Virus record (IMG/VR): IMGVR_UViG_3300003394_000004
Coordinates: 1 to 64,000 of that record
Reading direction: 5' to 3' (one strand)
Origin: an uncultured virus (IMG/VR IMGVR_UViG_3300003394_000004)
Lineage: Duplodnaviria; Heunggongvirae; Uroviricota; Caudoviricetes
Length of the DNA: 64,000 nucleotides
Part shown: in pieces, positions 1 to 64,000 of the stretch
Position numbering within the stretch: position 1 is the first letter of the stretch
Layout of the letters: each line of letters starts with the position of its first letter
Translations under genes and position numbers: made by a program
The notes under the pieces: generated by a model
Databases searched by the model: none
Told to the model about the DNA's origin: nothing
What the model saw: only the letters and a program-made list of their open reading frames with translations

Positions 1-246
1 AAATATCGTTATGGTGTAAAAGATAAAAAATGGTTTGGTAAGAACTTGGCCAATGGAAAAGAATTTGATTTATCTACTATTACAACAACTATAGCCAATT
101 TGAACAATGCATTTCCAAATGCTATGGAAGAAGAACCACTACAAGCGGCAAAACCTGTGACACCAAATCCCGAAACAGCAACAGCAGGTGTTGTGCAGGA
201 ACCGGCAACAGCAACACCAGCACCAGCAACACTAGCAGCTAGATAA
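1..246 (+). CDS. partial hypothetical protein (C-terminal part, Ala/Pro/Thr-rich tail)
   Basis: Frame is open from base 1 to the TAA at 244-246, so the true start lies upstream of the window. Confidence 0.6.
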   Translation, partial: KYRYGVKDKKWFGKNLANGKEFDLSTITTTIANLNNAFPNAMEEEPLQAAKPVTPNPETATAGVVQEPATATPAPATLAAR

Positions 247-299
247 TTATTATAATGAATAACTATTCATTAAACTAAGTTAATTACTATAATATTCTT

Positions 300-485
300 A
301 TGGACAAAAACGAACAAAAGGCTCAAGCATATAACAACTTGTTATTTCAACACGGTAGAGTTACCGAACAAATTAGATTAATCAAAGCTGATAAATTTGA
401 GCCAACTGAAGATGACATCAAACAAATCAAAGTTCTTGAAATGCAACAACAAAGAATTATGATGGAAGTCAACAAACTTTTTTAA
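300..485 (+). CDS. hypothetical coiled-coil protein
   Basis: ORF track, 61 aa, ATG start. Confidence 0.65.
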   Translation: MDKNEQKAQAYNNLLFQHGRVTEQIRLIKADKFEPTEDDIKQIKVLEMQQQRIMMEVNKLF

Positions 486-571
486 TTTAAAAGTAAAACA
501 ACATTACTTTCATAGTATTTATAACTAATAAGGTTTATTAAAACCATAAACTAATTAGTATAAATAAAATT

Positions 572-655
572 ATGAACTTTTTAATTGTTGGTATTGTACT
601 TATTTGTGTTGTCAGTGTTAGTTGGTGGTGGGGTAATAGAGATAACAAAAAGTAA
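572..655 (+). CDS. small membrane peptide (MNFLIVGIVLICVVSVSWWWGNRDNKK)
   Basis: Read by eye; single hydrophobic segment; stop overlaps the next ATG (TAATG). Confidence 0.45.
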   Translation: MNFLIVGIVLICVVSVSWWWGNRDNKK

Positions 656-2073
656 TGAAAAAATTAATTCGTAAAGATGTCACCTGTGATAATTGTGGAT
701 GGTCTTGGGACATAGAACCTGATGACAAACATCCATATTTATGTCATCAATGTGGTCACGAAAACACTAAAGGTGAAACTGATGAAGGTGCAGGACCATA
801 TGATGCGCCAGCCTATCAAATGAAACCTGACCATGTTCATTTTAAACATCAGTACAATGAACAAAATGATAACAAAGGATATTTATTACAAATGGGACGT
901 AAATCTATACTACTAGAACAATATGGTGATGAAGCTGAGTTATTTAAATTAGCCAGCGCATATTACAGAAAAAATGGTAAAGTAATGACCATTAAAGTAC
1001 TTGAAAAAATATTACATACTTTAAGTAAAAGGGATGAGCCACACAGAGCTAAATCACAAGAGTTTCCACCATCGTTAAATTTACAAGAACAAACTAGTCC
1101 CGAAGTTAGAGAAAAAGTTCGTAGAATACAACGTAAATTAATATCTCTTGGATATAATTTAGGTTCAAAAGGTGCTGATGGATTTTGGGGTAAATTAACC
1201 GATAAGGCTTGGAAAGATTGGAAATCAGGTAAAAACCCCAACCCAATAACTAAAATACAGGGATTGGATAAAAATCCTAAGAATAATATATCTAAAAATA
1301 ATGTTTTAGTTTCAGACTCATTAGTTAAACAAGATATCTTATTTGACCCTAACAAAGAAACAAAACCATTCAAATGTACGGAAAAGGGTTGTGCTGAATG
1401 GGTCTCAAATCAATTGGATGATTTAGGTCTCCAAAGACAAGGAAATGCTTGGCACTCACACAATATTGGACAAAAAAATATGGAGTTCTCACCATTCAAA
1501 AATCTTAGTCCAAACACTCAAAGACAAATGGCAATTCTTTTTAGTAAAATAAACTCCAATCCCACAGAAAAAAGTCAAGAAGGTAATGCAAAAAATTTAG
1601 TTATGAGTTTAATACCAAACCAACAAGGTTTGAAAAAAATATTAAATGTTAATGATGTTGTTGGTCTTTTTTGGAATGGCTCTGATAATTTTACTAAAGC
1701 TTTCTTTGAAGGTGCAACAGGATATGATGAAATGGGTGGTGGTAGTAAAGTAACCAATGGTCCATATTTTATGACTAAAAATGGTCAACCTTGGAACCCT
1801 TCAGATTTAAAGAAAAAAATTGAATTTATACCTGGTAATAGTTTGAAAAATGGTTCTGGATTTGGTATTAATACTCACTTGGGCTATGTTGGAGCTATTG
1901 TAAATGGTGAACCTATTATATTTCACGCTGTACATGGCACCGTACATGCAACACCTTTAAGTAAGATGGGTAACACTAAAGTAATTTGGGTTAAAACAGG
2001 ACCAACTGGTACCGTTGTTAATCCAGAAGAAACATCTCCAAGTTGGTGGGAATCATTCACTAGATTATTTTAA
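655..2073 (+). CDS. peptidoglycan-binding domain protein with CHAP/NlpC-P60-like amidase and N-terminal Zn ribbon
   Basis: CxxC..CxxC at the N-terminus; IQRKLISLGY..GADGFWGKLT (PG_binding_1-like); GCAEWVS..GNAWH..THLGYV Cys/His motifs. Confidence 0.7.
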   Translation: MKKLIRKDVTCDNCGWSWDIEPDDKHPYLCHQCGHENTKGETDEGAGPYDAPAYQMKPDHVHFKHQYNEQNDNKGYLLQMGRKSILLEQYGDEAELFKLASAYYRKNGKVMTIKVLEKILHTLSKRDEPHRAKSQEFPPSLNLQEQTSPEVREKVRRIQRKLISLGYNLGSKGADGFWGKLTDKAWKDWKSGKNPNPITKIQGLDKNPKNNISKNNVLVSDSLVKQDILFDPNKETKPFKCTEKGCAEWVSNQLDDLGLQRQGNAWHSHNIGQKNMEFSPFKNLSPNTQRQMAILFSKINSNPTEKSQEGNAKNLVMSLIPNQQGLKKILNVNDVVGLFWNGSDNFTKAFFEGATGYDEMGGGSKVTNGPYFMTKNGQPWNPSDLKKKIEFIPGNSLKNGSGFGINTHLGYVGAIVNGEPIIFHAVHGTVHATPLSKMGNTKVIWVKTGPTGTVVNPEETSPSWWESFTRLF

Positions 2074-2074
2074 T

Positions 2075-2878
2075 ATGAAAAAAATTATAAAACTTTCTGA
2101 GTCTGATTTAGAAAAAATCATTAAAAAGGTTTTAATGGAACAAATGATTTCAAATCCAAATATTCAATATAGTGATACACCATCATCAATGACTTCGGGA
2201 CTTATATCGTCAAAGAATAAAAATGAAGACTTAAATCTAATTAGTAAATATAGTTGTGTACCAACAGTATTTAGATACCCTGTTTATATTTTATTAAAAA
2301 AAGGTTACAATCCTCTTTTTCTAAAAACAGCATTAGGTATTATAGGTAGAGAAAGTGATTTTGGTGGGAGTGATAGATTTACATATCTAAACCCATTAAA
2401 GACATTATACGCTTATGTTGGTGGTCAAACATCTGTTGGTTATGGACAGGTTAAACCAGAAACCGCCGCTCAGTTTGGAATGGATATTTCTGATTTGAAC
2501 ACCGCGATAGGTGCGTTAGGTGCGGTTTATCAATACGTTGTTAAAAATTACAATACCGCAAGAAATGTTGGATATAACGCAAACCCATCTTCAAACTTTA
2601 AAGACGGAACTGAAAATTCTGCGTTAGATATCTCAATTGTTGGTTTTAATACGGGACCTGATAAAATTGTAAAATATTGTGAAACTAATAATCCTGATTT
2701 AAAGAGGGATTGTAAACTTGCAGGAAAAACAACAAAAGAAAATTTAAATGTCTTTAACAGGCCCGTAACTAACTACATCCCAAACTTTAAAACTGAAAGA
2801 TGGGATGGAGTTAATATATCAACACATGGTTATATAAAAGAAGTTGCTAATAATATTAAAAAATATACTTGTTTTTAA
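2075..2878 (+). CDS. lysozyme/lytic transglycosylase-like protein
   Basis: IIGRESDFG and GYGQVKPETA resemble SLT motifs I and II; start moved to ATG 2075 (MKKIIKLSESDLEK). Confidence 0.55.
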   Translation: MKKIIKLSESDLEKIIKKVLMEQMISNPNIQYSDTPSSMTSGLISSKNKNEDLNLISKYSCVPTVFRYPVYILLKKGYNPLFLKTALGIIGRESDFGGSDRFTYLNPLKTLYAYVGGQTSVGYGQVKPETAAQFGMDISDLNTAIGALGAVYQYVVKNYNTARNVGYNANPSSNFKDGTENSALDISIVGFNTGPDKIVKYCETNNPDLKRDCKLAGKTTKENLNVFNRPVTNYIPNFKTERWDGVNISTHGYIKEVANNIKKYTCF

Positions 2879-3570
2879 TTGAAGTTACCGGCAATATATA
2901 CAACTGGTTCGTGAATTTTAATTTTTCTTTTGATAAAAGAAGGAATTGCTTTAATTGAGTGAGAATATTCTTTTGTACCAATACTCAAATCAACTGAAGA
3001 ACCACTATCTAAAATAATACCGTTAACAATACCTTGTTCTTTGGCGTAAGTTACAATATCATCCATAGTAACAAAAACCAATGGATTAGAATGAACAATC
3101 ACCATCTCACCATTTTTGTTTTTACCTAATAAAAGTCTCATTGTATTTTCTTTTGAGTGTCTCTGATATAACATAGATTTATTAACAATACCTTCTTTAA
3201 TTGCCCAAACAATACTTTGAGATAGATAATCGCATTTTTTTACTTTACCAAAAACAATATTAGGTTTACCGTTTTTAACCACAAATGAACCACCTTTATT
3301 AGTTTGTGAATTTTCTTTTTTACCGTTGATTACTAATCCACCTATAACATCATTCTTTTTTGTGAAAAAATTAGAGTTAACATAAAAATCATAGTTGTTT
3401 TTATTCTTGGTAACTTCAAAAGATGTTTTACCTTCTTTGAATGTAATTGTATGATATTTTAAGTTTGATTTAATAGAGATGAAATCAGAATCATAAACAT
3501 CATAATAGAATTTTTTGAAAGATATGCCAATCAAAACAATCAACAGGATAAATAAAACTTTCTTTTTCAT
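2875..3570 (-). CDS. phosphodiester glycosidase (NAGPA-like) family protein, membrane anchored
   Basis: N-terminal TM segment; NSNFF, GLVING, R..LG and ILDSGSS (LDGGGS-like) motifs. Confidence 0.6.
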   Translation of the reverse strand: MKKKVLFILLIVLIGISFKKFYYDVYDSDFISIKSNLKYHTITFKEGKTSFEVTKNKNNYDFYVNSNFFTKKNDVIGGLVINGKKENSQTNKGGSFVVKNGKPNIVFGKVKKCDYLSQSIVWAIKEGIVNKSMLYQRHSKENTMRLLLGKNKNGEMVIVHSNPLVFVTMDDIVTYAKEQGIVNGIILDSGSSVDLSIGTKEYSHSIKAIPSFIKRKIKIHEPVVYIAGNFN

Positions 3571-3638
3571 ATAACAAAGATAAGTATACTATTTGACTTT
3601 TCAAAATCATTTTTGTATTTTGTTCTATTTATAATCAT

Positions 3639-3959
3639 ATGGGACGTTTAATTTTAACTGAAGATGACAAAAATGATATTAAATTACAATATCAAGGAAG
3701 TATTGATAAAAAGTTTTATGATTTTTTAAAGTCAAATATTGAAGTTGAAAGTAGAACTGTTGATTTTTCTGACAAACCATTTGTTTTAATGTACGTTAAT
3801 GGTAAATCAAGATTATTAAATAATTCCAAAAAGTACTTGGTTAATGTTTTATTAAATGCCTACGGTGATGATTTTCCTAATTTAAATGATGCTTCAAAAA
3901 GATTGACAGCTAAGAAGTATATTGATGAGTTAAAAAAACAATATTTTTACGAAGATTGA
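3639..3959 (+). CDS. hypothetical protein
   Basis: ORF track; TATTTAT motif 6 nt upstream. Confidence 0.65.
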   Translation: MGRLILTEDDKNDIKLQYQGSIDKKFYDFLKSNIEVESRTVDFSDKPFVLMYVNGKSRLLNNSKKYLVNVLLNAYGDDFPNLNDASKRLTAKKYIDELKKQYFYED

Positions 3960-3987
3960 TTTCCAAAAACATAGATATTTATAATCT

Positions 3988-4359
3988 ATGGATAATTTGG
4001 AATCAATATTAGTTAGTTTCTTTAGAAACATTTATCCATTTATTACAAAATTGAAAGTGGATAAAGATAGTGATGGTGATGATGTTGAATATACATTAAC
4101 ATTATTTTGTGACGGAAAAAAATTCCAATCTTATTTACCTATATCCCCAAATTTTATTGATGGAACTGGCAAACTTAAAAAAGATTTGTTAGATAGACCA
4201 TTTAACCATTTTGTTTCTGTGACAGATAATAATCAAAGTAATGTTGGTCGTGCCAAAACATTAGAAACAAGTCTTAAAAAAGATTTTTATTTGGCAAGAA
4301 GAATGGCTGGTTCAGAATTTAAATCAGGACCAGTTACTTTACGTATTGTTTTACAATAG
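3988..4359 (+). CDS. hypothetical protein
   Basis: ORF track; TATTTAT motif upstream. Confidence 0.65.
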   Translation: MDNLESILVSFFRNIYPFITKLKVDKDSDGDDVEYTLTLFCDGKKFQSYLPISPNFIDGTGKLKKDLLDRPFNHFVSVTDNNQSNVGRAKTLETSLKKDFYLARRMAGSEFKSGPVTLRIVLQ

Positions 4360-4379
4360 TTTTTTATTATCTTTGTGGT

Positions 4380-4673
4380 ATGAGTAAAAAATCGCCCTAT
4401 TCAAATGCCTATAAAATTGGTCTTAGTATTTTTATTGTACTTGTTGTTCTTATATCAACAATTGTAATTTCAGTTATTAAATCTTGTGAACCTAAAGTAA
4501 GTAGATTCTTTAATCAAAAAACAAATATGACGGATACCGTTTTTTATGATGGTCCTGATACAATCTATTTACCAAACCCCCAAAAGATTATTGTACACGA
4601 TACCTTCCGTATTGTGTGTCACAAGAAACATTGTGAAGAGGTTAAAGTTGTAAAAGATACTACGACTAAATAA
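4380..4673 (+). CDS. hypothetical membrane protein
   Basis: TM helix; TATCTTTG promoter at 4368-4375. Confidence 0.65.
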   Translation: MSKKSPYSNAYKIGLSIFIVLVVLISTIVISVIKSCEPKVSRFFNQKTNMTDTVFYDGPDTIYLPNPQKIIVHDTFRIVCHKKHCEEVKVVKDTTTK

Positions 4674-4941
4674 TATCGTAGGTTGCTACGACAACAGCCT
4701 TAGCACCTTTTCCGTGGACAAACTCCCACGAGTCCTCAATTAACCAATTTATATTTTCGGGCCAATAATTCATTGATGTTTCAGGGTCGGTCAAAAAAAC
4801 CTTCACCTCAACCTGTTCTGTTTTTAATTGTGAAAGTGAAAACACTTGTTTTATTTCAATCCTTGAACCCACACCGAAGAACAACTCTAACTTATCTTTA
4901 CAACCTCTATTAACATAGGATTCTAATAGTTTTGCCTTCAT
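4666..4941 (-). CDS. hypothetical protein
   Basis: ORF track. Confidence 0.6.
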   Translation of the reverse strand: MKAKLLESYVNRGCKDKLELFFGVGSRIEIKQVFSLSQLKTEQVEVKVFLTDPETSMNYWPENINWLIEDSWEFVHGKGAKAVVVATYDII

Positions 4942-5080
4942 AAAATAAAGTATAATTTATTTTTGGGTTAAATGAATAAAAGACAAAAATTGCCATATTT
5001 ATTCTAGTATAGCTTCTAGTCTGGTTGCTAATTAACTAGTTCTATTTTAATTTACTTCTATAAGAACTTCTAGGGAATTT

Positions 5081-5332
5081 TTAAACTTCAGTGGTAATCT
5101 TCCATCCACTTCTTAAATGTGGTGTCTTTTTTGTTTGTTCGTTCACCATAGTATACACATCTCTTTTTAAATCAAAATATGTTCCAGGTAATGGTGCTAT
5201 ATTAACCACAATTGATGGGTCCATATAAACTGATGAATTATCTTTATCTACACAATGTAAATTTATTGATTTTAAGAATGAATACTTTTCTACTAAAGTA
5301 TTGCAAATATTTGCGGTGATTGGACAAGTCAT
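5081..5332 (-). CDS. hypothetical protein
   Basis: ORF track; TATTTAT upstream on the minus strand. Confidence 0.55.
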   Translation of the reverse strand: MTCPITANICNTLVEKYSFLKSINLHCVDKDNSSVYMDPSIVVNIAPLPGTYFDLKRDVYTMVNEQTKKTPHLRSGWKITTEV

Positions 5333-5382
5333 ATTGATAAATAAATATCTATTGATATTTATAAAAGATAAATTACCTTGAT

Positions 5383-5628
5383 ATGAAAAACTTTTTTAAA
5401 AAACTAATGGGTGATGGTTCTGATGTATCTTCTAAAAGATTCTCAGGTATCATCACATTAATTAACTTAATTGGATTAGCTTATGTGGCAACATATAAAT
5501 CTGGTGTTACACCTGAATATATGTATGATACATTGGCTTTATTATGTGGTAGTTTCTTGGGACTTACTACATTGGAAGCAATCTTTGCTAAGAAGAAAAA
5601 TTCTGAACCTAAAAAAGATGGTGAATAA
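5383..5628 (+). CDS. two-TM membrane protein (holin-like)
   Basis: SSKR motif, two hydrophobic helices and a basic C-terminus. Confidence 0.5.
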   Translation: MKNFFKKLMGDGSDVSSKRFSGIITLINLIGLAYVATYKSGVTPEYMYDTLALLCGSFLGLTTLEAIFAKKKNSEPKKDGE

Positions 5629-5695
5629 CCATTACTAAAATTAAATTTAACCCCTTAAATTTGACGTTTAAGGGGTTTTTTATTATCTTTGTAGT

Positions 5696-5905
5696 ATGTC
5701 TACGTCTGAAACCACAAAAGCGTCTGAGAACACAAAATTTGAACGTGTGTATGAAACTGAAAATACTAAGTCAGTTTGGAGATATGATTATTCCATTACA
5801 AAAAGTGGACCCGTGTCTGTAAGTATAACTTACAAAAAAGACATCTTAGAAAAAAAACAAACTCTTGGTGATTTGGTACCTAAGAAAAAAAGTCGTAAAA
5901 AATAA
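5696..5905 (+). CDS. hypothetical protein
   Basis: ORF track; TATCTTTG promoter at 5684-5691. Confidence 0.6.
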   Translation: MSTSETTKASENTKFERVYETENTKSVWRYDYSITKSGPVSVSITYKKDILEKKQTLGDLVPKKKSRKK

Positions 5906-6538
5906 TTAAAGGAGTTTCTTTTGTAGTTTTTCTATCAAAAACTTTGTTTCTGATTCGTTAAGACTATTGATAAAAGAATCCAAATTAGATTCTTTTATTG
6001 ACATAACTTTTCTTTTTTTGTTTGATTCTGGTATCACGTCAGAAACCATAGTAATCTTTCTTAACTCTATACCATTACCTTCACCATCACCATAATCTCT
6101 ATCAGTTTCATCAAAATCATAGAAATTAAAAATAGTACCACTACCTAATTCATAGAAACTTTTATATAGTTGGTCTTCAGTAAAATAACCATCTACTTGA
6201 CCTTCATAAGTAACATGTACCTGTTCATACCTATCTTCATAAGTTTCAACATCAAACGTATAATATTTTGGAACAATAACATTATCAACAGTTAATGAGT
6301 CACTTTCTAAATTATCTTCATTTTCCTCTAAAGCATTCATCCAATAATAGTAATCATCAGCCTCATTACCAAGACCTAATTGTTTTTGGTATTTGTAATA
6401 AAATTCATAAGGAACACCTTGGTCCCACTCAATATAATGTTTTGATGGCCAATCACTATCACTATCATGTTCTCTATTCCACAATTTGTAAAGAATTTTT
6501 AACCCTTGAACTAATTTTTCTTTTGGTATAGTTTTCAT
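5906..6538 (-). CDS. hypothetical acidic protein
   Basis: ORF track, 210 aa. Confidence 0.7.
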   Translation of the reverse strand: MKTIPKEKLVQGLKILYKLWNREHDSDSDWPSKHYIEWDQGVPYEFYYKYQKQLGLGNEADDYYYWMNALEENEDNLESDSLTVDNVIVPKYYTFDVETYEDRYEQVHVTYEGQVDGYFTEDQLYKSFYELGSGTIFNFYDFDETDRDYGDGEGNGIELRKITMVSDVIPESNKKRKVMSIKESNLDSFINSLNESETKFLIEKLQKKLL

Positions 6539-6539
6539 C

Positions 6540-7319
6540 TTACACGTTTTTAATACCTAAAAGTTTGGATATTTTTTGACCTCCACTGGCAATGATTGAG
6601 TTTCCACTTTCTTTTCTAGATTTCATAGCAATTGATTCCAAATCAGATATTTTGGTTACACCTTTATCAACGGCTTCATTAATTTTCTTTGCAAACTTTT
6701 GAAACCATCCGGAACCATTCCATGTGGCGTATATAAAATGAAACATTAAGTTGGGACTTTTGTTTACAATTTCACGAGCCTCTTCACTAAGATAACTATT
6801 TGATAATCTTTCGTACTCAGGTTGAATCATTTTAACAACTAACTTTCTTAATCTACTTTCTAATGGTCCACCCATGTAATAGTGTTTCCAATTGTTTTTG
6901 GCATTGGCATCATCAATTAATTTCCAAAACTCTTTACCTGCAGAAGTTTGTGCAAAACCAGTACCATACTTTCTATCCATACCCATCATAGTTTCACCTG
7001 ATTTACCCATATCGGATTTATTCATATTAGGATGATAGTAACCACCCTCTAAATTATCTATAACTTTATTTACTTCTTTTTCAAAATCAGTTGTTGATAG
7101 TTTGTCATATTCAGTATCACTTGAAGATGTTTCTGTTTCATCATCTTCATCATCTTCATCTTCATTATCAGGATTTAACGTATTTTTGAAAATGCTTTTT
7201 AAAATACTATTGGATAATGAGCCAACAACTTTATCGGCAATATCGCCCATAATATTTTGTTCATTTAAATTCATCAGTTCTTTTTGACGAGAAACCTCCT
7301 CCAATAATCTTTTGTCCAT
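6540..7319 (-). CDS. glycoside hydrolase 108-like lysozyme domain protein
   Basis: LEGGYYHP...GETMMG resembles the EGGY..GET..G motif of GH108. Confidence 0.55.
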   Translation of the reverse strand: MDKRLLEEVSRQKELMNLNEQNIMGDIADKVVGSLSNSILKSIFKNTLNPDNEDEDDEDDETETSSSDTEYDKLSTTDFEKEVNKVIDNLEGGYYHPNMNKSDMGKSGETMMGMDRKYGTGFAQTSAGKEFWKLIDDANAKNNWKHYYMGGPLESRLRKLVVKMIQPEYERLSNSYLSEEAREIVNKSPNLMFHFIYATWNGSGWFQKFAKKINEAVDKGVTKISDLESIAMKSRKESGNSIIASGGQKISKLLGIKNV

Positions 7320-7461
7320 AAATTATAAATATAACATAAATTAAAAACCCCTTCTTTATGGGAAGAGGTTTTTAATTTATTTTTTTGTAAAAATGATTTA
7401 TTGATTATTAATCAAATATATAATTACACACCATCGGAATGTCCACGGCTATTAGTTGTTT

Positions 7462-7908
7462 TTATTGATGCTTTCCATAAGTGTTGTCAAACCATTGTTT
7501 CATTTGTCCAAAATTAGATTTAATTGAAATTGGTTTTGGGTCAATTCCAAACGATTTTAAACCTGAAACCATCCCTTTTTTATAATCCCAAATTATAGTA
7601 TTTTCATCTGTTCCAGGAATCATTGCTTTACAAGGTCCATCACATAGTTTATAATTTCCATTTTGGTCAAAATCTATATCCGTAGAAGCATATGGGTCTT
7701 CATCATGTCCCCATCTAGTCTGAACATAATCATAGAAAGGTTTTTGAATTGGGTCATCTTCAGGGTATTTACTTTTTTGTTGTGAAATTAATGGTTTTGC
7801 ATTACCAACGGTTGGTTGTTCATTTAGATAATGCTTATTGGTTGCGGATGTATGCATTTCCAATATTCTATTTTTTTCTTCTTCGGAAATATTTAATAAA
7901 TTTTTCAT
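7462..7908 (-). CDS. hypothetical protein
   Basis: ORF track; N-terminal ISEEEKNRILEMH..LNEQ motif. Confidence 0.7.
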   Translation of the reverse strand: MKNLLNISEEEKNRILEMHTSATNKHYLNEQPTVGNAKPLISQQKSKYPEDDPIQKPFYDYVQTRWGHDEDPYASTDIDFDQNGNYKLCDGPCKAMIPGTDENTIIWDYKKGMVSGLKSFGIDPKPISIKSNFGQMKQWFDNTYGKHQ

Positions 7909-7951
7909 AATATTCTTTTTTTATAAATATATTTGTAATTAATAAAGTTTT

Positions 7952-8290
7952 TCAAATTGCGAAACTTTCTCCACAACCACAGGTGCGAGAGGCATTTGGA
8001 TTTATAAATTGGAAACCTTTTCCATTTAACCCATCCGAAAAATCCAATTCAGTTCCAAATAAATAAAGAAAAGATTTTTTATCTATTGCAATTTTTACAG
8101 AATTATCTTCTACTATATTATCACCTTCTTGTGGTATAGTATCAAATCCCAATTCATAAGACATTCCTGAACAACCACCACCTTTAACACCCACTCTTAA
8201 AAAATGAGTTTCCTTATTTAACTTTTGTTCTTCCAAAAGTTTTTGGATTTGTATTCTTGCTTTTTCAGATACAGTAATAATTTCCATCAT
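7952..8290 (-). CDS. iscA: iron-sulfur cluster assembly A-type carrier (IscA/HesB)
   Basis: [15 protein letters not shown] and [14 protein letters not shown] signatures. Confidence 0.95.
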
Positions 8291-9258
8291 GCTAACGGTG
8301 ATACATAAACAGAATCTTTATTTTGTAAGGCCTTTCTCACCCATCTTCCACGTTCCTCAGCCATACGTCTAACGGCAATTCGTTCTTTATTACAAGGACC
8401 ATTACCTTTAACAACCGCCCAAAACTCATCCCAATCAGGGTCAGAATAAGTCCATGTTCCGTCATCATTTTTCTTTAAATCGGCATCAGGTAATGTTAAA
8501 CCAAGTTCTTCTATCTTTGGAACGTACATACTGAAGAATTGATTTCTCATTTCGTCATTTGTCATCATTTTGATTTTCCATTTGATAAGTTTTTCAGAAT
8601 GAACTGATTGTGAATCTGGTGGACCAAAAAAATGAATTACAGGTCTCCACCATCTGTTAAGAGCATCTTGTACCATTTCTCTTTGTTGTGGTGTTCCTGT
8701 TGCAAGATAAACCGTGTTGTCATGTCCTTGTTTCAAATGGAAACTTTCTTCGTAACAGATACGTTCTAATGCTCTACAATAAGGCCCATAAGAACCTTTA
8801 GCATTTGCAAGTTGATTTACAATTGCTGCAGCATCAATCAACCACCCAATTACCGCAGTATCAGCCCAAGTCTTAGAGGGATAATTAAATACGTTGGAAT
8901 ATTTTGATTTACCCGAAATTAAATCGTTAACCATATCCTCACGTGGTTTTCCAAGAGTCTCAGCCGCAGAATATAAAAGTTGAGCATGACCAACCTCATC
9001 TTGAACTTTTGCCATTAACGCTAACTTTCTTCTAAAACCAGGTGCTCTTGTAATCCAAGTGCCTTCAGGTAATGAACCAATAATTTCTGAGTGAGCGTGT
9101 TGCTCAATCATACGGATAAGTTGTTTTCTATATTCTGATGGCATCCAATCTTTTGGTTCAATCTTATCACCTGAAGCAATCCTTGCCTCAAACTCAGCAA
9201 GTTTTATCGGGTCATCATCAACAACAAAGTCTTTGGTTAAATTTGTATTTCCGTACAT
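8287..9258 (-). CDS. paaA: 1,2-phenylacetyl-CoA epoxidase subunit A (di-iron ferritin-like)
   Basis: [62 protein letters not shown]. Confidence 0.92.
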
Positions 9259-9629
9259 TGTTTCTTTTGGTAATCTTCAATGGCTTGTTTTATAGCATCT
9301 TCTGCTAAAACTGAACAATGTATTTTAACTGGAGGAAGAGCCAACTCTTCAACAATTTCCATATTGTCAATTTTTAAAGCGTCAGTCAATGATTTTCCTT
9401 TTAACCACTCTGTTGCTAAAGATGACGATGCAATTGCTGAACCACATCCAAAAGTTTTAAATTTAGCGTCAGTAATAATATCATTCTCAACCATTATCTG
9501 CAAACGCATAACATCACCACATTCTGGTGCGCCAACTAAACCTGTACCAACTCTTGAGTCGTTCTTATCTAACGTTCCAATATTTCTTGGATTTGTGTAG
9601 TGGTCAATAACTTTATCTGAATATGCCAT
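9237..9629 (-). CDS. iscU: Fe-S cluster scaffold IscU
   Basis: [53 protein letters not shown]. Confidence 0.97.
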
Positions 9630-9656
9630 ATACAATAAATATAAAAACCCCCAACA

Positions 9657-10415
9657 TTAGTTAGGGGTTAAAATGTTATTTAGAACTTTTACTTCTTTGT
9701 AGTGAACATTTAGTTCAATTTCCCAAGGGTCATTCTTCATTTCGTAATTAGCATCCAAGACACTACCGTTAAAGAATTCGGTACTACCATTGTATGCCCA
9801 ACTATAACCTTCGTGGATATGTCCTGACAAATGAAGGATAGGTTTAACCTCTTGTACTTTGCGTTCCAAGTCTTCACAACCAGCAAAGAATTGTTGTTGT
9901 GGGATGTAATCACACTTATACATCACGGGACCATGAGTAATCACTACGTGAGTGTCCATAGGTATTTTATCCCATACTTGTTTGATGTCGTAACCTCTTT
10001 GTTTGTTGAATACCCAAAAATCACCACCAAACCAAGGAGTTGTAGGAGAACCCCAAAACTTAACACCTTCAATTTCACAACCATCATTTTCCAAGTAGAA
10101 CACATTGTCGGGCAAATTATCCAAGATGTTATTTAACCACGTTGGTTTTAATGGTGTGTAGTTTTCACCAATAAGATGTTTCTCCAACTTATTTTCATTC
10201 AAAGGGTGATGTTCATCAAAACAGATATCATGATTACCAGCAATGAAGATTTTATATTTGTGGGGTTGATTAACAAACCAATCAATAAAGTCTTCTACCT
10301 GATATCTTTCACCGCGATTACTGATGTCACCGCTGTGAATTAACACCTGACCAAAAGGAACATTAACGTTTCTGTGGAATCCGTGTGTGTCTGATATGTG
10401 TACAATGTTCATCAT
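9657..10415 (-). CDS. calcineurin-like metallophosphoesterase
   Basis: ISDTH, HSGD, AGNHD, THGP, GHIHE motifs. Confidence 0.9.
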   Translation of the reverse strand: MMNIVHISDTHGFHRNVNVPFGQVLIHSGDISNRGERYQVEDFIDWFVNQPHKYKIFIAGNHDICFDEHHPLNENKLEKHLIGENYTPLKPTWLNNILDNLPDNVFYLENDGCEIEGVKFWGSPTTPWFGGDFWVFNKQRGYDIKQVWDKIPMDTHVVITHGPVMYKCDYIPQQQFFAGCEDLERKVQEVKPILHLSGHIHEGYSWAYNGSTEFFNGSVLDANYEMKNDPWEIELNVHYKEVKVLNNILTPN

Positions 10416-10543
10416 GATGCAAAGATAGTTAATTTATTTGATATTGTTTATTATTTTTTTTCCTTTTTTTGAAACAATACTGTGAGCATCATGGTTAAAA
10501 AAAGTACCAAAGTATGACAAAGGTAAACAATCATATATTAATT

Positions 10544-11221
10544 TTAATAGTCTCCCCATGGTGTATCATCAATTTCTTCTGACAATGTTTCAATTTTGTT
10601 TTCAACATATGAACGTATTTTTTTCATACTATCCAAAAATTCATTTCTCAATTTATGAAATTCTTCATCTTCAATTTCTTCAAATGAACTGTAGTGTTCA
10701 AAACAATAATCCATACCTTTATCACCCATTCTATATTGAACGGCTTTGAAATTCTCAAGTTTATCTTCTATTTCTTTAATATTTGTTTTCATAATCTTAA
10801 TAGTATGTTCAATCCGAACTCTTACACAATTTTGAGGTAATTTGTTAATGTGTCTGTAGTTGTTGATATAACCCATCATATTTCCACTACCAATCGCATT
10901 TGCAGAGTGAACAACCACATCAACAACAGGTTTTCCATCCATCCATTGTTCAACCAACCACTTGGTACAATCCATACCAGTTTTTTCGGTAATGTTATCG
11001 TAGTTCAATTCGTAGTTTTTATAAACATTTCTGTGCCATTCCGCCATTGCAGTATCACCCAAATCATGGTCCAAAGAAATAGATTGAATATTTTCCAAAC
11101 CAATCTCATTCACCTTCTCTACAAACTCATTGTAGGAACGAACAACCACCCAAGGCTGGTTATCATCACCTACACCCTGAGTGGGAGTTCTTACATCATC
11201 CAAATAGATATACTGTTTCAT
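10544..11221 (-). CDS. cyclic-phosphate-processing Receiver-like domain protein with C-terminal extension
   Basis: YLDDVRTP, ISLDHDLG, TGMDC..WL, VHSAN..G motifs. Confidence 0.75.
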   Translation of the reverse strand: MKQYIYLDDVRTPTQGVGDDNQPWVVVRSYNEFVEKVNEIGLENIQSISLDHDLGDTAMAEWHRNVYKNYELNYDNITEKTGMDCTKWLVEQWMDGKPVVDVVVHSANAIGSGNMMGYINNYRHINKLPQNCVRVRIEHTIKIMKTNIKEIEDKLENFKAVQYRMGDKGMDYCFEHYSSFEEIEDEEFHKLRNEFLDSMKKIRSYVENKIETLSEEIDDTPWGDY

Positions 11222-11230
11222 ATTACAAAG

Positions 11231-11665
11231 TTAATTATTTTTTTCTACATTAGTATAATAATAGTTTAAGAATTCATAAACTAATTCTTCTAAAATTTCT
11301 AATTTGTTATCTGAGTGTTCTCTTTCAATTACAAAAAGTTCACCATCAATTTCAATACTGAAATATTTTCCCGATAAAATAACAAATGGGAACCCATCAT
11401 TACATGGAGTCAATTCAATTTTATCAACCACTTCCATTGCGCCATCCCAACAAAAAAATGGTGTACAATATACATCTTGGAAATATGAGATAATGTCACC
11501 ATTATCTTCCATGCGAACAATGTCTTCAATTGAATACTCTAAATGAGGTAATTCCCATTTTGATTGAATAAACACATCTTCATTCAATTTTTCATTGTGA
11601 TTACATTTTACTGTTTGGGAAAATTTGTATCCCATAAAATGATAGAGTTGATTTAGTTTGTCCAT
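11231..11665 (-). CDS. hypothetical protein
   Basis: ORF track. Confidence 0.65.
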   Translation of the reverse strand: MDKLNQLYHFMGYKFSQTVKCNHNEKLNEDVFIQSKWELPHLEYSIEDIVRMEDNGDIISYFQDVYCTPFFCWDGAMEVVDKIELTPCNDGFPFVILSGKYFSIEIDGELFVIEREHSDNKLEILEELVYEFLNYYYTNVEKNN

Positions 11666-11812
11666 AGTTTTTCAAATGTAATAAAAAAAATTGGTAAAAA
11701 AAAGACCCAATTTCTTGGGTCTTGTGGAAAAGGTATATATAAAAAGACACCCGAAGGTGGAGATATATAAATATATCCAAGTTAAAAAAATCTCACGTAT
11801 TAGTGTAAAAAA

Positions 11813-12034
11813 TTACGCATTTTTAATGATTGTTAATTTTTCTCTCATTAAAGTTTTAAATTCATTTTTAATAGTTTTTTTAAGAAGGTTGTTTTTACCC
11901 AAACTCTTAAAATAATCCTTGTGTTTATTTTTAAAATTATCAAATAGTTTTTCGGTACTCATAACATGGCTAATTGTTTCACAAGAATTTAAAACCTTTA
12001 TTACCCAACTAAAATCATCATTTACTGTGTTCAT
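11813..12034 (-). CDS. hypothetical protein
   Basis: ORF track; TATCTTTG upstream on the minus strand. Confidence 0.6.
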   Translation of the reverse strand: MNTVNDDFSWVIKVLNSCETISHVMSTEKLFDNFKNKHKDYFKSLGKNNLLKKTIKNEFKTLMREKLTIIKNA

Positions 12035-12099
12035 ACAACAAAGATAAAAAAAAGTGTTGAATTAACAACACTTTTCTTAAAAATAATTTTATTTGAGGA

Positions 12100-12930
12100 T
12101 TACGATAATAAGTGATAATACTCTTTAAAGTGTTTAATTCTATCAGGTAAACCTATTATCCCACCATTAACTCGTTTCGTAACAGATGTTACTGTAGCAT
12201 CGTTAGCTCCTTTATCAGAAATTGCATTTAATCCGTTTTTACTGAAGAACCAACCTGCTGACGCCAATGCGTATTTGGTAGCAACCAAATCAGGGTTTGA
12301 GACAGTATCTTCACCGATTGATTTTGCAAAAGATGTATAGTTTTCTTTACCCGTCAATTGGATGTAACCTCTACCTCTGAATTTATAACCTTCTTTAGTT
12401 TCTTCACCACCATTACCCATTCTACCACCATAAACTTTTGATGCGATTTTTTCAGGGTTTCTTGCGTAAGATTCGGCAATGTTACCAGGGAAATATTTAG
12501 GGAAAATCTTTTTAAGACCATCCGCAGAGTAATTTAAGTTTTCTTGTGTTGCTTTGAATCCACCTGATTCGTGTCCACATTGTGCCAAGAAATGTGCCAA
12601 TCTTAAAGGAGTGTTAATTTGGAATTTTTCCATTACTGTTGGAATTTGTGCAATTACAGAGTCAGGTATATGTCCTTTTAATTTTTCTAAATTGATTGGA
12701 CTACCTTTAGGAATAACAACGTCTTCTTTGATTACTGCAGGTGTTGCACCTAATCCAAGTTTTTTTAATGATGATGGTCCGATGATTCCATCAGCTGTCA
12801 ATCCATTTTTTATTTGCCATTCTTTAATTGCTTTTTCAGTTCCAGGACCAAAGTTACCATCAGCAACTAATCCTAATTTTTTTTGAAGAGCTTTAACCTC
12901 TTCTCCTTTTGAACCATTTTTTAATATCAT
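12100..12930 (-). CDS. endolysin: PG-binding domain plus GH19 chitinase/lysozyme domain
   Basis: LKNGSKGEEVKALQKKLGL.ADG.FGPGT; RLAHFLAQCGHESGGF..ENLNYS; FRGRGYIQLTGKENY; RVNGG..GL.DR. Confidence 0.92.
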   Translation of the reverse strand: MILKNGSKGEEVKALQKKLGLVADGNFGPGTEKAIKEWQIKNGLTADGIIGPSSLKKLGLGATPAVIKEDVVIPKGSPINLEKLKGHIPDSVIAQIPTVMEKFQINTPLRLAHFLAQCGHESGGFKATQENLNYSADGLKKIFPKYFPGNIAESYARNPEKIASKVYGGRMGNGGEETKEGYKFRGRGYIQLTGKENYTSFAKSIGEDTVSNPDLVATKYALASAGWFFSKNGLNAISDKGANDATVTSVTKRVNGGIIGLPDRIKHFKEYYHLLS

Positions 12931-13075
12931 AGTATCTTAGTTTTACTATAAATATTACCTTACAAGAATAGGTTAAAACCCATAGTAAAATTTTTAATAT
13001 CATTTTTACCACCTGAATTCCCCATATTTAACCCCAAATTACCCATATTTTCACCATTTTGAGGTGTATTTCTAT

Positions 13076-13142
13076 TTGAATTCCCCATATTACCGCCCAA
13101 ATTACTTGAATTCCCCATATTACCGCCCAAATTACTTGAATT
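13076..13142. repeat. 30-bp tandem repeat (about 2.2 copies) inside a low-complexity intergenic tract
   Basis: ttgaattccccatattaccgcccaaattac occurs twice in tandem. Confidence 0.8.
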
Positions 13143-13449
13143 ACCGCTATTTTCTCCATTTTGACCTAAATTTTGACCTATTACCCGTTTGTGGCTCATT
13201 TTGGGGTGAATTTAGCTCATTTTGGGGTAAATTTGAGCCATAAATTGGGTTATTTTGACCTATATTTCCCTTATTTGTACCTAATCGGGCATTATTAACC
13301 CCATTTTAGTCATATTTGTACCCAATTGGGTATTGTTTTTATTATTTTTCCCCGAACTTACACTATTATCATTAATTGTTGAATTATTGTTGATTTAGAA
13401 CACTGAAAAAGAAATAAAAAGGTTTTAGGGTGACTGAGTATTTATATAT

Positions 13450-14550
13450 ATGTTTGATTTAATAACAGAAGTAAAAAAAATAAAAACAATGATGGGTCTT
13501 ATTAAAGAAGACCAAGATTTAAATTCTATTAACAAACATGCACAAAATATTCTAAACATTATAAAGTTTAGTGGTTTATATTCATCTACGATTAAAAAAC
13601 TTATTGATAAGGTTATTAAGTTTGGTGAGACCAACATTATTGACTTTGATTTGATTGAAAAAAACCTTAAAAATGTGATGTTGAAAAAAGGTAATCGTAA
13701 GAAAAATGTTGAAGACTATTTCTTAAGAATCTTTACATCATTAGAGTTTAGAGAAAAAGGAATTTATGGTATAGAACCTGAAACTGATGATTTTGGTTTT
13801 GGAAATGAAGATATTTCAATTGTACCTAAAAAAATCTTTAACAAAGAACTATACGGATTACAAGTTGAATTAATTAAATTACAAGAGTGGTTGGCTGAAA
13901 CAGGTAAAACCGTTCTTATTGTTTTTGAAGGTAGAGACAGTGCGGGTAAAGGTTCATCAATTAAAAAGTTCACAGAAAATATTAATCCAAAAGGATTTAA
14001 AGTTATTCAACTTGGAATTCCAACACCTGATGATAGAGCTGATTGGTGGGGTAGATATAGAAAACAAATTGAACCAGGTAAAATCAATTTATTTGATAGA
14101 AGTTGGTACAACAGAGGTTTAGTTGAACCTGTTGCTGGTTATGGTACTCCTGAAGAATATGAAGACTTTATGGAAAACGTTGAGAACTTTGAAAATTCAC
14201 TAGTAGAAAATGGAGATTTCCTTTTCAAACTTTGGTTCTCAATTGATAAAGAAACCATGGGAAAAAGATTCAAACAAAGATTAAGTTCACCATTAAAGAA
14301 ATGGAAATATTCACCTAATGATGAAAAGATGTTAGATTTATGGGATAGATTTACTGAATTCAAAGAAAAACTATTTGATAGGACATCAACGGTAAACCAT
14401 CCTTGGGTTATTTTAGATTCGTCAGATAAAAGAGTGTCAGGATTAAATTCAATAAGATATGTTTTACAGAACATACCATATAAAGGAAAAAATGAAGAAT
14501 TCTTAAGTAAAGAATATCCTGAAGCATTAACTGTATTGAGGCCGGAATAA
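13450..14550 (+). CDS. ppk2: polyphosphate kinase 2 with N-terminal extension
   Basis: VFEGRDSAGKG, FDRSWYNR..VE.V.G, KWKYSPND. Confidence 0.92.
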   Translation: MFDLITEVKKIKTMMGLIKEDQDLNSINKHAQNILNIIKFSGLYSSTIKKLIDKVIKFGETNIIDFDLIEKNLKNVMLKKGNRKKNVEDYFLRIFTSLEFREKGIYGIEPETDDFGFGNEDISIVPKKIFNKELYGLQVELIKLQEWLAETGKTVLIVFEGRDSAGKGSSIKKFTENINPKGFKVIQLGIPTPDDRADWWGRYRKQIEPGKINLFDRSWYNRGLVEPVAGYGTPEEYEDFMENVENFENSLVENGDFLFKLWFSIDKETMGKRFKQRLSSPLKKWKYSPNDEKMLDLWDRFTEFKEKLFDRTSTVNHPWVILDSSDKRVSGLNSIRYVLQNIPYKGKNEEFLSKEYPEALTVLRPE

Positions 14551-15137
14551 TGAAAAATTTTATTCGTTATATATTAAAAGAAAACTTACCAAAAAAAGGT
14601 ATTCTAATAAAAGAAGGTGTTGAAATCTCAGAAGGATTAAAATATCACAAAGAATATGATTTGCCTTTAGTTGAAAATGTTTTTATACCATTTTCAGATG
14701 AGTTTTTTTCGTTAATAAATGAAACACGTGGTCTTTGGAAAAATGGGTTAGTCCAACTTTGTGAAGATGATGAGTGGTTATTAAAAACTGATATTGGAAA
14801 AACAGCAATGTTTGAAGGTGATGAAGTTTGGTTAGATATTCCATTTTTAATAGAAGAGGATGATGAATCTATTAATGAGGCTGAATATAACGGAAAAAAT
14901 GTTAAATTAAATTCGCCATTTAAAACTTCAGGTAAATTAAAGAAATTTGCTGTGTATGTAAAAGAACCAAGTGGTGATATTAAAATGGTTAAATTTGGTG
15001 ACCCAAATAACAAGCCCGAAACAAAGAAAAATTTTAGAGTACGTCACAAATGTGACACAAAACATGACAAAACCAAAGCTGTATATTGGGCGTGTAATAT
15101 ATCAAAGTATAGAAAAAAGTTGGGTATTAAATCTTAA
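14550..15137 (+). CDS. conserved phage protein
   Basis: KKFAVYVK..VKFGDP..FRVRHKC..YWAC motif; stop/start overlap with ppk2. Confidence 0.65.
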   Translation: MKNFIRYILKENLPKKGILIKEGVEISEGLKYHKEYDLPLVENVFIPFSDEFFSLINETRGLWKNGLVQLCEDDEWLLKTDIGKTAMFEGDEVWLDIPFLIEEDDESINEAEYNGKNVKLNSPFKTSGKLKKFAVYVKEPSGDIKMVKFGDPNNKPETKKNFRVRHKCDTKHDKTKAVYWACNISKYRKKLGIKS

Positions 15138-15199
15138 TTCTATAGTAATTTAATATTAATATAATATTCTCAAACATTCCATTTTCTATTTATAGATGT

Positions 15200-15907
15200 A
15201 TGGAATTACAAGATATATTAACGGTAGTTATACCGTGTAAAAATGAAAAAGAGAATGTCCGAAACATTTTAAATTCTCTTAACAAACAAAAAAATTCTAA
15301 AGATTTATTGGTGATTGTTGCTGACATTAGTGATGATATGGTAACAGTTCATCATATAAATTCTGAAAGAAATAAAAACATTCAAATTTTAATAATTGGC
15401 GGTGGATATCCAGCTTATGGTAGACATCAAGGTGGTTTAATGTCTGAAACACCATACACTTTGTTTTTGGATTCAGACATGGAAATTAAAGATACAGATT
15501 TTTTAGAAAAAATATTAAATGAAATTATTACTAAAAAAGGTTCATTACTTACTTGTAAAGTTAGAACCGCAGATAACAAATATAACAACTTTTTTAAGTT
15601 TTTTGATTTAATACAAAAATTTCACAGAATAACAGGACCATTTGCATTGGGTGGAATTATGTTGTTTAATACTGAAAGTTATTTTAAACTTGGTGGATTT
15701 AATCCAAATGATAAATTTGCTGAAGATTATAACTTAAGTAAAAAAGTTAACTCAAAAGATTTTATTTTATCAAAAAATATAATACACACATCATCAAGAA
15801 GATTAAAATCTAAAGGTGTTTGGTACATGGCTAAATTAATGTTCCTTTCTTTTCTTAATAGAAATAACCAAAGTTTTTTTGAAAAAACACATTCGTATTG
15901 GTCATGA
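15200..15907 (+). CDS. glycosyltransferase family 2
   Basis: VVIPCKNE, LFLDSD (DxD), GGF..AED, TSSRR. Confidence 0.9.
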   Translation: MELQDILTVVIPCKNEKENVRNILNSLNKQKNSKDLLVIVADISDDMVTVHHINSERNKNIQILIIGGGYPAYGRHQGGLMSETPYTLFLDSDMEIKDTDFLEKILNEIITKKGSLLTCKVRTADNKYNNFFKFFDLIQKFHRITGPFALGGIMLFNTESYFKLGGFNPNDKFAEDYNLSKKVNSKDFILSKNIIHTSSRRLKSKGVWYMAKLMFLSFLNRNNQSFFEKTHSYWS

Positions 15908-16623
15908 GTTATAGAACGGTTATAATTTCAGATTTACATTTAGGTTCAAAAGCTTCAAGGTCAAAAGATATTATTAATTTTTTGGAAACAATTGAGTGTC
16001 ATAATTTATTTCTTAATGGTGATATTATTGATGGGTGGGCAATGAAACGTGGTTCAAAATGGAAAGATTCACATACTAAAGTCATTAGAAAAATACTTAA
16101 GATGGCTGAAAAAGGAACTAATGTGGTTTGGGTTAAAGGTAACCACGATGATTTTTTAGAAAACTACATGGGACTAACATTAGGTAATATTACAATAAAA
16201 AAAGATTTGATGTATAAAGGTATTGATAAGAGATTATATTATATTTTTCATGGAGATGTTTTAGATGTATTCTCATCAAAATTCAAACTAATTGCAAAAA
16301 TAGGTTCTATTGGATATGATTTTGCTTTGTGGTTAAATAGAGTTTATAACAAATACAGAGAACTCAGAAAACTACCATATTATTCAATATCTAATGATAT
16401 TAAACAAGGTGTTAAAGCGGCGGTTAATTTTGTTGGTGATTTTGAAAAAAACGCAGTACTTTTGTCCAAACAAAAAAATTGTGATGTGGCTGTTTGTGGA
16501 CACATTCACAAAGTTGAGTTGAGTGAAAAATATATGAACTCAGGTGATTGGTGTGAAAGTTGTACAGCCTTGGTTGAAGATTATGATGGAAAGTGGACCA
16601 TCATCCACCATCATAATCTATAG
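15904..16623 (+). CDS. UDP-2,3-diacylglucosamine diphosphatase-like (LpxH-like) metallophosphoesterase
   Basis: ISDLHLG, NGDIIDGW, GNHD, HGD..D, CGHIH, NSGDW.ES.TALVE. Confidence 0.85.
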   Translation: MSYRTVIISDLHLGSKASRSKDIINFLETIECHNLFLNGDIIDGWAMKRGSKWKDSHTKVIRKILKMAEKGTNVVWVKGNHDDFLENYMGLTLGNITIKKDLMYKGIDKRLYYIFHGDVLDVFSSKFKLIAKIGSIGYDFALWLNRVYNKYRELRKLPYYSISNDIKQGVKAAVNFVGDFEKNAVLLSKQKNCDVAVCGHIHKVELSEKYMNSGDWCESCTALVEDYDGKWTIIHHHNL

Positions 16624-16630
16624 GCCCACT

Positions 16631-17578
16631 CTAATCAATTTGTTGTTCCATGGGTTCATTAATTATTATTGAAACTTCATTTCTAACACGTCTGTTAACA
16701 GTTCTAATTGGTTCACCATCTCCAAGAGGTATTGGTGATAATTCATCTTCTTTCATGTGTAAATCATGAGATTGTACCCAATACTCACCACCAAGTTCTT
16801 TATTGGTTTTAGTTTCTGAAGATGTATAGATATTTTTAATTAACTGATAAACATCAAAATCAATTTCAGCTGATAAAGAATCTATTCTTTCATCAACGGA
16901 GTTCCAAAATGAAATGTCATAAAATTTGTTACCATTTCTAAACATATGAAACGCTAATTTATATCCAGTATCTTTATTTATACAATAAACTAAAACACCC
17001 TCTTCAGTATATCTAAAAAATTGATATGGGTTATGTTTTGCTGCGGTACACCATTTAGTATGTGCTCCATATTTTAATGATGCTTCGTAGGTTAACGGTC
17101 TAATAACCAACCATTTTTCAGTATCTAAATCAACATATGTTTGTTTAGAAAACTCTTTTCCTATGTTTTTTATGTTAATTAAATTGATGACACTTTCAAT
17201 TTCAGTCAAAGTCTTTATTTGATTAATATCTACACCAGTAATTTGATGTTTTTCATACATTTCAATAAAGTCTACTAAAGAATCTAATTCATTGTTGGGA
17301 ATATGTTGTAACCCACTCCAAAAACTAAAAACAAATGATGGGTCTAAAATATCAAAAGTACCTTTTAAGTGTGGTGCAATATCTTCAATTCTACGAATAT
17401 AATCTATAGTGTCTTCTTTCCAATCACCAACTTTATTTTTGAATGATGAATCAACAATGTTTGTCAACATAGGTAAAAATTTATTAGTATTTGATGGGTC
17501 AATCATTTCTAACACATCAATAAGTGATAGGTTCATCCAAGGTGGTACGGTTTCTTTAAACTTTTTTAATTTTGTCAT
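16631..17578 (-). CDS. hypothetical protein, YG.xT.WCT family paralog 1
   Basis: PLTYEASLKYGAHTKWCTA; start moved to ATG 17578 because the track start runs through tRNA-Ser. Confidence 0.7.
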   Translation of the reverse strand: MTKLKKFKETVPPWMNLSLIDVLEMIDPSNTNKFLPMLTNIVDSSFKNKVGDWKEDTIDYIRRIEDIAPHLKGTFDILDPSFVFSFWSGLQHIPNNELDSLVDFIEMYEKHQITGVDINQIKTLTEIESVINLINIKNIGKEFSKQTYVDLDTEKWLVIRPLTYEASLKYGAHTKWCTAAKHNPYQFFRYTEEGVLVYCINKDTGYKLAFHMFRNGNKFYDISFWNSVDERIDSLSAEIDFDVYQLIKNIYTSSETKTNKELGGEYWVQSHDLHMKEDELSPIPLGDGEPIRTVNRRVRNEVSIIINEPMEQQID

Positions 17579-17646
17579 GATTAAATTATTTGATACAAAG
17601 ATAGTAAATAAAAAAAACCGAGTCAAATAAATAGGTTCTTTTTTTG

Positions 17647-17731
17647 CGGAAGATGAGGGACTCGAACCCACGCATCCTTTTAAGGATGTACGGTTTAGCA
17701 AACCGCTGCATTACCACTCTGCCAATCTTCC
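17647..17731 (-). tRNA. tRNA-Ser(GCT)
   Basis: Cloverleaf with long variable arm; anticodon arm GCGGT-TTGCTAA-ACCGT; GGTTCGAGTCC. Confidence 0.93.
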
Positions 17732-17766
17732 AAAAAAAAATCTTGGGTTGGTGTCCCAAGATTTTG

Positions 17767-17853
17767 CGGAGGCTTAGGGATTCGAACCCCAGGATGCCTT
17801 TCAACATCTTCAGTTTTCAAGACTGACGCAATCGACCGCTCTGCCAAACCTCC
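17767..17853 (-). tRNA. tRNA-Ser(TGA)
   Basis: TCAGT-CTTGAAA-ACTGA; long variable arm; GGTTCGAATCC. Confidence 0.93.
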
Positions 17854-17874
17854 GTAGTGATAATAAATACAAAT

Positions 17875-18300
17875 TTATATAGTTTTGTCTAAAATATCAA
17901 GACTACCATCAATAATTTGATTAATCCTATTTTTCGCTCTGTCACTAATTGGAATTGGGTTTCCCTCATCATCAATTCTCACAAAGGTGATTTGTGTATG
18001 TAAGATGACGGTTTGTTTTCCTGTATAAACACTATGTGCCCTGGCCTCAAAATAAAGTGTGATTGATGTGTTCCCAACCTTAAGGGGTTTACCATATATT
18101 TTTAATAGTTGACCTTCTTTACCGGGTTTAATAAATCTACATTCATCTAATGCAATTGTAACCAATCTTGGTGAATCACAAAGTTGCATTGATAATGCTG
18201 ATGCCGCTGAATCAACCCAAGCAAGTATTTTACCCCCAAATAAATTTCCGTGAAAACCTAAATCTGATTTTTTGATTGGGTGAGTGTTCAATAATTCCAT
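17875..18300 (-). CDS. acyl-CoA thioesterase (HotDog fold)
   Basis: HGNLFGGKILAWVD, VT..D..F..P, VGNTS, TFVRID..G.P. Confidence 0.85.
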   Translation of the reverse strand: MELLNTHPIKKSDLGFHGNLFGGKILAWVDSAASALSMQLCDSPRLVTIALDECRFIKPGKEGQLLKIYGKPLKVGNTSITLYFEARAHSVYTGKQTVILHTQITFVRIDDEGNPIPISDRAKNRINQIIDGSLDILDKTI

Positions 18301-18356
18301 AATAAAAATATATAAATTTATTTGTGGAAATCAAATTGATTATGTATCTTTGTCTT

Positions 18357-18833
18357 ATGAAACGCTTAATAATTTTAATTTTTATTTTGATGACAATATC
18401 TGCCAAGGCACAGACGAACTACAATAATGGTAGGACGTGTGATTTTATCTTGGTTCAGGGTGACACATCTTTAATCACTGGGTTTAACGGGTTGGATAAA
18501 AAAGACTTTGGAATTTACTTGGGTGTTAAGTATGGTGGTTTATTCAGTGGTAGTATTTTTTACACACCATTCAACGCAATCAATCGGTTGGGTATTTCTA
18601 AGGGGTATATGAAAGATGGAATTAGATTAAGTGGTGGTATTAAAATAACACCAAAAGGTATAAATAATTTTGATTTGCGTCCTGAATTTGGTGTATCGTT
18701 ACACCCAATTCGTTTGATTAGTCAAGACCCGTATTCGTTTGATATTGTATTATCATTCTACAAATCAACCACAACTCGTTTTGGTTTCGGTATATCATTC
18801 CCAATCCAATACAGAAATAACTTTAGGTTATGA
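18357..18833 (+). CDS. secreted or outer-membrane beta-strand-rich protein
   Basis: Signal peptide MKRLIILIFILMTISAKAQ; alternating aromatic/Gly strands. Confidence 0.55.
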   Translation: MKRLIILIFILMTISAKAQTNYNNGRTCDFILVQGDTSLITGFNGLDKKDFGIYLGVKYGGLFSGSIFYTPFNAINRLGISKGYMKDGIRLSGGIKITPKGINNFDLRPEFGVSLHPIRLISQDPYSFDIVLSFYKSTTTRFGFGISFPIQYRNNFRL

Positions 18834-18845
18834 TATTTATATTCA

Positions 18846-19817
18846 ATGGACAATTCAACCATAGAACAGATTAATAAGATTTTCAAAACCAAAAAATTAA
18901 CTTGGTGTGGTAATTTTTTGAGGTATGATGAGAATGCCGACCAAGATTGTTACGATTTTACTTTTCAAATTGACAAAATCAAACCGATGATTTCTGTGGG
19001 TGAGTGGAAAGACCACGCCCTTGTTGAGGTTACTTTACATGTTGACCCAAAAACTATACTTGGTAAACTTGTTTCTGGTGAATACAAAGAAATTTGGGGG
19101 GATAGTGAAAATCTATTACGTTTTTACCCAATTAAAAATGGTACTGCAGATAAAATAACAAAAGCCTTAAAATTAGTATCTGAATTGGATGTTATTGTGA
19201 CATCTATAAAACCTGTACTTGTTGGTGAAGAAGAAACAATTACTGAAGATTCAGGGTATAGAAAAACTGTTCGTGATGTTGTAAGAGATATGGTTTTTGA
19301 AATAAAAAAGAATTTAAGAGGTAAAAGAGAAATCACATTTCCTGAGTACAATCTTGGTCAACACCCACCTTTTGAATTGGTATTGAAAATGAATCCAACA
19401 CCAAAAAAACATAGACATGAATTATTAAAACCATTTGATGTTCAGGCTTTTTGGGTTGAAGGTGAAGATAAAATTGAAGTTGAGGTTGATATTGATGAAA
19501 AGGCTGGTAATGAAATTTTTTATGAATTGATTGGTGAACTAAATGATGACATAAGACATGAATTGGAACACAGAAAACAAGAATATTCGGGATATGAATT
19601 TCCTGATAAGGAATACAAACAACCTTTAAGGTATTATACACAACAACATGAAATTGAAGCTCAGGTTGCGGGATTCAAAAGAAAAGCCAAAATACAAGGT
19701 AGAAATATTGAAGATGTAATGAGGGAATTTTTCAATAGAAGAAAAGAAGTGTATAATTTAAAACAATCAACAATTGATAAAATTGTTGCTCGTCTAATGG
19801 ACGAATATATTAAATAA
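18846..19817 (+). CDS. hypothetical protein with zincin-like HExxH motif
   Basis: RHELEHRKQ..Y..HEIEA. Confidence 0.6.
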   Translation: MDNSTIEQINKIFKTKKLTWCGNFLRYDENADQDCYDFTFQIDKIKPMISVGEWKDHALVEVTLHVDPKTILGKLVSGEYKEIWGDSENLLRFYPIKNGTADKITKALKLVSELDVIVTSIKPVLVGEEETITEDSGYRKTVRDVVRDMVFEIKKNLRGKREITFPEYNLGQHPPFELVLKMNPTPKKHRHELLKPFDVQAFWVEGEDKIEVEVDIDEKAGNEIFYELIGELNDDIRHELEHRKQEYSGYEFPDKEYKQPLRYYTQQHEIEAQVAGFKRKAKIQGRNIEDVMREFFNRRKEVYNLKQSTIDKIVARLMDEYIK

Positions 19818-20432
19818 TTATTTTTTAATAATTCTATTCACAATTTCTTCAAGAACTGAAGATGCTATGTGAAATACGCCAATTGCCGCAATTCTTTCTA
19901 CCAATCTTGAAACATCATCTGATGACATATCATGTCCTTGAATTGCCATGGTTAGATACCCAATTAACGGTATCATGTAAATATAACCAATAACATCGGT
20001 TAAAAACGCAGCGGAGTTTCCTAAGGTAGCTAAAAATCCTTTAAAGGCTGTTACAAGTTTTCTTGATTTAACAATAGAAGTTCTAAATATGTCTTCTAAA
20101 CCCTCTTCTTTAATTTTAGGTAAAAGTTCCTTTAAAATGTTTTTTCCTTCATTAAACAAGACACAAACAGTAGCCACAATCACCACAAGCGTTTGTTGTT
20201 CTGTCATTTCAGGATATTTTCCTTGTAAAAATTTTTCCAAAGGTTCTACCAATCCACCAACAGCGGCACCAAAGGTTAATAATATTTTAAAATTAAAACC
20301 TAATCTTTTTTTAACTCTTTTATATAAACTAGCTGAAAAATCTATACCATGTTCATGTATAGTTTTTAAAGTATCATTTAAACTTTCGGTCAAAATTAAT
20401 GTTCTTTGACTTTCTGTAATTAAAACATCCAT
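19818..20432 (-). CDS. hypothetical protein with hydrophobic helices
   Basis: ORF track; start moved to MDVLITESQ. Confidence 0.65.
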   Translation of the reverse strand: MDVLITESQRTLILTESLNDTLKTIHEHGIDFSASLYKRVKKRLGFNFKILLTFGAAVGGLVEPLEKFLQGKYPEMTEQQTLVVIVATVCVLFNEGKNILKELLPKIKEEGLEDIFRTSIVKSRKLVTAFKGFLATLGNSAAFLTDVIGYIYMIPLIGYLTMAIQGHDMSSDDVSRLVERIAAIGVFHIASSVLEEIVNRIIKK

Positions 20433-20468
20433 ACTAATAAATACTTTGATATATTTATTCTGTATAAT

Positions 20469-21095
20469 ATGTCGCAATTAAATCCAAAATTAGAGCCTGG
20501 TGATAGAATAGTTTTACTTCATATGGATGACCCATATAGTGCTGTTCGTATGGGTACAAAAGGTACCGTACTTAAAATTGTTAGAGTTCCGTTTGATATG
20601 GGATACCAATATAATGTTAAATGGGATGATGGTTCTACATTAGATTTATTACCTGATACAGATAGTTGGGTGTTAGCAACAGATGTTAAATCAAAGAAAA
20701 ATTTAACAACTGAAGAATTTGGTAATGAATTAAAAACGTTATCAAAACATAAAGACATTATCAAGAATATGGATTATAGACCAGTTCTTGATTATCTAAA
20801 ACTTGTGCAAAAATCAGGATTGGTTAATATGATTCAGGCAATGCCATTTTTAATGACAGACTCACACAATTTACATAAATTGATTTATAAGTTTGATGGT
20901 GAACCCGATGATTATCCTGAATTATTTGAAAATGTTGATGATGTAAGACAAATTTTAGTTTCTGAAACAATTAGAATTATGGAAGAAAAAAATATGGAGT
21001 TTAACGATACTACAATCAATAGTGTTTTCCAAAAAGTTTGTAGAGCGGTTATGGAAATGTACACAAGTTTATACTCAACTTACTTTAAGAAATAA
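20469..21095 (+). CDS. DUF4314-like domain protein
   Basis: GDRIVLLHMDDPY..GTKGTV..VKWDDGSTL.L. Confidence 0.6.
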   Translation: MSQLNPKLEPGDRIVLLHMDDPYSAVRMGTKGTVLKIVRVPFDMGYQYNVKWDDGSTLDLLPDTDSWVLATDVKSKKNLTTEEFGNELKTLSKHKDIIKNMDYRPVLDYLKLVQKSGLVNMIQAMPFLMTDSHNLHKLIYKFDGEPDDYPELFENVDDVRQILVSETIRIMEEKNMEFNDTTINSVFQKVCRAVMEMYTSLYSTYFKK

Positions 21096-21384
21096 TTTCG
21101 TATCTGTATTCCCCGTGTGTTTTAATTGGTATTACCGTAGTTTCCAAAAAAACAGGTGACAACTCACCAAAATGCCCACCTTTGATATTGTAGTCAAAAT
21201 ATTCTTCGGCTTCTAACCAAGTCATTTCGTCCTTACACAAACTATCAATTATTTGTTGTTTTGAGTACAATATTCTACGACCTTCAAATGAGTCAACAAC
21301 ACCGATAATGGCATTTTCATACCCATTTAAAAGAACTGAACCTTCACAATATTCGTCAATCTCTAATATTTCTCTTGTTTCCAT
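21085..21384 (-). CDS. conserved phage hypothetical protein
   Basis: G...AIIG..Y..EAEEYFDYNI.G..GE..PVF. Confidence 0.65.
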   Translation of the reverse strand: METREILEIDEYCEGSVLLNGYENAIIGVVDSFEGRRILYSKQQIIDSLCKDEMTWLEAEEYFDYNIKGGHFGELSPVFLETTVIPIKTHGEYRYEIIS

Positions 21385-21522
21385 TTAGTTAAGTTCAAAT
21401 AAAAAGGTTCCACACAGAGTTCAGGGCTTTCAGAATAAATTACCAAGATACTACGACTACTCTAAATTATCTGTGTGGGAAACCCTTATTGAAAACTTAA
21501 CTTATTTATTCTACATAGTCAA

Positions 21523-22266
21523 TTAGTTGTAGAATTTTTCGGCCAAGAATTTGAAACGACCACCTTGAACGTATTCTTTAATTTGAGATTTTGGTAACCA
21601 TAACTCAAACTCACCGATTTCTTCAACACGAAGTGCCAATTCTTCGTGGAAACGAGCCACCTCAACTTTATCTTTGATGTATTTTACTCTCAAATTCTTA
21701 GCACATACTGGACCCATACCAGTCAAGATTGAGAACTCATCAGTCAACTCAGCTCCACAACAACGACACACATCACCATTTTCTTTAGTCAATTTGGCAC
21801 GAACTCTTACTGCCTTGGCACTGATGTGAGTTGTTCCAACCAAGTCAACCAAGATTGGCATGAATTCCAAACCATACTCTTCTTTGATTTTCAAAGCGAT
21901 ACCACGTTTGATACGGATAGATTCGTTCTTCAAATCAACACGAATTTCCATAGTTGGGGTCTTTTCTTTTTTGATAGATTTAACCGCCGCAGAAATTTGA
22001 CGCTCAGACAAGTCCCTCCATTTAGCGTAACTGTCTTTCATCTTCAAGATGAACTCATTAGAACCTGTGTAGTTCATAATCAACTGCAAATCCTCAGAAA
22101 GATTTGAAATTACCAACTCACCATTACGCTCAATACTTTTTAAAGCTCTGTCAGCAATTTCGCACTGACGTTGAGTCAAAGATGGGTAGCGAGTCAAAGA
22201 CTCTTTAAGGCTGTTCAAGAATTGGTTGTTACCTTGATAGTTGCGGACTTTTTGTTCTGTTGTCAT
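21523..22266 (-). CDS. DUF6011-like Zn-finger protein
   Basis: CRCCGAELTDEFSILTGMGPVCA. Confidence 0.6.
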   Translation of the reverse strand: MTTEQKVRNYQGNNQFLNSLKESLTRYPSLTQRQCEIADRALKSIERNGELVISNLSEDLQLIMNYTGSNEFILKMKDSYAKWRDLSERQISAAVKSIKKEKTPTMEIRVDLKNESIRIKRGIALKIKEEYGLEFMPILVDLVGTTHISAKAVRVRAKLTKENGDVCRCCGAELTDEFSILTGMGPVCAKNLRVKYIKDKVEVARFHEELALRVEEIGEFELWLPKSQIKEYVQGGRFKFLAEKFYN

Positions 22267-22336
22267 GGTGGTGGTTATTTGTTATACAAAGATACAACTT
22301 TTTTTCATTCCCACAACTATTTATATAGAAAAAGAT

Positions 22337-23137
22337 ATGAATGCATTTTTTGTAGGAGTAACACCTGAGGAAAAAGAAAACATCCTCAGCAAACATAGAC
22401 ACGTTTATAACGGTTATAGAACGTTAAACCCAAGTCCAGTGGCAAATGAACAACCATTATATACCCAAGACTTTGCAAATGACAAAGAAGGTTTGGTTGT
22501 TAATAACAAAGGTGAAGTTAAAGCCTATACCAATATGGGAATAAATGAATCTAAAAAAAGAAAATCATACGTTGAAACTGATAAAGAAATGTGTGAACAA
22601 TGTGGTGGAAAAATGGAAGAAGAAATGTGTGAACAATGTTCAAGTAACAAATCATTAGAAGAAGATTTTGAAGATGGTGAAGTTGCTTCAGATGTAGAAC
22701 CAGCATACGAATTCCAATCTCACGGTCCTGAAGATGTTTACGGAACATTAGATGATTATGATTCAGAACACCCACACCATGATTATAACTCAATGGAAGA
22801 TGTTGAAAGATATGACCCAAGTGATGATTTGAGTGACATGTTTGGTAATTTATCAGATGGTATGGCCTTTGGTGGTGGACCATCAGACACGTTCCAACAC
22901 GATGCTGGTGATGTTGATAGAGAAGGTGATGAAGGTTTAGGTCAAGACACCGAAAATGATATGGATTTATCAATGATTAAATCACCTTATACTTTTACAT
23001 CTGATGGTCCAGAAGAAGGTGATGATGATAGTGAGTTTAATGTTGAAGAAGAAGTAGATAAAGATTTACAAGAATCTTTTACTAAAGAAAGAAAACTTAC
23101 TTTGGAAATGTTCCAAAGAATGAGTAAATTTTTATAA
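22337..23137 (+). CDS. acidic hypothetical protein
   Basis: Start moved to MNAFFVG after TATTTAT; EMCEQC occurs twice. Confidence 0.7.
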   Translation: MNAFFVGVTPEEKENILSKHRHVYNGYRTLNPSPVANEQPLYTQDFANDKEGLVVNNKGEVKAYTNMGINESKKRKSYVETDKEMCEQCGGKMEEEMCEQCSSNKSLEEDFEDGEVASDVEPAYEFQSHGPEDVYGTLDDYDSEHPHHDYNSMEDVERYDPSDDLSDMFGNLSDGMAFGGGPSDTFQHDAGDVDREGDEGLGQDTENDMDLSMIKSPYTFTSDGPEEGDDDSEFNVEEEVDKDLQESFTKERKLTLEMFQRMSKFL

Positions 23138-23267
23138 TTAATTAAATTAGTTAATAATTAAATCCTCCAATAATAATGGGGGATTTTTTTTTATTTATTA
23201 AAGAACTATATCCTTTTACAACATAATATGATATTTGTTATTAAATAAACTTTTTATCCATAAACAA

Positions 23268-23576
23268 ATGGAAGTTAGAGAAATTGTAGAAACGGTTATT
23301 AAAGAACCTTTATTAGAAGTTAGATTTAGAATGAGCACTGATACTGATGAAGTTATTAGAATTACGGAATTTGACTTACAAGAAATTGAAGATTACGGTT
23401 ATAATGTTATCACGGAAAATTTTGATTTATTTGATTTTGATGATGACGAATGGGAAGATGGTGAGGTAGAAATTGATGATGATGATTCGTTAGAAATAGA
23501 TGAAGATGAATTAATATCATTTATGAATGAGTTTTTCTTAATAAATGACCACGTACCACCATCAGAAATGTTTTAA
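23268..23576 (+). CDS. acidic hypothetical protein
   Basis: ORF track; start moved to MEVRE. Confidence 0.65.
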   Translation: MEVREIVETVIKEPLLEVRFRMSTDTDEVIRITEFDLQEIEDYGYNVITENFDLFDFDDDEWEDGEVEIDDDDSLEIDEDELISFMNEFFLINDHVPPSEMF

Positions 23577-23591
23577 CTGATATTTATATAC

Positions 23592-23831
23592 ATGGCAGTC
23601 AAGACACTTGATATAGATACATTAACAGACATCTTTAACGAACTAGCTCAAAGTAAAAATGAAATGGGTGAACAAGAAGGTGAATCTACATCAACTAGTG
23701 GTGGAGGAGGTTATCCTGCAGTTACCAAATGGGAAACGGGAATTAAAAGAGGTTCTGCCAATCCACTTGGTAATACAAAATGGAAAGATTCTTATACAAT
23801 AACAAGAGGTAAAGCGAATACTTTACTATAA
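23592..23831 (+). CDS. hypothetical protein
   Basis: ORF track; internal W..G..RG.AN.L repeat. Confidence 0.65.
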   Translation: MAVKTLDIDTLTDIFNELAQSKNEMGEQEGESTSTSGGGGYPAVTKWETGIKRGSANPLGNTKWKDSYTITRGKANTLL

Positions 23832-23856
23832 GAAAGATATTTATACATAAAATAAT

Positions 23857-24822
23857 ATGAAACAACAAATTATATCAGAAGGTAAAGAAGCGTTAGAAAG
23901 AGCGTTATTACTAATGAAATATGATAGTAAAAAAACTCTAACTGAGAATAAACAAACAATTTTTGAACAAACTGCGGGTGATTTATCGGACCCAACAACA
24001 TTGGTTGGTGGTGCAGGTGGGGCTATTCTTGGGGCAACTGCTGCTGGTGGTGGAATAGCTGCGGCTACGGCCGCAGGTGCAACCCTTGGTAGTGTTTTTC
24101 CTGTTGTTGGTACTGCAGTTGGTGCTGTTGCGGGATTAGGTCTTGGTGTGTTACTTAATTGGAGCGCAAATTATGATAATGGAGCGGATGGTTTTAAAAA
24201 AATTATGAGTGCATGTAGTGCCGCAGGAGCTTCAAAGTTAGTTCCTCAACTATCAAAATCGGATATTAGAAGTATTGCATATGCAATTGAAGATTCTAAA
24301 GATACTTGGGATGATGATGAAGATACTATTGCTGCCGAATTACAAAAAATACCAACTATTGCTGATTTATGTGCTGTAGACAAGAAAATAGCTGGCGGGT
24401 TATATCTATTTTTAGACAATTTAACTGATAGTCCTGATGAATGGAAAATGTTTACAAGACCTATTGCAGGTATGATTGAAGACACTGAAATAATGTTAAC
24501 ACCCCAAGAACAAGAAAAGGCTGGTGTTGAGGCTAAAGATGGTAAAAAAGGTGGTAGTTCATCAGCTACCAACACAATGTCATACAAACTTTGTACTGGA
24601 AAATATGTTGAGGGTTGTAAATCAACAAGAATTAAAGAATTGCAAAATTGTTTAGGTACTTCATACACAGGAAGAAATGATATTTATTTCGGTAAGTTAA
24701 CACAAGCGGCATTAAAGGCCAATGGTTATGAGAATGGTGTAACCGATGCTGATATTGATAAAATATGTCAAAAAGAAAGTCCCGTTGCGGATTCTTCAAC
24801 TGATGATATTAATGAATTATAA
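23857..24822 (+). CDS. glycine-zipper protein with C-terminal PG-binding-like segment (probable virion protein)
   Basis: GGAGGAILGATAAGG..GAVAGLGLG; IKELQNCLG..D.YFGKLTQAAL. Confidence 0.6.
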   Translation: MKQQIISEGKEALERALLLMKYDSKKTLTENKQTIFEQTAGDLSDPTTLVGGAGGAILGATAAGGGIAAATAAGATLGSVFPVVGTAVGAVAGLGLGVLLNWSANYDNGADGFKKIMSACSAAGASKLVPQLSKSDIRSIAYAIEDSKDTWDDDEDTIAAELQKIPTIADLCAVDKKIAGGLYLFLDNLTDSPDEWKMFTRPIAGMIEDTEIMLTPQEQEKAGVEAKDGKKGGSSSATNTMSYKLCTGKYVEGCKSTRIKELQNCLGTSYTGRNDIYFGKLTQAALKANGYENGVTDADIDKICQKESPVADSSTDDINEL

Positions 24823-24824
24823 TA

Positions 24825-25172
24825 ATGGAAAAACAAATATTAAAAGAACAGTCTAATCCTGATATCCCAAAGTTAGAAAAAGCAATAACATTGGGTTGTT
24901 TACCTGTAAAAAATGCTGAGGTAATTTCATCAAAACAACCATCATCAAAGTTATGGAACACATCTGAAGGTCGTGTTGGTTTCAAATTTATTAATAAAAA
25001 TGATAGAACTATATATTATTATGCCGATATGACATGGGTGGCACCTGCCACAAATTCAAAACCAATGGCGAAAGGTGCTTGGACTTGCGATGAATTAACA
25101 AAAGACCCTAATGAAATTGGTACAGCATCTTCAGTACCAATGTCACCATCAAATATCTTATCAAAATATTAA
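24825..25172 (+). CDS. hypothetical protein
   Basis: ORF track; similar to the N-terminus of the next gene (KEQ..GC.P..Y..D..TCDE). Confidence 0.6.
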   Translation: MEKQILKEQSNPDIPKLEKAITLGCLPVKNAEVISSKQPSSKLWNTSEGRVGFKFINKNDRTIYYYADMTWVAPATNSKPMAKGAWTCDELTKDPNEIGTASSVPMSPSNILSKY

Positions 25173-25176
25173 TACT

Positions 25177-26649
25177 ATGAAAAAAAATATAAAAGAACAA
25201 TTAGCTTCAGGTCCACAACCGCCAACAAACAAACAAAAACTAATTGAATATGTAAAATTTGGTTGTATCCCAAATGGTAAACTAATTGAAAATACCGGTT
25301 TATCAAAATACCCCGAAGCGATTTATACAAAAACTGCAAAAGGAAATACTTTATATTTTTTTCATGATGGTAAAATTGGTTTGGTAGGTCAAGATAATAA
25401 AGTAAAATTAATTCCCGAAACATTTACATGTGATGAAGCAATTGCAAATTTTAAATCACCTGAACAAAAACAAAGTGAAATTTCAACACAAACTCAAACA
25501 CAAAAAACAGAACTTAAAAATCAAGGTGAAATACAACGTTTAGTTGAACAGGGTTGGAGTTTACAAGAACCATTAACATCAATGTTACCATTGTATGAGA
25601 AATTATCTGAGATTGATTCTGAATCATTTACTTTAATTGGAAAAGAAATGTATCGTCAAAAACAAACAGGTAATCAACAAACAACCGAAGATGCTCTTAA
25701 CAAAATTACTACTAGTCAAATTGTTAATAAAAAGGCTTGTAAAACATTAATTGATTTATACATGGATGCTGCAGACAAAAACATGAAAATTGACAAACAA
25801 TTATTAGATAGTTACGCAAATCAAATTATGAATTGTAATGACCAAATTGATAATTGGGGTTTATTATCATCTGTACCTGAAGACATTAAACAAATTAGTT
25901 CTTATGGTGGAGCAAGACAAAGATTTGCAATTAATTTTGCTGCCCGTAAAAGATTAGGTGAACATTTAGACGTGAAAAATATATTAAAGAAAAATTTATT
26001 AGAAGTTAAATCAAAAAAAGAAGATTTAATGGTTGAAAGTAAAATAATTACAAACAGATTTAATTTTTTAGTTGAAAACAGAAAATTTGAAACTGATAAA
26101 GATTTGGAATTATTTATGGAAGACTATATTGCTGAAGTATCTTATTTAAGAACTCAAGGATACGATTCAAAAGTTATTCAAGAAGCTGCGGGTTTATTTG
26201 CAACACTATCATCAATATTTGGTGGTACTGCAACAGCTTTACCATCAGCAATGGGTGAATACTTAGTTGATTGGTTGATGAAGGTGTTAAACATCCCTTC
26301 AGGTTCTTATATGGCTAAAGTTATCAGTACATTTATTGCAAGTATCAATGTTAGTGATTATGATAGAGTATTAACGGATTGTAGATTTACAACAAACGCT
26401 TTAGCAGATGCATTAATTAAGGGTTACCTAAAAGAATTACAAGAAAAATCAAATTTAGACAAAGGTGCAAGTGGATTTATTGTAACAGCACTTAGAAACT
26501 CAGTAGTGGATTATTACGCAGAAGGTAGTGATTCAATGATTCAAAAATTAGAAGATAAAATAGCAGACTTTTTATGTCCCAAAATGTCCAAAGTTAGTAG
26601 TAAAATTTCGGACAAATATGACGAATTAAAAACTAAAGTCATGGCTTAA
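25177..26649 (+). CDS. hypothetical protein (probable virion protein)
   Basis: Long ORF; start moved to MKKNIKEQ. Confidence 0.7.
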   Translation: MKKNIKEQLASGPQPPTNKQKLIEYVKFGCIPNGKLIENTGLSKYPEAIYTKTAKGNTLYFFHDGKIGLVGQDNKVKLIPETFTCDEAIANFKSPEQKQSEISTQTQTQKTELKNQGEIQRLVEQGWSLQEPLTSMLPLYEKLSEIDSESFTLIGKEMYRQKQTGNQQTTEDALNKITTSQIVNKKACKTLIDLYMDAADKNMKIDKQLLDSYANQIMNCNDQIDNWGLLSSVPEDIKQISSYGGARQRFAINFAARKRLGEHLDVKNILKKNLLEVKSKKEDLMVESKIITNRFNFLVENRKFETDKDLELFMEDYIAEVSYLRTQGYDSKVIQEAAGLFATLSSIFGGTATALPSAMGEYLVDWLMKVLNIPSGSYMAKVISTFIASINVSDYDRVLTDCRFTTNALADALIKGYLKELQEKSNLDKGASGFIVTALRNSVVDYYAEGSDSMIQKLEDKIADFLCPKMSKVSSKISDKYDELKTKVMA

Positions 26650-26747
26650 GAAATTATCAGGTTAGAACCTGTTAATATAAATCAACTAAAATAAAGGGGG
26701 TGATTTTAAAACCAAAAGGGTTCCGTGAGGAACCCTTTTTTTATTGG

Positions 26748-27425
26748 TTATTTTTTTTCTTTTTTAACAACAATTTCATCAATAATTCCGTACTCTAACG
26801 CTTCTTTAGCATCTAACCATAAATCACGAGATGCGTCCTTCATAACTTGTTTTGTTGTTTTACCGCAATACCCACCCAACAAATCAAAAAGAACATCGTT
26901 AATTTTTTTCCATTCTTTCATTGAAATTTCTGCGTCTTGAATGTTACCTTCATAACCACCTGATGATTGGTGTAACATTGTACGAGAAAAACGTAATGAA
27001 GAACGTTTACCTTTTGTACCAGCGCCTAACAGAACTGAACCCATTGATGCTGCCATACCTGTGTTTACTGTACGAATATCACAACGAATGTAATCCATAA
27101 CATCAACCATAGACAAACCTGATTTTACTGACCCACCAGGACTATCAATGTGCATTGTGATGTCAGTACTCTCAACCGAGTCCAAGTACATTAACTGAGC
27201 TTGTACAATGGTTGACATGTTGTCATTTACAGGTCCAGCAACCCATAATAGTCTTTCTCTCATTAAACGAGAAAAAATATCCATTTGAGTTACCCTCATT
27301 TCCCTTTCCTCCAAAATGTAAGGAGTCATTGAATTTTCAATCTGTCTATCATAATGATGAAGATTGAGTGAACTTTTACCTAAGTGTTTGGTAAAGTAGT
27401 TTTTGAAATCGTTTCCGTAATCCAT
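26748..27425 (-). CDS. clpP: ATP-dependent Clp protease proteolytic subunit
   Basis: MDIFSRLMRER, IDSPGGSV, GMAASMGSVLL, TMLHQ, RDLWL.A.EALEYG.ID. Confidence 0.95.
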   Translation of the reverse strand: MDYGNDFKNYFTKHLGKSSLNLHHYDRQIENSMTPYILEEREMRVTQMDIFSRLMRERLLWVAGPVNDNMSTIVQAQLMYLDSVESTDITMHIDSPGGSVKSGLSMVDVMDYIRCDIRTVNTGMAASMGSVLLGAGTKGKRSSLRFSRTMLHQSSGGYEGNIQDAEISMKEWKKINDVLFDLLGGYCGKTTKQVMKDASRDLWLDAKEALEYGIIDEIVVKKEKK

Positions 27426-27440
27426 ATTTTATATAATTTG

Positions 27441-27525
27441 TACCGATGGCCGGAGTCGAACCGGCACGGACCTTACAGTCCACAGGATTTTAAGTCCTGC
27501 GTGGCTACCTTTTCACCACATCGGC
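27441..27525 (-). tRNA. tRNA-Leu(TAA)
   Basis: CAGGA-CTTAAAA-TCCTG; long variable arm. Confidence 0.93.
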
Positions 27526-27557
27526 ATTGTTTAACAAATATAAGAACAATTTTTGAA

Positions 27558-28049
27558 TTAGACAAATGATTCTTTATAATCATTCCATAAACACTCAACG
27601 TCAGAACTAATAATAGATGAGAATACAGTTGGTTCATACGCTTTGTATCTCATTTTCATGTTAGCTTCTTCAGGTGTTTTATTTGCCTTTTTTAAATTAC
27701 AATATGAGCAACAAGTTACCAAATTAACCCAACTGTTTTTTCCACCACGTGAACGAGGTATAATATGGTCAATTGTTAAATTCTTTTCACTTCCACAATA
27801 AACACATTGGTTGTTATCCCTTTTGTAGATACGTTTTCTGTTTAACCGTACACTTCGTGTTTTAAATCTAACATAAGACAATAAACGAATTATTAATGGT
27901 TTAACATATTCTTTAACTGATGATGACAATTTTTGTGAGTCTTGTTTTAATACCTCAGCCTTTCCTTTTATTACCAATACAAATCCCTTACGAACCGAAG
28001 TTACGTTCAAGGGTGTGTAGTCTGAGTTTAATACTAATACTTTATCCAT
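27558..28049 (-). CDS. HNH endonuclease (McrA-like)
   Basis: VLVLNSDY.PL, RD...CVYCG..LTIDHIIPRSRGG..W.NLVTCC..CN..K. Confidence 0.9.
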   Translation of the reverse strand: MDKVLVLNSDYTPLNVTSVRKGFVLVIKGKAEVLKQDSQKLSSSVKEYVKPLIIRLLSYVRFKTRSVRLNRKRIYKRDNNQCVYCGSEKNLTIDHIIPRSRGGKNSWVNLVTCCSYCNLKKANKTPEEANMKMRYKAYEPTVFSSIISSDVECLWNDYKESFV

Positions 28050-28085
28050 TACAATATGTTTTACAAATTTACGAAATTTATGTGT

Positions 28086-28112
28086 AAAAAAAAAGTCCTG
28101 ATTTCTCAGGAC
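28086..28112 (-). terminator. intrinsic terminator after the small ORF 28128-28241
   Basis: Minus strand GTCCTGA-GAAA-TCAGGAC followed by T9. Confidence 0.8.
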
Positions 28113-28127
28113 CCTTCTAAACACGTT

Positions 28128-28241
28128 TTAATATATGGTTCGGCGTTTCAAAAGGGTCATAGGTTTATCAAACAATAACGAAGGCGTACCGTTAAGATAC
28201 ACAATCTCTGTTTGCCCAATATTCATTGCCGTGTTGTTCAT
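28128..28241 (-). CDS. putative leader peptide 3 (MNNTAMNIGQTEIVYLNGTPSLLFDKPMTLLKRRTIY)
   Basis: Read by eye; TATTTAT motif just upstream; TTA-TTG pair 14 nt before a segment that can pair into the terminator 5' arm. Confidence 0.5.
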   Translation of the reverse strand: MNNTAMNIGQTEIVYLNGTPSLLFDKPMTLLKRRTIY

Positions 28242-28301
28242 TTAGACATAAATAGGTGTATTCCTTGAAAAGGTCAAATATTTGATTTATCTTTGTATCA
28301 C

Positions 28302-28655
28302 ATGAATATTAATTTAAAGTATTTCTTACTCACTTGTTTGTTTTTCTTAATAGGTCAAACTGGAATATGGTTTCAACTGAATGCTCAATTTATGTGGGAT
28401 TGGGCAAAAAGAAATACATTAATTATGTCTTTTGTAGGTGTACCATTTACATATCTTTTTATATTGGCAACAGGTTACGGTGAAAAAGCATTCATGGGTT
28501 TAATGTGGCCACAACGATTTTTGGGATTTTCAATTGGGATTGTAATGTACGCGATTTTAACATATTTATTTCTAAATCAAGGGATGTCAGCAAAAACATG
28601 GGCTAGTTTGACTTTGGCGGTTATGATTATTATAATTCAAGTAATATTTAAATAA
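28302..28655 (+). CDS. four-TM small membrane protein (SMR/DMT-like)
   Basis: Four hydrophobic helices; TATCTTTG upstream. Confidence 0.65.
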   Translation: MNINLKYFLLTCLFFLIGQTGIWFQLNAQFMWDWAKRNTLIMSFVGVPFTYLFILATGYGEKAFMGLMWPQRFLGFSIGIVMYAILTYLFLNQGMSAKTWASLTLAVMIIIIQVIFK

Positions 28656-28658
28656 AAT

Positions 28659-28732
28659 GCCCTTGTAGCTCAGCTGGATAGAGCAACGGTTTTCTAAACC
28701 GTAGGTCACAGGTTCGAGTCCTGTCGGGGGTA
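28659..28732 (+). tRNA. tRNA-Arg(TCT)
   Basis: ACGGT-TTTCTAA-ACCGT; canonical D and T arms. Confidence 0.95.
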
Positions 28733-28736
28733 CAAA

Positions 28737-28883
28737 ATGAAATTTTGGAATAAAGACGAATGGCAAGGTAGGTCCAAAGAACAAGTGGAGTCCTATTATA
28801 GAAATATTGGTACGGTAGCAACAATTGCCGTTTTATCATTCTGTTTAATTAGTTTTATCATTTCAATATGGCACATCCTTTAA
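28737..28883 (+). CDS. small membrane protein (MKFWNKDEWQGRSKEQVES...)
   Basis: Read by eye; 48 aa with a C-terminal TM helix. Confidence 0.5.
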   Translation: MKFWNKDEWQGRSKEQVESYYRNIGTVATIAVLSFCLISFIISIWHIL

Positions 28884-29221
28884 TTCATGCAAAATCTTCA
28901 GCCAAAAAATTTGGTGGAAAATTTGAAGATTATATTCATTTACACGATTGGTTAGATGAAACAAAGGCGTGGGTTGGACATTCAAATCATAGAATGTTTC
29001 GTCACCACTCAGAAGGTATCTTTGAGATGGAAAAAATCTTTGGTAAATCATTTGTTAATAGTGACGGTAAAACTGTCTACACCAGGTATGTTGGTGAACA
29101 ACACGTGAAAGAAGATTGTTTTAATTATATTCCAACGGCAAAAGATTGGATAGATGCTTTACAAGCTGAAAAGAAACCAATGTGGATGTTAAGAACATTG
29201 GACCTCAAAGTAGATGATTGA
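28868..29221 (+). CDS. DUF6915-like protein
   Basis: HPLIHAKSSAKKFGG..HDWLDETK..HRMFRHH..GEQHVKED. Confidence 0.7.
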   Translation: MAHPLIHAKSSAKKFGGKFEDYIHLHDWLDETKAWVGHSNHRMFRHHSEGIFEMEKIFGKSFVNSDGKTVYTRYVGEQHVKEDCFNYIPTAKDWIDALQAEKKPMWMLRTLDLKVDD

Positions 29222-29232
29222 TATTTATTACT

Positions 29233-29907
29233 ATGACCCCAAAACAAAAATCAATTTTTGAATTAATATCCAAATACGCATCTTCTCGTGGTTGTGAGTA
29301 TCTTGAGATGGATGTTGACCCTTGGAATCACACACCATATAACGGTAGAAATTTTGGTTGTGGAATTGAAAAACATGAAACACCACAAAAATTACCATTT
29401 GATATTAGTGAGATAATTACCGAATATGTTGGTGAAAATGCTTCAGATTTTGATGAAGATAATTTGAATGCAATAACTTTTGCGTTATATCCCCAAACAA
29501 GAACAGTTACTATTAGTGGAACTTATCAAGAAATTGTTGACGGACCTTCAGGTGAAACTGAAAGAAGTGAAGAAGATGATGAAAATCTAAAAGAGATTAT
29601 GAATTTTCTTAAACAAGAGGACATATTTCCATTTGCTGAAGTTACGTTTAATGGTGGTGGTGATGATGGATATATTGATGGTACCTTATATGTTGATTCT
29701 GGTAGTAAACCAGAAAGAAACGTAGATAGTGTACCAGGATTAGATGATTATTTATACGATATGTTGGGAGTGTATGGTGGTTGGGAAAATGATGAAGGTT
29801 CTTTTGGAAATTTCATGATTGATTCAAGAGCGGGTACAATTACATTAAAATTTACTTGGAATGAATATGCATATGAAGATGTTGTCTTCCATCAAGAAGA
29901 GTTTTAA
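29233..29907 (+). CDS. DUF6878-like protein
   Basis: VTFNGGGDDGYI..GGWENDEGSFG; adjacent to the DUF6915-like gene. Confidence 0.6.
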   Translation: MTPKQKSIFELISKYASSRGCEYLEMDVDPWNHTPYNGRNFGCGIEKHETPQKLPFDISEIITEYVGENASDFDEDNLNAITFALYPQTRTVTISGTYQEIVDGPSGETERSEEDDENLKEIMNFLKQEDIFPFAEVTFNGGGDDGYIDGTLYVDSGSKPERNVDSVPGLDDYLYDMLGVYGGWENDEGSFGNFMIDSRAGTITLKFTWNEYAYEDVVFHQEEF

Positions 29908-30626
29908 TCAAGAACAGGTTTCTTTTTTATCTTAAAATCTTTAAAAAATTCGGGATAACTTTCAATATATCCTTGTAAGGTTTCATCATCGTATTCAATA
30001 TTTTCGGCGTTCCAATTCCAATATAGTTTTTTGTTAACTTTAAAACCATAATATTCGTGATTGTTATACTGAAGTTCGGCAATATCATCACCATATTTGT
30101 GTTGTCCAACAATTATAAAACCTGATGTTGTATTTTTTATTATGTTGTCTTCACCATATGGGATATATCTATTATTAATCCAATTTAGTCTTTCTATAAG
30201 TTTTTGATAAAACATATTAGCAGCTCCCCATCTAACTGACGCGAAAAAAACTACACAGTCAGATTCAAAAAGTTCTTTGCTTATTTTCCAAAGTTCATCG
30301 TCAGGATTATGAATTGAAGCCCAACATCTATGATATCCTGATGGATTTTTCTCAGGGTCGTCTAAAAGAGCATCTTTAACACCACAAACGTTTCCTTCCA
30401 TTAAAGAAACATTTCCCTCACATGGATAAATTTTAAGTTTAGTAACATCTATTATTGTAGAATTACTAAGATTGTTATGTATTACTTTTGCTAAAATTGT
30501 AGATTTTGGTGTTTCTTCTTTTGAAATTTCTTCACCTCTGTTAGAGCAAGTTAATAAAAGAACTTTTTTATATTTTTTTAGTTCTTCAATTGTATTAACT
30601 AATACTTTAAAATTACCCTCTTCCAT
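29904..30626 (-). CDS. flavodoxin-like NAD(P)H-dependent oxidoreductase
   Basis: LLLTCSNR..S, IYPCEG..S..C..CW..DDE..I..L.ESD.VVF..VRWG..LIERL. Confidence 0.7.
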   Translation of the reverse strand: MEEGNFKVLVNTIEELKKYKKVLLLTCSNRGEEISKEETPKSTILAKVIHNNLSNSTIIDVTKLKIYPCEGNVSLMEGNVCGVKDALLDDPEKNPSGYHRCWASIHNPDDELWKISKELFESDCVVFFASVRWGAANMFYQKLIERLNWINNRYIPYGEDNIIKNTTSGFIIVGQHKYGDDIAELQYNNHEYYGFKVNKKLYWNWNAENIEYDDETLQGYIESYPEFFKDFKIKKKPVLD

Positions 30627-30628
30627 TT

Positions 30629-31258
30629 TTATTTATAAATAGCATTTGATATCCATTTAGTCCCACTCCAAAAATTTAAGTTAGGTAATTTTTGTTTATA
30701 TGAAAAACTATCATCATATGATTCATAGATATACAAATAATCTTTATTTTGTTTCTTGGTAATATCTGCGAGTATGTAAAATAAATTAGTACCAAGAGAT
30801 AACTTTAAATTATTGTTATCATAAGCAAGATTTAAAAATACATTAGACTTTTTATTTTCTAAGTATCTTCCCACCGCAACTAATTTACCTTCTAATCTTA
30901 AGTACAATATTTTTGGTTCAAAAAACTTTGAACAGTTATTATAATCATCCATAATATCAAAATCCTTATCATTGTAGTATTCTTGAAAGAAATCATCTAT
31001 TTCTTGGTTTTGAATATAATCACTTACTTCACAGGTTAACTTTTTAATTATGTGTCTTCGTTTTTTTGATATCTCAAAATTAGATAGTTCTATTCTATGA
31101 CTTCTTGATTGATACCAAATATTTTTTTCCTCCATTGACGGTAACCATCCTGAATTTAATAACTCATCATTTGATTCGTTTTCCGCAATACCGTAAACTT
31201 CACAAAATATTCTCCCGTCTAAAAAGAATCCATTTTGGTGGTTAAATTGAACCTTCAT
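30629..31258 (-). CDS. ATE1/Bpt-like aminoacyl-tRNA-protein transferase (GNAT fold)
   Basis: L..GW..R.RI.L..F..SK..R, LVAVG, YD....LSLG, YLY.Y..YK. Confidence 0.55.
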   Translation of the reverse strand: MKVQFNHQNGFFLDGRIFCEVYGIAENESNDELLNSGWLPSMEEKNIWYQSRSHRIELSNFEISKKRRHIIKKLTCEVSDYIQNQEIDDFFQEYYNDKDFDIMDDYNNCSKFFEPKILYLRLEGKLVAVGRYLENKKSNVFLNLAYDNNNLKLSLGTNLFYILADITKKQNKDYLYIYESYDDSFSYKQKLPNLNFWSGTKWISNAIYK

Positions 31259-31958
31259 TCTTTAAACGTTCGGAATCAATTTTATTATATTCATCTGACC
31301 GTTTTTTATTACTCTCACCTTTTTCTAAATCGGTATGGTCGTAATTCATAATGTCAGTATCAGGTGTGACCCATCTTCCATTTCTTTCAGCAGTCCATAA
31401 TGTGGTATTGTATTTTCTATGTATAACCAATTCATCTTTTACTGTGAACGATGGGTCATGAAGCACAAACCTATTGTTTGGTTGTATTGCAAAGTTTCCA
31501 TTATCCATGGCAATGAAATGACCACATTTGTGTTGTGATGGGAATTCACTTAATCCAAAATCTGTGTCTCCCATGTCTGAAGATGACCCCCAATCTAAGG
31601 TAAATAAATATTTGCCCGTATATTCTACTCTACGTCTTGATATGAATTTACATGTCTTGTTTTTTAACATAGGGAATGCTGTTGCTCCAACATGATATGA
31701 AAATGAATCCCATAACACTAATTCATCAAGTTCTTGTTCAGGTGCATCTTCTTTCCAACAAAATGCCTGTATTGGCATTCTCCACCATAATGCCCCATCC
31801 TCCATGATAAAGTGAAATAATGGTGCTTGTGCTGGAATTGACGACATTCCAAAAATGTAACAAGGGAATTTTTTATCGTGAGAATCTTCTTGGTTTCTTA
31901 AGAAGTTTCCTCTAATGTAAGCCTCTACTACGGGAATTGGTGTATTTAAATATGACAT
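31242..31958 (-). CDS. conserved phage hypothetical protein
   Basis: ORF track, 238 aa. Confidence 0.75.
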   Translation of the reverse strand: MSYLNTPIPVVEAYIRGNFLRNQEDSHDKKFPCYIFGMSSIPAQAPLFHFIMEDGALWWRMPIQAFCWKEDAPEQELDELVLWDSFSYHVGATAFPMLKNKTCKFISRRRVEYTGKYLFTLDWGSSSDMGDTDFGLSEFPSQHKCGHFIAMDNGNFAIQPNNRFVLHDPSFTVKDELVIHRKYNTTLWTAERNGRWVTPDTDIMNYDHTDLEKGESNKKRSDEYNKIDSERLKNEGSI

Positions 31959-32066
31959 AGTTTTTTAAAAAAAATACAACATATTTGTCAAATTGTAAAA
32001 TATGATACAATAGTTTTTATTACGATATTTCTTTGATACAAGAATAACTTTTATTATCTTTGTGTT

Positions 32067-32630
32067 ATGAAAGTTATATTTTTGGACCACGATGGTGTGA
32101 TATGTCTGTCTGATAATTGGGGTAATCGTTTCAAAAAACAAAAAAGTTGGGGTAAACGTAAATTGTCTATGAGTACTTTAAGTATGCCCGTTGAGTATCG
32201 TTTTGATAATTTTGATGAGGAGGCGGTTAAAGTTCTTAATGAAATCTTAGAGGAAACAGGTGCCGAAATTGTTGTATCTTCAGATTGGAAAAATTGGGCG
32301 ACAGTTGAGGAGATGGGAGAATATTACGAATCAAAAGGTATTATTAAAAAACCAATTGCCTTTACCGATTCTATCTTATATGATGATTATGATGATTTCC
32401 CATGGCACAACAAATCGGAGTTAGAACAAACTCGTAGTTTGGAGATTGCGCAATATATTGGTCAGAATCCTGTAATCACACATTGGGTGGCAATTGATGA
32501 TTTGAATATGTCATTAACGGATGTGCACGATAAGACTTGGGGATTGAAGAACTTTGTATTAACACCCGAAAATAAAGAAGGCATTAAACAAACGGGCATA
32601 AAAGAAAAAGTATTGGAATATTTATTATAA
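32067..32630 (+). CDS. HAD-domain protein (Swiss-army-knife RNA-repair-like)
   Basis: IFLDHDGVI, IVVSSDW, R..EI, WVAIDD. Confidence 0.8.
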   Translation: MKVIFLDHDGVICLSDNWGNRFKKQKSWGKRKLSMSTLSMPVEYRFDNFDEEAVKVLNEILEETGAEIVVSSDWKNWATVEEMGEYYESKGIIKKPIAFTDSILYDDYDDFPWHNKSELEQTRSLEIAQYIGQNPVITHWVAIDDLNMSLTDVHDKTWGLKNFVLTPENKEGIKQTGIKEKVLEYLL

Positions 32631-32632
32631 AA

Positions 32633-33049
32633 ATGGAAGACCAAGACATCATAGCGTACAAAAGTAGTTTTATCCCAAACATGAATATTAATTTGGTATT
32701 CAAAGAAAATCCAAATTATAGTGCAATGAGAAAAATTTTTGACCAATACGGTTATGGATTTCTTGCACCAGAATTCAAAACAATTTTTATTGACGGTGAA
32801 ATATTTTTGGGTGATGATGGTTTAACTATGGATGACATGAAATTTATTGAAGCTCATGAAATCTCACATTTGTTATTGGGACACAACGGACCGAGGTCTG
32901 AAAAAGATGAAATTGAAGCTGATTTGGGAGCGTATATTTTATTGAAGAAAAATGATATGTCAACTGAAAGATTGGAAGATGAATTTGATTCAAGACATGG
33001 AGTACCTTTTAATGAGGACTTATTGAATATTGTAAAAGACAGGTTATAA
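32633..33049 (+). CDS. zincin-like metallopeptidase domain protein
   Basis: AHEISH.LLGH..EIEAD. Confidence 0.65.
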   Translation: MEDQDIIAYKSSFIPNMNINLVFKENPNYSAMRKIFDQYGYGFLAPEFKTIFIDGEIFLGDDGLTMDDMKFIEAHEISHLLLGHNGPRSEKDEIEADLGAYILLKKNDMSTERLEDEFDSRHGVPFNEDLLNIVKDRL

Positions 33050-33062
33050 TTAAAAAAATAAT

Positions 33063-33323
33063 ATGATTAACATTGAAGATTTAAAAGATTTTGACACTTG
33101 GAAAAAGTGGAAAAATGGTATGGTTGAATTGGGAGAACCTGAGTTTGAAACTAAGCCCGGTTTTATAGAAAAAAGAATCCAACAAATGATTCATATTGGC
33201 GCTGATGACAAATATCAACAATACAGTGAAGGGATGTGTGATGATGATATTACAAAATGGAAACAAGGGTTTGTAGTCGGAGCCAACTGGTTATTAAAAA
33301 ATAAAAACGAAAAAAATATTTAA
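33063..33323 (+). CDS. hypothetical protein
   Basis: ORF track. Confidence 0.55.
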   Translation: MINIEDLKDFDTWKKWKNGMVELGEPEFETKPGFIEKRIQQMIHIGADDKYQQYSEGMCDDDITKWKQGFVVGANWLLKNKNEKNI

Positions 33324-33341
33324 CATATCAAGAAACTTTTG

Positions 33342-33349
33342 TATCTTTG
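33342..33349 (+). promoter_or_regulatory. Bacteroidota-type -7 promoter element (TAnnTTTG) upstream of leader 1
   Basis: TATCTTTG. Confidence 0.7.
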
Positions 33350-33372
33350 TACCATATTTAATACTAAACACA

Positions 33373-33468
33373 ATGAAACTCGTAAATAAACAAATCGTGA
33401 AACATGTCATTCAATTCTGTCAGAATTGGTATCTTCGCGTATTTTCAAGTTCGGGTGTTATAAGTTAA
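33373..33468 (+). CDS. leader peptide 1 of tRNA array 1 (MKLVNKQIVKHVIQFCQNWYLRVFSSSGVIS)
   Basis: Read by eye; codons 2-24 encode only, and all of, the 12 amino acids of the downstream tRNAs; 3' end carries the antiterminator strand. Confidence 0.8.
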   Translation: MKLVNKQIVKHVIQFCQNWYLRVFSSSGVIS

Positions 33469-33500
33469 CACGTAGTAGCCTAAAAAAGGAAACCCGAACT
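33448..33500 (+). promoter_or_regulatory. antiterminator helix of attenuator 1
   Basis: AGTTCGGGT (33448-33456) is the exact reverse complement of ACCCGAACT (33492-33500), the terminator 5' arm. Confidence 0.8.
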
Positions 33501-33520
33501 CACAAGGTTCGGGTTTTTTT
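33490..33520 (+). terminator. intrinsic terminator (attenuator 1) before tRNA array 1
   Basis: AAACCCGAAC-TCACAAG-GTTCGGGTTT plus T tract. Confidence 0.9.
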
Positions 33521-33526
33521 GTTTTT

Positions 33527-33548
33527 AAGTTCTTTGACGTATTGGTAA
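33527..33548 (+). promoter_or_regulatory. boxA-like element, copy 1
   Basis: AAGTTCTTTGACGTATTGGTAA, identical to 40464-40485; core GTTCTTTGAC resembles rrn boxA. Confidence 0.7.
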
Positions 33549-33556
33549 CCAAAAAT

Positions 33557-33629
33557 GGGGTAGTGGCAGATGAGGTCATTGCGCCGGACTGAAAATCCGA
33601 AGGAACAGGTTCGATACCTGTCTACCCCA
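33557..33629 (+). tRNA. tRNA-Phe(GAA)
   Basis: CGGA-CTGAAAA-TCCG; acceptor GGGGTAG/CTACCCC. Confidence 0.9.
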
Positions 33630-33638
33630 CAAATACAT

Positions 33639-33715
33639 TGGTGATTAGCTCAGTTGGTTAGAGCACTACGCTGATACCGTAGGGGTCACAGGTTCAAGTC
33701 CTGTATCACCAACCA
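33639..33715 (+). tRNA. tRNA-Ile(GAT)
   Basis: CTACG-CTGATAC-CGTAG; encoded CCA. Confidence 0.93.
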
Positions 33716-33720
33716 TAAAT

Positions 33721-33791
33721 TACCCTTTCGTCTAACGGCAGGACGAGTGGTTTTGGTCCACTTAGTGGAGGTTCGAATCCTTCAGGGGTAA
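33721..33791 (+). tRNA. tRNA-Gln(TTG)
   Basis: AGTGG-TTTTGGT-CCACT. Confidence 0.92.
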
Positions 33792-33797
33792 CAATAT

Positions 33798-33871
33798 GAC
33801 CTTATAGCTCAATTGGCTAGAGCACCGTGCTTTTAACACGGGGGTTTCGGGTTCGAGTCCCGATGGGGTCA
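33798..33871 (+). tRNA. tRNA-Lys(TTT)
   Basis: CCGTG-CTTTTAA-CACGG. Confidence 0.93.
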
Positions 33872-33877
33872 CAATAT

Positions 33878-33950
33878 CTTTCCTTAGCTCAGTTGGAAGA
33901 GCACTTGGCTTACATCCAAGATGTCGTTGGTTCAAATCCAACAGGAAAGA
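33878..33950 (+). tRNA. tRNA-Val(TAC)
   Basis: CTTGG-CTTACAT-CCAAG. Confidence 0.92.
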
Positions 33951-33957
33951 CAAAAAT

Positions 33958-34039
33958 GCCAGTATCGCATAGCGGCAATTGCGGCGGATTGTAAACCCGC
34001 TCTCATTTGAGTTCGTAGGTTCGAGTCCTACTGCTGGCA
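33958..34039 (+). tRNA. tRNA-Tyr(GTA)
   Basis: GCGGA-TTGTAAA-CCCGC; long variable arm. Confidence 0.92.
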
Positions 34040-34101
34040 CAAAACTTATAATCCTCCAAAACTCACTTTTTTTACTAGATTTGGAGGATTATAGAATATA
34101 A

Positions 34102-34175
34102 GTCCATATGCCTGAGCGGTTCAAAGGGACAGTCTGCAAAACTGTTATTCGTTGGTTCGATTCCAACTATGGACT
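34102..34175 (+). tRNA. tRNA-Cys(GCA)
   Basis: ACAGT-CTGCAAA-ACTGT; U73. Confidence 0.92.
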
Positions 34176-34177
34176 CT

Positions 34178-34252
34178 GTGACTGTAGTTCAGTGGTAGAG
34201 CATCGGCTTGTGGTGCCGAGTGTCGTGGGTTCGAATCCCATCAGTCACCCCA
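34178..34252 (+). tRNA. tRNA-His(GTG)
   Basis: TCGGC-TTGTGGT-GCCGA; C73 and encoded CCA; position -1 is T. Confidence 0.92.
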
Positions 34253-34255
34253 AAT

Positions 34256-34330
34256 GGTTCCTTAGTTTAATTGGATAAAACATCTCGCTACGGACGAGAA
34301 GATGTGGGGGTTCGAGTCCCTCAGGAATCA
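34256..34330 (+). tRNA. tRNA-Arg(ACG)
   Basis: TCTCG-CTACGGA-CGAGA. Confidence 0.92.
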
Positions 34331-34337
34331 CAAATAC

Positions 34338-34408
34338 GTAAGTGTGGTGTAATGGTAGCATAAAGGTCTCCAAAACTTTTGGCGAGGGTTCGAGTCCTTC
34401 CACTTGCG
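34338..34408 (+). tRNA. tRNA-Trp(CCA)
   Basis: AAGGT-CTCCAAA-ACTTT; G73. Confidence 0.92.
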
Positions 34409-34414
34409 CAAAAT

Positions 34415-34496
34415 ACCAAAGTGGCGTAACGGTAGCCGCATTAGTCTTAGAAACTAATGTCTTAAAGACGTGTGGGTTCGACTCCCACCTTTGGTA
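34415..34496 (+). tRNA. tRNA-Leu(TAG)
   Basis: TTAGT-CTTAGAA-ACTAA; long variable arm. Confidence 0.92.
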
Positions 34497-34502
34497 CAAC
34501 AT

Positions 34503-34575
34503 TCCTCGGTAGCTCAGTGGTTAGAGCACTCGCCTGTTAAGCGATAGGTCATAGGTTCAAATCCTATCCGGGGAG
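34503..34575 (+). tRNA. tRNA-Asn(GTT)
   Basis: TCGC-CTGTTAA-GCGA; G73. Confidence 0.92.
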
Positions 34576-34621
34576 CAAAATATTTTTTTGTAATGTCAAA
34601 TACCTGTTGTATATTTGTAGT

Positions 34622-35098
34622 ATGGAAAAGGGGTTTATATCATCTTCAAACGCAATCAAAGGATATACTGAATCAAAAATTGCCAAATCTGAAAAAAACG
34701 ATTGTGTTGTTAGGGCAATTGCATCAGCCGCGGATATGGACTATGATTCCGCCCACCAATTTGTTAAAGAAACTTTCAAGAGAAAAAATGGTAAAGGTAC
34801 TTTTTTACTTGGTACTGGCATGAATTTGTTATCAAAGAATGGTAAACAAATTAACGGTAAAGACGTTCAAATTATTTCTGAGGAACACAATACCATGTTG
34901 TATTATGTTGTAGTTAAAGGTGTTAAAAAATTAAGAGCAACAACAACATTTTCGTTCATTAAAAAATATCCTGTTGGTTCTTACATGGTGGTTGTTAAAG
35001 GTCACGCATTTACCATTAAAGATGGTGTTGTTATTGGTAACCCTGAGGACGGTAAAAAAATAAAAAAACACATAATTGGAGCTTGGAAAATTGGATAA
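34622..35098 (+). CDS. conserved phage protein with DCVVRA motif
   Basis: NDCVVRAIASA..Y, GHAFTIKDG; own TATATTTG promoter at 34610-34617. Confidence 0.7.
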   Translation: MEKGFISSSNAIKGYTESKIAKSEKNDCVVRAIASAADMDYDSAHQFVKETFKRKNGKGTFLLGTGMNLLSKNGKQINGKDVQIISEEHNTMLYYVVVKGVKKLRATTTFSFIKKYPVGSYMVVVKGHAFTIKDGVVIGNPEDGKKIKKHIIGAWKIG

Positions 35099-35125
35099 TA
35101 TATTTTAACTTTGTATAACAATAAT

Positions 35126-35199
35126 GGTGTGGTAGCTCAGCAGGTAGAGCAGTAGATTGAAACCCTACGTGCCACGTGGTTCGATTCCCGTTCACACCA
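35126..35199 (+). tRNA. tRNA-Phe(GAA), second atypical copy
   Basis: GTAGA-TTGAAAC-CCTAC with an A.C mismatch; bulged T stem. Confidence 0.7.
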
Positions 35200-35203
35200 C
35201 AAA

Positions 35204-35270
35204 GCTAACCCAGCATCACATATGAAGGCTCATACCTTCGGAGTGGGGGTGACGGTCAGGAGAGACTGAC
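35204..35270 (+). ncRNA. candidate structured RNA, unknown family
   Basis: GC-rich; hairpins GAAGG-CTCATA-CCTTC and GTCAG-GAGAGA-CTGAC. Confidence 0.4.
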
Positions 35271-35276
35271 AACTAT

Positions 35277-35354
35277 AGTCAGGTGGCGGAATGGATAGAC
35301 GCAACCACGTAAGTGGTCAAACCGGTGTTACAGGTTCGAATCCTGTCCTGACTA
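35277..35354 (+). ncRNA. tRNA-like RNA with a GTAA tetraloop in place of the anticodon loop
   Basis: Acceptor AGTCAGG/CCTGACT, Leu-like D arm, ACCAC-GTAA-GTGGT, T arm ACAGG-TTCGAAT-CCTGT. Confidence 0.75.
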
Positions 35355-35366
35355 CAAAAACATAAA

Positions 35367-35440
35367 CTCAAGTACCCACACAGTGGTGAGACGGGCTAAG
35401 TAAGATACAATTCCTCGGAACTGGGAGTAGAGAGCTTGAG
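35367..35440 (+). ncRNA. candidate structured RNA, unknown family
   Basis: GC-rich, closed by CTCAAGT/GCTTGAG; tRNA-sized. Confidence 0.35.
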
Positions 35441-35460
35441 AGTGTTTTTTAATAAAAAAT

Positions 35461-36144
35461 ATGAAAAATTTAGTAAAAGCAATTATTTTGGTCATTGTTA
35501 TAGCAATTTTAGGATTCATAACAAGTTGGAAAGTTTGGGGTAACAATAAACAAATTGAAGATACCGTTAAAATTGATACGGTAAAAATTAAACCACAAGA
35601 CACAATTGTGGATGTAAAAGGAAAATACGTTCTTTTTATTGGTGATTCTCACACATCAAATCCTAATGGTTGGCAATATACTCTATCCAACAAAACAAAA
35701 ATGAGAATGAATAACATATCTGTTGGTGGAAAAACCACAGGTTGGATGTTAGAAAGAGCAAAAGAATCTATTCACAATGGTTTAGATTATTGTTTTATCT
35801 ATGGAGGTGCCAATGATATGTATAACAGCAAAATCACCATTGAAAGCGCAGTAAAGAACATTCAAAAAATTGTAAACATTTGTAATTCCAAAGGTGTTAA
35901 ACCAGTTGTAATTACCGGATTTGACCCATTAATTTGCATCAACACACCAGAAAATCCAAACTACAGAGTTAAGTATTCCAAATTTCAGAATGAATTGATA
36001 AAAAAAATTGTTGGTGGAAAAGTGATTAATACTCGTGTGATTACAAAATCGGATTGTTGGGATGGACTTTGTCATATGGCACCATCAGGACATAAAAAAA
36101 TTGGAAATTGTGTTATCAAAGAAATGAAGTTTAAGACATATTAA
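35461..36144 (+). CDS. SGNH/GDSL hydrolase, membrane anchored
   Basis: FIGDSHT, GG.TT, GGAND, DGLCH..GH. Confidence 0.85.
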   Translation: MKNLVKAIILVIVIAILGFITSWKVWGNNKQIEDTVKIDTVKIKPQDTIVDVKGKYVLFIGDSHTSNPNGWQYTLSNKTKMRMNNISVGGKTTGWMLERAKESIHNGLDYCFIYGGANDMYNSKITIESAVKNIQKIVNICNSKGVKPVVITGFDPLICINTPENPNYRVKYSKFQNELIKKIVGGKVINTRVITKSDCWDGLCHMAPSGHKKIGNCVIKEMKFKTY

Positions 36145-36165
36145 CACATCAGTATATTTATTGAT

Positions 36166-36603
36166 ATGGAAATTACAAAAAGAGACCTTTTAAATGGTTT
36201 ATCATCAAAATCAAATCCTGCAACTGAAACTGCCGATGTGGTTGATATGATTGCAACATTATTACATTCACAGTCTCAAGTACATATCTTTCATTGGCAG
36301 ACAAAATCACAATCATCATTTTCTGAACATAAAGCTTTACAAGAATATTATGATGGAATTGATGGGTTAGTTGATAATATTGTTGAAAGTTATCAAGGAA
36401 AATACGAAATAATTACTGGTTATAAAACAATTAAAACAGTTGATTACAAATCAACAGAACAAGTAATAGCTTATTTTAAAGAATTAGATGAAAATATTGA
36501 AAAAAATAGGACATCGGTTAAAGAATCTTATATTCAAAATCAAATTGATGGAGTTCAAGAATTGATTTACTCAACATTATACAAATTAAGATTCTTAAAA
36601 TAA
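36166..36603 (+). CDS. ferritin/Dps-like protein (DUF5856-like)
   Basis: HIFHWQT..SEHKAL.EYY..D..VESYQGKY..YKLRFL. Confidence 0.75.
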   Translation: MEITKRDLLNGLSSKSNPATETADVVDMIATLLHSQSQVHIFHWQTKSQSSFSEHKALQEYYDGIDGLVDNIVESYQGKYEIITGYKTIKTVDYKSTEQVIAYFKELDENIEKNRTSVKESYIQNQIDGVQELIYSTLYKLRFLK

Positions 36604-36638
36604 TTGACGAATCACGGTTTATAATTTATATTTGCCGT

Positions 36639-37250
36639 ATGGCTAAATACACACTTAACACTTATGGATGGTCTTTTGAGGCAGTCTGCAAATCTCTAAC
36701 TGACGAACAAATACAAATTATTAAAGATAAAATGGAAGAGGAAGGTTTTTCTGAACTTCATGAAATCCGTTTTGATTTAGATGAACTTTTGGACCTTGAT
36801 TTTTGGGACGGTGAAATCTTTCACAAAACCGAAGCGTTTGACAATGGTACAATGCACTTTGAACTTCTTGATGAAGAAGAAAATAAAGTATTAGAGTTTG
36901 GTATTGATGAAACCGCCGACTTATACGAAACAATTGAAGATTTTGAAGAAAAGTATGAGTACAGAGAGTATAATGCGTTTCCTCAAAAAGAAGGACCAAC
37001 AAATGTCTATTTGAGTATTGATGAAAACAAAGGTGGAATGTTTAAATTTTCACTTGAGTCTGACACAGTACCAACTCCGACAGATTTTACGTACTCATCA
37101 GGTTCAATAGGAACACCAGAAGGTGATTATGATTTTATCGGTCAAGTCTTTTTTAAAGGACAACCATTAGAAATTGAAGATTGTTTGGATAATTCAGGGA
37201 AATCATCCTCATGTATGATTTATACATTGGATGGTGAAACCATAGAATAA
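36639..37250 (+). CDS. acidic hypothetical protein
   Basis: ORF track; TATATTTG promoter at 36627-36634. Confidence 0.7.
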   Translation: MAKYTLNTYGWSFEAVCKSLTDEQIQIIKDKMEEEGFSELHEIRFDLDELLDLDFWDGEIFHKTEAFDNGTMHFELLDEEENKVLEFGIDETADLYETIEDFEEKYEYREYNAFPQKEGPTNVYLSIDENKGGMFKFSLESDTVPTPTDFTYSSGSIGTPEGDYDFIGQVFFKGQPLEIEDCLDNSGKSSSCMIYTLDGETIE

Positions 37251-37254
37251 TCAT

Positions 37255-37328
37255 GGCGAGGTAGCTCAGTCGGTTAGAGCGCAGGATTCATAACCCTGAG
37301 GTGGGGGGTTCAATTCCCTCCCTCGCTA
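37255..37328 (+). tRNA. tRNA-Met(CAT), elongator type
   Basis: CAGGA-TTCATAA-CCCTG; GGCGAGG acceptor. Confidence 0.88.
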
Positions 37329-37357
37329 CAAATACATAATTGTGAGTATTTATATAT

Positions 37358-38917
37358 ATGATTTTATTTGAAGGTCGTAAGGAAGACTCATTTAAGAAAT
37401 TCCAAAAAAGTATTGATGGTGAAAGAAAGATGATATCCACTTACATGGATGATGCGTCTGCGTATGATTTTTTAATTGGTGAACCTTTTATAAAAGAGAC
37501 TAATTACAAATATCTTAATGATATTTTGGATTATTATTATACCGTAAATTATTATTCAGGTGAAGCTGAGCCTTTAGACAAAGACAGAGCAAGAACTCTA
37601 ATATTTAGAATGAGGAGTGAAATTGACAAGATTGTTGCTTCTTTAGATACATTTGAAAAACACAAATCAAAATTCAAATATCCTGAGTTTAGACAATACA
37701 GTACAAATATACAAGATTTTTTCAATGAAGCTCAAAAGATTAAAACTGACGTTGAGACCAAACAGACAGAAAAATTAGCCAAGAAAGAAATAGATAAAAT
37801 TTTTGAAAACGATACGTTGTTGGTTATAAAACCAAAATCATTTACCGCATCTTGTTATTATGGTTCAGGTACAAGATGGTGTACAACAATGAAAGGTAAT
37901 CCATCGTATTTCAATCAATATAGTTCAAATGGAAACTTGTATTATTTAATATTAAAAAATGTTGACAGGGATAATAAATTTTACAAAATGGCCATTCACG
38001 CACCAAAGAATGGAAAATTTGATTCAGATTCAATTTGGTACGATTCAACTGACGAAAGATTGACATCAAGAGAAAAAGAATCAGTATTGGCTCATATGCC
38101 AAAAGATGCGTATAATTCAATGGTTAATGACTATAAAACATCATTCCCTAAAGAAGATGTCTTGGATGTTATTTATAAAATAATACCAAAAGTTACTACA
38201 AGCCACAATGAGATATACCAATTCAAAGGTGGGAAATTAAAGTTTTATATTGGAAGACCAAGCGTTGAAGATAGTGATAGAGATAATACGAGTATTAGAA
38301 TTAGTACGCCTTGGGAGGTTGTAGAAATTGATAAAGAAGGAAAAACTTCTTATAGTGAAGATGGCGTTATTGATTGTTATTTTAAGGTTTATAATACTCA
38401 AGTAATGATAGGAAAACACATCGTTAGATTTGACGCTGAGATAATACCATATAATACGGACCAAAATATTGTTAAAAAATCAACCTATACTAAAACTTTA
38501 ATATTGGATGAGGATAGACAGAGTGACCCTGAACACGTTTTAAGAAGAACTAGTAATTTATTAGATAATTTGTATAAAGAATTTTATTATACAATATACA
38601 AAGAACTTAGTGAAGATGAATTCTTGTTAGATAGGTATCCACCAACAAAGTCTAAGACTTATACCAGGTCAAAATACACCTTCACAGGTAAAGGTGCGTT
38701 AACCAAAGCATTTATGGAATATCTTAAAAACATTCCTGAAGGTAAGGTCGGTAATAAGAACGAATTTTTAACTCAAATAGGTAGAAGAAGTGGTCCTGGT
38801 CAATATAGTAGTTTCTTTTCGGCGTCAAATATGGCAGGTATTAGTGCCAGACAAGGAAAAAGTGGTTTGGTTAAAGGACCAAACTTTGACAAATTTTATA
38901 GTAAAATATTTGAATAA
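37358..38917 (+). CDS. hypothetical protein, YG.xT.WCT family paralog 2
   Basis: PKSFTASCYYGSGTRWCTT..YFNQY..G.LYY. Confidence 0.75.
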   Translation: MILFEGRKEDSFKKFQKSIDGERKMISTYMDDASAYDFLIGEPFIKETNYKYLNDILDYYYTVNYYSGEAEPLDKDRARTLIFRMRSEIDKIVASLDTFEKHKSKFKYPEFRQYSTNIQDFFNEAQKIKTDVETKQTEKLAKKEIDKIFENDTLLVIKPKSFTASCYYGSGTRWCTTMKGNPSYFNQYSSNGNLYYLILKNVDRDNKFYKMAIHAPKNGKFDSDSIWYDSTDERLTSREKESVLAHMPKDAYNSMVNDYKTSFPKEDVLDVIYKIIPKVTTSHNEIYQFKGGKLKFYIGRPSVEDSDRDNTSIRISTPWEVVEIDKEGKTSYSEDGVIDCYFKVYNTQVMIGKHIVRFDAEIIPYNTDQNIVKKSTYTKTLILDEDRQSDPEHVLRRTSNLLDNLYKEFYYTIYKELSEDEFLLDRYPPTKSKTYTRSKYTFTGKGALTKAFMEYLKNIPEGKVGNKNEFLTQIGRRSGPGQYSSFFSASNMAGISARQGKSGLVKGPNFDKFYSKIFE

Positions 38918-38945
38918 TTCTTATTAGTGTCTTATACTTTTGATA

Positions 38946-40214
38946 ATGGAAAAATTATCAAATGTAGGGAACAATATTGTTGGCTCTGAAATTATTAAAA
39001 TCTCACAACAAATCAAAGAAATTGCTAAAACAAAACCAGTATCTAACCTAACCATAGGTGACTTTAATTCCAAACTATGGCCAATACCCTCAAAATTAAG
39101 AAAACACATTCAAGATGCTTACGAGTGGGATTTAACCAACTATCCAAACTCACAAGGAGAACTTGAATTAAGGGAATCTGTTTCCAAACACATTAAACAT
39201 CAGTTCAATGTTGATTATTCACCTGAAGAAATCTTAATTGGTGGTGGAGTTCGTCCATTGATTTATACGGTTTATAAAGCCACGGTAAATCCGAATGAAG
39301 AGGTGATTTATCCTGTACCATCTTGGAATAATAACCACTATTGTTTTTTACATAATGCACAAAAAGAAGAAATTGAATGTACACCTGAAAATTCATTTTT
39401 TCCAACCGTTGAAGATGTTGACGGTAGAATAAGTGATAAAACATCATTGGTTTGCATTTGTTCGCCACAAAATCCAACAGGTCGTGTAATTGACCCCGAA
39501 GTTCTGAAAGGTATTTGTGAGTTGATTGTGAGAGAAAATAAAATCAGGTCAACACAAGTAGGTTCAAGACCATTGTATTTGTTCTTTGACCAGATTTATT
39601 CTGACATCACCAAAGAAGGTTTGTTTATCCACCCATTAACTTTATGTCCTGAAATCAGAGATTATTTGATTTGTGCTGATGGTATTTCAAAATCATTAAA
39701 CGCAACTGGTGTTCGTGTTGGTTGGTTGTTTGGTCCAAAAGATATTATTGGAAAGATAACCGAAGTTTTGTCTCACATTGGAGCATGGGCACCAAAACCT
39801 GAACAACGAGCATTGGATGCGTACATCAGAGTAGATTATGAAGATTACATTTCTCACATAAACTATGTAACAAAATCGTATGAATTTATATCAGATAAAA
39901 TCTGTGACAAGTTGGAAGAATTGAAAAACAAAGGTCATAATGTTGATTACCAAAAACCTGATGGTGGAATTTATATTTCGGTTTACTTGGGTTATGTTCA
40001 TTCATTTTCATCCACAGAAGAGTATATTTCGTTCTTAATTAATACCTGTGGGTTGGGAATTGTTCCGTTTGAATATTTTGGTTCAAAGAGTAACAAAGGA
40101 TGGTTTAGAATCTCAATTGGTAATGTTGCCGAGTTAAATTTGGACTCAATTATTAAAACAATTGAAAAGTCTGTACAAAAATCGGTAAGTTATGTAAATT
40201 CTTTGGCGTTTTAA
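38946..40214 (+). CDS. PLP-dependent aminotransferase class I/II
   Basis: Y...QG..ELR, CSPQNPTG, FDQIY, GISKSL.ATG.RVGW, WFRIS. Confidence 0.9.
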   Translation: MEKLSNVGNNIVGSEIIKISQQIKEIAKTKPVSNLTIGDFNSKLWPIPSKLRKHIQDAYEWDLTNYPNSQGELELRESVSKHIKHQFNVDYSPEEILIGGGVRPLIYTVYKATVNPNEEVIYPVPSWNNNHYCFLHNAQKEEIECTPENSFFPTVEDVDGRISDKTSLVCICSPQNPTGRVIDPEVLKGICELIVRENKIRSTQVGSRPLYLFFDQIYSDITKEGLFIHPLTLCPEIRDYLICADGISKSLNATGVRVGWLFGPKDIIGKITEVLSHIGAWAPKPEQRALDAYIRVDYEDYISHINYVTKSYEFISDKICDKLEELKNKGHNVDYQKPDGGIYISVYLGYVHSFSSTEEYISFLINTCGLGIVPFEYFGSKSNKGWFRISIGNVAELNLDSIIKTIEKSVQKSVSYVNSLAF

Positions 40215-40271
40215 TTGACACTTTTTAAAAGTTTATTATATTTAATAAGAAATCAAATAATAATACATTCA

Positions 40272-40340
40272 ATGAAAACCATATTCATATTCGGCACACC
40301 AGCAACAGAGGCTGATACTTCCAAAGTGGAGATGGGATAA
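40272..40340 (+). CDS. leader peptide 2 of tRNA array 2 (MKTIFIFGTPATEADTSKVEMG)
   Basis: Read by eye; core GTPATEADT and two ATA codons match the downstream tRNAs; 3' end carries the antiterminator strand. Confidence 0.75.
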   Translation: MKTIFIFGTPATEADTSKVEMG

Positions 40341-40374
40341 TATTGTAAAAAAATATCTTACAAAAACCCATCTC
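40329..40374 (+). promoter_or_regulatory. antiterminator helix of attenuator 2
   Basis: GAGATGGG (40329-40336) is the exact reverse complement of CCCATCTC (40367-40374). Confidence 0.75.
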
Positions 40375-40393
40375 GAAAGGATGGGTTTTTTTT
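40362..40393 (+). terminator. intrinsic terminator (attenuator 2) before tRNA array 2
   Basis: AAAAACCCATC-TCGAAAG-GATGGGTTTTT plus T tract. Confidence 0.88.
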
Positions 40394-40400
40394 GTGTTTG

Positions 40401-40432
40401 TTTGGTAGTATTAAAAAAATGTATTAACTTTG
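40401..40432 (+). promoter_or_regulatory. Bacteroidota-type promoter between terminator 2 and array 2
   Basis: TTTG (40401-40404), 20-nt spacer, TAACTTTG (40425-40432). Confidence 0.65.
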
Positions 40433-40463
40433 TATTGTTGTTGAATAAGACAACAGAACAAAA

Positions 40464-40485
40464 AAGTTCTTTGACGTATTGGTAA
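40464..40485 (+). promoter_or_regulatory. boxA-like element, copy 2
   Basis: AAGTTCTTTGACGTATTGGTAA, identical to 33527-33548. Confidence 0.7.
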
Positions 40486-40498
40486 GAAAAAAATAATT

Positions 40499-40570
40499 GC
40501 TCGGTTCATCTATCGGTTAGGATGCCAGGTTTTCATCCTGGAAAGAGGGGTTCGACTCCCCTACCGAGTA
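40499..40570 (+). tRNA. tRNA-Glu(TTC)
   Basis: CCAGG-TTTTCAT-CCTGG. Confidence 0.92.
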
Positions 40571-40579
40571 CAAATAAAT

Positions 40580-40653
40580 CGCGGGTTGGTGTAATGGTAA
40601 CATAATGGGCTCATAACCCATAGTTCCGAGTTCGAGTCTCGGGTCCGCAACCA
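40580..40653 (+). tRNA. initiator tRNA-fMet(CAT)
   Basis: C1:A72 mismatch; GGG/CCC in the anticodon stem; encoded CCA. Confidence 0.9.
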
Positions 40654-40656
40654 ATG

Positions 40657-40738
40657 GATGTAACTTGGGTCGTGCCACATTGGCCACTTTTACATCAAGA
40701 GTCAGAAGGATAAGAGGTGGCCGTGACTACTCTGACTC
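40657..40738 (+). ncRNA. candidate kissing-loop RNA
   Basis: Stems GATGTAA/TTACATC and GAGTCAGA/TCTGACTC; loops carry complementary GGCCAC and GTGGCC. Confidence 0.55.
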
Positions 40739-40746
40739 GAAAAAAG

Positions 40747-40817
40747 CGAGTGTAGTATAAAGGCTATTACTCCAGCCTTCCAAGCTGGATATGGGAGTTC
40801 GATTCTCCCCACTCGCT
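40747..40817 (+). tRNA. tRNA-Gly(TCC)
   Basis: CCAGC-CTTCCAA-GCTGG; U73. Confidence 0.92.
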
Positions 40818-40822
40818 CAAAA

Positions 40823-40898
40823 GCGAGAGTAGCTCAGTCGGTAGAGCATCAGTTTACCAAACTGAGGGTCGCCAGTTCGAACCTGGTCTCTCGCTCCA
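40823..40898 (+). tRNA. tRNA-Gly(ACC)
   Basis: TCAGT-TTACCAA-ACTGA; G1-C72, C2-G71, U73 Gly identity; encoded CCA. Confidence 0.88.
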
Positions 40899-40900
40899 AA

Positions 40901-40959
40901 AGTAAATCTTAAAAAGGGCCCTTCCGTGTTTATCACGGCTTGTTGGGCCCGGGTTTACT
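40901..40959 (+). ncRNA. structured spacer hairpin
   Basis: Nested AGTAAATC/GGTTTACT, GGGCCC/GGGCCC and CCGTG/CACGG stems. Confidence 0.4.
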
Positions 40960-40966
40960 AACTTAC

Positions 40967-41038
40967 GGTCCTGTAGTTAATCGGCTATAATATTGCCCTG
41001 TCACGGCAAAGTGCCGGGTTCGATTCCCGGTGGGACCG
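40967..41038 (+). tRNA. tRNA-Asp(GTC)
   Basis: TTGCC-CTGTCAC-GGCAA; G73. Confidence 0.92.
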
Positions 41039-41049
41039 CAAAAATAAAA

Positions 41050-41119
41050 GGGCCTGATGTCAACGGCAGACCGTTTGATTTGCAATCAGAACGTATGGGT
41101 TCGATTCCCACAGTGTCCA
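41050..41119 (+). tRNA. tRNA-Ala(TGC), irregular acceptor stem
   Basis: TTTGA-TTTGCAA-TCAGA; G3.U70 retained. Confidence 0.75.
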
Positions 41120-41128
41120 CAAACAAAT

Positions 41129-41204
41129 AGCGTAGTAGAGGAGTCAGGTTTATCTCATCTGCTTTGGGAGCAGAGGCACGCTGGTTCGAATCCAGTCTAC
41201 GCTA
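41129..41204 (+). tRNA. tRNA-Pro(TGG)
   Basis: TCTGC-TTTGGGA-GCAGA; A1-U72 instead of the usual C1-G72. Confidence 0.88.
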
Positions 41205-41266
41205 CAATCGTTAAAAAAATATTTGACCAAATCTAATTTTAACGACAATCAATATATTTATTATAT

Positions 41267-41818
41267 ATGGTAGAAATAATTAAAAATTCTAAGACAAGGG
41301 CTGAAGCTATTAAAAAACTCTATGGTTTTGACAATGGAAAAACTCGAAAAAAATTTGAAAATTTCATTGTTGAAAATAAAATTGACGTTTCGCATTTAAG
41401 AAGTCGAGAAATAAAATACCAATCAGTTATTAAATTGTGTCCTGTTTGTGATATTCAATTTGAAACAAAAGTTGGAGGGAAAGAAGAAAGAACAACATGT
41501 TCTTATTCTTGTTCAAACACCTTTTTTAGAAGTGGTGAAAATAACCCAAATTGGGGAAATTTTGGTGATAGTCAAGAACGTAACGGTTATAGAAGAATTG
41601 GTTTTAATTATCACAAAAAAGAATGTATTATTTGTAGTGAAAATAAAATTGTGACTATCCATCATTATGACAATAATCACCAAAATAACGAACCAAAAAA
41701 CTTGGTACCATTATGTCCAACACATCATCAGTATGTTCATAGTAGATATCAAAATGAAATTCAACACATAGTTGACAATTATGTAAAAAACTTTGAAAAA
41801 AATATATTACCTTTGTAA
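41267..41818 (+). CDS. HNH endonuclease inside tRNA array 2
   Basis: CPVC..CSYSC, GENNPNW, CIIC..IHH.D.N..NN...NLVPLCPTHH..VH. Confidence 0.85.
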   Translation: MVEIIKNSKTRAEAIKKLYGFDNGKTRKKFENFIVENKIDVSHLRSREIKYQSVIKLCPVCDIQFETKVGGKEERTTCSYSCSNTFFRSGENNPNWGNFGDSQERNGYRRIGFNYHKKECIICSENKIVTIHHYDNNHQNNEPKNLVPLCPTHHQYVHSRYQNEIQHIVDNYVKNFEKNILPL

Positions 41819-41819
41819 C

Positions 41820-42107
41820 ATGAAAAACATATTAAAAGACCCCCGACTTTATTTTTCCTTATGGATTATTTTATCTATTATTCTTGCCACTATGTTAGGA
41901 GCTTGTAAACAGAAACCTTTGATTGAAAAAGGTGATGTAGTTGAAAAGTTCGTTATTGATTCAATGGTTCAATTGCCACCTCACAGCACAATTGAACTTG
42001 ACAGGAAGTACAAGTATTTCATGTCAGACAGCAGTGAGTTTACTTCTTTGAGGAAGTACAACATTGGTGATACCATCACTTATGTTTACAAAAAACAAGG
42101 AAAGTAA
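41820..42107 (+). CDS. putative lipoprotein or membrane protein
   Basis: Hydrophobic N-terminus ending in LGAC; TACCTTTG promoter at 41808-41815. Confidence 0.6.
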   Translation: MKNILKDPRLYFSLWIILSIILATMLGACKQKPLIEKGDVVEKFVIDSMVQLPPHSTIELDRKYKYFMSDSSEFTSLRKYNIGDTITYVYKKQGK

Positions 42108-42126
42108 TATATATTAAAACATAAAT

Positions 42127-42203
42127 GCCTGAATAGCTTTAATTGGTAGAGCACCTGACTTGTAATCAGGGGGTTGGCGGTTCGAGTCCGTCTTCAGGCT
42201 CCA
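42127..42203 (+). tRNA. tRNA-Thr(TGT)
   Basis: CCTGA-CTTGTAA-TCAGG; encoded CCA. Confidence 0.93.
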
Positions 42204-42216
42204 AAACACAATAATC

Positions 42217-42402
42217 ATGGACCCCAAGACTCAAATGACGCAGGAAGATTTTTTAACCGAATTGACAGAATTAAGTCAGTCACTTGGGTTGTATGGTGAA
42301 AATGACAACTTTGGTGTTGATGGAGTTTACATACATACCCAACCAGAAATGTACATATGCCCGTGGGATAATACTCAAGGGGATTGTACTCATTTCAACT
42401 AA
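42217..42402 (+). CDS. hypothetical protein
   Basis: ORF track; fills the gap between two tRNAs. Confidence 0.5.
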   Translation: MDPKTQMTQEDFLTELTELSQSLGLYGENDNFGVDGVYIHTQPEMYICPWDNTQGDCTHFN

Positions 42403-42407
42403 TATTT

Positions 42408-42481
42408 GGACGGGTAGCTCAACAGGTTAGAGCAGGATGCTTATATCATCAAGGTTGGGGGTTCAAGTCCCTTCTCGTCTA
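42408..42481 (+). tRNA. tRNA-Ile(TAT)
   Basis: GATG-CTTATAT-CATC; canonical D and T arms. Confidence 0.85.
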
Positions 42482-42495
42482 CTAAAATCATAACT

Positions 42496-42918
42496 ATGAA
42501 CACAGAATATAACGAATGGTATTGGAAACTTTACAGATGGGTAAGATGGGAACTACCCAACCAACACAAATACATTAAGTATGGAGTTCAGAACCTATAT
42601 AAATGGTTTTGGATAATATGGAAAGATAGGGATTGGGACCACCATTATGTTTTTCAGGTATTAAAATTCAAGTTAGAAAAACAAGCCAAACATCTTGTTA
42701 AATATGGTTCTCATGAAAGTTCTGAACGTGATGCTGAGTTAATGATGACTTGTGTTAGGTTAATTGATAAAATACAAAATGAATCATATTATGATGGGTT
42801 TTATGAGTTAGATAAACGGTCATCTGAAGCTCTTAAAATGGTAACAGATAAGCACAATAAAGCTAAACGTTTATTATTTAAAATTCTTGAACAAAAAATT
42901 GAACATTGGTGGGATTAA
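42496..42918 (+). CDS. conserved phage hypothetical protein
   Basis: W..IWKDRDWD..L.FKL..WWD. Confidence 0.7.
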   Translation: MNTEYNEWYWKLYRWVRWELPNQHKYIKYGVQNLYKWFWIIWKDRDWDHHYVFQVLKFKLEKQAKHLVKYGSHESSERDAELMMTCVRLIDKIQNESYYDGFYELDKRSSEALKMVTDKHNKAKRLLFKILEQKIEHWWD

Positions 42919-42947
42919 GAATTTTTTTATTATCTTTGTATAACAAT

Positions 42948-43024
42948 GGACCCTTAGCTCAGTTGGTCAGAGCGGCTGACTCATAATCAGTAGGTCGTAG
43001 GTTCAAGCCCTACAGGGTCCACCA
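42948..43024 (+). tRNA. tRNA-Ile2(CAT), lysidine type (Met not excluded)
   Basis: GCTGA-CTCATAA-TCAGT; GGACCCT acceptor resembles bacterial Ile2; encoded CCA. Confidence 0.8.
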
Positions 43025-43025
43025 A

Positions 43026-43211
43026 ATGAAACAAAAAATGTATAGACCAAAAGTAGACCGAGTAATCGGTGGTGTATGTGCTGGTATCGCATACCGTATG
43101 AATATTGACCCAATTTTTCTTCGTGTATTTTCCGTGGTATTACTTTTTTATCCATTTCCAATTGGTATAACATATTTGTTGTTATGGATGTTTATACCAA
43201 GTGGTGAATAA
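43026..43211 (+). CDS. pspC: PspC domain protein
   Basis: MYR...DRVIGGVCAGIA...IDP..LR..Y..LW..IP. Confidence 0.85.
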   Translation: MKQKMYRPKVDRVIGGVCAGIAYRMNIDPIFLRVFSVVLLFYPFPIGITYLLLWMFIPSGE

Positions 43212-43278
43212 AATTTAAAAAGACCTGATTTATATCAGGTTTTTTTGTATTTATTTACTAAACAATATATTTTTACTA

Positions 43279-43905
43279 ATGGATTGGGCAGATGTATTTA
43301 AAACTTTGATAACAGCGGTGGCTTCAGTTATAGTTGCGTTGGTGACTGCGGGTTATTTTAGAAAAACCCAAGACAAAAATAAAGAAAAGAAAAGTCGTGA
43401 AAAATTGGTGGAACAGATTCAAAGAGATGAATTAATCCACTTTACATTAAAAGAATTAAGACGAAAGTACATTACAGATAGAGTTTACATCATTCAATTT
43501 CATAATGGTGGAACTTTTTATACTCAAGCACCAATGCAAAAAGCATCTGTGACATATGAAAGATGTTCAGATGGATTAGAAAAAATTTCAGAAAAATTTC
43601 AAAATATTTTAATTTCAAATTATAATTGGTATTTAACAGAAACACTTGGTAACCGATTGTTTTATGTTGATGTTGATAATCAAATAAGTGATTTACCAAC
43701 CAAAAGTTTATTAAGACATTATGGAAACTACGCACACGCTGGTGTTCCAATTTATAATACCGATAAACATTTAATTGGTGTTTTATGTGTAAGTTGGGTG
43801 TTTTCTGATTTCCCAACATCAATTGCCAGTAATGGTGAGTTTACTGAAGAATTCAAAACTCAATTATATCAAGATGCCAATTCATTAAAACCTTATTTAT
43901 TATGA
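43279..43905 (+). CDS. N-terminal TM plus GAF-like domain protein (possible holin)
   Basis: Single TM; DRVYIIQFHNG..YE..GVPI..LIGVL. Confidence 0.55.
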   Translation: MDWADVFKTLITAVASVIVALVTAGYFRKTQDKNKEKKSREKLVEQIQRDELIHFTLKELRRKYITDRVYIIQFHNGGTFYTQAPMQKASVTYERCSDGLEKISEKFQNILISNYNWYLTETLGNRLFYVDVDNQISDLPTKSLLRHYGNYAHAGVPIYNTDKHLIGVLCVSWVFSDFPTSIASNGEFTEEFKTQLYQDANSLKPYLL

Positions 43906-44183
43906 TGGAGTTTTGGGATATTGAATTGGAAGATGAGTTGGATTTGGAAGTTGATGATTTTATTGAAGGGTTATACAAACTTGGATTTAAAAGAAAAAAC
44001 AAAGAAATTTTTGTAAAAGATATTATCAATCATAATGGTGATAAAATTGATGATGGGTTATTTTATCATTTAAATGAACAAACATTGGTATATTATCCTG
44101 AACCAAATTCAGGTATAACAATAAAAGGAATCGGTGATGACATTTCAAAAATTGATGAGTTTATCCGAAAAAATATTATGTGA
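43902..44183 (+). CDS. hypothetical protein
   Basis: ORF track. Confidence 0.6.
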   Translation: MMEFWDIELEDELDLEVDDFIEGLYKLGFKRKNKEIFVKDIINHNGDKIDDGLFYHLNEQTLVYYPEPNSGITIKGIGDDISKIDEFIRKNIM

Positions 44184-44194
44184 TATTTATTATT

Positions 44195-44908
44195 ATGGAA
44201 TTAACGTACCCATTATTAAATAAATCATTTGAAGCAACATCTGGTTTTGGTCTAAGAGGAACTGGAAGACACAGCGGTGTTGATTTAAAAGCCGATTCTG
44301 GAACAAGAGTTGTTTCCATTACTGATGGTGAAGTTTTTAAATCTGATGATACAAGTGACCCAAATGGTTATGGTGGTCAAATAATAATTAAACATTTGTT
44401 AAATGGAAAAACTTATTATTCAAAATATGCTCATTTGAGAAAACGTTATGTTAGAGTGGGTGAAACAGTAACTACCGGTGAAAAAATTGGTGAAAGTGGT
44501 GGTGGACCTAATGACCCAAATAAAGGTAGAAGCACAGGACCTCATTTACATTTTGAAATATTAGATGGTAGTAAACAACCAATTAATCCAGAACCAATTT
44601 TAACAGGAGTTGCTGCTTTAGGCGGTGCAGCCCTTGTTGGTTCATTATTAGTTGGAAAAAACAAAGATAAAGATAAAAATAAAAAAAATAACAATGATGT
44701 TAGTGACGATAGTGACGATAGTGATGATGGGTTAGTTAAAAGCACAGGTAAGTCAGGATTTAACAACATCATGGATAAATTTTTAAATGTGTATACTCCT
44801 GTTGCAGCATTGGCAAGTTTAAAAGGATTAACAACTCCAAAAAAAGAATCCAAACTTCCCAAAGAAATTATGGAAGAAATTCAAAAATTCAAAAGACTTA
44901 TAAAATAA
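44195..44908 (+). CDS. M23 family peptidase
   Basis: HSGVD, YAHL, GRSTGPHLHFEI. Confidence 0.9.
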   Translation: MELTYPLLNKSFEATSGFGLRGTGRHSGVDLKADSGTRVVSITDGEVFKSDDTSDPNGYGGQIIIKHLLNGKTYYSKYAHLRKRYVRVGETVTTGEKIGESGGGPNDPNKGRSTGPHLHFEILDGSKQPINPEPILTGVAALGGAALVGSLLVGKNKDKDKNKKNNNDVSDDSDDSDDGLVKSTGKSGFNNIMDKFLNVYTPVAALASLKGLTTPKKESKLPKEIMEEIQKFKRLIK

Positions 44909-44957
44909 AAAAACCCCTCGTTTGAGGGGTTCTTTGTTTAAGATGGTTTCCGTCTAA

Positions 44958-45152
44958 TTACTTTGCAGATTCAACAGATTTAACTTCTTCAACTTTTACA
45001 GAGTCAACAGAAACTTTAGCAGAATCACAACAAGTGCTATCAGCACATGTGCTATCCATCAAAGTAGAGTCAACAAGAGTTGTTTCGGTTTCTTGGCTTG
45101 TACAAGCAACCAATGCAGTAACCATCAAAAGACTTAAAATTAATTTTTTCAT
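44958..45152 (-). CDS. small lipoprotein
   Basis: MKK plus hydrophobic stretch and LVAC lipobox; DST repeats. Confidence 0.7.
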   Translation of the reverse strand: MKKLILSLLMVTALVACTSQETETTLVDSTLMDSTCADSTCCDSAKVSVDSVKVEEVKSVESAK

Positions 45153-45259
45153 AATGTTTTGTGTGTGTGTTTTATTTGTGTGTTTAAATTATAGTCAATA
45201 AATATGTCCTTGACAATAGAAGGACAAAAATTTTTTATACTATTATACTATTTATAGAC

Positions 45260-45562
45260 ATGGATAGATTGAAAAAACTTATAAGAGAAAGCTTAGTTGC
45301 ACATCTTAATGAAGCCGATAGTAAAAAGAAGGATGATGTTGTTGTTCCTGAAGGATGTTTTGGTGGTCCAAAACACCATATTGGAGCATTGGTAAACATT
45401 GTAGAATTATTAATGTTAGAAAAAGACGAGAACGGTAAAAGAGCCGTAGAGGACTTAAAACAATTTTTGAAAGGAAGTAGTAAGGCTGACGCCAAAGTTG
45501 TTGTACAGATACTTAGAAAACACCACAAACCACAATTTATTCCATTCACAGGTTGTCTATAA
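45260..45562 (+). CDS. hypothetical protein
   Basis: ORF track; TATTTAT at 45249-45255. Confidence 0.65.
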   Translation: MDRLKKLIRESLVAHLNEADSKKKDDVVVPEGCFGGPKHHIGALVNIVELLMLEKDENGKRAVEDLKQFLKGSSKADAKVVVQILRKHHKPQFIPFTGCL

Positions 45563-45614
45563 TATAAAAATGATATAAAAGAAAAACCCATCCGTAAAGA
45601 TGGGTTTTTTTATT

Positions 45615-46000
45615 TGGTGGAGATGCGAGGTACTGCCCCCCGGTCTTGCTCGTCTTACCCAAGAGGTACTACATGTTTAGGTCAACATTTTCTAATGTTC
45701 CGAAATTCACAATTCCCTTATTTTATAGTGGTTTGGTTTACTGAGAACTAATCCTCCACTTGTTTCTTTTAAGATAGAAACTACACCTTTAAAAGACTTC
45801 TGTTCCTAGGTTGTATGTCTCCCGACCTGTTTTGTAATAGCGATTAGGCTACTACAGAAGCGTTTTCACGGATTAATCCGATAGTCGCCATTTTGTCTAA
45901 AACGTTTCCGTTTAATTTTTTGAACCAGTTTTTAATGAGTTATTTCAGCTCATACATGCACCCATTGACTAACTACGCCAATCGAATCTGTGTCATCCCC
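45615..46000 (-). ncRNA. ssrA: tmRNA
   Basis: 5' GGGGATGA..GATTCGA, 3' ..CATCTCCACCA with G3.U; tag ORF 45909-45844 reads GNVLDKMATIGLIRENASVVA*. Confidence 0.9.
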
Positions 46001-46078
46001 ATAATTTCAAAGAACATTTCAACAAATATAAATATACTTTTTTATATCAACAACTATTTATTAAGAAATAATTTCATT

Positions 46079-46684
46079 ATGACAAAAAAAATTGTAAGAT
46101 TAACGGAATCTGATTTAGAAAGAATCGTAAGACGTGTAATAAAAGAATCTATGGGTGTTGGCTTTATGTCAGGAGAACCTAATGGTTTGAAAATAAAGAG
46201 AATGGAAACTAAGGAGCAAGATGCTACATCAGTGTCTACACCTGACCAAACAAAGCCGTTGTTGGATAAAAGCATGTTGGTTGTTAATCAAAAATTACCT
46301 TTAGATAGGAAAACATTAACATCTATGGCTTCAGCCTTAAAAGATTTTGACAAAAAATTGATTGGAGGAACACCTTATGAGGCTTTACAGGGTATTTGGG
46401 GCAATGATTTAATTAATTCATTTAACAAATCAATTGCAACACTTGGATATCAATTGGGTAGTGCAGGTGGTTACAAAGCTATGATGGATGGTAGGCCGTT
46501 TGATAATATAATGTCAATGGCCGCCCTATCAGCAATGGTTAACGATTTATTATTGTTAAGAGATGGTTTAACTTACTTAGCTCAAGTAAAGGCTGGTATG
46601 AAGGTAATGCCACCAGATGCGGTTAAAAAAGCGTTACCATTTTTTAAAGAATTTTCACAAAAAAATCAATTGGGATTAGCTTAA
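46079..46684 (+). CDS. hypothetical protein with KIVRLTESDL N-terminal motif
   Basis: Start moved to ATG 46079 because the track start overlaps the tmRNA. Confidence 0.7.
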   Translation: MTKKIVRLTESDLERIVRRVIKESMGVGFMSGEPNGLKIKRMETKEQDATSVSTPDQTKPLLDKSMLVVNQKLPLDRKTLTSMASALKDFDKKLIGGTPYEALQGIWGNDLINSFNKSIATLGYQLGSAGGYKAMMDGRPFDNIMSMAALSAMVNDLLLLRDGLTYLAQVKAGMKVMPPDAVKKALPFFKEFSQKNQLGLA

Positions 46685-46732
46685 AAAATATTTAACATTA
46701 TTATAAAAAAAGGGACTACTTGGTCCCTTTTT

Positions 46733-47152
46733 TTATTTAAGATTTTTAGACACCCAACCTTGAGTCATGAACAAATCTTTTCTCCAAACACACATCAAAA
46801 ATGTTGGGTTATATTTGTCAAAGATATAAAGATAGTCAGTTCCTTCAGGTGAACTCACAGTAAATGATTGATAGTTGTTTTCAGAATGAGAGTCAACAAT
46901 GGTTCTTACCATAACTGATTTGTTAAAAGAATCCACTCTGGTCATTGTATTTTTAACACTATCAAAGATGAAGAAGATATTTGATGTTTGACCCATCAAT
47001 TTGGTTTCTTGGTCGTTATTCAAAACTTCCATAGAATTCAACCCTGATGTATGTTCGAACCTGTAGAAACCTTTACAGTGAAACTGATAGACTTGTGCTT
47101 GAGCTGCGATAGTCAAGATGAACATTGCGATGGTGGTGATGATGTTTTTCAT
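46733..47152 (-). CDS. secreted hypothetical protein
   Basis: Signal peptide MKNIITTIAMFILTIAAQAQ. Confidence 0.65.
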   Translation of the reverse strand: MKNIITTIAMFILTIAAQAQVYQFHCKGFYRFEHTSGLNSMEVLNNDQETKLMGQTSNIFFIFDSVKNTMTRVDSFNKSVMVRTIVDSHSENNYQSFTVSSPEGTDYLYIFDKYNPTFLMCVWRKDLFMTQGWVSKNLK

Positions 47153-47217
47153 AGTTTGTCTTCCTTTCTTATACAAATATACAACCATTTTTTGAACTGC
47201 ACAACTATTTATAAGAA

Positions 47218-49011
47218 ATGTACAAAATATTTTTACAAGAGGGTAAGAAAGAAGACTCTATTAAAAGGGTTAAGGAAATGTTTCCTGACGACTCTGATTT
47301 TATAGACAAAATATTTGATGAGACTGCAAAGTTAGGTGCAAAATACATTCCTTTTGTTGAAACTGAAACCAAAAGATTTCTTTTTGACCCGTTTACGGAT
47401 TTTGATGTCTTTATATCTGGGCTAATCAGACAAATAGAATTTTTTAATAAAAATAGTAATAAAATTACACCTGAAGTAATTGGTACTGTTAAAGAACTTT
47501 GGGACGGTGTTGAGTCAAGGGCGTTTCCAAAATTAGATGTTGTGATGAAATCGCCCAAAGATATTAATTCGTATAATATTAATACCTTGGGATATTTGAC
47601 ACAAGCCCTTTCAATGATTTCATCCAAAAGAGAAAAAGAACGAGCGGCGAAAAAAGAAGCTGAAAAAGTATTTGAAGATGGTGATGTATTGGGAATCAGA
47701 GCCATCACACATAATGCTTCTTGTTATTATGGTTCAGGTACACGTTGGTGTACTGCGGGACAACAGCCAGATTATTTTAACAAATACACCAAAGACGGTA
47801 AACTTTATTACTTTATTGACAAATCAAATAGAAGACAAAAGATTGCTTTATATATTAAAGACGGTGACCCAACTGTGTATGATGCTGCGGATACTGGACA
47901 TGATGTGGATTTTCTATACCATGTTTATCCCGAGGTTGAGAATTTTGTTATTGAAAAACTATTGGGTGGTGGAAAAGTAAAATCAGGATTTGAAAGAATT
48001 AAAGACGGAACTATTTCAAGCTGGAATGCTGATAGGGTGGACCCATTAATCACCAGTTACAATAGAGATAATGAAGATAATGTCACTTTGAATTTAGATT
48101 TTAACGGAAGAGATAGCGATTATTTTGATTTATTTGAGTGGAACGAAGGTGACGGTGATAGAATGTACTTAGATATTTCATTATCTAGTTACGGTACAGG
48201 TGAAATTTTTGATAGTTATTATGCTGAAGAAGAATGGAAAGAGGGATATTTGTTTTCTAACTTTGATGACGAACAAATGAAAAGACTTCAAACGTATATG
48301 AAAATTATTAATCCAAAATTATATGAATGTACGTTGGGATTAAAAGAACGAGATAGTGATGATTGTAGAATTAAAGTTTCCGAATTCTTGTCAAAAGCAT
48401 TTGAAAATGCCGTTGATAACATAACCAGTGAATATACTTATGACATGAATGCTGATACCGAACAAGGTATTAGAGAATATTTGGAAAAAGATTATTCAAA
48501 TATGTTTGCCGAATATGGATTACCAATGACGGGAACTTTTTATAAAAAAACCGTTAAATTAGATGACCTTATAAAAACGTATCAAAAATACAATCCAACG
48601 TTTAATATTGGAATTTATGGGTTATTGAGAAGAATTATTAATCTTGAAAATATTGACCCCCCAAGTATTGCTGATAGTGTATATGAGTTTAGGACTAATA
48701 ATTATGAATATAGTAGTACCAACAGTGCCATAGAAAAATTATTGGACACTATGGAAGAAACTATCAATGAAAATGAAAACATAACAGGTGATTACATTGA
48801 CCATTATGATTTTATCAAAAAATTGGGTGGTTTTGATGAGTGGATTGATATGCCTGGTGACAAAAGATACATGTTAAAAATCACCGATTTGGACATGGAA
48901 GATGATAGGGTAACGTTTGCACTACAAAATAGGGAAACAAGAGATTTGAAAAAAATGAGATTACCATTTGAAAAATTCAAAGATTTTATTTATAATCTAC
49001 AACTTTTTTGA
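47218..49011 (+). CDS. hypothetical protein, YG.xT.WCT family paralog 3
   Basis: THNASCYYGSGTRWCTA..YFNKY..GKLYY. Confidence 0.75.
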   Translation: MYKIFLQEGKKEDSIKRVKEMFPDDSDFIDKIFDETAKLGAKYIPFVETETKRFLFDPFTDFDVFISGLIRQIEFFNKNSNKITPEVIGTVKELWDGVESRAFPKLDVVMKSPKDINSYNINTLGYLTQALSMISSKREKERAAKKEAEKVFEDGDVLGIRAITHNASCYYGSGTRWCTAGQQPDYFNKYTKDGKLYYFIDKSNRRQKIALYIKDGDPTVYDAADTGHDVDFLYHVYPEVENFVIEKLLGGGKVKSGFERIKDGTISSWNADRVDPLITSYNRDNEDNVTLNLDFNGRDSDYFDLFEWNEGDGDRMYLDISLSSYGTGEIFDSYYAEEEWKEGYLFSNFDDEQMKRLQTYMKIINPKLYECTLGLKERDSDDCRIKVSEFLSKAFENAVDNITSEYTYDMNADTEQGIREYLEKDYSNMFAEYGLPMTGTFYKKTVKLDDLIKTYQKYNPTFNIGIYGLLRRIINLENIDPPSIADSVYEFRTNNYEYSSTNSAIEKLLDTMEETINENENITGDYIDHYDFIKKLGGFDEWIDMPGDKRYMLKITDLDMEDDRVTFALQNRETRDLKKMRLPFEKFKDFIYNLQLF

Positions 49012-49044
49012 TAATTCATAATTTTGTTGTATCTTTGTGGTAAG

Positions 49045-49872
49045 ATGAACAGATTAGATTTATTAGAAAGAGTCCTTAGCGTTCCAACCGCTACGTACCA
49101 TGAAGAATATATGGTGGAATTCATTTCCAACTGGCTTAAGGAAAATAACATTCCTTACGTGGTAGATGAAATGATGAACATTTACGCAACCAAAACAAGT
49201 GAAGGTTTTGAAGGAAAACTTTATCCATGTATGGTTGGTCATACCGATACTGTTCACGGAATGAACGAGATTGTTGTTCACACAGAAACTCTACCTGATT
49301 ACGAAGGAAACCTTAAAGTATGTCTTAAGGGTTACACCCCTGAAGGTAAAGAAACCGGTATTGGTGGTGATGACAAATGTGGTGTGTTTGGAGCAATGTC
49401 AGCTTTATTGGATTTACCACACGTAAAGGCGGCGTTCTTTGTTAGTGAAGAAACAGGATGTTGGGGTTCTCGTAAAGCCGACCCAAACTTCTTTGTTGAT
49501 GTGGCTTACGCAATTCAGTTGGACGCACCGTTGAACTACATGGTTACTGAAGTTTGTTCTGGTGTACGTCTATTCAACCGTGACAGTGAATTCTTTACCA
49601 TTGTTGATAAGGTATTGGATGAATACATGCCAAAACGTGAGTATATGGTTCACCCATACACCGATGTTTCACAGTTGAAGATGAAGTTTGATTTCTCTTG
49701 TATCAACATTTCTTGTGGATATTACAACTACCACAGACCAAGTGAGTATGTTGTAATTGATGATTTGGATAATTCAATCAAGACCGCATATGCAATGATT
49801 GATAAACTTGGGTATGAGAAACATGAGTATCAGTACGATAAAGAATACGCAAAATCTCAGTGGTATATTTAA
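49045..49872 (+). CDS. M20/M28-like zinc peptidase
   Basis: GHTDTV, GGDDKCG, EETG..GS, GYYNYH. Confidence 0.8.
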   Translation: MNRLDLLERVLSVPTATYHEEYMVEFISNWLKENNIPYVVDEMMNIYATKTSEGFEGKLYPCMVGHTDTVHGMNEIVVHTETLPDYEGNLKVCLKGYTPEGKETGIGGDDKCGVFGAMSALLDLPHVKAAFFVSEETGCWGSRKADPNFFVDVAYAIQLDAPLNYMVTEVCSGVRLFNRDSEFFTIVDKVLDEYMPKREYMVHPYTDVSQLKMKFDFSCINISCGYYNYHRPSEYVVIDDLDNSIKTAYAMIDKLGYEKHEYQYDKEYAKSQWYI

Positions 49873-49973
49873 TAGAAAAGGGTCTTAACGACCTTTTTTT
49901 TATGCTTATAACTTTATAAATAAAAATGGGGTCAATGACCCCACTTTTATTACCGATAAGGAATATTATTCAC

Positions 49974-51968
49974 TTATTTGATGATTACTTTCTCAGATTT
50001 TACCGATAGGGAATATTGTTTACCCTCAACCACATTTCCGTTTAGGACTTCTTCAGATATCAAATCTTCAATTTGGTCCTGAATTGCTCTTTTAATTGGA
50101 CGAGCACCATACACTTCATCATAACCAATTTTGGCGATGTGTGAAACCAATTTATCATCATATTTGAAAACAAGTTTCAATTCTGATAAACGACCCATTA
50201 ATTTCTTCAATTCAATGTCAACAATCTTTTTGATAGATTCTTCATTCAAAGAATTAAATACAATCACATCATCAATACGGTTCAAGAACTCAGGAGAGAA
50301 AAAATTCTTCATTTCTTTTTTCAAGATTTCTTTCTTCTGTTCTTCATTAGAATAAGCGTTACTTGAAAAACCGATACCTGTTCCAAAGTCTTGAAGTTTC
50401 TTAACTCCAATGTTTGATGTCATAATAATTAAACAGTTTTTGAAGTTAATCTTTCTACCCAAAGAATCTGTAAGGTATCCTTCGTCCAACATCTGAAGAA
50501 GTGTATGGAAGATTTCTTTGTTTGCCTTTTCTACCTCATCAAACAAGATTACAGAATAAGGTTTGTTCTTAACCTGTTCGGTTAATTGTCCACCTTCTTC
50601 ATAACCCACATAACCTGGAGGGGAACCAATCAAACGAGAAATGGTATGTTTCTCTTGGTACTCACTCATGTCCACACGGATAAGAGCATCTGAACTACCA
50701 AAGATTTGTTTTGCCAATTGTTTTGCCAAGTGAGTTTTACCCACACCTGTTGAACCCAAGAATATAAATGAACCAATTGGTTTGTTTGGGTCTTTAATAC
50801 CAAGACGGTTTCTACGGATGGATTTTGAAATCTTTGACACTGCATCATCCTGACCTACAACTTCAGAAATCAATGTTTTTTCCATTCCAATCAAAGCCAT
50901 TTTATCATCAACATTTAATTTGTTGACTGGAATCTTTGTCATTGAAGAAACTACATTCAATACCAACTCAGGGTCAATCGGTCTACGATTTTCAGATTGT
51001 TCCTTTTCAAACTTTGCTTTTTCAAGTTCTAAACGCTCAAGAAGTTTCTTTTCTTTATCACGTAGTTCAGCAGCGTGTTCAAAGTCTTGTCTTTTAACAA
51101 CATCAAGTTTTTGTTGTTTAAGTTCTGCCGCTTTTTGTTTTAGAATCTCCAATGCTTCAGGGATTTTGGTATCTACTTGAGAACGGGCACCAACTTCATC
51201 CATAATGTCAAATGCTTTGTCAGGGAACTCACGGTCAGTAATGTAACGGTCAGCCAAGTTCACACACATTTCCAAGACTTCATCAGAATAACTAACCTTA
51301 TGGTAGTCTTCATACTTGTCTTTAACATTTGTAATAATTGTTAAAGTCTCAGCTTTATTTGGAGAGTCAACAACAACTTTTTGGAAACGACGCTCAAGGG
51401 CTCCGTCTTTTTCAAAATTGGTACGATACTCATCCAAAGTGGTAGCTCCGATACATTGGATTTCACCACGAGCAAGAGCTGGTTTAAAGATGTTGGATGC
51501 GTCCATTGAACCTGAAGAATTACCAGCTCCAACAATTGTATGAATTTCATCAATGAAAATTACAATGTCAGGATTTTCTGAAAGTTCTTCAATAATAACT
51601 TTCATACGTTCTTCAAATTGACCACGATACTTTGTACCGGCAACGATGGATGTTAAATCCAATAATACAATACGTTTATCACGCAAGTTACGAGGACAAT
51701 CCCCGTTAAAGATTTTCATTGCCAAACCTTCAACAATTGCGGTTTTACCACAACCAGGTTCTCCAATGATAATTGGGTTATTTTTCTTTCTACGGGAAAG
51801 GATTTGAGCAATTCGGTTAATTTCCATCTCACGACCAATTACAGGGTCCAATTTACCCTCTTGAGCCATTTTAATTAAGTCCTTACTGAAATTGTCCAAT
51901 ACAGGAGTTCCTCCTGATTTCTTTTTAGGTGTTGATTTACCTTCTGTGTTATCCATTGATTCAATCAT
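49974..51968 (-). CDS. clpC: ClpC-like AAA+ unfoldase lacking the N-terminal Clp-repeat domain
   Basis: [17 protein letters not shown]-like [29 protein letters not shown] loop. Confidence 0.9.
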
Positions 51969-52124
51969 AGTCTTTTATCTTACCACAAATATACCATTTT
52001 ATTTTCAAATAACAATAATGACTATATGTCAGTATGGTATGACAAAATGTCAGTACTGTTGATTTGGCATAATTTTGTATTTATGTTTCACAAAGATACA
52101 TAAAAAAATTAAAATAAAAAAAAT

Positions 52125-52571
52125 ATGTTTGACTTATTTGGAAACAACAGCAGAAAATCACTAAAACAAATGATGGACGAACTCAACGAGATGTTCGGTG
52201 ATTACAACCCTAACTTTAAAAGTTCTTCTATGGAACATAAATCAGAAACAGGAAATGATGATGGTATGGATTGGGAAAAACAAGTCTATACAACACCCGA
52301 TGGAAAATTTACCTATATCATAACATCAAGTTCAACAGTTCCACCAAAAAAGAATAAAAATTCTTTGGAGTCATTAAAACAACAACTTGACAAAGCAGTT
52401 GAAAAAGAAGATTTCCAATTGGCAATTTATCTTCGTGATAAAATCAAAACTTTTGAAAGAGACCAAGAAGAAATTAAAAAGATTGAGGATGAGTTAAAAG
52501 ATTGTATTGAAAGACAAGACTTTGAAAGAGCGATTGAAGTCCGAGACCAACTACGAAAAATGAGACCCTAA
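52125..52571 (+). CDS. tandem UVR (UvrB/C) motif protein
   Basis: LDKAVEKEDFQLAIYLRDKI and LKDCIERQDFERAIEVRDQL. Confidence 0.8.
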   Translation: MFDLFGNNSRKSLKQMMDELNEMFGDYNPNFKSSSMEHKSETGNDDGMDWEKQVYTTPDGKFTYIITSSSTVPPKKNKNSLESLKQQLDKAVEKEDFQLAIYLRDKIKTFERDQEEIKKIEDELKDCIERQDFERAIEVRDQLRKMRP

Positions 52572-52620
52572 CAAAAAGACCCTTGACTAAAATCAGGGGT
52601 CTTTTAATATTTATACTATT

Positions 52621-52866
52621 ATGGCAGTAGGAAGACAAGATATAAAAGGAACAAAAATTCTTAATGAAATTAATTCATCTAATATTATTAGAACTGAATA
52701 TGATACCGCAGACAAAACAATGATTACAGAATTTAAAAATGGTACACGTTATGAATATGAAGATGTACCACACAATGTATATGCAGAATTCAGATTGTCA
52801 GAATCACAAGGAAAATATTTCAATTCCAAAATTTCAAAAGTATACAAATACAAAAAATTACCTTAA
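52621..52866 (+). CDS. KTSC domain protein
   Basis: SSNI...YD....EFKNG..YEY.DVP..Y......S.GKYFN..I. Confidence 0.9.
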   Translation: MAVGRQDIKGTKILNEINSSNIIRTEYDTADKTMITEFKNGTRYEYEDVPHNVYAEFRLSESQGKYFNSKISKVYKYKKLP

Positions 52867-52891
52867 ATAAAATCTTGAGTATTTATATAAG

Positions 52892-53644
52892 ATGGATAAA
52901 TACTCAGAAATATTATCTTCTTTTGGAACTCAAGAAACATTGAACCCTCAAATATGGGATGATGTTGAAAGCGATGAACCAAAATTAAAACCACAAATTA
53001 GAAAAGCATTGTTAATGATTGCCGGAGAATTCATGGATTTCTTGGGTGATGATTTATTTGTTGATGATGTTAGATTTACTGGTTCACTAGCAAATTATAA
53101 TTGGTCCAAGTTTTCAGATATTGATTTACACCTTTATGTTGACTTCTCACAATTTGATGTTGAAGATGTTGAAGTTTACAAAGAATTATTCCAACTTAAA
53201 AAAACTTTATTTAATACCACCCACAATATTACCGTAAAAGGTTTTGATGTGGAATTATATGCTGAAGATATTGATGAATCACATTTTTCAACCGGTGTCT
53301 ATTCCGTTATGTTTGATACTTGGGTTCACAAACCTGAAAAAGAAAGTGTAAAAATTGATAAAGAAATGTTATTATCAAAGGCAAATTCAATGATGTCAAA
53401 AATTGATAATGCAATTGAGGATTCCAAAAGTGAGAATTATGAAAAAGCTGTAAAACATATTGACAGTTTTAAAGAAAAATTAAAGAAGTATAGGTCATCA
53501 GGTTTGGAAAAAGATGGTGAGTTTTCATACGAAAATTTGGTCTTTAAATTTCTTCGTAGAAACGGATATATTGACAAATTATTCAACTTTAAAAACAAAT
53601 TAATGGATAAAAATTTATCTATTGAAAATACTGACGTAGAATAA
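52892..53644 (+). CDS. Pol-beta-like nucleotidyltransferase
   Basis: TGSLANYNWSKFSDIDLH, VELY. Confidence 0.75.
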   Translation: MDKYSEILSSFGTQETLNPQIWDDVESDEPKLKPQIRKALLMIAGEFMDFLGDDLFVDDVRFTGSLANYNWSKFSDIDLHLYVDFSQFDVEDVEVYKELFQLKKTLFNTTHNITVKGFDVELYAEDIDESHFSTGVYSVMFDTWVHKPEKESVKIDKEMLLSKANSMMSKIDNAIEDSKSENYEKAVKHIDSFKEKLKKYRSSGLEKDGEFSYENLVFKFLRRNGYIDKLFNFKNKLMDKNLSIENTDVE

Positions 53645-53686
53645 TTTAACAATTTACCATTATTGCTATATTTATATAGTAAAATT

Positions 53687-54652
53687 ATGGCATTAGTAAC
53701 ATATTTAATAGCACCCTGTGAAGGACCATCGGCAATTTTAGTTGAATTTAGTAGTAGTACGCTTCCAGTTGTTGGAGGAAATTATTTCTTAACATTTGTA
53801 GGTTCAACTGATAGTGGTTGTTACGAAATTGTAGATACCGCTGAACCAGGTGTTGGTATTGATACTGTTGCTACTCAATCTACAAATTATAATGACTGTG
53901 CCACATGTCAAGGAGCCTCAACACCTACTCCAACACCAAGTGTTACCGCAACTGTAACACCTACTGTAACTAAAACACCTACTGTAACACCAACAAATAC
54001 AGTTACACCAAGTGTTACAAAAACTGCAACACCATCAGTAACTCCAACAAAAACTGCGACACCAACACTTACACCAACTAATACTACAACACCAAGTGTT
54101 ACACCAACTAAAACCGTAACACCTTCTGTAACTGCAACAAATACTGTGACACCAAGTGTTACCGCAACTGTAACTAAAACGGTTACACCAACAGTTACAA
54201 CAACTAATACACCAACACCAAGTGTTACTAAAACACAAACACCAAGTGTTACCGCAAGTGTTACTCCAACAAAAACAGTTACACCAAGTGTTACCGCAAC
54301 TGTAACTAAAACACCAACGGTTACTCCAACAAAAACAGTTACACCAAGTGTTACCGCAACTGTAACTAAAACACCAACGGTTACTCCAACAAAAACAGTT
54401 ACACCAAGTGTTACTGCGACTGTAACTAAAACACCTACCTTAACACCAACACCTACCTTAAGTGGATTTGCTCTTACAGGTGGAACAACTAATACAAGTA
54501 GTGGAACAATAGTATATGAAGATTGTATTACATGTTCAGGTGATACAACTACACAAGCAATGCCACACGCAATATATTCAAATGCACAAGGAAGGTCTGT
54601 AGTCCAAGTTGACTCAGTTGCTCTTGGTGGATTTAATGGATTAAACTCTTAA
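53687..54652 (+). CDS. Thr/Pro/Val-rich repeat protein (probable virion surface protein)
   Basis: Long TPSVT/TPTKT repeat stalk between Cys-containing ends. Confidence 0.75.
   Translation: MALVTYLIAPCEGPSAILVEFSSSTLPVVGGNYFLTFVGSTDSGCYEIVDTAEPGVGIDTVATQSTNYNDCATCQGASTPTPTPSVTATVTPTVTKTPTVTPTNTVTPSVTKTATPSVTPTKTATPTLTPTNTTTPSVTPTKTVTPSVTATNTVTPSVTATVTKTVTPTVTTTNTPTPSVTKTQTPSVTASVTPTKTVTPSVTATVTKTPTVTPTKTVTPSVTATVTKTPTVTPTKTVTPSVTATVTKTPTLTPTPTLSGFALTGGTTNTSSGTIVYEDCITCSGDTTTQAMPHAIYSNAQGRSVVQVDSVALGGFNGLNS
54261..54435 (+). repeat. 60-bp coding tandem repeat, about 3 copies
   Basis: ttactccaacaaaaacagttacaccaagtgttaccgcaactgtaactaaaacaccaacgg at 60-nt period. Confidence 0.85.
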
Positions 54653-54676
54653 ACATAAAAAACAAAAAATATAAAA

Positions 54677-56146
54677 ATGGCTGACTTAAAACCAATCGGA
54701 AGTGAGAGATTACAAGGACAAGATAAAATCAATAGAATCCTTGAAATTTCTAGATATAAAGAAACCGCACCATCTAACATTAATGAAACTTCAAGAGTGG
54801 AGTTTGAAAAAACGTTAGCAGATGGTCATCAGTATGAGATTGTAAAAGAAAAAACTGGTTACATCATAAAGAAAAGAATTGATGAATCTTTGGATTACAT
54901 TGAGCCAATGAAAAATAGAACGTATTATCGTTCTTATTCACAAGCATTAAAAAGATTGAACCTTATGGCAGGTGAAATTAATAGACTTGTTGAAAACGAA
55001 GAAGAGGTTTCAATGTATCAAATTTCAGAACAAAAAAAATTTACATTAAAAACTCCTAAAGCACCGGCACCAATGCCAGAACCGGCAGCTGAACTTCCAC
55101 CACCTGCTCCTGCACCTGAAGAAGGTTCAATGGATGCACCATTAGATGATGCATCTTTGGATATGCCAGCTGGTGATGAAATGGATATGGACATGGAATT
55201 AGATACACCTGAAGGTGATATGGATATGGATATGAGTTCTGAAGAAGAACCAATGGCTGGTGAGGAAGAAGATATTACATTTAAAACTATTCAAAAACTT
55301 ACAGGCAAATTGGGTCAAAAAATCAGAATGATGAATGATTCTGTTGGAATGACTTCTGAAGATGTTAAGTATGTTATTAATTCATTATTGTCAGCATTGG
55401 ATTTGAGCAAACTTGACGAAGAAGACCAAGAAGATATCATGTCAAAATTTGAAGAAGACCAAGAATCTGATTATGATTCAGATATGGATATGGGTTCTAT
55501 GGGTGATGACGAAGATATGGACGTAGATATGGATATGGACATGGAAGAACCAATTGATGGTGAAATGGGAGAAGGTATGTATGGTTCATTTAAAAACGAT
55601 GAATGGTATGATGAAACTGATAGACCATATAAAGGTGGTTTTGACTTTGATTTTGACGAGGAAGAGTTTGATGAATTTGAACCAATGATGAAAAAACATA
55701 GTAATAATGCGATGTTTCAAAAAGGACCTGAGGGTGAAAGAATGTTCAACGCATACAAAGAAAAATTTGGTCCAATGAAAGTTAGAGTTAAAAGAATGGG
55801 AAGTGAAATGTCTGAAGAAGACAAAGTTAATTCTCATGTTTCTAAAATTATGGATGAAATTTTTAGTGAATCTAAAGTTGATAAGGTTTTATCATCATAT
55901 TTTGTTGTAAATGAAAATGAACAAAAAACAAAAAGTAAAAAACTTGTTGAGTCAAAGCAACAAAAAACACAAGTAATGGACAAAGTTAAAAAATTGTCAG
56001 AAACTTACGAACAAGAATTGGCGTCTGAATTTATCTTACAAGAAAACAATAATTTTAAATTCGTTGGAAAAACAAACAAAAGTAATTTAGTGTTTGAACA
56101 CAACGGAGAACAAATTAGAGTAACACCAAAAGGTGAAGTTTTATGA
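54677..56146 (+). CDS. acidic hypothetical protein (head-module neighbour)
   Basis: ORF track; Asp/Met-rich tracts. Confidence 0.75.
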   Translation: MADLKPIGSERLQGQDKINRILEISRYKETAPSNINETSRVEFEKTLADGHQYEIVKEKTGYIIKKRIDESLDYIEPMKNRTYYRSYSQALKRLNLMAGEINRLVENEEEVSMYQISEQKKFTLKTPKAPAPMPEPAAELPPPAPAPEEGSMDAPLDDASLDMPAGDEMDMDMELDTPEGDMDMDMSSEEEPMAGEEEDITFKTIQKLTGKLGQKIRMMNDSVGMTSEDVKYVINSLLSALDLSKLDEEDQEDIMSKFEEDQESDYDSDMDMGSMGDDEDMDVDMDMDMEEPIDGEMGEGMYGSFKNDEWYDETDRPYKGGFDFDFDEEEFDEFEPMMKKHSNNAMFQKGPEGERMFNAYKEKFGPMKVRVKRMGSEMSEEDKVNSHVSKIMDEIFSESKVDKVLSSYFVVNENEQKTKSKKLVESKQQKTQVMDKVKKLSETYEQELASEFILQENNNFKFVGKTNKSNLVFEHNGEQIRVTPKGEVL

Positions 56147-56541
56147 GTCATTTAATCTATATTAATGGACTTGGTCCAAATTATAGAGGAGATAACATGT
56201 ATGAGTTTATCTTTAGTGATGAATTAGACGTTTGGGGTGAAAATTGGGATTCAAGACCAGCACACGGTTACCCACAACCACCTGAATTAAAACATATAAA
56301 GAAAGTTGGACTACTGAAAAATACGGTGGTCCAACTTGAACTTATACAGGACTCTGATTTTATGGGAGTCACAGACGCAATGGAAGATGTAATTGCGTTA
56401 GCCTGGGAAAAAGATGAAAGTTGTGAAGATGAGACCCGTCTTGTTTTTCGTTTCGGAGATTCAGAACAGAAAGTAAAAGATAAATTGTACGAAAGAGACA
56501 TTATTTTAGAATTAGAAAAAGACGTTGTATATGAAAAATAA
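56143..56541 (+). CDS. hypothetical protein
   Basis: ORF track; ATGA overlap with the previous gene. Confidence 0.75.
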   Translation: MSHLIYINGLGPNYRGDNMYEFIFSDELDVWGENWDSRPAHGYPQPPELKHIKKVGLLKNTVVQLELIQDSDFMGVTDAMEDVIALAWEKDESCEDETRLVFRFGDSEQKVKDKLYERDIILELEKDVVYEK

Positions 56542-57508
56542 AAAAATTAAACAACTAATGGAACGTGGATTGAGCCATAAATTGTTATTAACAATGAATG
56601 AAGGTCAAATCAATCAATTGCATAAAATGATGGTATCTGAAATAACAATGGTACCAAAAACTGACACCGCAACAATTGATAAATTAAAAAACGAGAAAAA
56701 ACCTTTTGAAGTTTATGAGCAAGGTGTAGAAGTTGATAAAAGTGATTCAAAACTTGGTCAAACTACTCAAGAACCACATCAAGTACAAGCACCTGATGGT
56801 ATGGATGATGAAGGCGATGATGGTATTGACAAAGAAGAAGATATTAGCGAAGCGAAGAAAAAATCAAAATATAACCCATATGCAATTTGTACCTCATCAG
56901 TTGGTAGAGAAGATAAGAAAAAATTTGAAAGATGTGTGATGGATGTAAAAAGAAATATTAAAGAAGGTAAAAATCCTTATTTACCAATTGTTGAGTCTTC
57001 TTTATTAAGAATGGTTGAAAAACATATATCACCAAAAATTTCTAAAATTGATTTATTAAATACTTTAAGTGAACAAGGAATAATTTCTCGTCCATTTAAA
57101 AATAGTATGATTGGATTTGTTGATGAAACAAAAATGGACAAATCAAATAAAAACACATATGTTTCTAAAAAAGAAGCAATGGAACAAAGTACAAAAACAG
57201 CACCTACAAGAGTAAAACCTGGTACTAAAGAAAAGGAAAAACCTGGTAAAATGGACCCTTTTAAAAACCCAAAACATCAACCAAAACCAAAAGCGGAAAA
57301 AATGGATGAACAAGGTACAAAAACAGCACCAGCACCTACAAGAGTAAAACCTGGTACTAAAGAAAAACCAAATACTTCTGACCCTTTTAAAAACCCAAAA
57401 CATCAACCAAAACCAAAGGCGTCTACTGAAGCTCCAAAAATGGGTACTGTTAAGATTCCTGATTATTTAGAATTTGACCAATTAAAAATTGACTTTAAAA
57501 ACCAATAA
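56531..57508 (+). CDS. hypothetical protein with duplicated TKTAPTRVKPGTKEK..DPFKNPKHQPKPKA unit
   Basis: ORF track; internal duplication at about 57180-57420. Confidence 0.75.
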   Translation: MKNKKIKQLMERGLSHKLLLTMNEGQINQLHKMMVSEITMVPKTDTATIDKLKNEKKPFEVYEQGVEVDKSDSKLGQTTQEPHQVQAPDGMDDEGDDGIDKEEDISEAKKKSKYNPYAICTSSVGREDKKKFERCVMDVKRNIKEGKNPYLPIVESSLLRMVEKHISPKISKIDLLNTLSEQGIISRPFKNSMIGFVDETKMDKSNKNTYVSKKEAMEQSTKTAPTRVKPGTKEKEKPGKMDPFKNPKHQPKPKAEKMDEQGTKTAPAPTRVKPGTKEKPNTSDPFKNPKHQPKPKASTEAPKMGTVKIPDYLEFDQLKIDFKNQ

Positions 57509-58803
57509 TGAAAAAGAAACAAATCGTTAGAGAAGCTCCAATTGATTATGGAGATAGACCTGAAAGAATGTCACCTGATATTGAAAGAACAATTCTTTCA
57601 AAAGGAACTCCATTATCTACAAATCCAGCATTTCCAAATATTGAACAGGGTAATTTACCTGAGACATTTGAAGAATTAGTTGCTTCTAAAAGATTTAAAG
57701 ATGTTGTTGCTAAAGTTAGACGTTATGTACCAAACGCTGGTGCTGACATCTCAAGAGGAAACGCTTTACAACAATTACAAAGAATGATGATGACTATGGC
57801 CATGCAATTGTTACAAAAACAAATGGCTCATAAAGAATATCTTGAAAATTTGGCGATTGATTTGGTTAGAAAAGAAATGGGTGTACGACCAGACCAAATT
57901 AATTATGTTGCTGAACTTGTAATGCCAGGTCAAATTGATATGTCTGGTTTTCAAAAACAAGGTGAAGAACCTGAAGACGAAGAAGTTGAACAGAATTTCC
58001 AAGAAAAAGAAGAAGACCTTGAAGATTTTATTTCAGCATTTGAAAGATTTGATATTGAAAAGGCAAAAAGAAGATTTATTAACGCATTAATTCAAGGTTC
58101 GTCTAAAAAAGGACATTACATGTTTGAATTAGTTAGAGATGAATTAGATAGAGTTGACCCCGACTTATTGAATTTGTACGGTGTTGTTATGTCTGTAAAT
58201 GATTTATTGTATTGGGTATTACCTGACGAAATGATGGACATGATGATGAGTCAAGGTGGTGTTGGTGGTAAAGAAGAAGTAGATATTCAAACTGACCCTC
58301 CAACAGTTAAAGCGACAGGTGTATTTTTTCCTATATTAATTCACGAGTTAATTAAAGGTACAATGGAAATCTTGGGTACTCAAGGTCTTCCTGATGACCC
58401 AAAACAAGCCGAAATGGTCATGGCATCAACTGACAGCTTATCAAATGAAATTTGGGATTTAAGAATTGGTCCAATATTGTGGGAAAAATTCTTAGCAGCA
58501 TATCCTGAAGAATTATTTGAAGAAGATAAAAAATTCATACAAAACTACCTCTTTGCAAGATTTTCAGCACTTTCGGCTGATGAGTTTTTCAAATTAGCAA
58601 AAATGATTTTAAGAGGTGATGCAAAAGCAACATCAATCTTGGACAGAATGGTTAAGGAAATTGTAGCTCATTTGAATGAAGTACATAGTGATGATGACGA
58701 AGACTATGATACTGATGAAGATGGTGACACTATGGGTCCTGACGATGATGATTTGAGTGATTTAGATGATTTCTTAGGTAGTTTAGGTATTGACAGGTCC
58801 TAA
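57508..58803 (+). CDS. conserved hypothetical protein upstream of terminase
   Basis: ORF track, 431 aa. Confidence 0.75.
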   Translation: MKKKQIVREAPIDYGDRPERMSPDIERTILSKGTPLSTNPAFPNIEQGNLPETFEELVASKRFKDVVAKVRRYVPNAGADISRGNALQQLQRMMMTMAMQLLQKQMAHKEYLENLAIDLVRKEMGVRPDQINYVAELVMPGQIDMSGFQKQGEEPEDEEVEQNFQEKEEDLEDFISAFERFDIEKAKRRFINALIQGSSKKGHYMFELVRDELDRVDPDLLNLYGVVMSVNDLLYWVLPDEMMDMMMSQGGVGGKEEVDIQTDPPTVKATGVFFPILIHELIKGTMEILGTQGLPDDPKQAEMVMASTDSLSNEIWDLRIGPILWEKFLAAYPEELFEEDKKFIQNYLFARFSALSADEFFKLAKMILRGDAKATSILDRMVKEIVAHLNEVHSDDDEDYDTDEDGDTMGPDDDDLSDLDDFLGSLGIDRS

Positions 58804-58815
58804 CACTAACCTTTT

Positions 58816-60585
58816 ATGGGTTTAACCAGAGAACAATTACTATTAGAATATTCAAGGTGTATAAAAAATACACCATACGCTCTTAAGACGTATCTTCAGA
58901 CTTATGATAATACTCAGTCAAGATACGTCCCATTAGAGTTATTTCCTGACCAAGTTAATTTGGTTGAGGATTATGAATCCTATAACGAAAACATTGCATT
59001 AAAATACCGTCAGGCGGGTGTATCTACCGTGACTGCGGCTTGGGCAAGTAAAAGACTTGTATTTGCATCAAAACAAAGACCTGAAAAGGTTTTGATTATT
59101 GCGAACAAATTGGACACTGCCGTGGAAATGGCAAACAAAATACGTGGATTTACTGAACAATGGCCTGCTTGGGTTGGTGTAAGTTTTTCACCAGATAAAA
59201 ACGCGGCAAGACATTTTAAATTAACAAACGGTTGTGAAGTTAAAGCCGTTGCGACATCAAAAGATGCACTTCGTGGTTATAGCCCCACTATGTTGATATT
59301 TGATGAAGCTGCGTATATTGAGGCGGATGGTGATTTCTGGGCTGCCTGTATGGCTTCGTTGTCTACGGGTGGTAAAGTTGTTGTTGTATCAACACCAAAC
59401 GGATATGACCCAATTTACTATGAAATCTACGAACAAGCCAATCGTGGAATGAACGATTTCAAAATTACAGAAATGTATTGGTATCGTGACCCTCGTTATA
59501 CAAAAGATTTATATTTGGTTAAAACAAATGAAATTATTCATTATCTGTTAAACCGTGAAGAATATACCGCCGATAGTGTTGTTGATTTTTCAGGTCGTGA
59601 CCCTTATGAAAGAAATTATGATGAGTTAAAAGCCTATTTTGATTTAGGTTATAAACCATGTTCCTCTTGGTTTGAGGCGATGGTTAAAAAACTTAAGTAT
59701 GATAAGCGTAAAGTTTCACAGGAATTGGAATGTAATTTTTTGGGTTCAGGTGATAACGTATTTGATTCTAACTTAATTAAAAATATCACAGATAATATGA
59801 TTAAAGAACCTATCAATAAAATGATGGGTGGTGGACTTTGGATATGGAAAGAACCTGAAATGGGTCACAGATACATTATGGGTGTGGACGTTTCTCGTGG
59901 GGACTCTGAAGATTATTCAACATTCCAAATTTATGATTTTGACGAAAGAGACCAAGTTGCTGAGTATATTGGAAAACTTCCTCCTGATGTATTGGCAGAA
60001 ATTGCTTACAAATGGGGTAACATGTACAACTGTTTCATTGTTGTGGATATCACGGGTGGTATGGGAGTTGCTACCGCAAGAAAACTCCAAGAATTAGGAT
60101 ATAAAGATTTGTATGTTGATGGTGTAGATTTTGGTAACAAATGGAAATATGACCCAAAGGCGGCTGAAAAAATTCCTGGTATTAACTTTAACAATAAAAG
60201 AGTTCAAATTATTGCTGCTCTTGAGGAAGGATTAAGACACGGATTAAAAGTTCATTCATCAAGATTATTGAATGAAATGAATACATTTGTTTATATTAAT
60301 GGAAGACCTGACCACATGAAAGGACAACATGATGATTTAATTATGTCTTTGGCTATGGCTGTTTATGTATCTGATTCATCTTTTTCACAACTTACAAAGG
60401 TCACACAACAGGCAAAAACAATGTTGGAATCTTGGCAGGTTACTTCTTATGACCCACCAAAAGAACAATACTTTAACCCGGCAATGCCAAATACACAATA
60501 TAAAACAAATATTGCATATCAAAATCAACCAACACAAAAGGATTATCAAGACTATTTATGGGTGTTCGGCGGATATAAGCGTTGA
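58816..60585 (+). CDS. terL: terminase large subunit (T4 gp17-like)
   Basis: KYRQAGVST Walker A, LIFDEAA Walker B, STPNG, QELEC.F.GS, GVDVSRG..DYS, HDDLIMS. Confidence 0.93.
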   Translation: MGLTREQLLLEYSRCIKNTPYALKTYLQTYDNTQSRYVPLELFPDQVNLVEDYESYNENIALKYRQAGVSTVTAAWASKRLVFASKQRPEKVLIIANKLDTAVEMANKIRGFTEQWPAWVGVSFSPDKNAARHFKLTNGCEVKAVATSKDALRGYSPTMLIFDEAAYIEADGDFWAACMASLSTGGKVVVVSTPNGYDPIYYEIYEQANRGMNDFKITEMYWYRDPRYTKDLYLVKTNEIIHYLLNREEYTADSVVDFSGRDPYERNYDELKAYFDLGYKPCSSWFEAMVKKLKYDKRKVSQELECNFLGSGDNVFDSNLIKNITDNMIKEPINKMMGGGLWIWKEPEMGHRYIMGVDVSRGDSEDYSTFQIYDFDERDQVAEYIGKLPPDVLAEIAYKWGNMYNCFIVVDITGGMGVATARKLQELGYKDLYVDGVDFGNKWKYDPKAAEKIPGINFNNKRVQIIAALEEGLRHGLKVHSSRLLNEMNTFVYINGRPDHMKGQHDDLIMSLAMAVYVSDSSFSQLTKVTQQAKTMLESWQVTSYDPPKEQYFNPAMPNTQYKTNIAYQNQPTQKDYQDYLWVFGGYKR

Positions 60586-60615
60586 TAAAAAATACATATA
60601 TATTAACTTTTTACT

Positions 60616-62424
60616 ATGGAAGAAAAAAACTTGACAATATGGCAACGATTGTCCCAAGAACTTGGACCAAATTCATTGTTGGGTCAAGACATACCTACTT
60701 ATAAGTTTGATAAAAAAGAACTATTAAGAACTACTGACAAGGATGAGTATGAAAAACAAAAACTCCAAGCCAGACAAACATATTATATTACAAGCCAATG
60801 GGCTAAAATTGAAAATAATTTATATTCACAAGCGGTTTATTATCAACCAACTAGATTGGCATCGTATTATGATTATGAGTCAATGGAATATACTCCTGAA
60901 ATTTCTGCAGCATTAGATACATACGCTGAAGAATCAACAACAGTTGATGAGAATGGATACATGTTACAAATATACTCCGATTCTCCAAGAATTAAGGCTG
61001 TATTGGGAGATTTATTTAATAACGCTTTGGACATTAACACAAACTTACCAATGTGGACACGTAATACCGCAAAATATGGTGACAACTTCGTGTTTTTAAA
61101 GTTGGACCCTGAAAGAGGTGTTGTTGGTTGTTTACAATTACCAAACATTGAAATTGAACGTATTGAAGTTGGTATGAAAGGTAAAGCAACTTCAGGTATG
61201 GGTGGAGCGGTTGCTTCGGGTAGCGATGCCAAAAGCCTAACATTTACTTGGAAAAACAAAAGTTTGGAATTTAATAGTTGGGAAGTTGCTCACTTTAGAT
61301 TATTGGGTGATGATAGAAAATTACCATATGGTACCGCCATGTTGGAAAAGGCAAGAAGAATTTGGAAACAATTAATTCTTGCTGAAGATGCTATGTTGGT
61401 ATATAGAACATCAAGAGCACCAGAAAGACGTGTATTTAAGGTATTTGTTGGTAACATGGATGATGCAGATATTCAACCATACGTTCAAAGATTTGCTCAA
61501 CAATTTAAAAAAGACCAAGTAACTGACCCACAAACAGGAAACGTAGATATGAGATTCAATCAAATGGCGGTTGACCAAGATTTCTTTGTACCTGTTAGAG
61601 ACCCGGCATCACCAAACCCAATTGAGACTTTGCCAGGAGCGACAAACTTATCGGAGATTGCCGACATTGAATACATTCAAAAGAAACTTTTAACAGCGTT
61701 AAGAATACCAAAAGCATTCTTGGGATTTGAAGAGGTTGTTGGTGATGGTAGAAATTTATCGTTACAAGATATTCGTTTTGCAAGAACAATCAATAGAATT
61801 CAAAAATCTATGGTTGCAGAACTTAACAAAATTGCAATTGTTCATTTATTTTTATTGGGTTTTGAAGACGAATTAAACTCGTTCCAATTGAGTTTAACTA
61901 ACCCATCTAAACAAGCTGACTTACTAACAATAGATGTTTGGAAAGAAAAAATGTTGTTGTACAAAGACGCTGTAACAAAGGTTGAAGGTATCGCTCCAAC
62001 ATCACAAACATGGGCTAAGAAACACATTCTTGGTTTTTCTGATGAAGATATTAAACTTGATTTACAACAACAAAGAGTTGAGAAAGCGGTTGCCGCTGAA
62101 ATTGAAGCAACACCTAATGTTATAACACATACCGGATTATTCGATAATATTGATAAACTTTATGGTAATGGTCCATCATCAGGAACAACATCTCCACCGG
62201 CTGAAGGTGGTGGATTAGGGGCTGATTTAGGTGGAGCTCCACCGGCAGGAGGTGAACTTCCACCGGCTGAAGGTGAAACTGCAATCACACCTGAATCTGT
62301 TAAAAAGAATATGAATATATTATTAGAAAGAGATAATGTTTATGGTGTTGATGAAATTGATTTGGAAAAAGGTAGACGTTCTTTAGGTATTATTGAAGAA
62401 CAATTAGGAAAACTAATTGATTGA
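60616..62424 (+). CDS. portal protein (T4 gp20-like)
   Basis: EISAALD..AEE, PYG...LE.AR..WKQL..EDAMLVYR..RAPERRVF..VGN, IETLPG..NL..I.DIEY..KL..AL.IP. Confidence 0.92.
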   Translation: MEEKNLTIWQRLSQELGPNSLLGQDIPTYKFDKKELLRTTDKDEYEKQKLQARQTYYITSQWAKIENNLYSQAVYYQPTRLASYYDYESMEYTPEISAALDTYAEESTTVDENGYMLQIYSDSPRIKAVLGDLFNNALDINTNLPMWTRNTAKYGDNFVFLKLDPERGVVGCLQLPNIEIERIEVGMKGKATSGMGGAVASGSDAKSLTFTWKNKSLEFNSWEVAHFRLLGDDRKLPYGTAMLEKARRIWKQLILAEDAMLVYRTSRAPERRVFKVFVGNMDDADIQPYVQRFAQQFKKDQVTDPQTGNVDMRFNQMAVDQDFFVPVRDPASPNPIETLPGATNLSEIADIEYIQKKLLTALRIPKAFLGFEEVVGDGRNLSLQDIRFARTINRIQKSMVAELNKIAIVHLFLLGFEDELNSFQLSLTNPSKQADLLTIDVWKEKMLLYKDAVTKVEGIAPTSQTWAKKHILGFSDEDIKLDLQQQRVEKAVAAEIEATPNVITHTGLFDNIDKLYGNGPSSGTTSPPAEGGGLGADLGGAPPAGGELPPAEGETAITPESVKKNMNILLERDNVYGVDEIDLEKGRRSLGIIEEQLGKLID

Positions 62425-62437
62425 TATATTTATTAAT

Positions 62438-63142
62438 ATGAAATTTGGACAATTACTTAGCAAAATTGAAGGATTAATGGTTAATTCTTATGTAAATGAA
62501 ACAACAAAATTTGAGGTGAGGAACTTCAAAAAATTGGTATTGGAAAACAAAAATGTTAGTACAATGTTTTACATTTATACTGAATTGTCCAAGAAAAAAG
62601 GTTATGATAAGACATTATCTGAGGCTTACATCAATGAATCTTTAAGACAAGTTGAAAAAATTCTTCCGAAATTAAATACCCAAAAAATTGAATATTGGGT
62701 TAAAGATGTTGTTAGTGAAAATAACTACAAAAATATTGACAATTTAATTTATAATTCTCCTGATAAAATTATGGAGAATGTTGAAAGCAGAAACACTTTG
62801 ATAAAAACTTTAAGTGAAACCACTGAAGTTAAAACTGCGATACAACTACCAATGGAAACTTTATTGAATATTGCCAATAGAGAAATTAGTTCTTATATTG
62901 AAAATTTAGATGAGGATTCTAAAAGAGACTTATCTAAAGTGTTAATGACTGAAGATACTGAATTATCCAAAGAATTTGAAGAATTAAAAACAAAAACAAT
63001 TCATTCATTAAGTAATCTTAATGAATCAATGGATGAAAGTACAACAAAAAAATTACAAGAAACCATCCAACAAATTAAAGGTGAGGTGTTTTCTAAAATC
63101 AATTATGTAAAATTATACAATTTGTATAATAATATTAATTAA
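62438..63142 (+). CDS. hypothetical protein
   Basis: ORF track; start moved to MKFGQ. Confidence 0.7.
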   Translation: MKFGQLLSKIEGLMVNSYVNETTKFEVRNFKKLVLENKNVSTMFYIYTELSKKKGYDKTLSEAYINESLRQVEKILPKLNTQKIEYWVKDVVSENNYKNIDNLIYNSPDKIMENVESRNTLIKTLSETTEVKTAIQLPMETLLNIANREISSYIENLDEDSKRDLSKVLMTEDTELSKEFEELKTKTIHSLSNLNESMDESTTKKLQETIQQIKGEVFSKINYVKLYNLYNNIN

Positions 63143-63327
63143 TCTTTAGGTTTTTGTGATTCAACGTATTGAGCCTTTAATTTTTGAACTCTACGTGTAA
63201 CAGATGGTTTTTCATATTGAAGTCTTTCTCTCAATTTTTCATTTTGCTTGGTTTTAATTACCTTTCCTTTTAATTGTTTCAAGGCTTTTTCCAAAGGAGT
63301 TTTTGCATCAATTTTTACTTTTAACAT
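63139..63327 (-). CDS. rpsU: ribosomal protein bS21
   Basis: LEKALKQLK.KV.K....LR....YEKPSV.RR; 62 aa basic protein. Confidence 0.85.
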   Translation of the reverse strand: MLKVKIDAKTPLEKALKQLKGKVIKTKQNEKLRERLQYEKPSVTRRVQKLKAQYVESQKPKD

Positions 63328-63425
63328 ATTATAGTAAATAATACAAAGTTGGTAAAAATTTGACAATAGAAACAAATTAGATTATTTTTTTTCAAACAAT
63401 AAACAATTTATACACATGAATATTA

Positions 63426-63872
63426 ATGAAAAAAGGAAAAACATCACGAATTGTAGGATTCAACAATTCAAAAGTGAGTTATGGAACAGTTGATTCCAAA
63501 AATTTTAAATCGGTTTATCTTAATCTACAAAGTTGGGTTTCACCAAAACAAAGTTATAACAATTGGGAAAGAATAGTATCAAATTTTAGTAGACAGATAA
63601 AACATACAATATTTGAAATACTAGACCCAACATTTTTTAAAGACAATTATATTATTGACTTGGATTTAAGAACTAGCGGGATTGTTTACGGGAAGAAAAG
63701 TTTTATGAATTTGGAAATTACTTTATTCTTATCTCAAGAAATAGATTTTAAAGATACAATTCTTAAAGATAAATTAAAAAGAATTGCCAAAGAAATTTAT
63801 ATTGAAAACTTTAAAAAGAACGAGTATTTTGATTTTACACTATCTAAAAAGAGCAAAGAAGAAGCATCCTAG
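63426..63872 (+). CDS. hypothetical protein
   Basis: ORF track. Confidence 0.7.
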   Translation: MKKGKTSRIVGFNNSKVSYGTVDSKNFKSVYLNLQSWVSPKQSYNNWERIVSNFSRQIKHTIFEILDPTFFKDNYIIDLDLRTSGIVYGKKSFMNLEITLFLSQEIDFKDTILKDKLKRIAKEIYIENFKKNEYFDFTLSKKSKEEAS

Positions 63873-63894
63873 TATTTATTACTAAAACATACGT

Positions 63895-64000
63895 ATGAAA
63901 ATATTAGGACCTACCGAGACAGGTAAAGGAATATTGATTGAAATGGACGCAGGATATGTGTCACCATCTCATGAATTTAATAAAAAGATGCTTGAAGAAA
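63895..64000 (+). CDS. partial CDS (MKILGPTETGKGILIEMDAGY...), possibly the prohead protease by position
   Basis: ATG at 63895, open to the window end; product inferred from gene order only. Confidence 0.45.
   Translation, partial: MKILGPTETGKGILIEMDAGYVSPSHEFNKKMLEE

What the first reader, a model, noticed from the sequence alone, without database searches (positions are those of the whole stretch)
33342..34575. Leader-peptide attenuator whose codons list the 12 tRNAs of the array it controls
Seen: promoter TATCTTTG (33342), then a 31-codon ORF (33373-33468, MKLVNKQIVKHVIQFCQNWYLRVFSSSGVIS), then an intrinsic terminator (33490-33520), then 12 tRNAs: Phe, Ile, Gln, Lys, Val, Tyr, Cys, His, Arg(ACG), Trp, Leu(TAG), Asn. 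Codons 2-24 use all 12 of these amino acids, including rare C, H, W and Y, and no others (no A, D, E, G, P, S or T). Arg is CGC and Leu is CTN, matching the isoacceptor families present; reading CTC/CTT/GTC would need expanded U34 wobble. The ORF tail holds AGTTCGGGT, the exact complement of the terminator 5' arm. No promoter is visible between the terminator and the first tRNA. Established: in trp/his-type attenuation, ribosome stalling on leader codons frees an antiterminator. Inference: a ribosome that completes the leader masks the antiterminator and transcription stops. Stalling from loss of any of the 12 tRNAs (starvation, or cleavage by host anticodon nucleases) causes readthrough and resupply of those tRNAs. 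I know of no described multi-codon attenuator controlling phage tRNA arrays.
Basis: partly seen in the sequence, partly recalled or inferred. Interest (0 to 1): 0.96.

Follow-up and report, generated by a model that had tools for sequence, protein, structure and literature searches.

The report
Leader-peptide attenuators gating phage tRNA arrays
In this uncultured freshwater giant phage, each main block of tRNA genes follows a tiny test gene spelled in the amino acids those tRNAs carry plus a switchable stop signal, so the phage probably makes more tRNA when ribosomes run short of it.

Summary

- **Unit 1:** the 31-codon ORF (33373-33468) uses exactly the 12 amino acids of the 12 tRNAs behind it. 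It is the only one of 74,162 stop-free 23-codon windows in the 117.6-kb record to do so.
- **Unit 2:** I found a second unit of the same build at 40272-40390, ahead of the Glu-Met-Gly-Gly-Asp-(Ala)-Pro... block.
- **Relatives:** related IMG/VR and metagenome contigs carry at least 11 leader families of this build. Leader and array content track each other; the true pairing is best of 5040 permutations.
- **Codon choice:** leader codons for Leu, Arg, Ser and Ile follow the isoacceptor present in the array (29 of 37, 20.4 expected).
- **Antiterminator:** pairing between the leader tail and the terminator 5' arm is kept although the sequences differ (own 7.5 bp, mismatched 4.25 bp).
- **22-nt motif:** the motif between terminator and first tRNA is probably not a promoter. 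It looks like a host-type boxA, identical to the sequence just upstream of 23S rRNA in Flavobacteriales.
- **Caveats:** there is one mismatched relative (L084), weak E-type leaders, and a possible second promoter in unit 2. Nothing shows translation or readthrough directly.

My searches found no publication. This scan has noted the same kind of element on other DNA (76 notes, at least 70 genomes).

The parts
33342..33349 (+). Promoter-like -7 box (TAnnTTTG type) of unit 1
   Evidence: Pattern match. The same box type lies 12-25 nt before many ORF and tRNA starts in the window. That this is the Bacteroidota consensus is recalled, not tested. No transcription start has been mapped.
33373..33468 (+). 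Leader ORF 1 (31 codons plus stop). The sensing core is codons 2-24 (33376-33444).
   Evidence: The core uses exactly the 12 amino acids of array 1. In 3 distinct versions among relatives, codons 2-24 are invariant while codon 25 and the tail vary.
33448..33456 (+). Antiterminator 5' strand (region 2) inside the ORF tail
   Evidence: Exact 9-base complement of 33492-33500. The fold of 33445-33501 gives -16.9 kcal/mol.
33486..33520 (+). Intrinsic terminator 1. Its 5' arm (33492-33500) is shared with the antiterminator.
   Evidence: 15 pairs, T run. The fold gives -19.0 kcal/mol.
33527..33548 (+). boxA-like motif 1 (rrn-type antitermination signal)
   Evidence: It occurs only twice in the record, each time before an array. 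The identical sequence lies 12-35 nt upstream of 23S rRNA in Flavobacteriales genomes. A copy with 1 mismatch lies before a CRISPR array. The consensus comes from PMC13753749.
33557..34576 (+). tRNA array 1: Phe, Ile(gat), Gln, Lys, Val, Tyr, Cys, His, Arg(acg), Trp, Leu(tag), Asn
   Evidence: ARAGORN. All 12 are above the Rfam tRNA gathering score.
40272..40340 (+). Leader ORF 2 (22 codons plus stop)
   Evidence: It holds all 8 amino acids absent from the core of leader 1 (A, D, E, G, M, P, S, T), plus K, I, F and V. Both Ile codons are ATA, matching tRNA-Ile(tat) downstream.
40329..40336 (+). Antiterminator 5' strand of unit 2. It ends 1 nt before the stop codon.
   Evidence: Exact 8-base complement of 40367-40374. 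The full-length minimum-energy fold keeps this pairing.
40362..40390 (+). Intrinsic terminator 2
   Evidence: 12 pairs, T run. The fold gives -14.7 kcal/mol.
40425..40432 (+). Possible second promoter box (TAnnTTTG) between terminator 2 and boxA 2
   Evidence: It is conserved in the close relatives of unit 2. Its function is untested. If active, part of array 2's transcription escapes the attenuator.
40464..40485 (+). boxA-like motif 2
40499..41205 (+). tRNA array 2 (tight part): Glu, Met, Gly(tcc), Gly(acc), Asp, a diverged Ala(UGC)-like gene at 41050-41119, and Pro
   Evidence: 41050-41119 scores 29.5 bits against a cut-off of 29; it aligns with the tRNA-Ala(tgc) of relative L088.
42127..43024 (+). 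Extended part of array 2: Thr(tgt), Ile(tat) and Met, with small ORFs between. The next terminator-like site is at 43216-43247.
   Evidence: Relatives show the same order.

Best explanation
Each of the two units is a ribosome-mediated transcription attenuator placed in front of tRNA genes.

Transcription starts upstream of a short leader ORF. The leader's middle codons sample the amino acids, and largely the codon boxes, served by the tRNAs of the downstream block. If a ribosome reads the leader without delay, it reaches the ORF tail and covers the segment that could pair with the terminator's 5' arm. The terminator hairpin then forms and transcription stops.

If the ribosome is held at any sampled codon because that aminoacyl-tRNA is scarce, the tail segment stays free. 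It pairs with the 5' arm as the arm emerges, the terminator cannot form, and RNA polymerase runs on. It next transcribes a host-type boxA. This presumably loads the NusB/S10 antitermination complex, so the long untranslated tRNA transcript is completed.

Rising tRNA supply speeds leader translation and shuts the block off again. That is product feedback.

- **Shown from sequence and comparison:** the parts, the amino-acid and codon match, the co-variation with arrays, the conserved alternative pairing, and the identity of the motif with host rRNA-spacer sequence.
- **Inferred:** that the leader is translated, that stalling causes readthrough, that boxA recruits Nus factors, and what the natural trigger is.
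For: **1. Unit 1 against chance.** It is 1 of 74,162 windows, with a composition null of about 4e-8.

**2. Leader cores against their own arrays.** The composition null used 200,000 simulations per unit.

| Unit | P |
|---|---|
| F1, B2, B3, D2 | 0 |
| B1 | 5e-6 |
| B4 | 8e-5 |
| C1 | 6.5e-5 |
| C2 | 0.007 |
| F2 | 0.016 |
| F2b | 0.014 |
| E2 | 0.04 |
| E1 | 0.13 |

**3. Pairing control.** For 7 leader families, the true leader-array pairing is the single best of 5040 permutations, by both Jaccard and precision.

**4. Co-variation inside family B.** The version whose array lacks tRNA-Ala and holds tRNA-Ser(gct) has lost all three Ala codons and gained an AGT Ser codon.

**5. Codon level.**
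- In the split codon boxes (Leu, Arg, Ser, Ile), 29 of 37 core codons fall in the box read by the array's isoacceptor, against 20.4 expected (P=5.5e-4).
- Overall, 140 of 175 core codons are decodable by the leader's own array, against 83 expected.
- In this genome CTN is 23% of Leu codons, CGN 27% of Arg and ATA 25% of Ile. Leader 1 nevertheless uses CTC, CTT and CGC, and leader 2 uses ATA twice.

**6. Position of the match.** The match is concentrated where a stalled ribosome would leave the tail free.

| Zone | Residues in array set |
|---|---|
| Middle | 94 of 102 |
| Codons 2-5 | 20 of 28 |
| Last 3 codons | 12 of 21 |

**7. Tail to 5'-arm complement in 11 families.** Own pairs average 7.5 bp (range 6-9). 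The 110 mismatched pairs average 4.25, and 1 of them reaches 7 or more. Shuffled tails average 4.27, and 1.8% reach 7 or more.

**8. Energies.** The antiterminator is -16.9 and the terminator -19.0 kcal/mol in unit 1. The unit 2 minimum-energy fold keeps the antiterminator.

**9. The boxA-like motif.** It lies only before the two arrays and must be transcribed from upstream to act. Unit 1 has no TAnnTTTG box between the terminator and the tRNAs.

**10. RNA libraries (weak).** One contig from a metatranscriptome library, about 94.5% identical, spans 33409-33868. That runs from the leader through the terminator and boxA into the fourth tRNA.
Against: - No direct evidence exists for translation of the leader, for stalling or for readthrough. 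RNA-library contigs may come from DNA and cannot show ends.
- L084 carries a B1-type leader with three Ala codons, but its array lacks tRNA-Ala and holds tRNA-Ser(gct).
- E-type leaders match their long arrays no better than chance (P 0.13 and 0.04).
- Leader 2 in this window holds K, F, V and S codons with no tRNA in its block. Its Ala tRNA is a borderline gene.
- Leader C1 lacks Arg although its array has tRNA-Arg.
- CTC, CTT and GTC need four-way U34 wobble.
- Unit 2 has a TAnnTTTG box after its terminator, which could feed the array independently of the attenuator.
- In some families the complementary segment ends 21-29 nt before the stop codon. A ribosome parked at the stop would not cover it.
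- The leader families are related to each other, so they are not fully independent samples.
Confidence: 0.72

Rival explanations
1. The leader is a translation sensor, but its output or input differs from the model. It may report general translation capacity or amino-acid starvation rather than supply of the array's own tRNAs. It may act through Rho, RNA processing or RNA stability rather than the intrinsic terminator. Or the attenuator may only modulate a mainly promoter-driven array, as could be the case in unit 2.
For: - A TAnnTTTG box lies between terminator 2 and boxA 2.
- boxA points to Rho avoidance.
- Leaders hold some amino acids with no tRNA in the block.
- Stalling reports aminoacyl-tRNA, which depends on amino acids as well as tRNA (established for trp and his attenuators; recalled).
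Against: - The identity-by-identity and codon-box match to the block's own tRNAs is hard to explain by a general sensor.
- The two leaders of one phage have complementary content.
- The terminator and its competing pairing are conserved through sequence change.
Confidence: 0.17
2. The polarity is the opposite: efficient translation of the leader promotes readthrough, for example by the ribosome hindering the terminator, and stalling gives termination.
For: Ribosomes close to a terminator can suppress it. This is from the abstract of PMC4824070 only, seen in the listing.
Against: - The stop codon lies 20-32 nt before the terminator stem in all 11 families. By recalled ribosome-footprint sizes this looks too far for a terminating ribosome to cover the stem.
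- What the ribosome does cover is the segment complementary to the 5' arm.
Confidence: 0.05
3. This is an ordinary small gene followed by an ordinary terminator that ends the upstream operon. The array has its own start, and the match in amino-acid content arises by chance or nucleotide bias.
For: - The upstream ORFs (32067-33323) run in the same direction with no terminator before 33342.
- An RNA-library contig spans 33239-33463.
- AT-rich frames are rich in the amino acids of array 1: 229 windows lie within the set.
Against: - Only 1 of 74,162 windows covers all 12 amino acids.
- The association repeats in many families and follows array changes.
- The tail to 5'-arm complement is conserved.
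- The peptide sequence is not conserved, but its composition is.
- No promoter box lies between terminator 1 and array 1.
Confidence: 0.04

Closest known systems
Multivalent leader-peptide attenuators of enterobacterial amino-acid operons (ilvGMEDA, ilvBN, thr; also trp, his, leu, pheA). Recalled knowledge, not from a call.
   Same: A short leader ORF is enriched in regulatory codons. An intrinsic terminator competes with an antiterminator that shares its 5' arm, and ribosome position decides which forms.
   Different: - The genes under control are tRNA genes, not biosynthetic enzymes.
- Up to 12-14 different amino acids are sampled, mostly once or twice each, rather than runs of one to three.
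- The element is carried by a phage.
- No anti-antiterminator was found, so an untranslated leader should read through.
- A boxA follows the terminator.
- No Rfam leader family reaches threshold: the best is Thr_leader at 25.7 bits against 55.
pheST (pheM leader) attenuator controlling phenylalanyl-tRNA synthetase in E. coli. Recalled.
   Same: A leader-peptide attenuator controls a component of the decoding machinery in response to supply of the matching aminoacyl-tRNA.
   Different: It has one amino acid and one synthetase, in a cellular genome. Here whole blocks of tRNA genes are controlled, and the product itself (the tRNA) is what the leader consumes.
rrn boxA / NusB-S10 antitermination (passages of PMC13753749 read)
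   Same: By eye, the 22-nt motif matches the printed boxA consensus in 8 of 12 positions (E. coli) and 9 of 13 (B. subtilis). The identical sequence lies just upstream of 23S rRNA in Flavobacteriales, and a copy with 1 mismatch lies before a CRISPR array. These are the places where the paper says boxA occurs.
   Different: Here it sits on a phage, at the head of tRNA blocks and directly after a regulated terminator. Binding of Nus factors is untested.
T-box riboswitches (tRNA-sensing leaders of Firmicutes). Recalled.
   Same: They sense tRNA status and choose between a terminator and an antiterminator.
   Different: T-boxes bind one uncharged tRNA directly and need no translation. No T-box match was found.
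Earlier notes of this scan on other genomes
   Same: They describe the same kind: leader ORF, switchable terminator and phage tRNA array (76 notes, at least 70 genomes), and boxA at the head of phage tRNA arrays (17 notes). Note e1-6032653 concerns a relative of this window.
   Different: They are unpublished AI notes, used as leads only. In this window the flanking processing stem that some of them report was not supported.

Membership tests
Leader-peptide (ribosome-mediated) transcription attenuator | Short ORF upstream of the controlled genes, enriched in codons tied to the controlled function | tested here: met
Leader-peptide (ribosome-mediated) transcription attenuator | Intrinsic terminator between the leader ORF and the controlled genes | tested here: met
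   (33486-33520; 40362-40390). Present in all 62 units collected, although a terminator was a selection criterion there.
Leader-peptide (ribosome-mediated) transcription attenuator | Alternative pairing that sequesters the terminator 5' arm and lies where a translating ribosome can mask it | tested here: met
   Own pairs average 7.5 bp against 4.25 bp for mismatched pairs. In this window the segment ends 9 nt (unit 1) and 1 nt (unit 2) before the stop codon.
Leader-peptide (ribosome-mediated) transcription attenuator | Anti-antiterminator (1:2) pairing as in trp, giving termination without translation | tested here: not met
   The upstream hairpin (33392-33444) does not involve 33448-33456.
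Leader-peptide (ribosome-mediated) transcription attenuator | The leader is translated, and stalling changes termination | not testable with these tools
   Only contigs from RNA libraries were available.
Leader-peptide (ribosome-mediated) transcription attenuator | Controlled genes are amino-acid biosynthesis or synthetase genes | tested here: not met
   The controlled genes are tRNA genes.
rrn-type boxA antitermination signal | Sequence close to the boxA consensus | tested here: met
   By-eye comparison with the consensus printed in PMC13753749: 8 of 12 and 9 of 13 positions.
rrn-type boxA antitermination signal | Occurs in the host-type rRNA operon spacer or leader and before other long untranslated RNAs | tested here: met
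   - Of 5 exact-match bacterial or metagenome loci run through Rfam, 3 (L051, L070, L137) have it 12-35 nt upstream of 23S. L046 and L059 gave no Rfam hit.
- A copy with 1 mismatch lies before a CRISPR array.
- Matches with up to 2 mismatches occur in 52 of 81 genomes of the order.
- No copy upstream of a 16S gene was looked for.
rrn-type boxA antitermination signal | Binds NusB/S10 and makes RNA polymerase termination-resistant | not testable with these tools
   No test was possible.
T-box riboswitch | Specifier loop and T-box sequence (Rfam model) | tested here: not met
   No match.
Rfam leader families (Thr, Phe, Trp, His, Leu leaders) | Score at or above the family's gathering threshold | tested here: not met
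   The best scores are Thr_leader at 25.7 against 55 and Phe_leader at 24.8 against 55. The Phe_leader match is on the wrong strand.

The most novel reading that the evidence does not exclude
Phages carry a co-evolving family of multi-codon tRNA-supply meters. Each tRNA block is under product feedback through a leader peptide that samples every tRNA of that block. After the decision, a host-type boxA commits the polymerase to finish the block. The circuit lets the phage replace exactly those tRNAs that the host lacks or that host anticodon nucleases destroy. The leaders are rewritten whenever tRNA genes are gained or lost.
Probability: 0.5. Interest if true: 0.92.

Novelty: new variant of a known kind. 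Interest (0 to 1): 0.88.

Why it matters
Why phages carry tRNA genes, and how they are expressed, is an old open question. A leader whose codons list the tRNAs behind it gives a direct handle that can be tested.

- It predicts which tRNA shortage switches on which block.
- It links phage tRNAs to host tRNA depletion and anticodon-nuclease defence. An RNA-repair-type HAD gene lies just upstream.
- It would extend attenuation from one to three amino acids to a dozen, and from enzymes to tRNAs themselves.

In practice, such leaders could serve as compact sensors of decoding capacity. They also show that short ORFs before tRNA arrays should be annotated rather than ignored.

Tried and rejected
**22-nt motif as a promoter.** Rejected. 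It has no TAnnTTTG or conserved sigma-70 partner. It lies between tRNAs in some relatives. It is identical to host rRNA-spacer sequence.

**Processing stem flanking the arrays, as in rRNA precursors.** This was a lead from earlier notes. None of 4 duplex tests was better than shuffles.

**GenBank phage collection.** 1131 records matched, but only over tRNA genes (at most 7% of the query). No relative was found.

**Leaders before the other tRNAs of the window** (Ser-Ser, Leu(taa), Arg(tct)). None was seen by eye.

**Rfam leader families.** Only sub-threshold hits, driven by the terminator hairpins.

**Bacterial hits to the motif in other phyla.** Hits in Thermoguttaceae and others have no tRNAs. 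From the sequence they look like part of a coding gene, but this was not followed up.

**Loci with 1-3 mismatches to the motif.** L124, L125, L128, L130, L133, L134, L135 and L139 gave no Rfam hit.

**RNA-library contigs.**
- Uncovered parts and contig ends are not interpretable.
- The many joints between tRNAs come from other organisms' tRNA genes.

**Earlier notes for this genome.** The look-up returned nothing.

The same control was then run from stored data.
Full report
**The observation**

The window lies in a 117,610-b IMG/VR virus record, 31% G+C, estimated 39% complete. All 28 tRNA genes ARAGORN finds in the record lie in the window. Rfam adds a borderline tRNA at 41050-41119 and a tmRNA.

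- a TAnnTTTG-type box at 33342-33349;
- a 31-codon ORF at 33373-33468;
- an intrinsic terminator at 33486-33520;
- twelve closely spaced tRNA genes at 33557-34576 with the stated anticodons.

Codons 2-24 use exactly the twelve amino acids of those tRNAs. Positions 33448-33456 in the ORF tail are the exact complement of 33492-33500 in the terminator's 5' arm.

**Chance**

Six-frame translation of the whole record gives 74,162 stop-free 23-residue windows. Of these, 229 lie within the twelve-amino-acid set. Their coverage runs from 5 to 10 amino acids, except for one window, the leader, which covers all 12. None of 32,892 windows inside the 133 long ORFs lies within the set. With the amino-acid composition of those ORFs, the joint probability is about 4e-8 per window.

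Codon choice adds to this. In long ORFs of this genome, CTN makes up 23% of Leu codons and CGN 27% of Arg codons. The leader nevertheless uses CTC, CTT and CGC, which fit tRNA-Leu(tag) and tRNA-Arg(acg) in the array. They do not fit tRNA-Leu(taa) and tRNA-Arg(tct), which lie elsewhere.

**A second unit in the same window**

Upstream of the second tRNA block I found the same build:
- a 22-codon ORF at 40272-40340;
- a tail segment at 40329-40336 that is the exact complement of 40367-40374;
- an intrinsic terminator at 40362-40390.

This leader holds all eight amino acids that the core of leader 1 lacks (A, D, E, G, M, P, S, T), plus K, I, F and V. The block behind it is Glu, Met, Gly, Gly, Asp, an Ala(UGC)-like gene, and Pro. 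Thr, Ile(tat) and Met follow, with small ORFs between.

Both Ile codons of leader 2 are ATA (25% usage), matching tRNA-Ile(tat). Those of leader 1 are ATC and ATT, matching tRNA-Ile(gat). The match of unit 2 is weaker than that of unit 1: 12 of 18 core residues, composition null P about 0.016.

In relatives (L088, L119) the same leader stands before a block that also holds tRNA-Ser(gga) and a clear tRNA-Ala(tgc). These read the leader's TCC and GCA codons.

**The motif between terminator and tRNAs**

A 22-nt motif occurs exactly twice in the record, at 33527-33548 and 40464-40485. Each copy lies just before the first tRNA of a block.

The evidence that it is boxA-like:
- Its 19-base core is found unchanged at 36 places in IMG/VR, 68 in metagenome contigs and 14 in bacterial genomes.
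- In Cryomorpha ignava (Flavobacteriales) it lies 12 nt upstream of the 23S rRNA 5' end, after 16S, tRNA-Ile and tRNA-Ala.
- The same holds for metagenome contig L070 and for L137, from a genome with three exact copies.
- L046 and L059 gave no Rfam hit, so 3 of 5 exact-match loci tested are rRNA spacers.
- A copy with one mismatch in C. ignava lies directly before a CRISPR array.
- With up to two mismatches, it occurs in 52 of 81 sampled genomes of that order.

Passages of PMC13753749 give the boxA consensus of E. coli and B. subtilis. They state that boxA lies upstream of 16S and 23S and before suhB and CRISPR operons. By eye the phage motif matches 8 of 12 and 9 of 13 consensus positions.

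I therefore read it as a host-type boxA. Because boxA acts as RNA, the transcript must begin upstream of it. In unit 1 only 6 nt separate the terminator's T run from the motif, and no TAnnTTTG box lies between 33349 and 34076. This fits readthrough from the leader promoter and argues against a separate start.

In unit 2 a TAnnTTTG box at 40425-40432, followed by a small hairpin, lies between terminator and boxA. It is conserved in close relatives. Array 2 may therefore have a second, attenuator-independent input.

**Relatives**

The motif served as a handle. Of the 120 loci that hold it, most with tRNAs show a short ORF, then a terminator, then a tRNA block.

An automatic pass required four things: a terminator, an ATG ORF of 15-60 codons ending shortly before it, at least 6 bp of Watson-Crick complement between the ORF tail and the 5' arm, and a tRNA within 250 nt. 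It found 62 units with 19 distinct leader peptides. A few more were read by hand.

The leaders fall into at least 11 families. They are related to each other through a shared N-terminal pattern and similar central parts, but they differ in content along with their arrays:
- **Family B** adds Pro, Met and Ala and drops Phe, as does its array.
- **Family C1** (11 array amino acids) contains 10 of them.
- **Family C2** contains all 10 of its array's amino acids.
- **Family D2** contains 6 of 7.

**Statistics on the correspondence**

Against a composition null of 200,000 simulated cores per unit, the joint probability of matching both observed precision and coverage was as follows:

| Unit | P |
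|---|---|
| F1, B2, B3, D2 | 0 |
| B1 | 5e-6 |
| B4 | 8e-5 |
| C1 | 6.5e-5 |
| C2 | 0.007 |
| F2 | 0.016 |
| F2b | 0.014 |
| E2 | 0.04 |
| E1 | 0.13 |

Units with arrays cut off by a contig end (D1, Fx, G, H, I) were left out of these counts.

Further tests:
- Pairing seven families' leaders with each other's arrays, the true pairing is the only one of 5040 permutations to reach the observed sum, for both Jaccard index and precision.
- At codon level, 29 of 37 Leu, Arg, Ser and Ile core codons lie in the box read by the isoacceptor in the leader's own array, against 20.4 expected (P 5.5e-4).
- Overall, 140 of 175 core codons are decodable by the leader's own array, against 83 expected from this genome's codon usage. 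This assumes four-way wobble for U34 in family boxes.

The match is positional. In the middle zone, 94 of 102 residues belong to the array set, against 20 of 28 at codons 2-5 and 12 of 21 in the last three codons before the complementary segment. This is what one expects if only a ribosome stalled well upstream leaves that segment free.

**Change within a family**

Among 8 distinct DNA versions of the family B leader, the peptide is not conserved but its composition is. Substitutions swap one array amino acid for another.

The version before an array that lacks tRNA-Ala and has tRNA-Ser(gct) has replaced all three Ala codons and gained an AGT codon. Against this, L084 has the Ala-containing leader before the Ala-less, Ser-containing array. 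That may reflect lag, recombination or a chimeric assembly.

The three versions of leader 1 differ only at codon 25 and in the tail.

**The switch**

In unit 1 the segment 33445-33501 folds into a branched antiterminator closed by the 9-bp helix, at -16.9 kcal/mol. The terminator alone is -19.0. Masking the region a ribosome at the stop codon would cover leaves only the terminator. An upstream hairpin (33392-33444) does not involve the tail segment, so there is no trp-like anti-antiterminator, and an untranslated leader should read through. In unit 2 the full-length minimum-energy fold itself keeps the antiterminator.

Across 11 families the terminator arms differ in sequence, yet each tail still carries a 6-9 bp complement of its own 5' arm (mean 7.5):
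- Mismatched tail-arm pairs average 4.25 bp, and 1 of 110 reaches 7.
- Shuffled tails average 4.27 bp, and 1.8% reach 7.
- The stop codon lies 20-32 nt before the stem in all families.
- The complementary segment ends 1-29 nt before the stop.
- In the families with the longest distances (D2, G, H), a ribosome parked at the stop would not cover it. There the model needs a ribosome in transit.

**Expression**

Freshwater metatranscriptome libraries hold parts of the region as contigs. One contig of run X1 (461 nt, 25 differences) spans 33409-33868, from inside the leader through the terminator and boxA into the fourth tRNA. One contig of X4 spans 33239-33463. Contigs cannot show ends or strand, and DNA may be present in such libraries, so this is only a weak hint of readthrough.

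**Surroundings**

- The gene just upstream (32067-32630) has the HAD domain of 'Swiss Army Knife' RNA-repair proteins.
- An HNH endonuclease, an aminotransferase and an M23 peptidase lie nearby.
- TAnnTTTG boxes precede many ORFs and single tRNAs.
- These boxes and the Flavobacteriales-type boxA point to a Bacteroidota host. This is an inference; the promoter consensus is recalled.

**Known systems and novelty**

The logic is that of leader-peptide attenuation, and its nearest relatives are the multivalent ilv and thr leaders and the pheST leader (recalled). It differs from them in what is controlled (tRNA genes), in sampling a dozen amino acids, in being a co-evolving phage family, in lacking an anti-antiterminator, and in the boxA that follows.

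No Rfam family fits. Five full-text searches found no description of such control of tRNA genes; I saw listings and abstracts only:

| Result |
|---|
| 12 papers |
| 0 papers |
| 168 papers held the terms, 12 listed |
| 1 paper |
| 14 papers held the terms, 10 listed |

Subscription journals are not covered. I consulted no supplements.

This scan has noted the same kind of element before on other DNA: 76 notes in at least 70 genomes for the attenuators and 17 for boxA at phage tRNA arrays, including a relative of this window. I saw these notes after my own analysis. They agree with it, except that the flanking stem some of them describe is not supported here.

**Verdict**

The attenuator reading is the best-supported explanation (0.72) and is testable with simple reporter constructs. 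It is a new variant of a known kind of control and of high interest.

Noticed in passing
window 45615-46000 (-): The phage carries a full-length tmRNA gene (Rfam RF00023, 63.7 bits against a cut-off of 47), a few kb from the tRNA blocks.
   Followed up: no
window 32067-32630 (+): The gene just upstream of unit 1 has the HAD domain of 'Swiss Army Knife' RNA-repair proteins (PF18143, E 2.9e-20). This fits a tRNA-damage context.
   Followed up: no
window 34047-34093 (+): A perfect 14-bp inverted repeat with a 19-nt loop fills the only long gap in array 1, between tRNA-Tyr and tRNA-Cys. No T run follows it, so it is not a terminator. It may be a processing site.
   Followed up: no
window 41050-41119 (+): A diverged tRNA-Ala(UGC)-like gene. 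ARAGORN does not call it, and Rfam scores it 29.5 bits against a cut-off of 29. It aligns with the clear tRNA-Ala(tgc) of relative L088 but has a 3-base gap in the acceptor region and a different D arm. It may be a decaying gene.
   Followed up: partly
window 40654-40745 (+): A 92-nt stretch between tRNA-Met and tRNA-Gly in array 2 that no tool calls as a tRNA. Relatives have a second tRNA-Met at that place.
   Followed up: no
window 35277-35355 (+): A tRNA-like gene. ARAGORN reports an undetermined type with a two-base anticodon; Rfam tRNA gives 41.2 bits. RNA-library contigs show short skips inside it (35292-35331).
   Followed up: no
L122:1501-1517 (Cryomorpha ignava genome): A boxA-like sequence, one mismatch from the phage motif, lies directly upstream of a CRISPR array with 37-nt repeats and just after the end of a cas-like gene.
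   Followed up: partly
L084 (marine metagenome contig), leader about 170 nt upstream of the motif: A family B leader with three Ala codons stands before an array without tRNA-Ala but with tRNA-Ser(gct). This is the one clear mismatch between leader and array.
   Followed up: partly
window 40433-40463 (+): A small hairpin lies between the TAnnTTTG box and boxA 2. Its sequence differs in relative L008 while still forming a hairpin by eye. The layout resembles the boxB-boxA order of rrn leaders.
   Followed up: no
window 40823-40898 and 34256-34331 (+): tRNA-Gly(acc) and tRNA-Arg(acg) both carry A34. Relatives have Gly(gcc) at the same place (L088, L119).
   Followed up: no

What the first reader, a model, noticed from the sequence alone, without database searches (positions are those of the whole stretch)
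40215..43024. Second attenuator with the complementary codon set in front of tRNA array 2
Seen: 22-codon ORF 40272-40340 (MKTIFIFGTPATEADTSKVEMG), antiterminator GAGATGGG complementary to the terminator arm CCCATCTC, and terminator 40362-40393. Downstream tRNAs are Glu, fMet, Gly x2, Asp, Ala, Pro, Thr, Ile(TAT) and Ile2(CAT). Codons 8-16 (GTPATEADT) use only G, T, P, A, E and D, and both Ile codons are ATA, the codon read by the two AUA decoders in this array. These are the amino acids missing from the sensing part of leader 1. The sequence is unrelated to leader 1 but the architecture is the same, so it is an internal replicate. Caveats: K, F, S and V codons are also present, and host-type promoters lie downstream of the terminator (40401-40432, 41808, about 42931), so attenuation may only add to basal expression.
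Basis: partly seen in the sequence, partly recalled or inferred. Interest (0 to 1): 0.9.

Follow-up and report, generated by a model that had tools for sequence, protein, structure and literature searches.

The report
Codon-matched leader attenuator before phage tRNAs
A 22-codon mini-gene in front of a phage's block of tRNA genes spells out the amino acids those tRNAs carry and is wired to a stop-or-go RNA switch, so the virus probably makes more of its own tRNAs when translation runs short of them.

Summary
ORF 40272-40340, an intrinsic terminator (40362-40393) and a competing antiterminator arm in the last codons are all present. I also find a fourth segment at codons 3-6 that can pair with the antiterminator arm, which gives a classical four-segment attenuator.

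The decisive evidence is comparative. I examined 18 leader/terminator units in 10 related uncultured phage contigs. Every non-Met amino acid with a tRNA gene in the downstream array occurs in that array's own leader: 154 of 154. The same holds for 19 of 19 in the cultured Cellulophaga phage phi4:1. When tRNA genes move between arrays, the leader codons move with them (Pro, Gln, Glu, Ser, and the Arg and Ser codon boxes).

Residues in leader 2 that do not match the array lie in the pairing segments or the spacer. The central codons 8-16 match entirely.

Caveats:
- A conserved host-type promoter (40401-40432) lies between the terminator and tRNA-Glu, so attenuation probably adds to basal expression of array 2.
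- Nothing has been tested experimentally.
- The ATA/Ile argument is not conserved in relatives.

Nine literature searches found no description of leader peptides in front of tRNA arrays. I class this as a new variant of ribosome-mediated attenuation. Interest is high.

The parts
40215..40244 (+). Promoter-like site for the leader transcript (-33/-35-like hexamer, then a -7/-10-like box)
   Evidence: Best sigma-70-type match of the 13-kb scan, 11 of 12. Both elements are conserved at the same place in L122, L118, L153 and L126. Function is inferred.
40272..40340 (+). Leader ORF 2 (22 codons plus TAA)
   Evidence: The ORF is kept open in 5 distinct homologues at 67-100% identity of the neighbouring aminotransferase.
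40278..40289 (+). Segment 1 (codons 3-6); can pair with segment 2
   Evidence: Duplex energy -8.9 kcal/mol in the window and -8.9 to -12.7 in the homologues. It contains one of the two Phe codons (codon 5) that do not match the array; the other (codon 7) lies just 3' of it, before the sensing codons. Inferred.
40293..40319 (+). Sensing codons 8-16 (Gly Thr Pro Ala Thr Glu Ala Asp Thr)
   Evidence: All nine residues have tRNA genes in array 2. This is the only such run among 466 small ORFs. In the middle segment, codons 8-17, 9 of 10 residues are in the set.
40329..40337 (+). Segment 2, the antiterminator arm, in the last three codons next to the stop codon
   Evidence: Pairs with 40367-40374 at -11.2 kcal/mol; 0 of 200 shuffles are as good. 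It is used in the minimum-free-energy fold.
40344..40363 (+). Small inner hairpin in the loop of the antiterminator
40362..40393 (+). Intrinsic terminator (segments 3 and 4 plus T-tract 40386-40393)
   Evidence: 12 pairs; -13.5 kcal/mol.
40401..40432 (+). Internal host-type promoter between the terminator and the tRNAs
   Evidence: Pattern match (16 sites against 6.7 expected). Conserved in L122, L118, L153 and L126. The consensus motif is recalled knowledge of Bacteroidota promoters.
40464..40485 (+). 22-base box just 5' of the first tRNA; an identical copy lies at 33527-33548 before array 1
   Evidence: Exactly 2 copies in the 117.6-kb record with up to 3 mismatches allowed. Variants precede the first tRNA in most related units. 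Function unknown.
40499..43024 (+). tRNA array 2: Glu, Met(cat), Gly x2, Asp, weak Ala, Pro, Thr, Ile(tat), Met(cat), interrupted by small ORFs
43216..43247 (+). Terminator-like hairpin after the PspC-domain ORF; likely end of the unit
33373..33520 (+). Leader 1 (ORF 33373-33468) and its terminator (33486-33520) before array 1 (33557-34576); same architecture, used for comparison

Best explanation
This is a ribosome-mediated (leader-peptide) transcription attenuator that gauges how well the codons served by the downstream phage tRNA genes are being decoded.

Proposed sequence of events:
1. A transcript starts at the promoter-like site near 40215-40244 and the 22-codon leader is translated.
2. 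If decoding of the central codons (Gly, Thr, Pro, Ala, Glu, Asp; codons 8-16) is fast, the ribosome reaches the stop codon and covers segment 2 (40329-40337). Segments 3 and 4 then form the terminator, and transcription ends at 40386-40393.
3. If the ribosome lingers on any central codon, segment 1 cannot hold segment 2. Segment 2 pairs with segment 3, the terminator does not form, and RNA polymerase reads on into tRNA array 2.
4. Without translation, segments 1 and 2 pair and the terminator forms.

The result is negative feedback on the supply of exactly those tRNAs. For array 2 this adds to expression from an internal promoter (40401-40432).

Shown: the sequence elements, their alternative pairings in silico, and the match and co-variation between leader codons and array content across phages.

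Inferred: translation of the ORF, the stalling, and the regulatory outcome.
For: (1) Anatomy. The ORF, terminator and antiterminator are present. The four segments have energies 1:2 -8.9, 2:3 -11.2 and 3:4 -13.5 kcal/mol.

(2) Same architecture in 18 of 18 units. The arm complementary to the terminator lies in the last codons or over the stop codon in 17 of 18. The exception is G002-A.

(3) Completeness. In 18 units, 154 of 154 non-Met amino acids with a tRNA gene in the array occur in the array's own leader. Among amino acids without such a gene, 85 of 188 occur. With 11 representatives the figures are 92/92 against 57/117.

(4) Specificity. Each of 15 leaders from genomes with two or three units matches its own array better than the other array(s). 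Shuffling arrays among 11 leaders gave a mean of 147.7 and a maximum of 219 in-set residues against 233 of 323 observed; 0 of 20000 shuffles reached the observed value.

(5) Position. In the middle segments 233 of 256 residues are in the set, against 138 of 244 elsewhere. Of the six mismatching residues of leader 2, one sits at codon 2, one in segment 1 (Phe5), one just 3' of it (Phe7), and three in the codons (17-19) just 5' of segment 2.

(6) Co-variation.
- A Ser(tga) gene inserted in array 1 of L122 coincides with a Gln-to-Ser (TCG) change in its leader.
- Pro heads array A in G001 and G002, whose leaders have a Pro codon. In G003 Pro heads array C (three Pro codons), and leader A has none.
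- Gln and Glu codons likewise follow their genes.
- Central Arg codons are CGY where the array has Arg(acg) and AGA where it has Arg(tct).
- In G003 the leader before Ser(tga) uses 4 of 4 TCN codons, and the leader before Ser(gct) uses AGT in its central part.

(7) Three-way compensatory change in L126. The same two positions change in segment 2 and segment 3, and one of them also changes in segment 4.

(8) An independent phage group. Cellulophaga phages phi4:1 and phi17:2 have three such units each, with 19 of 19 amino acids covered. The T-tract ends about 6 bases before the first tRNA, so the tRNAs can only be reached through the terminator.

(9) Negative controls. The same pipeline found no units in four other phages with tRNA arrays.
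Against: - A conserved, good host-type promoter (40401-40432) lies between the terminator and tRNA-Glu, so array 2 can be transcribed without passing the attenuator. 11-12 of 18 units have such a promoter (read).
- Each amino acid is represented by only one to three codons, not the runs typical of classical attenuators, so sensitivity is uncertain.
- In leader 2, 6 of 21 residues are outside the set.
- Under strict wobble rules, only 77 of 149 Leu/Arg/Ser/Ile codons of whole leaders are read by their own array. Many of the misses are at codon 2, in the pairing segments, or are CTY codons facing Leu(tag).
- The 2:3 pairing beats shuffles at p <= 0.05 in 12 of 18 units, not in the other 6. The 1:2 pairing in the window has a mismatch.
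- The tRNA-Ala of array 2 is a borderline hit, although the leader has two Ala codons.
- Related loci L127 and L134 show tRNAs with no unit in the visible sequence. The four singleton or paired tRNAs of the window have none.
- There is no direct evidence of translation, termination or read-through. Contigs from RNA libraries are ambiguous and may stem from DNA.
- The units are related by descent, so the Fisher p-values overstate independence.
Confidence: 0.72

Rival explanations
1. The hairpin is simply the constitutive terminator of the aminotransferase gene (38940-40214), and the small ORF is a chance reading frame.
For: The terminator follows the aminotransferase gene by about 150 bases. 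A similar terminator sequence closes another gene at 45585-45611 with no leader. A contig from an RNA library runs from the aminotransferase gene into the ORF (X2 record 9).
Against: The same kind of unit stands before arrays that follow no aminotransferase gene: leader 1, units A/B/C of G001-G005, and phi4:1. The ORF stays open in diverged homologues. Its central run is unique among 466 small ORFs. The completeness of 154/154 and the co-variation with array content cannot arise from a chance frame.
Confidence: 0.03
2. The leader is a real, translated sensor of decoding capacity, but its output is not extra tRNA transcription by read-through. For array 2, the internal promoter would make all the tRNA. 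The attenuator would then control something else, such as interference with that promoter, stability or processing of the precursor, or insulation from upstream transcription.
For: An internal promoter is conserved in 11-12 of 18 units. A conserved 22-base box of unknown role lies between the promoter and the first tRNA.
Against: Six freshwater units, including leader 1, and all three phi4:1 units have no room or no motif for an internal promoter. There the tRNAs can only be reached through the terminator. The simplest common function is therefore control of read-through.
Confidence: 0.15
3. The small ORFs encode micro-proteins with a function of their own, and the match to the tRNA sets is a by-product, for example of local codon usage.
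For: One of them is annotated as a hypothetical protein in phi4:1 and phi17:2.
Against: The peptide sequences are unrelated between unit types, while architecture and position are constant. Two or three leaders in one genome split the amino acids exactly as the arrays do, which genome-wide codon usage cannot produce. The last codons are fixed by RNA pairing.
Confidence: 0.03

Closest known systems
Multivalent leader-peptide attenuators of amino-acid operons in Enterobacteria (ilvGMEDA: Leu/Val/Ile; thr: Thr/Ile; also trp, his, leu, pheA). Recalled knowledge, not tested here by any search.
   Same: A short translated leader, regulatory codons, and four RNA segments that form either a 1:2 plus 3:4 (terminator) fold or a 2:3 (antiterminator) fold. 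The stop codon sits next to segment 2. Stalling gives read-through.
   Different: The regulated genes are tRNA genes of a phage, not biosynthetic enzymes. The leader lists 6-13 different amino acids with one to three codons each instead of runs of one to three amino acids. The sensing codons lie in the loop between segments 1 and 2 rather than inside segment 1. There is no sequence similarity: no Rfam leader family matched. The likely host is from Bacteroidota, not Proteobacteria.
pheST attenuator (pheM leader) of E. coli. Recalled knowledge.
   Same: Leader-peptide attenuation applied to a gene of the translation apparatus, giving feedback on charged-tRNA supply.
   Different: It controls a synthetase for a single amino acid. 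It is not a tRNA array and not viral.
T-box riboswitches
   Same: Terminator/antiterminator switches that respond to the state of a specific tRNA and control translation-related genes.
   Different: T-boxes bind uncharged tRNA directly and need no ORF. No T-box match was found at gathering threshold in the window, or at E <= 1 in 40200-43300. Here an ORF with matched codons is the conserved feature.
Phage tRNA gene arrays in general (T4, T5, Vequintavirinae, crAss-like, huge phages)
   Same: Clusters of tRNA genes interspersed with small ORFs and homing-endonuclease-like genes.
   Different: By the same pipeline, no leader/terminator units were found in the four other phages examined. No paper in nine searches describes leader peptides before tRNA arrays (listings and abstracts seen, plus one passage read).

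Membership tests
Leader-peptide (ribosome-mediated) transcription attenuator | Short ORF with a start codon close behind a promoter and ahead of the regulated genes | tested here: met
   ORF 40272-40340. A promoter-like site at 40215-40244 is conserved in homologues. Promoter activity was not tested.
Leader-peptide (ribosome-mediated) transcription attenuator | Regulatory codons that correspond to the product of the regulated genes | tested here: met
   Codons 8-16 all have tRNA genes in array 2. Completeness is 154/154 across 18 units and 19/19 in phi4:1.
Leader-peptide (ribosome-mediated) transcription attenuator | Intrinsic terminator between the leader and the regulated genes | tested here: met
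   40362-40393, 12-pair stem plus T-tract.
Leader-peptide (ribosome-mediated) transcription attenuator | Antiterminator pairing (2:3) mutually exclusive with the terminator, with segment 2 within reach of a ribosome at the stop codon | tested here: met
   40329-40337 pairs with 40367-40374 at -11.2 kcal/mol, 0/200 shuffles as good. Compensatory change in L126. In silico only.
Leader-peptide (ribosome-mediated) transcription attenuator | Segment 1 able to sequester segment 2 when the leader is not translated | tested here: inconclusive
   40278-40289 pairs with the segment-2 region at -8.9 kcal/mol with one mismatch; -10.7 to -12.7 in L122, L153 and L126. No shuffle control was run for this pairing.
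Leader-peptide (ribosome-mediated) transcription attenuator | Regulated genes depend on read-through (no promoter behind the terminator) | tested here: not met
   For array 2 a conserved host-type promoter lies at 40401-40432. The feature is met for leader 1 and for phi4:1.
Leader-peptide (ribosome-mediated) transcription attenuator | Read-through depends on leader translation and on supply of the cognate aminoacyl-tRNAs | not testable with these tools
   Needs reporter, Term-seq or ribosome-profiling experiments. Contigs from RNA libraries cannot decide.
Curated Rfam leader families (His, Leu, Thr, Trp leaders) and T-box | Match to the family covariance model | tested here: not met
   No such match at gathering threshold in the window, nor at E <= 1 in 40200-43300.

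The most novel reading that the evidence does not exclude
Phages of Bacteroidota carry a programmable, many-input supply sensor. Each tRNA array is prefaced by a leader whose codon list is co-edited as tRNA genes come and go. Loss of any of those decoders, whether by decay of host tRNAs after infection or by host anticodon-nuclease defences, switches on exactly the replacement genes. The leaders would then also act as a built-in legend. They would tell which codons an ambiguous tRNA reads, for example ATA codons in the leader before an array whose only candidate is a CAT tRNA, as in G003-B. They would also imply that transcription and translation are coupled in these hosts.
Probability: 0.3. 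Interest if true: 0.95.

Novelty: new variant of a known kind. Interest (0 to 1): 0.9.

Why it matters
How phages regulate their own tRNA genes is essentially unknown. Here the sequence alone points to demand-driven control.
- It would extend leader-peptide attenuation from amino-acid biosynthesis to tRNA genes, from one to three amino acids to as many as 13, and from Proteobacteria to phages of Bacteroidota.
- It offers a rule that can be checked in any genome: every tRNA in the array has its codon in the leader.
- It is directly testable in a cultured system, Cellulophaga baltica with phage phi4:1 or phi17:2.
- It gives a natural design for multi-input translational sensors.
- It provides a way to assign transcription units and decoding identities in phage tRNA arrays.

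Tried and rejected
- DNA similarity to 50,697 phage records found only tRNA-sized matches and no close relative. A protein search with the aminotransferase found only matches under 60% identity (best listed 28%).
- The 16-base box pattern hit 111 stretches of viral contigs. I did not analyse these loci beyond noting that several come from the same contigs as the aminotransferase loci. Most are probably chance matches.
- ARAGORN at a relaxed threshold gave much noise and a few plausible extra tRNAs: Lys in G003-C/L144, Ser(tga) in L136, Ala in L153. I kept them out of the counts.
- The Rfam listing of the relatives was cut before the weak tRNA hits.
- The MAFFT alignment of the five leader-2 homologues (A2) misplaced the terminator arm of L126, so I made no formal pair count. 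The compensatory changes are read directly.
- Aligning the three CAT tRNAs with the Ile tRNAs did not settle which is Ile2.
- phi17:2 seemed to lack tRNA-Lys by its annotation, but ARAGORN finds it, so there is no natural experiment there.
- Metatranscriptome contigs. One 168-base contig (X1, 3 differences) covers 40262-40429 across the terminator. Contigs of two studies (X2, X3) both stop at 40336. Parts without cover and these ends cannot show starts, ends or regulation, and DNA may be present in such libraries.
- Earlier notes of this scan: none for this genome.
- No unit was found in crAss-like cr111_1, Erwinia phage pEp_SNUABM_01, E. coli phage PHB05 or uncultured phage LR756501.


Full report
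**Setting.** The window is the first 64 kb of a 117.6-kb viral record, estimated 39% complete. It is AT-rich. ARAGORN finds 28 tRNA genes. Rfam finds 29 tRNA matches and a tmRNA. Two large same-strand arrays stand out:
- Array 1 at 33557-34576: Phe, Ile, Gln, Lys, Val, Tyr, Cys, His, Arg, Trp, Leu, Asn.
- Array 2 at 40499-43024: Glu, Met(cat), Gly x2, Asp, a borderline Ala, Pro, Thr, Ile(tat), Met(cat).

Array 2 is broken up by small ORFs, one weakly HNH-like. The gene before the finding is a class I/II aminotransferase. A promoter pattern of the kind I recall for Bacteroidota is enriched in the window: 16 sites against 6.7 expected, with 0 of 100 shuffles reaching 16.

**The observation.**
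- The 22-codon ORF lies at 40272-40340.
- The terminator lies at 40362-40393.
- An 8-base arm at 40329-40336, in the last codons, is complementary to the terminator's 5' arm at 40367-40374.
- The free-energy minimum of 40250-40400 uses this antiterminator pairing. The same is true of leader 1.
- Codons 8-16 use only the six amino acids Gly, Thr, Pro, Ala, Glu and Asp. Among 466 small ATG ORFs of the window, this is the only ORF with such a run. Leader 1 is the only one with a run covering all 12 amino acids of array 1.
- Leaving Ile aside, leader 1 has 22 residues of set 1 and 1 of set 2. Leader 2 has 5 and 13 (Fisher p = 5.7e-6).

**A fourth segment.** Duplex folding shows that codons 3-6 (40278-40289) can pair with the antiterminator arm: -8.9 kcal/mol here and up to -12.7 in homologues. 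That gives the classical four segments: 1:2, 2:3 and 3:4.

All 18 units examined have the terminator-complementary arm. It lies in the last codons or over the stop codon in 17 of them. The 2:3 pairing beats shuffles (p <= 0.05) in 12 of 18.

The six residues of leader 2 outside the array set are accounted for as follows:
- Lys at codon 2.
- Phe at codon 5 in segment 1, and Phe at codon 7 just 3' of it.
- Ser and Lys at codons 17-18, which a stalled ribosome's leading edge would overlap.
- Val at codon 19, at the edge of segment 2.

Over all units, 233 of 256 residues are in the set in the middle segments, against 138 of 244 elsewhere.

**Relatives.** The aminotransferase retrieved 41 viral loci at 50-100% identity, of which 27 hold tRNAs.
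- I dropped exact duplicates: L117, L131 and L139 (identical to the window), and L120, L128, L135, L137 and L141.
- I also dropped the 14 loci without tRNAs.
- I extended five contigs.
- Leader 2 has homologues in L122, L118, L153 and L126.
- In L126 two positions change together in segments 2 and 3, and one of them also changes in segment 4. This supports both alternative helices.
- Other contigs carry unrelated leaders of the same build before differently composed arrays (units A, B and C of G001-G005).

**The rule.** In 18 units from 10 contigs, every non-Met amino acid with a tRNA gene between a terminator and the next unit occurs in that unit's leader: 154 of 154. Amino acids without such a gene occur in 85 of 188 cases.
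- With 11 representatives the figures are 92/92 and 57/117.
- Each of 15 leaders in multi-unit genomes fits its own array best. The margin is narrow for G003-B (14 against 12 of 24).
- No shuffle of arrays among leaders reaches the observed total (0 of 20000).
- The units are related by descent, so these p-values are descriptive.

**Co-variation.** Several tRNA genes sit in different arrays in different contigs, and the leader codons follow them.
- L122 has a Ser(tga) gene inserted in array 1, and a Ser codon replaces a Gln codon in its leader.
- Pro, Gln, Glu and Asn codons sit in whichever leader precedes the array that holds the gene.
- L126 has neither a Pro codon nor a visible tRNA-Pro, but its contig ends 2.7 kb after the last tRNA.
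- Central Arg codons follow the Arg anticodon present.
- In G003 the two Ser codon boxes are split between leaders B and C as the two Ser tRNAs are.

Against this, over whole leaders and under strict wobble only 77 of 149 Leu/Arg/Ser/Ile codons are read by their own array. Also, the window's two ATA codons are not conserved as ATA in L122 and L153.

**A second phage group.** Cultured Cellulophaga phages phi4:1 and phi17:2 have three units each. One leader is annotated as a hypothetical protein and two are unannotated. They cover 6/6, 8/8 and 5/5 amino acids of their arrays. Arg codons again match the Arg anticodon. The T-tract ends about 6 bases before the first tRNA. Four other phages gave no units with the same pipeline. 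Loci L127 and L134 and the window's isolated tRNAs also have none.

**Mechanism and limits.** The simplest reading is negative feedback. Slow decoding of any listed codon keeps the ribosome off segment 2, the antiterminator forms, and the array is transcribed.

For array 2 a conserved promoter lies behind the terminator, so attenuation can only add to basal expression. Leader 1 and the Cellulophaga units lack such a promoter.

Contigs from RNA libraries cover the leader and, in one case, bridge the terminator, but they cannot show ends or regulation. No known RNA family matches.

Nine literature searches found no description of leader peptides before tRNA arrays (I saw listings and abstracts, plus one passage). 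Older subscription papers are not covered by that library.

Noticed in passing
window 33527-33548 and 40464-40485: An identical 22-base box lies just 5' of the first tRNA of both arrays. These are the only two copies in the 117.6-kb record. Variants precede the first tRNA in most related units, downstream of both the terminator and the internal promoter. Its role is unknown: a processing signal, a protein site or a special promoter.
   Followed up: partly
window 45615-46000 (-): Phage-encoded tmRNA (Rfam 63.7 bits). Relatives L122, L125 and L119 have it too. A terminator at 45585-45611 resembles the one at 40362-40393 (80% identity over 53 bases).
   Followed up: no
window 40654-40745 and 40899-40966: Two GC-richer stretches between tRNAs of array 2 have no tRNA or Rfam match. 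At a comparable place in L122 (8188-8250) and L118 (8823-8885), Rfam finds the 'freshwater-1' RNA motif (73.8 bits).
   Followed up: no
window 35277-35355; L118 2634-2705; L151 3539: A tRNA-like gene with an irregular anticodon loop lies in the window. Relatives carry tRNAs with anticodons cta and tta, which are possible suppressor tRNAs.
   Followed up: no
window 41050-41119: The tRNA-Ala of array 2 is a borderline hit (29.5 bits against a threshold of 29) that ARAGORN does not call. L118 has a strong Ala(tgc) at the same place. It may be a decaying gene, yet the leader keeps two Ala codons.
   Followed up: partly
L163 (Cellulophaga phage phi4:1) 2566-2634, 3490-3609, 5272-5370: Three leader/terminator units lie inside the tRNA region of a cultured phage. 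The middle one is annotated as hypothetical protein gp075 with a non-ATG start, and the other two are unannotated. The first leader's ATG lies a few bases after the promoter-like box, so the mRNA may be nearly leaderless.
   Followed up: partly
G003-B unit (L160, reverse strand): The leader has two ATA codons although the array shows no Ile tRNA, only a CAT tRNA. The leader may indicate that this CAT tRNA is an ATA-reading Ile2.
   Followed up: no
window 40336: Contigs from RNA libraries of two different studies (X2 record 9, X3 record 16) both end at 40336, the last base of the antiterminator arm. This is at most a weak hint of an RNA end or an assembly break.
   Followed up: no
window 17646-17853 (-), 27440-27525 (-), 28659-28733 (+): The isolated tRNAs (Ser-Ser pair, Leu(taa), Arg(tct)) have no leader unit. 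They sit directly behind genes or a promoter-like box. Their amino acids or codon boxes are the ones missing from the central parts of both leaders.
   Followed up: yes
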